A stretch of DNA of 33,682 nucleotides from a virus. Taxonomy: Duplodnaviria > Caudoviricetes. The first letter of the stretch is position 1; each line of letters begins with the position of its first letter. A program made the translations under genes and the position numbers. Below the pieces are notes generated by a model that worked only from the letters and a program-made list of their open reading frames with translations, was not told the origin of the DNA and did not search any database. The stretch is taken from positions 1 through 33,682 of IMG/VR virus record IMGVR_UViG_3300032332_001133. The stretch is one strand, 5' to 3'. This document shows, piece after piece, positions 1 to 33,682 of the stretch.

Positions 1-1170
1 AATCGGAATTTTAATCGTCGCTTTAATCGAGTCAGATGCGCCCCAAGTAAACGGAGACGTAGAGGTTACTTGCGCCCCTGTTTCCGAAATAAATCTAAAC
101 GCGGTAGTTGGATAGGTGCTTGATCCGACTACCATGCCAATATGCCCGGATGGAGAGCCACCGTTGTCAAAAATTGTGAAGGTCCCTAAGTTGTTTCTAA
201 GAGAAACTCCAGTTGCCCCGACAATTTTGTTTAGATCAATAGAGTATCCGGATGGCATGGATACTTCGAGGGAAGTGGCTGTAGGCGCTCCGGAGGTAAC
301 AACATAAATGTCTACCTCCATTGAGTCGCCAACACGTCGCCACTTTCCATAGTATGAAGTGTTAACAAGCCAAGTTCCCGTTGGGGTGTAATCAACCCAA
401 TCCGTCACAGGAGCGCCATAAAGCTGGGTCTGTGGTCCCACCACCACATTGTCCACCGCGATGGTGTAGGCAGATGCGCTAGTGGATGCGACGTGGAAGC
501 AGAGGCGATAGCTCGTGCCTGTTGCTTGAGTTTGGAAGGTTGCAATCTGCCGCATGGTCGTTCCGGACGTTGCAGAAAGAACCGTGTATCCTGCGGGCTG
601 AATCACCACCGGAGTTCCAGATGGGTCCGCAATCAAATAAACGGTCAGGTCTCCGTCAGCGTAGGTTCCACTCAGAACCTCGTAGTCAAATGAGACGGTC
701 AAAACTTTGGCGCGGTCTGCAAGGTCAATCGTAATGTCAGTAGCAACACCCTGTCCCTGACGGTTAGCCGCATCTTTAGTAAAGTTAAAATCAGCAGCTC
801 CACGAAGAGGAGTAGTCGTCGAGCGCGTCCAAGTGACCGTAGGCGAACCACCAGTGCCATCTACTGGAGCAGTACCAGCGGCATCGGCATAGGTGCTCCA
901 TCCGGTCGTGTTAGTCGAAGCCGTAGGATTCGTAATGTAGTTAATCCCACTAGTTCCTGCTCCGACCTCAGTCCAGTTGGTAGAGCTTCCTGAATCGTTC
1001 TTACGGTACTGCTTACCGGAAGTAGTATTCAGCAAAATAGAACCTGGACTTGCATCTACTGCAACGCTGGTTGGGTCTACAGTTGAGCTGATAACGTCCG
1101 CCCCGCCGTTAAGCGAAAGCGTACCTTTCAGAGTTTTGACTTTTGAACCGCTAAAGATTGTCGATGGCAA
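1..1170 (-). CDS. Tail fibre / receptor-binding protein, N-terminal 390 codons; continues across the window end into 33682..32798
   Basis: Not in the ORF track. Manual translation from TTG at 1170 (GGAGG 5 nt upstream) gives MPSTIFSGSKVKTLKGTLSLNGGADVISSTVDPTSVAVDASPGSILLNTTSGKQYRKNDSGSSTNW...PFTWGASDSIKATIKIPI. There is no stop down to position 1. Thr/Ser/Gly-rich, beta-type composition. Confidence 0.85.
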   Translation of the reverse strand, partial: MPSTIFSGSKVKTLKGTLSLNGGADVISSTVDPTSVAVDASPGSILLNTTSGKQYRKNDSGSSTNWTEVGAGTSGINYITNPTASTNTTGWSTYADAAGTAPVDGTGGSPTVTWTRSTTTPLRGAADFNFTKDAANRQGQGVATDITIDLADRAKVLTVSFDYEVLSGTYADGDLTVYLIADPSGTPVVIQPAGYTVLSATSGTTMRQIATFQTQATGTSYRLCFHVASTSASAYTIAVDNVVVGPQTQLYGAPVTDWVDYTPTGTWLVNTSYYGKWRRVGDSMEVDIYVVTSGAPTATSLEVSMPSGYSIDLNKIVGATGVSLRNNLGTFTIFDNGGSPSGHIGMVVGSSTYPTTAFRFISETGAQVTSTSPFTWGASDSIKATIKIPI

Positions 1171-1198
1171 TGGAACCTCCAGTAACTAAGTTAGTGCG

Positions 1199-2767
1199 TC
1201 ATCCAATAAAATTCAGAGCTACAATTCCACTAGATATCGCAGTGGTAGAATCCAATCGTTTCAAGCTAATCCGAGTGCCAGCAGAGATTGAATGCTCAAT
1301 CGTCTGGTCAGAACCCGGACCCATTACGAACTGAAGCACCTCAGAGGCAGCCGCTCCAGTGTAAACTCCGATAAACGCTCCAGTAGTATCTAGGAGTTGC
1401 ATCTTTTTAACAGCAGCAGCCAGCGTAGCTACAACCTGAGTAGGAGCCGATGCGCTTCCGTTAATGTTGGTGCTAGACGTATCCAAGATGTTAGCGTCCA
1501 GCAGGTCCACTACCGACAAATTGTTGACGTCAACCTTACCGATCGTATTTGCACCGCTTGGCAGAGCCGTCGAAATCGTCACCGCTCCAGTATTGCACGC
1601 AGTAACCTTCCCGTTCAGCGTGGACAGTGTGCTTTCGGTAGCGGCACCAGTAGGCAGAGGCCACGAGGTAGCATCAACCGTCAAAGAACCGCCGCCATCT
1701 GCTACGTGAACATGTCCGCTAGCATTGGTCTCAATAATCTGAGCGACACCACCAGAGGTAACTCCGGCGATTACAAGCCCCTTGCCCGCAAATACCGCGC
1801 CATCGGAAACAACTGCATCGTCAATCAGCTCAACGGACGTTTTAACCGCTCCAAGAGTCGTTTCAGTAGCTGCTCCAGATGGCAGAGCTGAGGATGAAAT
1901 CACTACCGATCCAGTATCACACGCAGTGACTTTTCCATTTAGCGTAGAAAGAGTCGATTCGGTCGCCGCCCCCGCTGGGAGTGCGCTAGAAAGTACGTCG
2001 ATCTGAAGCTCACCGTTTGAATCGGTCTTGAGTGCTCGGTTTGCCGCTCCGTCATTACCGAATACTGCCACCGAGTCGTTAGCCTGAGAGAGGCTCACAT
2101 CTACCGTGATCGGAGTCTTGAGGTTTACATCCAGAGCGTTTCCGGTAGACCCAATGACATTCCCGGACCCGTCCACGATCTGAGTCTTCTGAGATCCATT
2201 GGTCTGGACTGCGCTAGTCGCTGCACCAGCCGGAAGAGCGGACGATAAAACGTCAACCTGAAGTTCACCAGCCGCATCGGTCTTGAGCACCTGAACTGCA
2301 GCGCCATCATAACCGCCGACCACTTTAAGTACAGCAGGGAGTGCTCCTCCGTCCGGAGAAGTAGCCACTTCAGCAAACACACCGGAGACCTTAACTTCAC
2401 CTGTGGGTTCAACCGTTGGGTACTTGTGTCTAAGAAACTGTCCGGTATCCCCGGCAGAAGGGGCAGCAGCCAAGGTCTCTGCAAGAGTAATGGTATTAGT
2501 TGTTACTGAGTAAACTCTAACTTCCTGCCCACTTAAAGCTCCAGAGGTGAATCGGATAACATCTCCGACCTTAGCTGGATGACCAGATGCTTGAAGTACA
2601 GAAGTAGTACAGCCAGCCTCAAACGATCCGGCGTCCACCTCATAAACATACTGATGAGCAAGAACGCTCAACCCGTTTTGAAGCTCTCTGACTGGCTCAA
2701 CGGTAACAAATTGCGCTGATAGCCGATCGTCTTTTTCCTGAGAGCTATAACCCTTTGGCGTACTCAT
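1199..2767 (-). CDS. Virion structural / fibre-like protein with internal LPxGAAT repeats (522 aa)
   Basis: Long ORF with GGGAG RBS. Repeated LKTDxxGELQxDVLSSALPAGAAT and LPxGAATESTLSTLNGKVTACxTG units. Lies among structural genes. Confidence 0.75.
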   Translation of the reverse strand: MSTPKGYSSQEKDDRLSAQFVTVEPVRELQNGLSVLAHQYVYEVDAGSFEAGCTTSVLQASGHPAKVGDVIRFTSGALSGQEVRVYSVTTNTITLAETLAAAPSAGDTGQFLRHKYPTVEPTGEVKVSGVFAEVATSPDGGALPAVLKVVGGYDGAAVQVLKTDAAGELQVDVLSSALPAGAATSAVQTNGSQKTQIVDGSGNVIGSTGNALDVNLKTPITVDVSLSQANDSVAVFGNDGAANRALKTDSNGELQIDVLSSALPAGAATESTLSTLNGKVTACDTGSVVISSSALPSGAATETTLGAVKTSVELIDDAVVSDGAVFAGKGLVIAGVTSGGVAQIIETNASGHVHVADGGGSLTVDATSWPLPTGAATESTLSTLNGKVTACNTGAVTISTALPSGANTIGKVDVNNLSVVDLLDANILDTSSTNINGSASAPTQVVATLAAAVKKMQLLDTTGAFIGVYTGAAASEVLQFVMGPGSDQTIEHSISAGTRISLKRLDSTTAISSGIVALNFIG

Positions 2768-2813
2768 TTTATCTCCCTCTCCCTGCTAAAGCGGGGTCTT
2801 TGTGGTTAGGTAA

Positions 2814-2841
2814 ATTGTATTTGATTCTATCAAGTATGCAA
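2814..2841 (-). promoter_or_regulatory. Sigma70-like internal promoter TTGCAT-N16-TACAAT
   Basis: In the 88-bp intergenic gap upstream of the 522-aa gene. The spacer contains the palindrome TTGAT-N3-ATCAA (2821-2833). Confidence 0.55.
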
Positions 2842-2855
2842 TCCTTGAGCTAAAT

Positions 2856-3053
2856 TTATGGGCTAAAGGCCATCCATTCGCCATCTTCAGAAGCTTCAAT
2901 TACACAATTCCGTGGATCTACACCTTCTTCTGCAAGAGCGTGTTCCACTTGTGGGCCTTGGCTTACAATATAGCGATCTAAATCGACTGCATCAGCTTGA
3001 TAAAATGCAATGACTTCTTTGGTTTCACTGTAAAAAATGAAGTAAGTATTCAT
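2856..3053 (-). CDS. Small acidic hypothetical protein, possible fibre chaperone (65 aa)
   Basis: ORF starts 2 nt after the stop of the Gly-rich fibre gene; role inferred from position only. Confidence 0.6.
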   Translation of the reverse strand: MNTYFIFYSETKEVIAFYQADAVDLDRYIVSQGPQVEHALAEEGVDPRNCVIEASEDGEWMAFSP

Positions 3054-3055
3054 GA

Positions 3056-4186
3056 TTAAATCCTTGCTCTGAAGATACGACCGATTGCCCCTGCAGTTCC
3101 AGCAGTACCCGTTCCGAACGGAGCACCGCCAGCTCCGCCGGCTACGTTAATTGTGAAAGCTTCTGCTGAAGTATCGTTTTCTGAAACGATCATCACTACG
3201 CCACCTCCACCACCACCGCCACCGCCAGTGCCGACGCCTGAGTTAGCTCCTGAAAACCCGTCCCCACCTTTTGCGATGATGCTGCCCGTACCCGCTACGA
3301 TCCGAGAGCAGATAACGACCGAGCCGCCGCCCGATCCTCCGCCGCCGCCTTGGTTACCTACCCCTGCGCCGCCACCGCCACCGCCGCCTGAGCCACCAGC
3401 TCCAATGGTGTTATCTAAAGTTCTGCCAACGGACGCTTGTCTTGCTGTCGCCAAACATTCTACACCGCCGACTGCGGCAGTTGGAATAGTCACGGTACCT
3501 GCGGCCCCACCCGCTGCCGCCGATCCAGTGCCGCCTCCACCTGCGGCGACACCTATCGAGTTAGTCGTTGCAGTGCCCGCTACTCCTGCGGCAGTAGTAC
3601 CGCCCGCGCCACCAGCTCCAGAACCGCCGACAGTACCGGCTGCAAGCGCAGTCCCGCCCGTTGTAGCAGTGCCCGCGTTACCTTGACGGTCAATAATTCC
3701 GTTGATGGTCACCGAGTTTAGAGCTGATATTCTGAACCCCGCCGGGTAAAGCCTAACGCCGCTATTGATGGTCAGCGCGTCATAGTACATATCACGCACA
3801 AGGGTCGTGTCAGATCCAAGCGTCACGACTCCGTCTGCACCAGTTCCGTAGTACCCGCAAAGGCCGCGAGACCATAGTTTGTTGAAGGCTTGGAGGATCG
3901 TGTCGGTCGCGGTTATGACGCCGGGATAAGGCGAAAGTCCCGTAAGCTGCCTTGACGTGATCGCACTAGCAGTCAATGTAGCAGTCACGACGCCCGGACC
4001 AGTCGCGGTCACGTCGCCAGTCAGCTGTGTGATTGCGTTACCTCCACTTCCGTAATCGTAGACTGTTCCTGCATCGTCCTTAGATTTTAGCTTTTTGGTT
4101 GTCGAGTCGACAAAAACAGTCGTATTTCCGCTTGTCGGAGTAGAAACGCTTGCCGTCGTTTGGGTTTCAATATCAATCTGTGCCAT
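3056..4186 (-). CDS. Glycine-rich tail fibre / adhesin-like protein (376 aa)
   Basis: GAGGA RBS. ITQLTGDVTATGPG fibre motif. C-terminal poly-Gly loops (GGGGGSGGG) as in phage Gly-rich adhesin domains. Confidence 0.75.
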   Translation of the reverse strand: MAQIDIETQTTASVSTPTSGNTTVFVDSTTKKLKSKDDAGTVYDYGSGGNAITQLTGDVTATGPGVVTATLTASAITSRQLTGLSPYPGVITATDTILQAFNKLWSRGLCGYYGTGADGVVTLGSDTTLVRDMYYDALTINSGVRLYPAGFRISALNSVTINGIIDRQGNAGTATTGGTALAAGTVGGSGAGGAGGTTAAGVAGTATTNSIGVAAGGGGTGSAAAGGAAGTVTIPTAAVGGVECLATARQASVGRTLDNTIGAGGSGGGGGGGAGVGNQGGGGGSGGGSVVICSRIVAGTGSIIAKGGDGFSGANSGVGTGGGGGGGGGVVMIVSENDTSAEAFTINVAGGAGGAPFGTGTAGTAGAIGRIFRARI

Positions 4187-4197
4187 GGTTTCCTCGT

Positions 4198-5601
4198 TTA
4201 TGCTCGAATCGTAAGACGGGCCGTGCCGACTAACGAGAGTTTTGTTGACGCTCCCGCTAGCGTCGTAAGTTGCGGTCTGCGGTAAATGTGCCCAGTTGGA
4301 ACTGTCATGCTCTGTGCCATTACGATTGGTACTAATGCAGATTGCGACATTAGTTTAGCTAAAGCAACCAAGAGAGTATCAGCTGATTGAATCTGCCCGA
4401 ATGCTGGCAAAGATAGCCCGGTCAGGTTGGCGATCGTTGACGCGCCCTGTGTGCCTGTATGGTTTGCTCGATCGAGCAAGTAGGCGTCGGTCTGGTTTTG
4501 TGTTGCATTAGCTTGAACGGTATCGAGCTTTGACTTGTCGGAAGCAGACATAAAGCCTGCGTCTGAAGCCGTAGCTACTGCGTGGTCCGTTGGGTCGGTA
4601 TAAGAACCATGCTGAGCTGCTGGCAAAAGAGAAGATGCATCGAGCGTTGCTAAGCCGTTTGCTGCTCCTTTTTGCAGGGTGATCCTTGCGTCTGCTGCTG
4701 ATGAAAAGTCAGAGACTGTAGCAGCTAACTGCGTCCCAGTATGATTTGCGCGAGCCAGCAAATAAGCGTCGGTCTGGTTTTGCGTCGCATTAGATTGGAC
4801 ACTATCAATCTTTACTTTGTCAGCGGACGACATAAATCCACTAATGCTTGTAGTGGCAAGCGCGTGTAGTGCGCCTCCTGCTTGGTCTCCATGCGCATGA
4901 ACGTGGTCTGACTTTGATACTTGAGAGCTTACACCCGGGGCAGCTATTCCAATTGCTTGTGGAAGTGCCGAGGAGATGACTGTAGCGTTTGCTCCTGCTT
5001 CAATTCCGTCAATTTTTGACTTATCTGTTGCCGACAAAAAGCCATCAACGCTAATGGTCGCAACAGCATGAAGAGATCCACCAGATTGATTACCGTGCGC
5101 ATGAACGTGGTCAGACTTTGAAGCTTGAGAACTTGATCCAGCTGCTGCAGTTCCAATTGACTGAGGGCTAGCGGTAGAAAGTATAGTAGCGTTAGCGCCT
5201 GCTTCAATTCCATCAAGTTTTGTTTTGTCGGAAGAAGACATGAAGCCAGCTTCTACACCAGACACTAATGAATGCGCCGCCCCACCAGATCCCTCATGCG
5301 ACAATGGAAGTTTGTCGGCATCGAGTTCTTCAATCGCCAATTGAACATTGGATGAAGTGATGTCTCCTGCTGGGGTAAATGCTATCTCCATGGCGTCATA
5401 GTCGCCATATTCAGAAGTAACATCCCCAATACGCCCAAAGACCGATGTTACTGCGGACGCGCCACCTTCAAGATTAACAATCGTTCCGCTTGAAAGCTTC
5501 TTTTTTAGTTTTTCATCAGATGCATCAATAAACAACGTGGCTTTAGATACTGCAGGAGTTGAAATTTCAGCTGTTGTTTTTTCTTTAAGCGTCAAACTCA
5601 T
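4198..5601 (-). CDS. Tail fibre-like protein with tandem repeats (467 aa)
   Basis: VTSVFGRIGDV motif, four GFxSxxDKxKxD motifs, and HVHAH and RANHTGTQ His motifs typical of phage fibre shafts. ATGA overlap with the upstream gene. Confidence 0.8.
   Translation of the reverse strand: MSLTLKEKTTAEISTPAVSKATLFIDASDEKLKKKLSSGTIVNLEGGASAVTSVFGRIGDVTSEYGDYDAMEIAFTPAGDITSSNVQLAIEELDADKLPLSHEGSGGAAHSLVSGVEAGFMSSSDKTKLDGIEAGANATILSTASPQSIGTAAAGSSSQASKSDHVHAHGNQSGGSLHAVATISVDGFLSATDKSKIDGIEAGANATVISSALPQAIGIAAPGVSSQVSKSDHVHAHGDQAGGALHALATTSISGFMSSADKVKIDSVQSNATQNQTDAYLLARANHTGTQLAATVSDFSSAADARITLQKGAANGLATLDASSLLPAAQHGSYTDPTDHAVATASDAGFMSASDKSKLDTVQANATQNQTDAYLLDRANHTGTQGASTIANLTGLSLPAFGQIQSADTLLVALAKLMSQSALVPIVMAQSMTVPTGHIYRRPQLTTLAGASTKLSLVGTARLTIRA
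4447..5247 (-). repeat. Intragenic degenerate tandem repeats (periods 204, 204 and 282 nt)
   Basis: GF(M/L)SxxDK units start at 5247, 5043, 4839 and 4557. Two 68-aa units share DGIEAGANAT...SKSDHVHAHG, and two units share NATQNQTDAYLLxRANHTGTQ. Confidence 0.85.
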
Positions 5602-5960
5602 ATTTCAATAAACTCCCCGTCTATTTCTAGAAAACCATCTAAGATAAGGTATTGTGTAATGCTTTGAACTTGATGAAAAGATGGGATTGTCAGCAAAACA
5701 TCATTTGGAATCGTTTCATTGACTAGACCTGCTTCTTCGCTAGAAATTTCTTCAAATTTCCCATCAATCTCTAAAGATCCATCAATAATTAAAGGACTAA
5801 ACAAGCGCATCGTTTCTACACTTGAGACAAACGAATCTACAAAATTATCAATGACATAATGCCTATCTTTTGACTCAACTTCAGTGGCTGGAATTCTGAG
5901 CAATGAAAACTCTGCTTTAAGAGGGTCAAAGAAGAGTTTAAATGCGCTCGATTCGCTCAT
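5598..5960 (-). CDS. Hypothetical fibre-associated protein (120 aa) with duplicated LIxDGxLEIDGxFxEI motif
   Basis: ATGA-coupled on both sides. Internal repeat LIIDGSLEIDGKFEEI / LILDGFLEIDGEFIEI. Confidence 0.7.
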   Translation of the reverse strand: MSESSAFKLFFDPLKAEFSLLRIPATEVESKDRHYVIDNFVDSFVSSVETMRLFSPLIIDGSLEIDGKFEEISSEEAGLVNETIPNDVLLTIPSFHQVQSITQYLILDGFLEIDGEFIEI

Positions 5961-6241
5961 GTTATCGTCCAGCTACTAATGTTAGCCTTTGAGTCATCTG
6001 TGTAAACAATGGTGACTGTTTTGATCAAAGCTGCAGTTTTATAATAACGATAAACCTCGGTCACACCATTTGGATAGGAAATGTTTGCTGAGTCATAATC
6101 AGCTGGAACCGATGCTGTTCCTACAGAGCCACCAATGACAAAAACATCAGACCCACCTTTTTGCCCGTTTTTTGTCCCTGTCTGAACAAAGGCGGCTGAT
6201 GGGGAAGAGTCTAACTGTGGATAAAGGTCAACTTTTGACAT
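5957..6241 (-). CDS. Hypothetical structural protein (94 aa)
   Basis: Intact ORF tightly packed in the fibre cassette; GGAG upstream. Confidence 0.7.
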   Translation of the reverse strand: MSKVDLYPQLDSSPSAAFVQTGTKNGQKGGSDVFVIGGSVGTASVPADYDSANISYPNGVTEVYRYYKTAALIKTVTIVYTDDSKANISSWTIT

Positions 6242-6359
6242 TCTCCAGCTCTTTCTTCAGCGTACCCAAAGCCATCAGTATAGCTTGATGGATTTCTCTG
6301 CTCGCGCTGATTCCTTTGGTTACATCGTCCAAAATCTTTAATGCTTGCTCAACGGTCAT
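6228..6359 (-). CDS. Small helical hypothetical protein (43 aa, MTVEQALKILDDVTKGISASREIHQAILMALGTLKKELENVKS)
   Basis: Below the ORF-track cut-off. The ATG overlaps the upstream stop (ATGA) and the ORF fills the gap exactly. Confidence 0.65.
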   Translation of the reverse strand: MTVEQALKILDDVTKGISASREIHQAILMALGTLKKELENVKS

Positions 6360-8140
6360 AGCGGCACCCACGCAAATCCATTATTGTAGAATAGTTGTAC
6401 AGTATCCGTATCAAAAACCATAATCCCTTGAACTGGAGTCATAGCCAGTCTTTGAGCAGTGGTTACTTGGCCAACTCTAAATGCTTTAGGTCCACCAATT
6501 TCAAGCGCAATATCCGGCGTAAAAACGGATTTAGTCGCACCACTGATCACCAAAGATTTTGCTAGGTAGTTTTCCGCGCCGTCATCATCAATACAGACGC
6601 CCCATGTATTGGTTGCATTCCTAGAGCTTCGCGTCTCCATGTGATAGCCGTAAAGGTTTGTGACTCTTAAAGAACCGCCAAAGCTGACGGCGGTTGCATT
6701 AAAAATGTTTGCTTGTTCGATCGTCCCATTTGATGATGTTCCTTCGACTGCAAGAGCGCCCAGGCACATCGTGGCTTTTGAAAGAGTTTTTCCCGATTGG
6801 ACTGCAACTTGAGATACAAACCCTACAGATACGGCTCCAAGCTCAAGAGCCGAATAGGTCATATCGTCTCGGATATCCATGAACCCTGACAGATTAGACA
6901 TGATTACATCAGTGTCAGTAATCGGAGATCCAGAAGCGACTTTGAATGTTGGCCGAATAATGTTTCCAGAATCGACTAGGGTAGGAACGCTTGAGGTAGT
7001 TGTGAATTCAAATGTTGATAATAAGCTGCCACCATTCACATCAATTCCAGCTGGACGGTCCGTTGATAATGCTCCTGTCAGGTCGACAGATACACCCTTA
7101 ATTGATGCTGAAGTGGTTGTCGGAATAATCTCAAGTCCCACTACCTGTCCGGACACGCTTCCCTGTGGAGTAGCTGAGAACGCTTTAACACTCGCTGCTG
7201 TGGCGTTCGGGTTGAATGAATAACCTTTTGCGTCTGTCGTTGTCGCCGTTCCGCCTGCAACAAAATGATTTAACGTCGTGGTGGTACCTGCCCAATTCGG
7301 ATTTGATAGAAAACTTGTGCTTGTTGTTGGCGAATCGGTGCCATAGCCATAAATCTGAAAGCCAGCAAACTGCGTAATGTTCTGGTTGATTGCGGGATTA
7401 ATTTGAAGCCCCGTTAGATTTGCAAGTCCTGCGCTTCCGACCGTAGGAGATACAGTCATTGTCAGATAGTCGGTCACGCCCGCTGGAATCGTTAGGCTAT
7501 CTTGAGCGCCCACTCTCAGAGCGCCGGTATCATCAAAAGACCAGCCCGGAGCAGAGTTTAAGACGCCTGAGTCAGACCATGCAGCAAAGGTCCCGTTGCC
7601 GCCCGGACTGACGTTTTTAAGATTCCGAACGTCAATTTGAGCTTCTACTGCGTCAATATCGACTTCTTTGTTTGCGCCATCTAAAGAAACAGAGATTCGA
7701 GCTGAACCTGCGTTAATGTTTCTAAAGTTAAGAACTCCACCGCTTTCCGCGTCAAAAACGCCTACTCCTGCGGTTCCTACATTACTCGCGCCAGTGATGG
7801 ACCCGCCTCCACCGCTGGCTTGGTTAAAAAAAGCTGATGCAATAACCTTAGGAGTCCCTCCAGAGGCTGCATAAGCTGAGCATTCAATCTGATACTCATC
7901 TACCACGCTAATATCTACCGTAGTTCCAGTAGTAGCTCCGTTAATGGTAGCCAAGGTCTGCCATGAGGTCTGAGGGAAGAGCTTCCCTTTAACCACAATG
8001 GTATTTCCTCCGCCTACGTTCTCAACCACAACGCGCAACTTATTGCACATTGTCGTAGGGACAGCGGTTACGAGTACACCTATAGCCGTGAACTCTTTTA
8101 AGGTTTTTGGCCGTTGCTGAAAGTTCTGTTGAATTGTCAT
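6356..8140 (-). CDS. Structural fibre/spike-like protein (594 aa)
   Basis: GGGGGG RBS. Ser/Thr/Gly-rich beta-type sequence. Carries a GASNVG...LNFRNINAG motif and a C-terminal TTAQRLAMTPVQGIMVFDTD motif of the kind seen in phage fibres. Confidence 0.75.
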   Translation of the reverse strand: MTIQQNFQQRPKTLKEFTAIGVLVTAVPTTMCNKLRVVVENVGGGNTIVVKGKLFPQTSWQTLATINGATTGTTVDISVVDEYQIECSAYAASGGTPKVIASAFFNQASGGGGSITGASNVGTAGVGVFDAESGGVLNFRNINAGSARISVSLDGANKEVDIDAVEAQIDVRNLKNVSPGGNGTFAAWSDSGVLNSAPGWSFDDTGALRVGAQDSLTIPAGVTDYLTMTVSPTVGSAGLANLTGLQINPAINQNITQFAGFQIYGYGTDSPTTSTSFLSNPNWAGTTTTLNHFVAGGTATTTDAKGYSFNPNATAASVKAFSATPQGSVSGQVVGLEIIPTTTSASIKGVSVDLTGALSTDRPAGIDVNGGSLLSTFEFTTTSSVPTLVDSGNIIRPTFKVASGSPITDTDVIMSNLSGFMDIRDDMTYSALELGAVSVGFVSQVAVQSGKTLSKATMCLGALAVEGTSSNGTIEQANIFNATAVSFGGSLRVTNLYGYHMETRSSRNATNTWGVCIDDDGAENYLAKSLVISGATKSVFTPDIALEIGGPKAFRVGQVTTAQRLAMTPVQGIMVFDTDTVQLFYNNGFAWVPL

Positions 8141-8157
8141 TATTCCCCCCTATTAGG

Positions 8158-8235
8158 CGGCCCGGATGGGATTCGAACCCATGACAAGCTTCAATTGCCG
8201 CGCTTGAAGTTACTCTACCTCTGAGCTACCGGGCC
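8158..8235 (-). tRNA. tRNA-like element / pseudo-tRNA with non-canonical anticodon arm; no isotype assignable
   Basis: Reads GGCCCGG-TA-GCTC-AGAGGTA-GAGT-A-[ACTTC AAGCGCGGCAATT GAAGC]-TTGTC-ATGGG-TTCGAAT-CCCAT-CCGGGCC-G. Perfect acceptor stem, canonical D and T arms, 13-nt anticodon loop, 3' CCT instead of CCA. Confidence 0.75.
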
Positions 8236-8244
8236 TGACCAGCC

Positions 8245-8574
8245 TTAGTATTCGTCTGAAGCGTCAAAGCCTTGAACGATCAGATGAAAATCAGTGTCTA
8301 CAGCGGTGCCATCTGAGCGCTTTTTGCAAAGCACCTGAACAGCGGTAGCGGAGGCAACGGCAATTTCTACCATTGATCCAGCAGTGATAGGGCTACCGAC
8401 CACTACAGGAAGCCGAGCAAAAGGCTCTGCAAAAGTGACGGTATAATCACCAGTCCCGTTATCGGTCAGGGTAGCATCTTTGGAACCGATCAAAATAGAA
8501 GCGGTACCAGTGCCATCAATTTTGAAAGCAAGTTGGCGAGGGAGACGCTGAGGGGACTTAATAGAACGAAGCAT
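8245..8574 (-). CDS. Putative capsid decoration / head-associated protein (109 aa)
   Basis: GGAGG RBS, directly after the major capsid gene; beta-rich GTGDYTVTF motif. Confidence 0.6.
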   Translation of the reverse strand: MLRSIKSPQRLPRQLAFKIDGTGTASILIGSKDATLTDNGTGDYTVTFAEPFARLPVVVGSPITAGSMVEIAVASATAVQVLCKKRSDGTAVDTDFHLIVQGFDASDEY

Positions 8575-8598
8575 AGAACCTCCGGTTAAACTCGGGTT

Positions 8599-8630
8599 AA
8601 AAAGGGAGGCCAGGACAACCCTGACCCCCC
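8599..8630 (-). terminator. Intrinsic terminator after the major capsid gene
   Basis: Minus strand reads GGGGGGTCAGG-GTTGT-CCTGGCCTCCC-TTTTT: an 11-bp stem with G-U pairs followed by a U-tract. Confidence 0.75.
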
Positions 8631-8645
8631 AGTACTGCCAGTAGA

Positions 8646-9830
8646 TTAGGTAGCCAATCCAGTGATAACGCCCTGGAAACTTGGAATGATATAGCTTTCC
8701 AAATAGCCTCCAAATCTGGCCTCATACGCATCCGAAGAAGCAGTACGAAGGAAGACAGAACCATCATCATCAAACCAGCCGAAGTCTGGACGATGGTGAA
8801 TCTGAATGTAGTTGTCATTCAAGAGATACATACGGTCGTCTTCAATGAAGCGCTCTGGAATAACGGCCACTGGACCAGCGGACGACATGAACTCCACGCC
8901 ACGGAAGGAAACTTTGCCAACCAACTCAGGCGAGCGAGGCTCGACAAAGTAGGTCTTCTGGTCTTCCAGTACGTTGAGAAGCTTACGGTACTGAGTGAAC
9001 GAGCAGAGGATGAGGTTAGGAACCTTACCGCTCTTGCGTTGAACCTCAAGCATCGTCTGGTTCATCAGGTCAGTCGTGAGGCCTGATCCACCAGCAGCTA
9101 CTTGAGCGCCTGCCTGCCATCGACGTCCCACGGTGATACCGTAGAGCGAGCCGGAGGTTGCATCAAGAACACCCTTGAGACCCGATGGGTCGTTGTTCTT
9201 GGAATTCTGCATGTAGATGACATCAGCAGCAAGCGGGGTGTAAGAACCAGAAACAGCCGTCAAGGTGACGGTTTTGGTAGCTGGAACCACTGCAGTGATT
9301 TCAAAGACAGCCGAAGACGAAGCAAGGTTCACATAGTCCTTTTCTTCGAAGTTAGCTTCTTTCCAGGTCGCGTCAGAGATAACGACATCCCAAGGGCCGG
9401 AACCAGAGACACCGCCAGCAGCGATGGTTCCGAGAGCGCCTGATCCATCGTTAAACAGAGCGCGGCTCATGTTGCGCATCCAGGACTCAACGCCTTTTTG
9501 AACCGAGTATTTCGTCAGTTCAACGAAAGCGCCTTCGTTCTGGCTCGAGGCTTTGATGGCTTCACGGTCAATTTGAATGACCGAGTACATCTTCTTCGAA
9601 GTGATGACTGCATCTTGCACTGCTGCATAGTTAGGGGTTGGGAGTGATCCCGAACCCACGCCGCCAGCGAAAGAGGTAGGAACTGCGATATCCATGCGCT
9701 TACCGGTGAAGTTGAAATCTTTCTTCACGCGGCCCAGAAGCACGTTAGCAGAGTTGTATGTGTTTTCAGAAAGTTTGCCGTACTTGATTTTGAACAAGTT
9801 CGACGCAGTGGTCAGGTTAAATTGAGCCAT
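8646..9830 (-). CDS. Major capsid protein (394 aa)
   Basis: GGAGG RBS. Follows portal and scaffold, has a typical size and is followed by a terminator. Sequence features (IQIDREAIKAS, PSGLKGVLD...LYGI) fit phage major capsid proteins. Confidence 0.85.
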   Translation of the reverse strand: MAQFNLTTASNLFKIKYGKLSENTYNSANVLLGRVKKDFNFTGKRMDIAVPTSFAGGVGSGSLPTPNYAAVQDAVITSKKMYSVIQIDREAIKASSQNEGAFVELTKYSVQKGVESWMRNMSRALFNDGSGALGTIAAGGVSGSGPWDVVISDATWKEANFEEKDYVNLASSSAVFEITAVVPATKTVTLTAVSGSYTPLAADVIYMQNSKNNDPSGLKGVLDATSGSLYGITVGRRWQAGAQVAAGGSGLTTDLMNQTMLEVQRKSGKVPNLILCSFTQYRKLLNVLEDQKTYFVEPRSPELVGKVSFRGVEFMSSAGPVAVIPERFIEDDRMYLLNDNYIQIHHRPDFGWFDDDGSVFLRTASSDAYEARFGGYLESYIIPSFQGVITGLAT

Positions 9831-9849
9831 AGGCCCTCCAGTTATTTAG

Positions 9850-10986
9850 TTAAATGTCCTCGAAAAACAGTGGATCAGAACCAGCATTCTTAACGGACTT
9901 TGCTCCGCCTTGTCTGTTAGACTTCATGTTTTTCTCAATCTTTTTAGACAGCTTCCGTTCTGGAGTTTCTCCGTAGAGTTGAGCGATTACCTCTGCCATC
10001 TCCGCTTCGCTTGCTTCGGTTTGGATTGCATAGGTAGCCAACTGCTCTACAGTTTTCGCATCGGAAGCCAATTCAGGATTAAGCTCCTGTAGCTTGGTCT
10101 CGATATAGTCGATCTTCTTAGTGTTCGCGTAATAGGTGCCGAGAAACTCCGGAGTAATCTCGTCAGCATTATGCCCCATTTTGGTAAGATCATCCCACGC
10201 TTTGACCATCGCGGCCTGATCCATTCCGTGACTCTCCATCACGCTTTGAACCTTGCTTTCTAGGGCTACCCTAGATTTAGCGGCCTCTTGAGTCTGCTTT
10301 TGCGTATCCATACGCTTTTTGTAGTAAGCATTTTCAGCCTCTACTTCCCGAAACTTCCGTTCTTCGGGACTCATCGTCTGATACTCTTCAATCTGCTTTT
10401 GGATGTTTCCAATCGCATCCTGATAGAGCGTCTGACTGTCTACGCCCATAGCTTCCCCGAGGTAGTCCAAGAAGCCCCGAAGGTCTTTCTGGTTCACAAG
10501 GTAGTCATAGGATTTATTAAGAGCTTCTGAGATACCCTTACGTTCTTTTTCAAAACCTTCTTTTTCGGTCTTGAAAGTCTTGTAAATCTTATCCAGATGG
10601 CTCTGTTGCGAGTAGCGATTAAGGGCCTCCTGTAGCGGGACTTCTACGACTTTACCGTCAATCTTGACGGGGACGAGAGCGTCTGCAGCTACGTCGAACT
10701 CTGTCTCACCACTCTTCAACTTATATAGTTTGGCAGCGCTGTCAGGCTTTTCAACCCCCTTAGCCTCTTTTCCTTTTGGAGCTTCAGCTTTCTCAGTTTT
10801 CTCTTCAGGCTTATCTTCTTTCGGCTTCTTAGTTGACTCTTTCGGTTCAGCTTTAGGCTCTTGTTTGGGCCTGCTGGACACGGACTCTAGTTCATCCCAA
10901 GAGGCAGGAGATTCCCCCCCTCCTAAAACAATAGGTTCCGCTGCAGGCGCGGTATCTCCAGAAAACGGTGCGGCATTAGTTTCCAT
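9850..10986 (-). CDS. Capsid scaffolding protein (378 aa)
   Basis: Lies between portal and capsid. Disordered acidic/Lys N-terminus, VKIDGKVVEVPLQE motif, coiled-coil body. Confidence 0.8.
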   Translation of the reverse strand: METNAAPFSGDTAPAAEPIVLGGGESPASWDELESVSSRPKQEPKAEPKESTKKPKEDKPEEKTEKAEAPKGKEAKGVEKPDSAAKLYKLKSGETEFDVAADALVPVKIDGKVVEVPLQEALNRYSQQSHLDKIYKTFKTEKEGFEKERKGISEALNKSYDYLVNQKDLRGFLDYLGEAMGVDSQTLYQDAIGNIQKQIEEYQTMSPEERKFREVEAENAYYKKRMDTQKQTQEAAKSRVALESKVQSVMESHGMDQAAMVKAWDDLTKMGHNADEITPEFLGTYYANTKKIDYIETKLQELNPELASDAKTVEQLATYAIQTEASEAEMAEVIAQLYGETPERKLSKKIEKNMKSNRQGGAKSVKNAGSDPLFFEDI

Positions 10987-11000
10987 TTAGGTTCCTTGTC

Positions 11001-13214
11001 TTAAATGCCCTTAGTCGGCTCTACAGGAGGCATCATGCCGCCAGCCTGCTGAGCTTCCATCGGGAGTTGAGGTTCAAGGGTCGGCTGTTGAGGTTCCCCG
11101 CCGACCATAGGGTTTACTGGAAGACCGGGCACTGAAGCCATACCTTCCGAGACTGGCTGCGCTTCTGCAGGCATAGGCATCTCTGGAGCCATTGCCGGAG
11201 GAGCAGGAGGAGTGAAGAACATTGGGAACATAGGAAGCTGTCCAAGCTGTTCAGCGAATCCTGGAGACCGTTTAGCCTGCTCAACCATCAGCATCTCATG
11301 AGCGGTAACGTGATCTCTGAAGCGCTCTTGGATAGCTGTACTGGTTTTATACTTGAAGCGGAATTCCTGCATTTGACGGGTATGAATCTTCCAGTGCAGG
11401 ATATGGTTCTCAAACTCAGCCGGAGCCATGTCTTCTGGCTCTTCAACCTCATAGAGCTTCTCGTTCTCAGCCTCAGCGGTACGGACAGATACGGTCGCCG
11501 CATCGGTGAACTTATCGCTCTGAGCAAGGTCGAGCATCTCGATAACCTGCTCACCAGTGAACTGGTCAGGGAACCGCTCAGACAGGTCAAGAAGGGTCTG
11601 AGTACGGGCTGCAACGCTTTTTGGCAGGGCTGAACTATTCTGAACGCGAATATCGTAATCCTTCTCAAGAGCGCTGACCTTAAAGAACTCAGTCATGTAC
11701 TCATTATTCTTCCCAAGGATACGGACCATGCGCCTATCAGACTGATCGTAATAGTCTCCAGCCACGGCTATGGTCATTTCAGCTATCTGCCTAACCATTT
11801 CATTCCATTTAAGAACTAACTCATTGTAACGCTCAGACTCCTGTTCAGACAGGAACTGAAGGGCTACGCCTGCTTTAATACCTGGAGGCGGCTCACCACG
11901 GGACACGCCAAAGACGCCGCTGATCTGCTGGAACTCCTCTTTCAGCTTATCGCGGAACGAAAAGACGTCAGCAGGAACGCTCTGAGCAGTAGCTAAGACT
12001 GGAGGCTGAGGGCCTTTGTATTGAACAATCGTGATGTCATTTCCAAGGCGATCGAGAGCAACGGAACCAGCAGGGACCATCCATTTAGGATGAGACACCA
12101 TGACGATATTGCGGATGAGCATGTTTGTCAGGTTGTTATAGGTCCCGGTCAACCCCTTGATCTGCTCATAGAACGACATTCCATGAAGCTCACCAGGTAG
12201 GTCTTGGTCCGTGAAGCGGATACATGGAAGCTGCGAATGAGAGAACGGATACTCAGTATTCTCAAGGATCGTTTCGCCAGTGAATACGATCTTCCGGCCC
12301 TTATCCATCTGAGTCGAGCGGCGATGCCAGAACGTATAGACCAAGGCTTCCCGCTTAGTGCTCTCAAGCTGCATCTTCTCGTAGTTGTAGACTTGAACGT
12401 CTTGATCTTTAATCTTAGCGGCTAGGTCTGGATACTTAGCTCTCAGGGCATCGGTAGAAATCACGTCCACCTGGAAGCAGTAATCTACGTCTTCCCATTT
12501 CTTCTTCTTCTGAAGGAGGACATCCATAGGGAGAACTATCTTGTATTCCACATCGCCAATACGGACAGCCTTATCGACGAAGATAGGGTTACCGTTTGGG
12601 TCCTGAACCTGCTGTCCGTTCTCATCCAGCATAGGAATACGGCCTTCTTTAGACCGCTTCTTAGCTTCTACATACGCAGGAGACAAATCACCCTTGTCTT
12701 CATCCCAGACAATAAAACAATAAACCTCGCCCATGATCTGAGCGTAGGTAGCAAGCTGAGTTTGCATGACCCCTTCAAAGTCATTCTCATACCAGATATG
12801 GTCGAGCAGCATCTTACAGGACTTAGCAGCGAGCTTGTCTTCCAGCTCATCGTTAGTAGGCATGATAGCCACTGCAGGCCTAAACTTAACCAGGCGTGAA
12901 GCACGGTTCTTAGTCAGGTCATAGAGATGGTTAGCGACGATCTTCCGAAGAAACTGAGAGCGGTCAGCAGCCCGATCGCGTGCATCAATACGGGTCTCAA
13001 GCTCCTGGTATTGAATACCTTTGTAGAGAGCGAGGTTGCGACGCATGACCCGGATACGGTCACGTGCATCTTCTTGGAGATAGTCCTTTTCGCCTTTCAG
13101 CCACTGAAGGATAGCTTCTTCATTCTTTGGGTCATCAAGATCAAGTTCATAGATAGGGCGAGCAGGCTTGGTGTACTGCTGATTCATTTCGTCAAAGCTG
13201 TAGAACTGATCCAT
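11001..13214 (-). CDS. Portal protein (737 aa, P22-like size class)
   Basis: Follows TerL. Contains LPCIRF...GELHGMS and ISGVFGVSRG motifs and a Pro/Gln-rich C-terminal tail. Confidence 0.85.
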   Translation of the reverse strand: MDQFYSFDEMNQQYTKPARPIYELDLDDPKNEEAILQWLKGEKDYLQEDARDRIRVMRRNLALYKGIQYQELETRIDARDRAADRSQFLRKIVANHLYDLTKNRASRLVKFRPAVAIMPTNDELEDKLAAKSCKMLLDHIWYENDFEGVMQTQLATYAQIMGEVYCFIVWDEDKGDLSPAYVEAKKRSKEGRIPMLDENGQQVQDPNGNPIFVDKAVRIGDVEYKIVLPMDVLLQKKKKWEDVDYCFQVDVISTDALRAKYPDLAAKIKDQDVQVYNYEKMQLESTKREALVYTFWHRRSTQMDKGRKIVFTGETILENTEYPFSHSQLPCIRFTDQDLPGELHGMSFYEQIKGLTGTYNNLTNMLIRNIVMVSHPKWMVPAGSVALDRLGNDITIVQYKGPQPPVLATAQSVPADVFSFRDKLKEEFQQISGVFGVSRGEPPPGIKAGVALQFLSEQESERYNELVLKWNEMVRQIAEMTIAVAGDYYDQSDRRMVRILGKNNEYMTEFFKVSALEKDYDIRVQNSSALPKSVAARTQTLLDLSERFPDQFTGEQVIEMLDLAQSDKFTDAATVSVRTAEAENEKLYEVEEPEDMAPAEFENHILHWKIHTRQMQEFRFKYKTSTAIQERFRDHVTAHEMLMVEQAKRSPGFAEQLGQLPMFPMFFTPPAPPAMAPEMPMPAEAQPVSEGMASVPGLPVNPMVGGEPQQPTLEPQLPMEAQQAGGMMPPVEPTKGI

Positions 13215-13227
13215 TTAGATGCCCCCG

Positions 13228-13434
13228 TTATCCCACGTTATCGAAAAGTTCTTTTCCAAGCGCGTCCTTCACTTCATCGGTCATGCGCTGGAAGCTCTGG
13301 TCGGCTGGAACTAACTGTACGGAATGAGTGCTTTTTTGCATAGCCCTTAGCTCGACTAGGCCCCAGAAAATGCCCAACACACAAGCAATTTGCACGATAG
13401 CGATAGCCATTACAGCACCTGTTAGCATTACCAT
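13228..13434 (-). CDS. Small membrane protein (68 aa)
   Basis: N-terminal hydrophobic helix; overlaps the TerL stop. Confidence 0.65.
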   Translation of the reverse strand: MVMLTGAVMAIAIVQIACVLGIFWGLVELRAMQKSTHSVQLVPADQSFQRMTDEVKDALGKELFDNVG

Positions 13435-14831
13435 TCAGAACCTCCCCATTCATCTTGAGCTTCCCCAACTTCATTAAAGCCGTGGAAATCATCTTCAATC
13501 CTTGCACCCCTAAACATCGGGTCTTTTTCTTTAGTGCTCTCTACCGTTTCATTCAGAGAGTAATGAGCTGCAGACAATATGTAACGCGCGTCATCAATAA
13601 GGTGGTCATTCTTTTTAACGATACGGCCTTCATCATCTTTACGGTAATTGTCTAACTCCCAGAACAGCTTTTGACATCTGCTCGAAACGGTCAGCTTATT
13701 TTCCAGCATGATATCCTTGAGCAAAGATAAACCGCTAGTCTTATCGTTCTTGGCTTTCTGTGTAGGCTCAAACGAAAGGTCGAAATGCTCTAGCATCTCA
13801 TTACGAAACCATGCCTCAGCTTCATCATAACCAAAGCGCCACTCACCAGGATAAAGCTCTTTAGTCATGCGCATGATTCGAGCGCCGATCTTTTGAACGG
13901 TCATTTCTTCCTGACGCTGCTCATAAATCTCATCCAAGAAGTAAACGTGCCTTGTGTATGGATTGATAGCGGCGAACAGCACGGCGAAGGTCGAGGCTCC
14001 AGCTGGATCAGCCCAACAGAACCATTCAAGTTTACGTCTATCCTTGGCAATCTCACTCATGAGAGCGGCGTGGCTCTTAATCATGGCGTCCTTGAGCATC
14101 GGGAAGATGCGCTTTGATCCGCCCCTGACGAACTTGGCTTGATATTCCCGTTCCCACTTGTCGCCTTCGCCCCTAGCGTAAAGTTCCGCCTGCTTTTTCT
14201 TGAGCCAGTCTTTTTGGATATGGGGATTTGAGCTTGTAGAGAACTCGAAAAATCTCTTGGATGGGTCTGACGCCCATGAAGTAGCGATACGGTTAAACTG
14301 TCCCTCGAACTCTGGAGGGGTACCGATGATAAAAAGCGGAGTATCGAATGCAGCTCGGTTGGGGTCATAGGCTTCAAAGAACTCCTCTCTGAAATCTTTG
14401 AACTCATCGAAGATGGTTAGCCCTTTAGGTTTCACTCCCCGGTAGGCTTCCACATTGTCTGAGCCATCTAGTTTAATGAAGCTCCCGTTCTTGAAATAGA
14501 TACGCATCTCCTGCTCATTGACCTTCTCAATCCAGTCCTCTGGACCGAGGGTCTGAACGCGTCGGGATGCCCAAAGAATCTCCCTGGACTGCTTCATGAA
14601 CGGGCTGAAGTAGTAGTTCTCGCTACCAGGGAACGTCCAAGCCCACCGCCAAAGGAGATAAGCGACAAGCTCAGTCTTTCCGAAGTTCCGGCCACACTGA
14701 GCGAAGACGTCTTTACAGCGGTCAGCGATAAGCGCCTTACCGATCTGAATCTGAGCATCATGGGGCTGCCATCGAGAGTGCAGCTCCTTCATTCCACGGG
14801 CTATGCGCTCAATCTCAGGGTGAAAGGTCAT
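13428..14831 (-). CDS. terL: Terminase large subunit
   Basis: Walker A CGRNFGKT, Walker B LTIFDE, coupling motif IIGTP, and RNase H-like nuclease acidic motifs WADPAG and NDHLIDDARY. Confidence 0.95.
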   Translation of the reverse strand: MTFHPEIERIARGMKELHSRWQPHDAQIQIGKALIADRCKDVFAQCGRNFGKTELVAYLLWRWAWTFPGSENYYFSPFMKQSREILWASRRVQTLGPEDWIEKVNEQEMRIYFKNGSFIKLDGSDNVEAYRGVKPKGLTIFDEFKDFREEFFEAYDPNRAAFDTPLFIIGTPPEFEGQFNRIATSWASDPSKRFFEFSTSSNPHIQKDWLKKKQAELYARGEGDKWEREYQAKFVRGGSKRIFPMLKDAMIKSHAALMSEIAKDRRKLEWFCWADPAGASTFAVLFAAINPYTRHVYFLDEIYEQRQEEMTVQKIGARIMRMTKELYPGEWRFGYDEAEAWFRNEMLEHFDLSFEPTQKAKNDKTSGLSLLKDIMLENKLTVSSRCQKLFWELDNYRKDDEGRIVKKNDHLIDDARYILSAAHYSLNETVESTKEKDPMFRGARIEDDFHGFNEVGEAQDEWGGSEW

Positions 14832-15214
14832 CAGGCTTCTTTAATTTTCTTCAGCTCCAAGAATGGATCAGCTCTCAAGATAGTCTCGATTTGCTGAGTG
14901 GTCAGCTTCTCTTCTACAACCTGAGTGACTTCCCCACTGTGCTCGATCGCCTTACGTTTAGGGTAAAGGTACTGAGCAGCCTCAGCAGCAGCCTTGGAGC
15001 GAAGCTCTGGAGGGATAATGTGGCGCTCGATAAGATCGCCTTTGTTAGTGCTCTGATAGGTAATGCCCTTATCGTAGCCAAGACCTTCCCAGTCTCCGAG
15101 AGCAAAGCGACAGAGAATCTCAAATGGATCGCATCCGAGTTCCTTCGCCTTCTCCTGAAGGGGTAAGACGTTTTTATTAGGTGTACCTTTAGTTCTTCCG
15201 CCTAGTTTCGCCAT
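14831..15214 (-). CDS. terS: Terminase small subunit (putative)
   Basis: Immediately upstream of TerL with a TGATG overlap. GGRTKGTPNK N-terminus and AAQYLYPKRKAIEHSG motif, as seen in TerS-position proteins. Confidence 0.75.
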   Translation of the reverse strand: MAKLGGRTKGTPNKNVLPLQEKAKELGCDPFEILCRFALGDWEGLGYDKGITYQSTNKGDLIERHIIPPELRSKAAAEAAQYLYPKRKAIEHSGEVTQVVEEKLTTQQIETILRADPFLELKKIKEA

Positions 15215-15227
15215 AATACCTGACTAA

Positions 15228-15515
15228 TTATGTCTCTCCGGCTACTTTAGTTTTCCGACTTCTTTTATCAGCTTTCGGGCCATCTTCCTCGATCTGAGTC
15301 CCGATCGTCTGAGCCAGCAAAAGGAGATCGGCTACGGTCCAGTCCTTGAAACGCTGATGGTAGTAATCGTCAATCTTGGTTTCGATGAGCTTCTCAACCT
15401 GAGCCTGGAGTCTATGGAGGTTGATAGGCGCACTAAATATTTGACTAACATAGTCGGATGCTGCCTTAATTTCTGCATGGCAGGTCTGTTCATTTTTCTT
15501 CAGAAAGTAACTCAT
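15228..15515 (-). CDS. Hypothetical protein, first gene of the late unit (95 aa from ATG 15515)
   Basis: In the ORF track as 15228..15536. I prefer the ATG at 15515 because the TTG start lies inside the predicted promoter. Confidence 0.65.
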   Translation of the reverse strand: MSYFLKKNEQTCHAEIKAASDYVSQIFSAPINLHRLQAQVEKLIETKIDDYYHQRFKDWTVADLLLLAQTIGTQIEEDGPKADKRSRKTKVAGET

Positions 15516-15771
15516 GCTCAAGAATACTACCAACACTGTTAACGAAACTCAATACAGTTATTACATCGACACGGTGGGTAGGGGCTGGCGGATTGAGGTA
15601 TTTGAGTCCCCTAGACGCTGCTACCAGCTTAAATGTAAGAAGTTGGCCTTCATTGAAATGACCCGTCAACTAAACGAATTGACCCGTAGAGAGTACCTTT
15701 GTCGGGACTGTTTCAAGGCCAGGGCTGTAGATTGGGGCTTAAAGAAGCTTGAGACCTTAGAGATTGAGTAG
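15514..15771 (+). CDS. Hypothetical Cys-containing protein (Cx4C...CxxC); start uncertain, possibly GTG 15574
   Basis: Only sizeable ORF between the strand switch and the non-coding region. Four Cys suggest a zinc site. No clear RBS. Confidence 0.5.
   Translation: MLKNTTNTVNETQYSYYIDTVGRGWRIEVFESPRRCYQLKCKKLAFIEMTRQLNELTRREYLCRDCFKARAVDWGLKKLETLEIE
15524..15552 (-). promoter_or_regulatory. Sigma70-like promoter TTGAGT-N17-TAGTAT (extended -10) for the minus-strand unit
   Basis: Located at the strand switch, 8 nt upstream of ATG 15515. Confidence 0.55.
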
Positions 15772-15788
15772 CGTCTAAAGTTTAGGCA

Positions 15789-15830
15789 GCAAATAAAAAA
15801 CCCCGGCTTTACTTTTCAGTAGAGCCAGGG
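15789..15830 (-). terminator. Intrinsic terminator on the minus strand, with no protein gene upstream of it
   Basis: Minus strand reads CCCTGGCTCTAC-TGAAAA-GTAAAGCCGGGG-TTTTTTATTTGC. Confidence 0.75.
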
Positions 15831-16370
15831 CTATTAAGATTTTGCGACAAATCTAAGATGAATCCTTTCTGCCTGCTCTTGGCGATTGAGTCAATCTTAG
15901 ATTTTCAGCCGAGAATTTTAGGCCCCCTCGATAAACGGTCTAAGTGATTACCCGAAGGTTACTCCTTTGGCGGTCAACGCTGGGACCAACACAGAATACC
16001 AGCAGGATTAGTTTAAACCGCCAAGCCAAGATGGACAGATTCGGTCATTAGGCCTCTCCGTCTGAAGTGCCGCTCGTTAACGGTAGGATGCCAATAATTG
16101 CGGGCAGGGGATATAGGTACAGCGGGTTTAGATATTGATCCGGTAGTAAAGAACGAACTGTAAGTAAGCTGAAAACACCTATCGTACGGGATTAGCCATA
16201 CCGTTAGACAGTGACAGGGGAATACCTGAGAGCTTGAGAAGTCGAGCTTTGAGTTAGCCCCCTGGACGGGCAGTGAACTGACAGACGCACATAGCCTTTA
16301 ACGCTTGCTAGCTATCATTCGTGGTAGGTAGGGGAATTGGCTACTATTGCCTATAGACAGCAATTTGTTA
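15789..16370 (+). ncRNA. Large structured non-coding RNA; candidate ColE1 RNA II-like replication primer / origin
   Basis: 624-bp gap with no credible ORF in an otherwise densely packed genome. Many nested helices and ColE1-like landmarks (see findings). Confidence 0.55.
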
Positions 16371-16395
16371 TCTTTAACTTCGGAGGACTCCAATT

Positions 16396-16581
16396 ATGTC
16401 AGACGGTTATTCAATCAAAGAACCTAAACTCAAAAGCGGTGGATCGAAAGATGCTTCCGCTTACTCGGAAAAAGCAGGGCAGGCTGGAACGGCTGCTCGT
16501 AAAGGCGCTCCCCTTGACTCAAAAGGCGGGACTGCTAAAAAGGATGAGCCGATCTACAAAGAAGCTTGCAAGGATCAGTAA
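16396..16581 (+). CDS. Small hydrophilic hypothetical protein (61 aa)
   Basis: GGAGG RBS; followed by a strong terminator. Confidence 0.75.
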   Translation: MSDGYSIKEPKLKSGGSKDASAYSEKAGQAGTAARKGAPLDSKGGTAKKDEPIYKEACKDQ

Positions 16582-16616
16582 GCTTTTAAGTCGATTAGCT
16601 CAGTCATTAGACTGAT

Positions 16617-16658
16617 AGAGGCTAGGCGTTCTCTGCGGTACGTTTAGCCTCTTTTTTT
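16617..16658 (+). terminator. Intrinsic terminator
   Basis: AGAGGCTAGGCGT-N10-ACGTTTAGCCTCT followed by a T-run. Confidence 0.85.
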
Positions 16659-16659
16659 A

Positions 16660-16699
16660 TTGATCTTGTGTAACAGCCGGTCTACAGGATCGTTACACA
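16660..16699 (+). promoter_or_regulatory. Putative early promoter with an overlapping inverted repeat (candidate operator)
   Basis: TTGATC-N17-TACAGG (weak -10). Perfect 8-bp inverted repeat TGTGTAAC-N17-GTTACACA at 16667-16699. Confidence 0.45.
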
Positions 16700-17088
16700 T
16701 GTCAAAACAAATACACCGCATTCGAGTCGATAGTTTAGAGCCGTCGTCTAAGTATGAAGGCAAGTGGATCGCTCAGATTAGCCTAGATGGAGCTGAGTTT
16801 ACCCAGACCTTTTGGATGAGTCATAAGCAGATGGGAAGCATTCAGAAGAACCTAGATAGGCCCCTTCTTTTTGCTGCCTTCGATTATGAGCCTCCCAAGG
16901 GGCCTAGGTTCATTTGGGCATCATCGGACAAGGCATGGCTCACCAAAGCCTTCCTTGAGCCAAAGGAAGAGCAGCTAGAAGCTGTAAAGCCCGTCTCCTT
17001 TGAAGAGGCTCAGACACATGTTGCATCCATCAAGAAGACCCTGACTCAGCCAGCCCGTGACTGGCGAGAAGAAGACATTCCATTTTGA
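16699..17088 (+). CDS. Putative single-stranded DNA-binding protein (129 aa)
   Basis: Beta-rich N-terminal domain and acidic C-terminal tail REEDIPF, similar to the SSB DDDIPF tail. AGGA lies upstream of ATG 16699. Confidence 0.55.
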   Translation: MSKQIHRIRVDSLEPSSKYEGKWIAQISLDGAEFTQTFWMSHKQMGSIQKNLDRPLLFAAFDYEPPKGPRFIWASSDKAWLTKAFLEPKEEQLEAVKPVSFEEAQTHVASIKKTLTQPARDWREEDIPF

Positions 17089-17095
17089 GGCATTT

Positions 17096-17296
17096 ATGAA
17101 ACTTGAAATCGACCTAGAGCAACTTGAGGAACGTAAGGTCAAAGACAAGATCATTGCCTTCCGTATTCCAGAGCCAGAGTACAATGCTTTAAAAAGCTAT
17201 CATCCTAACCTGAGTAAGACCGTCAGGAACCTAGTTACTCAGTTCATTGCTGAACTCGTAAAGGAGAAGGGTAAATGGACCCGAAAAACCAAGTAG
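17096..17296 (+). CDS. Ribbon-helix-helix (CopG/Arc-like) DNA-binding protein (66 aa)
   Basis: GAGG RBS. KDKIIAFRIPEPEYNALK...NLSKTVRNLV matches the RHH strand-helix-helix pattern. Confidence 0.65.
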   Translation: MKLEIDLEQLEERKVKDKIIAFRIPEPEYNALKSYHPNLSKTVRNLVTQFIAELVKEKGKWTRKTK

Positions 17297-17300
17297 CCGT

Positions 17301-17780
17301 ATGGCTGTAGAATTGACGCCCGAATATATGGCCAATCGTGTTTTAGAGCGAAGTGCCCCAGAGCCAAACACTGGATGCTGGTTATGGGAGGGGGGAACTG
17401 GAAATTCTGGTTACGGGAAAATTAGAATAGGCCATAAAAAAGACTACACAGCTCACAGGCTGTCATTCATGGCGTTTAATGGCCCCATCCCTAGTGGACT
17501 ATGTGTACTTCATAAATGCGATGTCAGGATCTGCGTAAATCCGGAGCATCTTTTTCTCGGTACCAAAAAAGAAAACAGCCAAGACATGGTTCGAAAAGGA
17601 CGAAATCACAGCCCTCAATGGGCAAAAACCGCTTGTCCTAAAGGGCATAACTATTCAGGAGTTAATACATATGGCCGGCGAATATGTGCAATCTGTAACA
17701 AAGCGACAAGGGAACGTTATCACACCAGGATTAAGTTTCTCCGAGAAGGAAAAGTTAGCAGCAGCGATAGCAAAGTCTAA
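17301..17780 (+). CDS. HNH homing endonuclease (159 aa)
   Basis: GCWLWEG...GYG...AHRLSF...VLHKCDVRICVNPEHL..GTKKEN core and a C-terminal CPKGH...CAIC zinc ribbon. Confidence 0.92.
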   Translation: MAVELTPEYMANRVLERSAPEPNTGCWLWEGGTGNSGYGKIRIGHKKDYTAHRLSFMAFNGPIPSGLCVLHKCDVRICVNPEHLFLGTKKENSQDMVRKGRNHSPQWAKTACPKGHNYSGVNTYGRRICAICNKATRERYHTRIKFLREGKVSSSDSKV

Positions 17781-18489
17781 TCTTTTTGGAATGAAGACGC
17801 CGGAACAGGCTCTCGTTTTGATGGCTTTGTGCGAGGCTGAAGGCTTGCATCCAGTTATTGCGGTCCGCGATTTCCATGTAATCAATGGAAAACCAGCTCT
17901 CAAGGCTGATGCCATGCTAGCCCGCTTCCAACAGGCGGGAGGGAAGGTTCATTGGAATGATTATTCGGACGCCATTGTTTCAGGGACATTCTCTCACCCA
18001 GCAGGAGGCTCTGCGACGGTTGCATGGACCATCGCTCAAGCCAAAGCAGCAGGACTCACTGGAAAAGACGTCTGGAAGCAGTATCCTAGAGCAATGTTAC
18101 GCGCTCGGGTCATCTCAGAAGGCATTCGGACGGTTTACCCTGGAGTATCTGTCGGCGTTTATACTCCAGAGGAACTCCAAGACTTTGACTCAAAGCCAGT
18201 GGCTCAGGAAGTGAAGGCTGAGGTAAAGAATGTCGAACCTAAACTGGCTGCTCCTGCTATTCCTGTTTCTTCCGATCCTGCCAGCTCCGAAGACGACAGA
18301 GACCAAGCGTTTAAGGCTTTAACCAAGAGTCCTTGGAGTAGAGATGAGCTGGTCTCCTATTGCCAAGCGGCCTTTGGCGTTTCAGCATCTAAAGACCTGA
18401 CAACTAAACAGGTATGGGATCTTGCTCAAGTTAGCACTGCCATATCGTTTCAAAATGCAATGTTGGCCATAGAAGATGCAGTGCTCTAG
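17671..18489 (+). CDS. Phage single-strand annealing protein / recombinase (RecT/Rad52 superfamily-like, 272 aa)
   Basis: AGGAG RBS. Motifs FHVINGKPALKADAM and AKAAGL..KDVWKQYPRAMLRAR..SEGIRTVYP....GVYTPEE. Confidence 0.8.
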   Translation: MAGEYVQSVTKRQGNVITPGLSFSEKEKLAAAIAKSNLFGMKTPEQALVLMALCEAEGLHPVIAVRDFHVINGKPALKADAMLARFQQAGGKVHWNDYSDAIVSGTFSHPAGGSATVAWTIAQAKAAGLTGKDVWKQYPRAMLRARVISEGIRTVYPGVSVGVYTPEELQDFDSKPVAQEVKAEVKNVEPKLAAPAIPVSSDPASSEDDRDQAFKALTKSPWSRDELVSYCQAAFGVSASKDLTTKQVWDLAQVSTAISFQNAMLAIEDAVL

Positions 18490-18706
18490 TTGTCAAAAGT
18501 GTGGGGGGAATGGGTCTATGAGGGACCCAGTTCTATTTCGTTTAATCCAGTGTGTGGAATGTAAACATGACCAAACTAATGCAATGCCCGAACTGCGCAG
18601 TGATGGCTGCCTTTCGGAAGGCGATTATCGACCAGAAAGCCAAGAGGCCGCTGCCTCCAGAGAACAGATACTGCAACAGGTGCAAAGGCTCTGGAAAGGT
18701 CCTTGA
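18476..18706 (+). CDS. Zinc-finger hypothetical protein (76 aa)
   Basis: CQKCGGNG...CVEC. Overlaps the annealing-protein stop and, extensively, the next ORF. Confidence 0.45.
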   Translation: MQCSSCQKCGGNGSMRDPVLFRLIQCVECKHDQTNAMPELRSDGCLSEGDYRPESQEAAASREQILQQVQRLWKGP

Positions 18707-18830
18707 CGATCGGGACAAGACCAGACGCGAGAAGAAGCGCCGCAAGGACATGAGCGGTGAAGAGTGGGATGCTGAAGAGCGAGCTATGGAATGGGATCGC
18801 TACATCACCTTTGAGCGAAGGGATGAATAG
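18567..18830 (+). CDS. DnaJ-type zinc-finger hypothetical protein (87 aa)
   Basis: CPNC...CNRCKGSG; ATG 18567 taken as the start. Confidence 0.65.
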   Translation: MTKLMQCPNCAVMAAFRKAIIDQKAKRPLPPENRYCNRCKGSGKVLDDRDKTRREKKRRKDMSGEEWDAEERAMEWDRYITFERRDE

Positions 18831-18832
18831 TT

Positions 18833-18940
18833 ATGCGCATAACCAGCCTTGAGGCGTATAATTCCATTAAAGAACGTAAAGCAAAGGGAGTAGTTAAGGA
18901 AGCAGGACTACCCGTTGGTAAACTGGTGAAGAAAAAATGA
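18833..18940 (+). CDS. Small hypothetical protein (35 aa, MRITSLEAYNSIKERKAKGVVKEAG...)
   Basis: Manual translation. Starts 2 nt after the upstream stop and has an ATGA overlap with the next ORF. Confidence 0.5.
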   Translation: MRITSLEAYNSIKERKAKGVVKEAGLPVGKLVKKK

Positions 18941-19032
18941 GCGACCTGTCTTTGCCTGACTTCATGGGTCCGAACGATATGGCGTTGGAACTCAAAATGA
19001 TCGCCCGTGCCGCACTGGAGGGGAAGGAATAA
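18937..19032 (+). CDS. Small hypothetical protein (31 aa, MSDLSLPDF...IARAALEGKE)
   Basis: Manual translation. ATGA and TAATG coupling on both sides. Confidence 0.5.
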   Translation: MSDLSLPDFMGPNDMALELKMIARAALEGKE

Positions 19033-19268
19033 TGGATAAAACAATAGAAACTCAAGCCACGAATGTAACCCGTTTTATTGAGTGCGATCCTGATAAGCTC
19101 ATCGAGCTAGGGCATCGCTTAAAGCAAGCTGCGATGGAAACCTGCTACCCTGGACAGTCGGTAACAGCCTCGCTTACTCAAGAGATAACGCTGCTCTATA
19201 ATCCTGAGCGGGAATACTGTAAGCCATTACACCGTCTGGGCGACCAGGCGCCTAGGTTAGACGCATGA
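19032..19268 (+). CDS. Hypothetical protein (78 aa)
   Basis: Strong GGAGGGGAAGGA purine tract upstream; coupled start. Confidence 0.7.
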   Translation: MDKTIETQATNVTRFIECDPDKLIELGHRLKQAAMETCYPGQSVTASLTQEITLLYNPEREYCKPLHRLGDQAPRLDA

Positions 19269-19342
19269 TGGGATGGCTATGGGTTTTGGGGACCATAGTC
19301 TGTTTCATCTTTGTAAGAGGAGCTAATCGTTGTGACGATTAA
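19265..19342 (+). CDS. Small membrane peptide (25 aa, MMGWLWVLGTIVCFIFVRGANRCDD)
   Basis: Manual translation. ATGA coupling and a single hydrophobic helix. Confidence 0.45.
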   Translation: MMGWLWVLGTIVCFIFVRGANRCDD

Positions 19343-20159
19343 GGTAATATCCATCAGCGGAGGTAAAGATAGCACCGCCTTGTACCTTTGGGCGCTAAAA
19401 CAATGGGGAAAAGATGGTTTTAGAGCTGTGTTTGCTGATACCGGTCATGAGCATCCAGTCACCTATAATTACATCAGAAACCTGCATGAGTTTGCAAAAG
19501 GACCTGCTGTAGAGTGGGCAAAGGCTGACTTTTCCGAAAGACTTACAAAGCAGGGTCGTCCTGTCAGCGGAAAACCATTCCAGGACCTTATCGTCTGGAA
19601 AGGTCGAGCGCCGTCGTCTCAGGCTCAGTTTTGTACTGAGCATCTTAAGATGCTTCCGATTAAATCTTGGTTAGAATCCATACGTTCTGATTCTGACATT
19701 GTTGAGATGTATGTTGGTATTCGTGCCCAAGAAAGTAAGCGAAGAGCAGCAATGCCTGAGCATGAATACTCAGACTTTTATGACTGTGAGTTTTACAGGC
19801 CCTTATTGAAATGGGACGAGTCTCAAGTGTGGGATCTTTTAAAGGAAAATAACGTACCTCCTAATCCATTGTACCTTGAAGGTGGAGCGTCTCGGGTGGG
19901 TTGTTATCCATGCATTCATGCAAAAAAATCAGAACTAGCCGCGATGCCTGACTGGGCATGGGATCGACTTAAAGAATATGAGGTAGCAGTAGGGCGATCT
20001 TGGTTTCCTGCTGGTCTTGTCCCAGGGGTTTTTATCCCGACTATAGACGACGTAAAAGAATGGTCAAAGACTACAAGGGGCGGAAAGCAGCAGGATCTGT
20101 TTGCTCCTGATGCTAAAGACGTACCTAGCTGCATGAGTACATGGGGGGTTTGTGAATGA
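19332..20159 (+). CDS. Phosphoadenosine-phosphosulfate (PAPS) reductase family protein (275 aa)
   Basis: PP-loop SGGKDS, FADTG, FCTEHLK, GIRAQESKRR and RVGCYPC motifs; GAGGAG RBS. Confidence 0.92.
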   Translation: MTIKVISISGGKDSTALYLWALKQWGKDGFRAVFADTGHEHPVTYNYIRNLHEFAKGPAVEWAKADFSERLTKQGRPVSGKPFQDLIVWKGRAPSSQAQFCTEHLKMLPIKSWLESIRSDSDIVEMYVGIRAQESKRRAAMPEHEYSDFYDCEFYRPLLKWDESQVWDLLKENNVPPNPLYLEGGASRVGCYPCIHAKKSELAAMPDWAWDRLKEYEVAVGRSWFPAGLVPGVFIPTIDDVKEWSKTTRGGKQQDLFAPDAKDVPSCMSTWGVCE

Positions 20160-20437
20160 CAGATAAACATCATGAGGTACTGCGCACAGCGCCTCTTTAT
20201 TTCGGACATCAAAGCCAGCTATCGAAGGCTATTGAAGAGTTAGCAGAGCTGCAGCTTATTCTAGCTCGCTATAACCATGAGCCTGCTAGGTATCTCAGTC
20301 CTGAGCCTATCGTGGATGAGATCGCAGACGTAGCTATTATGACGCATCAGCTAGCCTGTATGTTTGGGTATGGAGCCGTTGCAGAACGAATTGACTTCAA
20401 GGTTGAACGGCTTAAAAAACTAATCGATAATTCTTAA
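20156..20437 (+). CDS. MazG-like nucleotide pyrophosphohydrolase (93 aa)
   Basis: KAIEELAEL...IVDEIADV (EExxE / ExxD all-alpha NTP-PPase signature). Confidence 0.8.
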
Positions 20438-20454
20438 TCATTCCGGGGGGAATC

Positions 20455-20613
20455 ATGCCACTTATCAAGTCTAAGTCTAAAGAAGCCGTATCTGAAAACA
20501 TCTCAGAGCTGGTTAAGTCTGGGAGGCCTCAAAAGCAGGCTATCGCTATTGCGCTTGCTACTAAGAAAGAAGCTCAGCGCAAATGGAAGGAAAAGCGGAA
20601 GCCTCAAAAATGA
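20455..20613 (+). CDS. Small basic phage protein (52 aa, [34 protein letters not shown]...)
   Basis: Not in the ORF track. GGGGGG RBS. Matches a pattern I recognise from many phage hypothetical proteins (MPLxK...NI.....G.P.KQA.AIAL). Confidence 0.8.
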
Positions 20614-20807
20614 CTGCCAGTGAAATGATCTGTCTAGGTTGTGAGAAGGTTGTAAACCTAAACTCTATGGGGCTTTGCATTCCCTGCAGAACCTCAACCT
20701 GTAAGAAGTGCGGTAAAGAGTTCAAGTTTAGCAAAGATCGGTCTGACCACTGTTCTCAGTGCCGGTTAAAACGTCGAAAGCAGCTATCACGTCATCAAGA
20801 CTTCTAG
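20610..20807 (+). CDS. Cys-rich zinc-finger protein (65 aa)
   Basis: Four CxxC pairs; ATGA coupling at 20610. Confidence 0.65.
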
Positions 20808-21174
20808 CGACTAGGCAAATGGCTCCAAGCTTACTCATCTCCGTCAGGAACTGAGTCTGCTCTGGGCTAAGCCGTCCCTTGGCGCTTTTCACTTCAATGC
20901 AAAGCATCTTCCCAGACCAGATGCCTAAAATGTCCGAAGTACCCTTCTGGGAGAAACGGTCATTTGATCTACGGAAGGTTTTCCTGACTGGATCATAAGT
21001 CCCCATCGACTTATTCTTCCAAGCCTTGCACTTCGGCTGGTAGTTCAGCCAGGCCAAGATAGAACGCTCAATTTCGCGTTCTGATGGAGTCAATTTTGTT
21101 TTCGATGCGCTCAAGGCGTCTTTCGATTTGAGTCTGGCGCTCACGGCTGATTTCCTTTGTTTCAAAGGTTTCAT
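20728..21174 (-). CDS. VRR-NUC domain nuclease; true start probably a TTG near 21093-21114
   Basis: EREIERSI...GTSDILG...CIEVKSAKGRLSPEQ..FL...G....VARSLDD, a PD-(D/E)xK VRR-NUC signature. Confidence 0.88.
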   Translation of the reverse strand: MKPLKQRKSAVSARLKSKDALSASKTKLTPSEREIERSILAWLNYQPKCKAWKNKSMGTYDPVRKTFRRSNDRFSQKGTSDILGIWSGKMLCIEVKSAKGRLSPEQTQFLTEMSKLGAICLVARSLDDVIAAFDVLTGTENSGQTDLC

Positions 21175-21265
21175 AACTCCATGAGACTAATGCCATAGCA
21201 GAAGCGATCAAAGCACTAATTCCACCAAGCCATGGTCCTAGTAGCTTTATGAATTCATCATTCAT
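21068..21265 (-). CDS. Small membrane protein with coiled-coil tail, holin/antiholin candidate (65 aa)
   Basis: One transmembrane helix, then ERRLERIENKIDSI. ATGA-coupled to the lipoprotein gene. Confidence 0.6.
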   Translation of the reverse strand: MNDEFIKLLGPWLGGISALIASAMALVSWSYETFETKEISRERQTQIERRLERIENKIDSIRTRN

Positions 21266-21513
21266 TTGTGGCACCGCTCCTTTACATACGTTACCAGAGC
21301 CTGCCAGTCGTCAACAGTTAGACATGCATAATTAGTTTCAGGCGGGATATCAGAAAACGGAAGACTGAACTTGCTTCCATCTGCACGCCCACACTCCAAA
21401 GTCTGAGCATTCACGTCAAGAAAGCAGACCGTTACTTCTGGTCCGTCCTTCTTGCAGCCGCTAACTACTAGGCTACAGACGACGAATAAGCTGAGATATT
21501 TGCACAGCGGCAT
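21262..21513 (-). CDS. Outer-membrane lipoprotein, o-spanin (Rz1-like) candidate (83 aa)
   Basis: From ATG 21513: MPLCKYLSLFVVCSLVVSG|C signal peptide with lipobox, plus further Cys residues. Overlaps the 3' end of the upstream gene. Confidence 0.65.
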   Translation of the reverse strand: MPLCKYLSLFVVCSLVVSGCKKDGPEVTVCFLDVNAQTLECGRADGSKFSLPFSDIPPETNYACLTVDDWQALVTYVKERCHK

Positions 21514-21694
21514 CTCTGCGCTCCGTTGGTGTTTTGGCTTCACGGGCCTTCTTGAATGTTTCGGCTGCATCCAGTAGGAAGGTGGCTGGATCATCGCCAA
21601 AAGTAGATTTCATCCATGATGCTATCTCGGTCATGAGGCTGACCATCGCGGGGATAGCTTTGAGAAGGGCTAGCAGGCCCGTGAAGAATTGCAT
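21473..21694 (-). CDS. i-spanin (Rz-like) candidate (73 aa)
   Basis: Hydrophobic N-terminus and helical C-terminus; lies in the lysis cassette and overlaps the lipoprotein gene. Confidence 0.5.
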   Translation of the reverse strand: MQFFTGLLALLKAIPAMVSLMTEIASWMKSTFGDDPATFLLDAAETFKKAREAKTPTERRDAAVQISQLIRRL

Positions 21695-21697
21695 GGT

Positions 21698-21874
21698 TTA
21701 CTTCTTTGAAAACTTTTTCAAGAATTCAACCACACCTTGAAGCGCTTTTTCTGGCTGCTCACCAGGAATCAGGAGCGCTACAGCCGTCAGGCCAGAGAGC
21801 AAGGCGACCACTGCAGAGATAATCTCAGGGCCTTTTTCAATAATCATCTTCACTACTTCGATAACTTTTTCCAT
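21698..21874 (-). CDS. Holin candidate (58 aa, MEKVIEVVKMIIEKGPEIISAVVALLSGLTAVALLIPGEQPEKALQGVVEFLKKFSKK)
   Basis: Not in the ORF track. TAATG overlap with the endolysin stop; transmembrane helix and basic C-terminus. Confidence 0.65.
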   Translation of the reverse strand: MEKVIEVVKMIIEKGPEIISAVVALLSGLTAVALLIPGEQPEKALQGVVEFLKKFSKK

Positions 21875-22380
21875 TAAGCCTTCCCCCTCTGAGCAAGATC
21901 AATAGCCGATAGGTAAAGATTCACTTTATCCACATAAGCCTGATTCTTATACGCACCATTCAGCCCCTTAATCGGGCTTCCGGCATTGTATGATGCTATA
22001 ATATCGTCGCGCTCTTTATGCTTTGAAGCAAGGCGCTTCAGTAGTTTGGCACAATACTCAAGGTTCGTTTTCTCATCTAAAAGCTGAAACATTGGCCCTT
22101 TAAGGCCAAGCTCGCGAGCTACCGCGCCCATAATCTGACAAAGCCCGTAGCTAGTCATCTGCAACACGGTCTCGGTAGCTTCGGTCACTCCATTGTCTTT
22201 TGCATGATCTTTAGTTTTAAAGAGCCATTTATAGTGAGCCTCAAAACGAACAGCCCATTTATTGTTTGAGCTTTCAGTTTGCACGATTGCAGCGAGTAGG
22301 TTCTTAGGGACATTCTCTGCGTCTGCTACGTCTTCAATGAGCTGCCAAGGAAGCCTCATGACCCATGCGTTTTGGTTCAT
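21874..22380 (-). CDS. Lytic transglycosylase (SLT domain) endolysin (168 aa)
   Basis: LLAAIVQTESS (catalytic ES), SYGLCQIM and ASYNAG motifs. Confidence 0.92.
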   Translation of the reverse strand: MNQNAWVMRLPWQLIEDVADAENVPKNLLAAIVQTESSNNKWAVRFEAHYKWLFKTKDHAKDNGVTEATETVLQMTSYGLCQIMGAVARELGLKGPMFQLLDEKTNLEYCAKLLKRLASKHKERDDIIASYNAGSPIKGLNGAYKNQAYVDKVNLYLSAIDLAQRGKA

Positions 22381-24989
22381 TGCTTCCCTCTAGTTTCTAA
22401 CGCTTTTAGAACGTCTGGACGATCAACTTTAAGATCATCCTTCTTAGGCGTTTCAAAAAGCATTGGAGCCTTTGGCTTTTGACCAAGCATAACAGCAGCT
22501 AAGTCTCCAGACTCAACCGGCTTGTTACTCTGGATAGCCTTCATCATTTTAGCCTTCTTAAGGCTGCTTAAGGAGCTATCCATCACGTCTTGTTTAACGG
22601 ACTCTACCTGATCCGGCTGGATAACGATCTGCTCATTGGAAACAGCAGGAATCGTCCTGATGAAGTCGTTCTTCATTTGGTTAATGATTTCAACTGGCAT
22701 TCCAGCAAAGGCTGCCTCAAGTTTCTGAACTGTAGGCATTCCTTGAACCTTCAAGTAACCATCCAGAATCTTTTGAGTCATGGCAGGGCCAAAGCGGTCA
22801 ACCATACCCCCGAACCCACCGCCAAGACCTGCAATGACCAAAGATGAAGTAGGATCGCCAGTCAGGGCATAAACCGCCGCTCCAGCTCCGAGACCCCAAA
22901 GGTTCACGTTTCTTGAGCCAATGCGAAACTCTTTTTGGAACTCTTGAGCAAGCTTGAGATCGCTAATCATCTGAACGAAGTCTTCGCCGCTGAGCTTAGT
23001 CATATTTTGCAGGAACTTCATGTACTCAGGATTCTTACCGCTTACAGCCGTGCGAATTGCACTAATGTTGCTAAGTGGTCTCGCAAATGGCCCGACGTCT
23101 TTAATCTTCTGCTGCGCCGCCTGAACTATTTGCTGAGTCTGAGCTACTTTTTGCTGAGCTTTCATAACCGCCATAGCTTCAGGGCTACCTGTTTCTACTT
23201 TACCCAAAGCCTGCTGGAGAGCGCCCGGACGCTTCATTCTGGCCATTTGCATCTCAGCCTTTCTCAGTGCTTCTGCCTCTGGACCCATTGCTAAGGCTGC
23301 TTCTGCAGCTCCAGGCAAAGCCATTTTAGAGCCAGCTTGAATAGTCTGGACTTGTTTTTCAAAAGGCCTTCCCACACGGGTTCCAAGTTCCAAAAGCACT
23401 GCACGATCCAAGTCTCTTGCTGGAAGATCAATCCTAGCAATCTTAGGCGCTGCCCTTTCCACGTTCCCGAAAAGCTTATTAGCTCTCCCTAAAAGGTCTG
23501 TATCGGTAGCGACCTCATCCATGACAGCCGCATATTCAGGGATGCTTTTGAGCTGCTCATCGAAGGCTCTACGGATAGACCGAAGCGCACGCTGCTCAGA
23601 ATCGGTGAATTCGCCAGCGTCAGTAGCCGCTCTCCAGTCTTGATCGAGCTGCTGAATCTTCTTCTTAGCATCAGAGGCACTGAGCGGGCCTTTGTACTGC
23701 TTCAGGTCATCAATATAGCTTTGAATTTTGGTGTAAGCAGCAGCAGAGGCTCCGGCTTTAGGGGCTTTTCCCTGAACTTTAAGCTCATTTAAGGCCTCTT
23801 TTGCAGCAGCAATCGCGGGCTTTGCCTGAACTGTTTTTCCAGACTTGAGCAGTATTTCATAACTCTTCTTAGAGCCTTGAACTACCTTCTCTTTCAGGTC
23901 CGTAACCGCTTGAACAGCGTCATCCCGCAAAGCAGCTTTACCGCCAGTCATTGCGGCTTCAGTAGATTGTTTAGAAAACTTTACAGCTTCATTGAACTTA
24001 GTTTGAGCCTTAGCCAGCGTTTCTCGAACGTTAAACTTAGCCGTGTTGAACTCATCAGAACGCTTGGATACTTCTTCTTTAAGAGCAGTCTTTGCTGCAT
24101 CAAGTGCTGTCTGAGCCTGTTTAGCCGAGACTTCTCCGGCTTCTACCGCCTTAGTCAGCTCATCTACCTGAGAGTCAATAATGTCCTTAATAGCCTCTGG
24201 AGACTTGGCTCTTATCAGGGCTTGAGGGTCTTTTAGGTATTTCTCAATAGCGCCTTCGTTCACTCCACCCAAAGCAGAGAGAACTTTTTTGGCACCGCCT
24301 GGAGCAGCTTTAATGCCACTAACCAGCGCCTGAGCGCCTCCGCCTAACAAGCCCCCGAACTTTGCAGCGCCAGCAATGTTTAACTCTTCAGGAGTCATAA
24401 CACCCGTAGGGACCTGAGCAGCCCCCTTAACAGCTTCAGCTCCACCAGCAGAGATAGCTCCGCGAGCAATGGCCTGACCGATAGCAGTAGGAACCTTAGC
24501 TGCAGCAGCTCCAGCAACAGCTTCAACCGCTCTAGGAGCCGCCGTCAAAACTTTGCCAGCCGTGCCGAGTTTACCAGCAGCAGCCAATCCGCCAGAGGCG
24601 AGACCCCCAAGAACAGCCCCCCCAATTTCAGCGGGAAGCGCTACTTCTGGAAGCTCAGCTTCAAGGCGTCTTCTTCGAGAAATATCCTTTTCATATTCCT
24701 GCTTAATCGCTTCTTTACTGACGGCCTGCTTTGCAAACTCACCGATGCTTTCAGCGTCAAAACCAGCGTCAATAAGGTTACCGACTACAGCGTTAATCCC
24801 GCTGAAGACTGGCTCTGACAAGCCTCCGGTAATCCCCTCAACTGCAGAGCGTCCGCCCGTCTCGATCTTTTCTGCCAGTGATGGCCCTTTTTCTACAGCT
24901 GCTACTTCAAAGGGTTGAGAGGGGTCAAAAGCTGGCTTAGCTTTGACTTCTTCAAAAGGCATATTTGGATCAAAAACAGGCTTAGCCAT
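22377..24989 (-). CDS. Large internal virion / DNA ejection protein (870 aa)
   Basis: Ala/Gly/Lys-rich and helical, with hydrophobic segments and a doubled N-terminal FDPxxPFE motif. Last of three large genes after the nozzle. Confidence 0.7.
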   Translation of the reverse strand: MAKPVFDPNMPFEEVKAKPAFDPSQPFEVAAVEKGPSLAEKIETGGRSAVEGITGGLSEPVFSGINAVVGNLIDAGFDAESIGEFAKQAVSKEAIKQEYEKDISRRRRLEAELPEVALPAEIGGAVLGGLASGGLAAAGKLGTAGKVLTAAPRAVEAVAGAAAAKVPTAIGQAIARGAISAGGAEAVKGAAQVPTGVMTPEELNIAGAAKFGGLLGGGAQALVSGIKAAPGGAKKVLSALGGVNEGAIEKYLKDPQALIRAKSPEAIKDIIDSQVDELTKAVEAGEVSAKQAQTALDAAKTALKEEVSKRSDEFNTAKFNVRETLAKAQTKFNEAVKFSKQSTEAAMTGGKAALRDDAVQAVTDLKEKVVQGSKKSYEILLKSGKTVQAKPAIAAAKEALNELKVQGKAPKAGASAAAYTKIQSYIDDLKQYKGPLSASDAKKKIQQLDQDWRAATDAGEFTDSEQRALRSIRRAFDEQLKSIPEYAAVMDEVATDTDLLGRANKLFGNVERAAPKIARIDLPARDLDRAVLLELGTRVGRPFEKQVQTIQAGSKMALPGAAEAALAMGPEAEALRKAEMQMARMKRPGALQQALGKVETGSPEAMAVMKAQQKVAQTQQIVQAAQQKIKDVGPFARPLSNISAIRTAVSGKNPEYMKFLQNMTKLSGEDFVQMISDLKLAQEFQKEFRIGSRNVNLWGLGAGAAVYALTGDPTSSLVIAGLGGGFGGMVDRFGPAMTQKILDGYLKVQGMPTVQKLEAAFAGMPVEIINQMKNDFIRTIPAVSNEQIVIQPDQVESVKQDVMDSSLSSLKKAKMMKAIQSNKPVESGDLAAVMLGQKPKAPMLFETPKKDDLKVDRPDVLKALETRGKQ

Positions 24990-26134
24990 TATTCATACCT
25001 CTTAGTAGCAGGATTCCAGGTGTAAGTATGCCCGTTTTGAATCACAGTCTGTGGGGGCTGGTCGGCTGCTACAGCTTCTTTCATTTGTCCAGGAAGAGTC
25101 ATCTTCTCTTGTCTATTCGCTGGAATTACTCCCGAGAAGTTAGCTGGAGCACTTTTAAACTTGGAAACATTATATCCGCTCTTTCCGAGAGTCTCAATTT
25201 GAGCGTCTTTCTCATCGGCCAGAAGCTGTCTGACGATCGCGATCTTTCCTTTGGCTACATCAGGGGTATCTGTAATGTTAGGAAGCATCTGACGGTAACG
25301 GTCAATATCAGCATCAGTAAGCTTACCGCGCTCAAGTGAAACGCCGATCTTTTGAGCAGCAAGTTTCATTTGCGCATCAAAAGCCTTGGTTTCTGTAGCG
25401 TACGGGCTAAGCGATGCAAGCCGTCCAGAGACAGGCCCCATAGTAGGCGATGATTCATCAATAATCTTTTCAATCTTGGAGAGTTGCTGTTCAGACGTAT
25501 CAATCCCAGAGAGCAGTGCAGTCTGCTCAGCGGTCAGCTTTGATCCAGCCGCCACTTCAGCACCTTTCTTACCCGCTTCACGCTCTTTAGCCGCTACTTC
25601 ACGGCCCCGAAGTAGAAGCTCTTGCTCTTTTCTGCGCTCTTCTGCAGCGCCTTTGACCTTCTCTTGAATAAGTTTCAGCTTCTCAAGATCAGACTTTGCA
25701 AGCTTCTCTTCCTTTTCCTCTTGGCGCTTCTTCAGCTCATCAAGCTGCTTCAGTCCTGCAGTGGCCGCTTCTCCACCAGCCACACCGCCAGCAGCAGCGC
25801 CCATCCCAGTGCTAGCGCCGATAGCAGCCCCTAACATCTGAGGAACGAATCCAATTAAGAGCCTAGCTACTAGCTCTTTATTCGACATGCTCTCTTTAGA
25901 GGTAGACTGAAGCTCCTCTTGAACCAGTGCAGCTTTCTCAGGAGCCGATGCCTGCTGATATTCTGGCTTCTGGTTAAGCTTAGTCTCAAATTTTGAAACA
26001 ATCTTTTCGGCTCCAGAAAAGGTCTTATCATCCGGCGCTTTGCCAGCTTCAGCATCAGCCAGGATCGTCTGCCCCTTTTCCAGAGCCTTTCCCTTGATTC
26101 CAGCGCTTTGAAGTGCGGATAGAACGTCAACCAT
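24989..26134 (-). CDS. Internal virion / ejection protein (about 381 aa; ORF-track start 26155)
   Basis: Coiled coil plus a Gly/Ala hydrophobic segment. A GGGGG RBS precedes ATG 26134. Confidence 0.7.
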   Translation of the reverse strand: MVDVLSALQSAGIKGKALEKGQTILADAEAGKAPDDKTFSGAEKIVSKFETKLNQKPEYQQASAPEKAALVQEELQSTSKESMSNKELVARLLIGFVPQMLGAAIGASTGMGAAAGGVAGGEAATAGLKQLDELKKRQEEKEEKLAKSDLEKLKLIQEKVKGAAEERRKEQELLLRGREVAAKEREAGKKGAEVAAGSKLTAEQTALLSGIDTSEQQLSKIEKIIDESSPTMGPVSGRLASLSPYATETKAFDAQMKLAAQKIGVSLERGKLTDADIDRYRQMLPNITDTPDVAKGKIAIVRQLLADEKDAQIETLGKSGYNVSKFKSAPANFSGVIPANRQEKMTLPGQMKEAVAADQPPQTVIQNGHTYTWNPATKRYE

Positions 26135-27182
26135 TTGCAAGCCCCCGTTTTGCAATAGATCGCCCGATCATTCTGCAAAGTGGCATTCCTGCTTTCATGA
26201 TAACCCATCCGATCAGGTTAGGTCTTTTAGCCACACCCATCTGATAAGCCATTTGCTTAGACCAAGGAGTAGCGATCAAATAAGCGACAAAGGTCCAGAA
26301 CCGAGAGCGCTGCATCAGCTCAACCGCTCCGGTAGCCCATGCGTGATAACCGATCATCACTTCAGGGTCTGCTTTCATCAGTTCAACACCGAAAGCTTGG
26401 TCAGCTTCAAATACTTCCGTATCCATCAGGCCTTGAGCATGAAGCTCAGTGCAGATGATTTTTCCTTTGCTGGATGCTTTTTCCATGCTTGTCCCGTAGC
26501 TCTCAGTGGCCTCTTTCTGCATTCCAGCGGCTTCAAGAGCTGCAATCTGTTGTTCGGCTGCGAGCTGAGCTGCAAGGCCTTGGAATTGACGGGCCTGTTC
26601 AGCGCTGAGCGCTCCAGAGACTCCCTGCTCATAAGCCCCGAGAGCCTTCTCCTGTTGAGCGGCCTGCTGAAGCATAAGCTGAGTATCTGCTGCAGCTTTC
26701 TCTCTAGCTGCCATCTGTCCTGCCTGAGCTTGAAGGGATGCAGCAGCCCCCCCACGGACTCCCTGTCTAGCCAAAGCAGCCTGAAGCGCCCTGTTGCGCT
26801 GTTGTTCAGCGGCTTGCTGACCGCCCGCCATCTGAGCCTGCATTGCAGCCAGTTGAGGCGCATTGAAGCCAGCTAGCCCCGCTTTACGCTGAGCCAAGAT
26901 ATCTTGCATTTCTTTAGGACCAGTTCCGGCAACAGACTCAATCTGCTGAGGAGTCATTCCAGCAAAGCGTTTTCTGATCTCCTCAGACTTTTGAGCTAAT
27001 TCAGCATCGCTAGCAGATTTTGCTGCAGCGGCGTCTTGAGCTTCTTTGTCAGCTTTAACCTGTCTTTTCTGCTGAACCGAGTATTGTCCCCACTCAGTGT
27101 TGTTAACAATTCCATCCCCGTTTAAATCAGCAGGATTCTGTTGCCTGTTTTTCTTTCTTACGTTTTCAGGGGCAAAAGACAT
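26127..27182 (-). CDS. Internal virion / ejection protein, Gln/Ala-rich, with a C-terminal KIICT membrane domain (351 aa)
   Basis: GAGG RBS. Q/A-rich helices followed by a distinct ~110-aa C-terminal domain. Confidence 0.7.
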   Translation of the reverse strand: MSFAPENVRKKNRQQNPADLNGDGIVNNTEWGQYSVQQKRQVKADKEAQDAAAAKSASDAELAQKSEEIRKRFAGMTPQQIESVAGTGPKEMQDILAQRKAGLAGFNAPQLAAMQAQMAGGQQAAEQQRNRALQAALARQGVRGGAAASLQAQAGQMAAREKAAADTQLMLQQAAQQEKALGAYEQGVSGALSAEQARQFQGLAAQLAAEQQIAALEAAGMQKEATESYGTSMEKASSKGKIICTELHAQGLMDTEVFEADQAFGVELMKADPEVMIGYHAWATGAVELMQRSRFWTFVAYLIATPWSKQMAYQMGVAKRPNLIGWVIMKAGMPLCRMIGRSIAKRGLANG

Positions 27183-27185
27183 AAA

Positions 27186-27533
27186 TCACCTCATCAAAAT
27201 AATCGTCGCGGTTACCGTGCTTAGACCCGAGTTCCTGAAGTAAACAGCAGTGCTAGTCCAAGGGGTTGCGCTGTCATCTATTGTGTATCCATCAGCTTTA
27301 ACGATCAATCGCTTAGATGGAATAACGCCTAGGTTGTGACTATATCCAGTAGTCACTCCAGGCGGCAAAACAACCTCTAAAACCTGCACGTTGAAGTTAT
27401 CTTCAAACGTCAGATTACTCAGGCCCGCCTGAAGCTCTTTTAACGATAAAGAAAGTCCATTCAGAAGGTAATGGATTACATCTTCAACCGTTTTACCGAT
27501 CTTAAATGTCCTGAATCCGCTAAACTTAGCCAT
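27186..27533 (-). CDS. Small tail-associated structural protein (115 aa)
   Basis: TAATG-coupled to the nozzle gene; HNLGVIP beta-sandwich-like motif. Confidence 0.65.
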   Translation of the reverse strand: MAKFSGFRTFKIGKTVEDVIHYLLNGLSLSLKELQAGLSNLTFEDNFNVQVLEVVLPPGVTTGYSHNLGVIPSKRLIVKADGYTIDDSATPWTSTAVYFRNSGLSTVTATIILMR

Positions 27534-30091
27534 TAGCGTTTAAGACCCGGCTTGTAAGGAAACGCCACTTCCAGCTCATAGCCAGTGATGGCGATATTCT
27601 TCTGGTCCTCTGCATTCCTAAGAATGACACGTAGCGAGATACAGCGACCATTTGAAAGCTTATGCTTTAAGCCAGAGGTAGAAGGGTCACCGTAGATGCT
27701 TCCATATTCACTCTGTCCATAGCCTCCAGACCCAAACTGGATCGAGCAAACAGAAACAGGCGCATCAGCCGTGAAGTCCTTTTCGGTCTCAATACCCAAT
27801 AAAAACTCATTATCCAGAGACTCAGAGCTGAAAACCTTAATCCGCTGAAAGTTCTTTAGGATGCCAGTTTCGCCCATGAACTCCCACGGGGACTTGTAGA
27901 AGCATTCAATAGGCTTATCATGATCTTGATAGTCCAAGTAGGTGCCAGAGTTCTGGAAGCGATACAGATAAGCCTGAACGTCAACTCCAGAGCCTGACTG
28001 GTCTGCATCCCGCCGCTCGATAAACAGAATCTCCTGATCTTCCTCAGAAAGCGTGATCCCGCCAGTAGCGTCAATCTTTGACCACTTAACCCAAGCGTCC
28101 CGAGTGTAGTCGTAGACAATCGTAACGCTGTTCTCATTTGAGAAACGCTGGCCAGAGACCTCAGATTCAGCGGGAATGAAAACAATGTATTTTTCCCGCT
28201 TACGGTCATTTAAGCCGATAGCCCTTTTAGGTCTTAGGGTCTGGTCATCAGATAGTCCGAAAGTGTTAAAGAGCGGGTCAATACGGCTGTTAAGCTCCGA
28301 GTCTTTTGCTTCTCCAAGGCCACGCGGAATAGTTCCGCCAGTCATAACCCGTGGACCGTTCAAAGACAGGAAACAGATAGTCCCCCGAACGTCTTGAATA
28401 GTGGCATGAGCAGCACACCCAATGTCCTGAGTAATGACGTCCACTCGGAAGGACTGGTTCGGAATATCGCCCGTAACCGCATGGATGGCTCTAGTTTGGA
28501 AAACCAGAAACAAGTCATTTGAAGGATGAAGTCCGCTGATAATGTCCCCTTGCAGGTTAGTCACCGTGAACTGGTTTCTGACCAATGGGAAATACTCAGG
28601 GTTTTCTACATCTGAAAAGCTTACTTGATTAGGATTACTAATGCTTCCAGCCGTAACCATAAGGTTCTGATAGGCTGAAATATACTTACCGCTCACGGGG
28701 GGGCTTCTATCGGTAGCAGGCTCCAAGAACTGAAGGAACAGACCGCTGTCTGGAGTGTTATCCGTATAGGTCTGAGTGGCTGAAAACGAGTTGTTAGGTA
28801 TCTCTACAATATCTAACCAAAGCGTCGGGCTTACGGTCGTATTCTTGTTTCTTAGAATCTTGATTCTAAGGTTGTTTGAGATAACCCGATTATCTGCAAC
28901 AGTAACAGCAGCGCCATCAATCGTGATGCTAGTGGCCGTTACTCCAGTGACCAAACGCTCTACATAAGAGGCTGAAACAGAGTCATAAAAGTAGGCAGTA
29001 TCTCCTGCCTTCATCGTGTGGCTTCCACCAGAGCCGTTATCTACCGTAATGGTAGTAACTAAAGTCTGAGCGCCAGCAACGATCGCGCAGTTCGTGTTAA
29101 ACCCGCTTCCGGATTGGATATTTGAGACAGTGACCGTAGCAGCGCTGCTGCCTGGATCAAGATAGGCGTATTCTGGAGAGTCAAACGTATTGCCTTCAGT
29201 GAAGTTACCGTTAGCATCTACTTGGATAAACTGAGAGCGCCAAACATAGACTTCTGTGGTTCCAGCTCCGCCAGTTACAGAAGTAGTAAAAGCACCAGTT
29301 GAGCCATCGCTAGCAGGAGGAAGGCCAGCGCGGTAAAGGTTCTGTCCATCATATTTAAGAACCGGATCATAACCGTTAGAGAAGTAGATGCAGTTTTGAA
29401 GCTGAACCGCTGTCACGTTCTCAAAGTTCATCTCATTCTTATTAGTTTCAGAACCGTCCAGCGGTCCTGTTTTACCAGTCTGAGAGCTAGTATTGAGAGA
29501 AGTCCAGTAAGCGGCGTTAGTCGTAACAGTCTGGTTAATGAGACTGGTCAGTGGAACCGCCTTCAAGAAGGCTGCTGGAGTGCTAGACGATCCAGTAACT
29601 GTAGCTGAGAAGTTACCCCCGGCAATACTGTCGATAGCAGTCTCCAATGCACCGACCGTAACCGGGGATGCCTCATCACGCCCTAAACCTAAGCTAAGGT
29701 TCAAGACAATGGATGTCCCTTCTTCTATTTTGCAGCGGTATTCACCCGTTGCAACATCGAAGAAAATTTCGATCTGAGCAACAGGATCAGCTCCAGAGTA
29801 AGTAACCGTAATGACTGATTCTACTAGCTTCTGGATGGTGTTAGAGGCCCCAAGAACCTCCTGCTGCTCTACTCCGCTTGAGTCAACACGGTTATAAGTG
29901 AAGATGCCGAACTTAGCTCCAGGCTCTGCATGAGGCTGAAAGCCAGTACGCTTCTCGATCGTACCCGTAGGAGTGAACTGGATATTATCTACATCAGTTG
30001 CCCGCTGCTCTGGAAACTCTAGGTCATTCGACCGAAGATCGAAGCCGAAGAAGTTCTGATAGCGCTTTGCGAACTGATACTGGACACCCAT
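27533..30091 (-). CDS. Tail nozzle / tubular protein B-like (P22 gp10-like, 852 aa)
   Basis: Beta-propeller-like composition, FFGFDLR...NIQF...GTIEKRTG N-terminus and DIGC motif. Follows the adaptor-like gene. Confidence 0.75.
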   Translation of the reverse strand: MGVQYQFAKRYQNFFGFDLRSNDLEFPEQRATDVDNIQFTPTGTIEKRTGFQPHAEPGAKFGIFTYNRVDSSGVEQQEVLGASNTIQKLVESVITVTYSGADPVAQIEIFFDVATGEYRCKIEEGTSIVLNLSLGLGRDEASPVTVGALETAIDSIAGGNFSATVTGSSSTPAAFLKAVPLTSLINQTVTTNAAYWTSLNTSSQTGKTGPLDGSETNKNEMNFENVTAVQLQNCIYFSNGYDPVLKYDGQNLYRAGLPPASDGSTGAFTTSVTGGAGTTEVYVWRSQFIQVDANGNFTEGNTFDSPEYAYLDPGSSAATVTVSNIQSGSGFNTNCAIVAGAQTLVTTITVDNGSGGSHTMKAGDTAYFYDSVSASYVERLVTGVTATSITIDGAAVTVADNRVISNNLRIKILRNKNTTVSPTLWLDIVEIPNNSFSATQTYTDNTPDSGLFLQFLEPATDRSPPVSGKYISAYQNLMVTAGSISNPNQVSFSDVENPEYFPLVRNQFTVTNLQGDIISGLHPSNDLFLVFQTRAIHAVTGDIPNQSFRVDVITQDIGCAAHATIQDVRGTICFLSLNGPRVMTGGTIPRGLGEAKDSELNSRIDPLFNTFGLSDDQTLRPKRAIGLNDRKREKYIVFIPAESEVSGQRFSNENSVTIVYDYTRDAWVKWSKIDATGGITLSEEDQEILFIERRDADQSGSGVDVQAYLYRFQNSGTYLDYQDHDKPIECFYKSPWEFMGETGILKNFQRIKVFSSESLDNEFLLGIETEKDFTADAPVSVCSIQFGSGGYGQSEYGSIYGDPSTSGLKHKLSNGRCISLRVILRNAEDQKNIAITGYELEVAFPYKPGLKR

Positions 30092-31032
30092 TAGAAGCTA
30101 TCCCATCCAAGATATTGACCGTCCAAGACTGGAACGTAGTCAGGGTCGTTGTCAGGTTCAGCAAAGGCTGTCTGAAGTGTAGTTTGAACCTTGAGCAATA
30201 CCTGACCAAGAGCATCGGCATCGGTCGAGGAGTCTCGCATCAAGATTCTAGTATTAGTGTACTCAAGGAGATATTTTTCGCAAAGGTCAGGAAGCTCAGA
30301 AAAGTTAGAAGAAAACGTGCCTCTGCAGACCGCATCTCCTGCCTCAATCGTTTCCCCGTCCTGATAAACGAAGCCAGCGTCAACCGTTACAGTACCAGTA
30401 GAACTAATGGCGCTAATCGGGATGCCCTGCATCTTTATCTGACCGTTCTTATCAAGAACAGTAATGAAGTTCTCTTCCAAAAGAGCTGCAGTATCCATCA
30501 AAACAACGTCATCTAAGACCAGGCTTGTAATCGTCTTGGCTCCGGTATCCAAAACCACTGACTCTACAGTAGCCCGTTGAATATCGAGTTTAGGGATGGA
30601 TCGCTGATAGGTAAGTCTGATCTTGCTTCCAGAGCTTTGAGGCTTAGGCTGGAGCAGAATCTGAGTGCCGTTCCGGATATAAAAGCTAGGATCGGTCTGG
30701 ATACCAGACAGACGCTCCTTCAACGACCCCTTTTTAAGAGGGTAATAGTTTTGAGGAGCGCCACTCTGAGTAAACTCGATAGCGTCAATCCGAGTTCCCA
30801 TGAAGACGTCAGAAGGAATTGAATAGGCCTCCTGACCAGCGGTTAAGCTCATTTCCTTGATCTTCATCAGGATATGAGGAAACGCACTGTTCAGGATTGT
30901 ATGAATTTCTTCCTGACCATCGTTAAAATACTGGATAAACTCTTCATCTTGGATACCAGCCGTCTCAGTGTATTCTTGGTTCTCTGTAGCGCGACGGCTC
31001 GCCAGAATCAGAGTTTCCAGCTTTCTAGCCAT
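30091..31032 (-). CDS. Head-tail adaptor / tubular protein A-like (313 aa)
   Basis: EFIQYFNDGQEEI...GQEAYSIPSD...LLQPKP pattern; directly upstream of the nozzle gene. Confidence 0.7.
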   Translation of the reverse strand: MARKLETLILASRRATENQEYTETAGIQDEEFIQYFNDGQEEIHTILNSAFPHILMKIKEMSLTAGQEAYSIPSDVFMGTRIDAIEFTQSGAPQNYYPLKKGSLKERLSGIQTDPSFYIRNGTQILLQPKPQSSGSKIRLTYQRSIPKLDIQRATVESVVLDTGAKTITSLVLDDVVLMDTAALLEENFITVLDKNGQIKMQGIPISAISSTGTVTVDAGFVYQDGETIEAGDAVCRGTFSSNFSELPDLCEKYLLEYTNTRILMRDSSTDADALGQVLLKVQTTLQTAFAEPDNDPDYVPVLDGQYLGWDSF

Positions 31033-31035
31033 GAG

Positions 31036-31293
31036 TTACCCCTTCATCTTATTCTTCATGCGAGCGACAATGATAGCCACCTTGCTTTTATCAATTGGCT
31101 TAGGAGCTTCTTCGTCATCTCCCATCGGCTCTTCATATTCGCCGCCTTCTTCTTCTCCGGCCTTCTCGCCTTCCATTTGATCTTCAAACTCAGCAAGTGA
31201 CATGCCCAAAGCTCCGAGCGCTTCCATAAGCATCTCGTAATGCTGCTTAGCCGCTTCCATTTTTCCTTTTCCGTGCATTTCCATAGGCTCCAT
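31036..31293 (-). CDS. Acidic Met/Glu-rich hypothetical protein (85 aa)
   Basis: AGGAG RBS; intact ORF within the operon. Confidence 0.7.
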   Translation of the reverse strand: MEPMEMHGKGKMEAAKQHYEMLMEALGALGMSLAEFEDQMEGEKAGEEEGGEYEEPMGDDEEAPKPIDKSKVAIIVARMKNKMKG

Positions 31294-31302
31294 ATAGTCT
31301 CC

Positions 31303-31689
31303 TTATTTTAATGAGGCTCGATAGCTTGCAATGAGGCCGCTCAAGGGTCCCGTCATCCCTGCAGATTGCTCTGCATAAGCTTTGTTAAGTCCGGTAGCGG
31401 TCACTCCAGCCTTTTGGCTTGCAAGGTCACGCTTAGACTTTTCAGTGGTAGCCTGAGCCTTCAAAAGACCCGTAGCAAGGGTTGAGGCTGCTCCAATCCC
31501 TGCAGCTCCAAGCTCACCCATAGAGGCGTCGCCTGAAGCGCCAAGAGAAGGGCCAGCGCCTTCAGAGAACTGAGAGCCAAGCTCAGGCAGCTTCAAGTCT
31601 GCGCTAACTGGAGCCACTCCACCAAAGCGCATTTGGTCTTCAGCCGAAAGGCCCTGCATATAGTCTTTAAAGTTAAGCGCCATAATCAT
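31303..31689 (-). CDS. Small putative internal virion protein (128 aa)
   Basis: Gly/Ala-rich; ATGA-coupled. Confidence 0.65.
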   Translation of the reverse strand: MIMALNFKDYMQGLSAEDQMRFGGVAPVSADLKLPELGSQFSEGAGPSLGASGDASMGELGAAGIGAASTLATGLLKAQATTEKSKRDLASQKAGVTATGLNKAYAEQSAGMTGPLSGLIASYRASLK

Positions 31690-31907
31690 TTCACCATCGT
31701 CGAACGGTAAGCGTTAATTAGGTCTTGAAGTGAATTCTGCTTAGCTTGCTGAACTTGAGACACGCGGCCTTGAGTCATCTCATAAACGCCTTTAGCGCCC
31801 TCAGCCGCTGTAGCCTTTTTCTCTGCAGCGCTCTGAGCGGACTGTCCGAAAAGACCTGACAGAAGCTGGCTTCCACCGAAGATTGCTGCCATCGTAATTG
31901 GATCCAT
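31686..31907 (-). CDS. Small putative internal virion protein (73 aa)
   Basis: AGGAG RBS; MDPITMAAIFGGSQLLSGLFG amphipathic N-terminus of the kind seen in ejection proteins. Confidence 0.7.
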   Translation of the reverse strand: MDPITMAAIFGGSQLLSGLFGQSAQSAAEKKATAAEGAKGVYEMTQGRVSQVQQAKQNSLQDLINAYRSTMVK

Positions 31908-31916
31908 GATTACTCC

Positions 31917-32444
31917 TTAGCTAAAGTTTAACTGCCAGTCTGAATAGAATACAGACCCGGTGTAATAAAGACTCACGCCATCAACAGCACCCAGAGACTC
32001 GGTCCAAATAGGTTCTTGAGCCTGTGGCCATTTAACAGAGGCAGGCCAAGAGAAAGTCAGCGCTGTAGCAGGGTTGATAAAAAAGAGCTTATAGTCAGCG
32101 CCAGCCTGAGCATTCAAAAGCGTTACAGTAAGCGATCCAGTAGCTCCCTGAAGGTCAATAATCTGAATGTTTCCATTATCAAGGTTAATCGAAACAGACT
32201 GATTTAGTCCGGTAACGGTAATGAGTGTGGCTTGGGTTAGAGCGATATTTGGAGCAAGCTTGGCGCTAGTAACGCTGTCTGGAGCCAGTCCAGCCGTATC
32301 AATCTGATTACCTTGTCCACCGCCAGAGTGGTCATGACTTGAAATTTTATTCCAGGCTCCAGTCAGAACCTGCTGGCCCCAGTTACGAGTCCCGGAAGTT
32401 GGGACCGTGAGCGTAAGACCTAAGTTAATGGTAGTATATCCCAC
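31917..32444 (-). CDS. Tail fibre-associated structural protein (175 aa)
   Basis: GGGAGG RBS with GTG start. HDHSGG motif and SINLDNGNIQ...TFSWPASVKWP C-terminal domain. Confidence 0.7.
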   Translation of the reverse strand: MGYTTINLGLTLTVPTSGTRNWGQQVLTGAWNKISSHDHSGGGQGNQIDTAGLAPDSVTSAKLAPNIALTQATLITVTGLNQSVSINLDNGNIQIIDLQGATGSLTVTLLNAQAGADYKLFFINPATALTFSWPASVKWPQAQEPIWTESLGAVDGVSLYYTGSVFYSDWQLNFS

Positions 32445-32459
32445 GATCCCCTCCCTTGA

Positions 32460-32795
32460 TTAACGTACCACTTTAGCGCGAGCTTCAGCGCGCAATGTTT
32501 TGATCTCAGCAGGACATGCCACCCCTGCATCCACTTCCCGAATAACAAGCCAGTCAGTCGAGGCGAGATAGGCCAAAGCCTCAGCATTGATGGCTTCCTG
32601 AGCTACTTGAGCCGTAATGTCCTCAATCTCAATGGTGTACTCAGCGGGAAGGATTACACCTGTAGGGCTTCCCTCTGCGTCGAGTTCTGCGCGTTCTGGG
32701 AGGCCAAAACACGGTTCATAATGCGTTTCGTCCGCAAAGTCTGAAGTCCATGAGTTTGTAATCACTCCGTTTTTTTTCACGCTATATTTAATCAT
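32460..32795 (-). CDS. Tail fibre assembly chaperone-like protein (111 aa)
   Basis: Directly after the fibre gene; C-terminal LASTDW.....R..AR motif of tail-assembly chaperones. Confidence 0.65.
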   Translation of the reverse strand: MIKYSVKKNGVITNSWTSDFADETHYEPCFGLPERAELDAEGSPTGVILPAEYTIEIEDITAQVAQEAINAEALAYLASTDWLVIREVDAGVACPAEIKTLRAEARAKVVR

Positions 32796-32797
32796 GC

Positions 32798-33682
32798 TTA
32801 GCTCCCGATCCGTTCCATTTCAAAGTGATTCCCATCTGCGGTTCCACTCAAATTGAAATCAGTAACGCTTGTCCCATGGCTGCAATTAATTGAAATTTGA
32901 TCGCCAGCACTTAAATTGAGAACAGTCGTCCCACCAATACTAACCGTCCAAGTTCCAACAACCTGTGAGGTAAAAGTTTGAATAATGTCCGCTGCCACCC
33001 CGTTTTTAACAACCCGAATGGAAACCGCTCTGTTTGTGGCTGCAAAAGCTACCGCTGCCGCACCTGACGTGATTGTAGCTGAAATTCTCCACTTTCCAGA
33101 AATAGGGACAGTGGCAATTCCAGTGCTCGTTGAATAGATTCCGTGTGTATCGTAATCTTTTACGGAAAAAATTGCCGGGGTAGTTGCCGTAGTAGTGACT
33201 GAGGTTGTGCTCGTTGTTGCTTTAACCGCAACCGTCTCACTAGACGCGATAGTGGCGGGTCCTGAGAGTCTACGGATGGAGAAGATATTGTAGTCCCCAG
33301 CGCCAGCAATGATGTTTCCTCGTATACCAGTGGCGTTTTTGAATGTCCCCCGAACGCTATCTCCAGCATTCAAGTAAACAACGCCAGAGGACTCCAAAGG
33401 AAAACTTCCAGTACCATCAGCATCCCAAATTTTTGTGATTGTCCCGCCAGTATATGTGATCCGTGAATAAATATCATCACCTGCGGTGGCACCTTGAATA
33501 ATAAGACCAAGAGAAAGGTGATAGTATCCTGAAACTGGAATAGTATAAGTTCCGGTCGCGGAATTGTAGGTGCCATGCGTATCGACTACGTTTGCATCAA
33601 ATAAAATCGTTTCAAACGTATTCAACAACGTAATGTTTTGGGCAGCGGTTTTTCCCGCGTTAAACGCAACCACGCGAGTGTC
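32798..33682 (-). CDS. Tail fibre C-terminal part with two tandem C1q-like domains; continuation of 1170..1
   Basis: The frame is open to the window end (DTRVVAF...). Two copies of F....DTHG.Y...TG..T.P.SG.Y/W...L.AGD. Confidence 0.8.
   Translation of the reverse strand, partial: DTRVVAFNAGKTAAQNITLLNTFETILFDANVVDTHGTYNSATGTYTIPVSGYYHLSLGLIIQGATAGDDIYSRITYTGGTITKIWDADGTGSFPLESSGVVYLNAGDSVRGTFKNATGIRGNIIAGAGDYNIFSIRRLSGPATIASSETVAVKATTSTTSVTTTATTPAIFSVKDYDTHGIYSTSTGIATVPISGKWRISATITSGAAAVAFAATNRAVSIRVVKNGVAADIIQTFTSQVVGTWTVSIGGTTVLNLSAGDQISINCSHGTSVTDFNLSGTADGNHFEMERIGS

Follow-up and report, generated by a model that had tools for sequence, protein, structure and literature searches.

The gap of the window contains a conserved structured RNA, encoded on the plus strand at about 15844-16350. 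This RNA very probably has some role in replication initiation and, as judged from its sequence, is probably a replication origin that acts as its own primer in the manner of ColE1 RNA II. The window, the whole stretch of DNA that was analysed, corresponds to an entire virus record (33,682 bases) with a completeness rating of 96%. Genes for terminase, portal, capsid and tail occupy the minus strand, a short early block lies on the plus strand, and both ends of the record fall within tail-like ORFs. Replication genes had been described as missing in a preliminary description of this DNA. This was borne out by scans of 45 proteins against PHROGs and 19 against Pfam, as no initiator, primase, helicase or polymerase was found in the window. 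An element-encoded initiator protein, the absence of which characterises the ColE1 family, was not found in the window. Likewise, no replication genes were recognisable in two complete genomes bearing the RNA (G001, and G002 with terminal repeats).

The slot occupied by the RNA is bounded on its left by a small plus-strand ORF of 85 aa (15514..15771) and on its right by another of 61 aa (16396..16581, plus strand), homologs of which follow the slot in the related loci L041 and L171. The 85-aa ORF gave no family match and displays abundant third-position changes in L001 and X2. On the 3' side of the 61-aa ORF, SSB-like, repressor-like, HNH and RecT-like genes were identified; the product of the first is presumably SSB-like in view of its acidic DIPF tail, and gave no family match. 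Along with the RecT-like annealing protein, a resolvase-like nuclease is encoded in the window. The HNH endonuclease gene (17301-17780, plus strand) overlaps the start of the RecT-like gene and is unmatched in the close relatives compared. A tRNA-Pro (cgg) is located amid the structural genes (8156-8235, minus strand), and tRNAs are also present in L186 and L048.

Terminase identity to cultured phages does not exceed about 25%, and no close cultured relative was found. Two loci in archaeal or Parcubacteria bins were obtained in the terminase scan; both were probably misbinned, and therefore no host can be assigned. A GTDB scan with the RNA motif gave no match, and the DNA runs containing the gap came mostly from freshwater metagenomes. 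The GC-skew inflection anticipated near 16350 in the preliminary description was not there; instead the minimum is at 15571. GC skew was dropped as evidence for an origin, as this minimum and a second turning point at 20740 both coincide with coding-strand switches.

Conservation and fold of the RNA

Eleven distinct sequences of the RNA were identified in six lineages (the window with L001, L004 and L014; L181; L184; L049 with L140; L045 with L142; and L186), and a further copy in L092 is partial. The motif scans were noisy, with 13 of 20 and 10 of 18 matches in two scans lying outside the RNA family. In three unrelated viral contigs (L198, L201, L212) a small ORF is followed, at the motif match, by conserved non-coding DNA containing inverted repeats, which was rejected as unrelated to the RNA family of the window. 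Searching plasmids and annotated phages with the gap by blastn produced chance matches only. In the X2 strain, the gap (584 nt) had 3 listed changes and the flanks (502 nt) had 37, a difference which still gives a p value of 2e-6 when six unlisted differences are all counted in the gap.

The gap had been described as structured, and its plus strand indeed folds better than shuffled sequences (z -3.0), the minus strand not clearly so (z -1.5). The elements of L049 and L184 fold well too (z -6.1 and -3.3, respectively). Helices were taken from folds of individual sequences (window and relatives) and counted in an alignment of six members that had been made from sequence alone. In this alignment 91% of the cells are paired, and double-sided changes were detected in 29 of 69 pairs. 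Shuffles gave 9.5 +/- 2.3 such pairs and slid partners at most 13, the structure being favoured over the latter control as it was derived in part from the sequences tested. The gap is thus conserved in homologs, and it covaries. RNAalifold independently produced a near-identical fold (39 of 99 pairs), and the two core hairpins counted over all 11 sequences gave 12 of 21 pairs against 6.5. Unpaired invariant motifs are also present in the RNA.

The motifs and complementary arms quoted in the preliminary description were all located as described, and its helices were partly confirmed: the AGCTTGA stem is 100% paired, but several others differ from the conserved set. The TTGGCGGT/ACCGCCAA arm sits in an insertion specific to the window, while ACAG/CTGT and CGGGTT/GATCCG are paired in 50% and 67% of the cells, respectively, with few or no compensatory changes. 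The ATAGGT/ACCTAT helix, with 81% of the cells paired and double change in 4 of 6 columns, may be a real alternative pairing. Altogether that helix set gave 11 of 40 pairs, five of which came from the stem common to both sets and four from ATAGGT/ACCTAT.

No covariance model of Rfam 15, with ROOL, GOLLD, ARRPOF, PAGEV, group I intron, RNase P and tmRNA among its families, matched the window or 7 related loci, not even at E 1-2; the Rfam scan suggested at the outset has thus matched no family. The motifs of the survey on ARRPOF, PAGEV and GEBRO should for the most part be in Rfam. No tmRNA was detected by ARAGORN. A group I intron, considered from a likeness of motifs, was ruled out, as there was no Rfam match and the element lies outside any gene.

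Covariation alone cannot separate RNA from single-stranded DNA, according to PMC5737381. If replication were recombination-dependent or of the rolling-circle type, a folded ssDNA could serve it as lagging-strand or single-strand origin, which would also suit a phage with RecT-like and resolvase-like gene products. Such an element is highly improbable here: folding as DNA was no better than shuffles (z -0.7), invariant G-U pairs are retained in the RNA family, a promoter-like site is present at the head of the element, and initiator-bearing relatives retain the same recombination genes.

The RNA is likely transcribed; we infer a length of about 500 nt, and its structure is backed by covariation. 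The first element in 11 of 11 members, with changed stems, is an A-tract followed by a hairpin (15791..15830), which resembles an intrinsic terminator on the minus strand. It is a candidate for the end of an antisense RNA or for a late-operon insulator. The hairpin was not listed in the terminator scan, and no antisense promoter was found (1 weak minus-strand site against 2.1 expected). An A-tract hairpin is also located 5' of the initiator-like gene of L041, and is therefore not specific to the RNA. Inside the hairpin, a sigma70-type promoter was predicted on the plus strand at 15808..15837 (-35 TTTACT, 18 nt, -10 TATTAA). Using weights that were set after the sequences had been viewed, the promoter-like pair of the first hairpin scored in the 82nd-100th percentile of the locus background in all 16 slot elements scored, against the 34th in L041 (protein slot) and the 62nd in ColE1. 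Transcription would start near 15844; when folded from this position, both the MFE and the centroid structure of the window matched the covarying fold (z -2.0), while no match was obtained from 15780. The start earlier proposed at about 15789 was abandoned, since this position and its -10 have their context in 1 of 11 members.

The core domain (16005..16141, plus strand) is delimited by a closing helix (16005-16018 with 16126-16141) and includes hairpins at 16029-16063 and 16072-16105, with double-sided changes in 11/14, 6/7, 2/4 and 2/6 pairs. The internal G-box GGCAGGGGA (16103..16111, plus strand) is unpaired in the consensus fold, and its predicted partner is the template DNA at the 3' G-box. 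Further downstream, a long plus-strand stem-loop (16215..16264) harbours an internal CUGA motif, with CTGA in 11 of 11 members; its upper stem is 100% paired, with double change in 5 of 9 pairs. At the base of this stem (16229-16256 region), CUGA lies opposite UGAG; the predicted motif has a G-G mismatch and may be bound by a protein or make a tertiary contact. The terminal hairpin with the 3' G-box GGTAGGGGA (16327-16335) covers 16304..16335 on the plus strand and is 79-100% paired without any double change. It is followed by a conserved pyrimidine-rich tract (16342..16352, plus strand), within which the RNA-to-DNA switch is predicted by analogy with the ColE1 spacing only.

A promoter-like site for the early genes downstream (TTGCCT, 16 nt, TG-TATCTT; 16347..16374, plus strand) is retained in L001, L004 and L014, and also in L041, where the RNA is absent. 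Being located upstream of the early operon (from 16396) and on the same strand, the RNA could be seen as a cis-regulatory leader of the attenuator or riboswitch type. This is extremely unlikely considering that the operon has its own promoter-like site, retained in L041 without the RNA, and that the genes downstream of the slot vary among members of the RNA family.

Exchange of the RNA with initiator-like genes

RNA and initiator-like genes are exchanged allelically at the slot. The terminase of L041 shows 78% identity, and along the 493 nt that lead to the slot this locus and the RNA-bearing L004 are 94.5% identical. From the downstream promoter L041 resembles the window again, and an ORF of 193 aa lies in between. 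The 193-aa protein has no matches of its own in PHROGs or Pfam, and 5 of its 13 homologs match PHROG replication-initiation families. Replisome organisers and replication proteins were among the named viral fold neighbours of its structural model (pLDDT 72.5), and the six top PDB matches were initiator, Rep-DNA and N-terminal DNA-binding-domain structures, with non-significant E-values. A search for iterons in the gene revealed just repeats of a low-complexity linker. In L171 the slot is occupied by the gene of a 292-aa protein, which is nearest to Lin1244_N, replisome-organiser and DnaD clusters (atlas 0.96) and gave no PHROG match of its own; a loader-like gene adjoins it. Both swapped proteins are likely to be replication initiators.

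In a terminase tree of 39 rows, built by a quick method and with RNA or protein states assigned by hand, L041 and L171 nest among RNA-bearing phages (clade support 100, inner 99), and the well-supported branches require at least three state changes. The terminase genes of L041 (3237-5627) and G001 code for about 800 aa and are interrupted by what is probably an intein. When 143 ORFs upstream in relatives were scanned, replication proteins were found in L094, L103, L117, L109, L070, L081 and L084, and the RNA model had no match at any of these loci.

The distribution of both modules was analysed in 15 near-complete genomes, namely the window and 14 relatives (13 at 99-100% completeness, one at 88%; G008 minus its last 320 bases). 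Clustering of ORFs of at least 100 aa resulted in 185 clusters without homolog in the window, and 92 proteins were scanned; the unscanned clusters were regarded as structural or spurious, or were covered through relatives in the upstream-ORF scan. In three genomes (G004, G008, G010) an initiator-like gene is present and the slot RNA is missing; ten have a long non-coding element only, two have neither, and none has both. The exact probability of this exclusion, calculated by hand and ignoring relatedness, is 10/455 = 0.02. Among the ten, the RNA family of the window is present in the window, G001 and G002, and other RNA types in G003, G006 and G007, while G011, G012, G014 and G015 display long non-coding stretches, mostly well folding, that were assigned by inspection only. 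The two genomes with neither module (G009, L229-L230; G013, L237-L238) are complete and lack a recognisable initiator as well as a long slot RNA; a promoter is followed there by a short G/C-rich non-coding stretch.

A second RNA type of about 530 nt with a strong fold occupies the slot in L047 (1890-2400), L048 (2945-3490) and L091 (7205-7740), always on the minus strand. It is unrelated to that of the window, compensatory changes are visible, and the L048 element had no match in Rfam. A third type was found in L053 (8380-8920, minus strand) and L194 (5330-6030, plus strand); L053 has only the first hairpin in common with the window, and G012 (L235 1516-2261) shares the short GTATCTAAAA motif with this type. 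Unique long non-coding elements were seen on the minus strand of L058 (1600-2075), L098 (7310-7790), L123 (5000-5500) and L241 (400-870), and in L240 (1923-2623) and L233 (1436-1765). Most of them begin with an A-tract hairpin containing a promoter-like pair, and they are possibly more new RNA families.

The presence of several unrelated RNA types would also be compatible with a slot that is a hot spot for cargo, the RNA being a large phage RNA that acts in trans like GOLLD/ROOL, or else a ribozyme, with no part in replication. Size, multi-helix fold and own promoter are similar in those RNAs, as described in PMC5737381. However, Rfam gave no match, both slot proteins in close relatives are initiator-like, and the two modules occur together in 0 of 15 genomes. 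Such a function would moreover leave replication unexplained and does not predict the repeated G-box; it is considered quite unlikely.

Twin G-boxes and the proposed primer function

The unpaired G-box past the second core hairpin recurs near the 3' end of the RNA, at a spacing of 222-256 nt. An internal G-tract with a matching origin-proximal tract about 245 nt further on is a hallmark of ColE1, the G-runs of which at +288 and +535 are 247 nt apart. The two boxes are identical in L049 (AGGGGATGC), L045 (CAGGGCTTA) and L186 (GCAGGGCGT), match at 9 of 10 positions in L181 and at 8 of 9 in the window, and are weaker in L184. They vary in concert: the true pairing was the best of 720 permutations over six lineages, where p = 1/720 overstates independence as the lineages are related, and L004 was outside the six permuted. 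The idea of twin boxes predates the discovery of L181, L184 and L186.

No conserved complement of the G-box was found within the RNA (best 7/9, at shifting positions), and the full complement is therefore on the template strand only. Nor was there a further segment of the RNA able to pair with each box in turn. In single-sequence folds of L184, L049, L045 and L186 the G-box is partly paired. The concerted change is as required if the RNA pairs with template DNA, and a single protein binding both boxes would also explain it. In ColE1, the persistent hybrid needs a stretch of rG in the RNA paired with a dC stretch of the template, as stated in PMC4412123. The remaining RNA types of the slot show no clear twin G-boxes; G015 has GGGGAG twice, 215 nt apart. 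The slot element of L046 (151-1227, minus strand) shares its first 155 bases with L049, differs in its 3' part and shows no clear twin G-boxes. Directly 3' of it lies an RNase H gene (E 1e-36), the sole one among the loci examined.

The slot exchange, the concerted G-boxes and the RNase H gene of L046 support the Rep-less, RNA-primed origin which the preliminary description had proposed, whereas the ColE1 landmarks and the start on which it had been based did not hold. Along this line, host RNA polymerase would initiate near 15844, and folding of the transcript, in the form backed by covariation, would expose the internal G-box. During passage of the polymerase through the 3' G-box, some 224 nt downstream, the internal box of the transcript would pair with the C-rich template and nucleate a persistent R-loop, as suggested by the concerted repeat and the precedent of ColE1. 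By analogy, RNase H would cleave near 16345-16352, a host Pol I-type enzyme would extend the 3' end of the RNA, and host restart proteins would load the replisome onto the displaced strand. The primer RNA might perhaps be regulated by an antisense transcript that terminates at the minus-strand hairpin.

The slot exchange and the absent replication genes fit equally well with an RNA that activates the origin without being the primer. Transcription or an R-loop would then open the duplex, or the folded RNA would recruit a host initiator or primosome, and host primase would prime. ColE1 can replicate in this way without RNase H, according to PMC4412123, most members encode no RNase H, and a protein could bind the invariant unpaired motifs. 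On the other hand, the ColE1-like spacing of the twin G-boxes and the RNase H of L046 suggest hybrid formation and cleavage, and this activating role is regarded as unlikely. Preference is given to the RNA as primer.

Relation to ColE1 and other replicons

The RNA likely works like RNA II, and its descent from RNA II is not supported. A check against NC_001371 (L010) indicated that the ColE1 landmarks are as given in the preliminary description; the four colinear matches taken as its basis proved mostly lineage-specific. Out of 11 homologs, landmarks 1 and 4 are present in 1 (the window only), 2a in 3, and 2b and 3 in 4; landmarks 2 and 3 are kept solely within the clade of the window, and landmark 4 overlaps the -35 of the site at 16347..16374. 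Pairwise comparison with ColE1 RNA II gave z values of 1.5-1.9 with lax gaps and -0.4 with strict scoring for the window, and of 3.1-4.4 and 1.1, respectively, for the best homolog (L004). No match to ColE1 was found by RNA-family profiles, blastn or the covariance model R1; the latter contains 6 base pairs only, so that its negatives are mostly at sequence level. Membership in the ColE1 family is thus not supported by the sequences. Remote common ancestry was considered because a CAGC helix arm lies 9-10 bases past the internal G-run in both RNAs, and is judged rather doubtful.

Apart from this arm, the phage element shares with ColE1/pMB1 the lack of a Rep gene, an RNA (predicted in the phage) of about 500-550 nt with a structured fold, an internal G-run recurring near the 3' end about 245 nt on, and a terminator (in the phage, a terminator-like hairpin) on the opposite strand at the 5' side. 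In contrast to ColE1, where the promoter lies upstream of the hairpin, that of the phage is apparently inside the terminator hairpin. The phage G-box comes after a hairpin in a multi-way junction, whereas that of ColE1 is in a simple stem-loop. An A-run is absent at the predicted origin of the phage, where the conserved tract is T-rich and landmark 4 is limited to 1 of 11 members. Also unlike ColE1, neither an RNA I promoter nor Rop was found in the phage, the host element is a tailed phage, and the RNA swaps with initiator-like genes.

According to PMC3035462, Rep-less, RNA-initiated replication was known from two plasmid families only, as of 2010. The second one, the MRB origins of Vibrionaceae plasmids, resembles the phage element in lacking Rep, in a terminator-like repeat and in its RNA II, which measures at least 465 nt (PMC3035462). 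The paper describes these origins as a case of convergence with ColE1, which sets a precedent for RNA-based replicons that arose independently (PMC3035462). They differ from the phage element in belonging to Vibrionaceae plasmids and in having a demonstrated antisense RNA, that of the phage being hypothetical (PMC3035462). Homology to MRB origins or their RNA I was not seen by blastn in the plasmid collection, which may exclude MRB plasmids. In T4, a promoter-driven transcript primes the phage origins oriF and oriG through a persistent hybrid, as the phage RNA would do by prediction; oriF and oriG consist of a promoter and an unwinding element and are served by the replisome of T4 itself, according to PMC4412123. 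Unlike T4, the window combines a large covarying RNA with a lack of recognisable replication genes.

ARRPOF, PAGEV, GEBRO, ROOL and GOLLD, which are likewise large structured motifs from plasmids or phages, are comparable, and ARRPOF lies in a region supporting Rep-independent replication, as reported in PMC5737381; unlike them, the RNA of the window has no Rfam match even at E 1-2. The structured RNA family is probably new, a point on which the motif tables of PMC5737381 could bear. The literature available as full text, with subscription papers mostly outside, yielded no account of this RNA, nor of tailed phages with an initiation module made of RNA only.

Taken jointly, the data lean slightly towards a widespread group of small freshwater podoviruses that begin replication without any protein of theirs, by means of a third and independent family of RNA pre-primers. 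The slot would be a swappable replicon cassette in which at least three unrelated primer-RNA families and several protein initiators take each other's place, one lineage having captured an RNase H. If true, Rep-less RNA initiation extends to viruses, with a folded RNA as the whole initiation module, and this would be one answer to the question of complete phage genomes without replication genes. With their matched G-box pairs, the lineages offer a natural compensatory test, in an RNA unrelated to RNA II, of the R-loop model established for ColE1. They also indicate several more undescribed large RNAs, possibly new orthogonal replicons.
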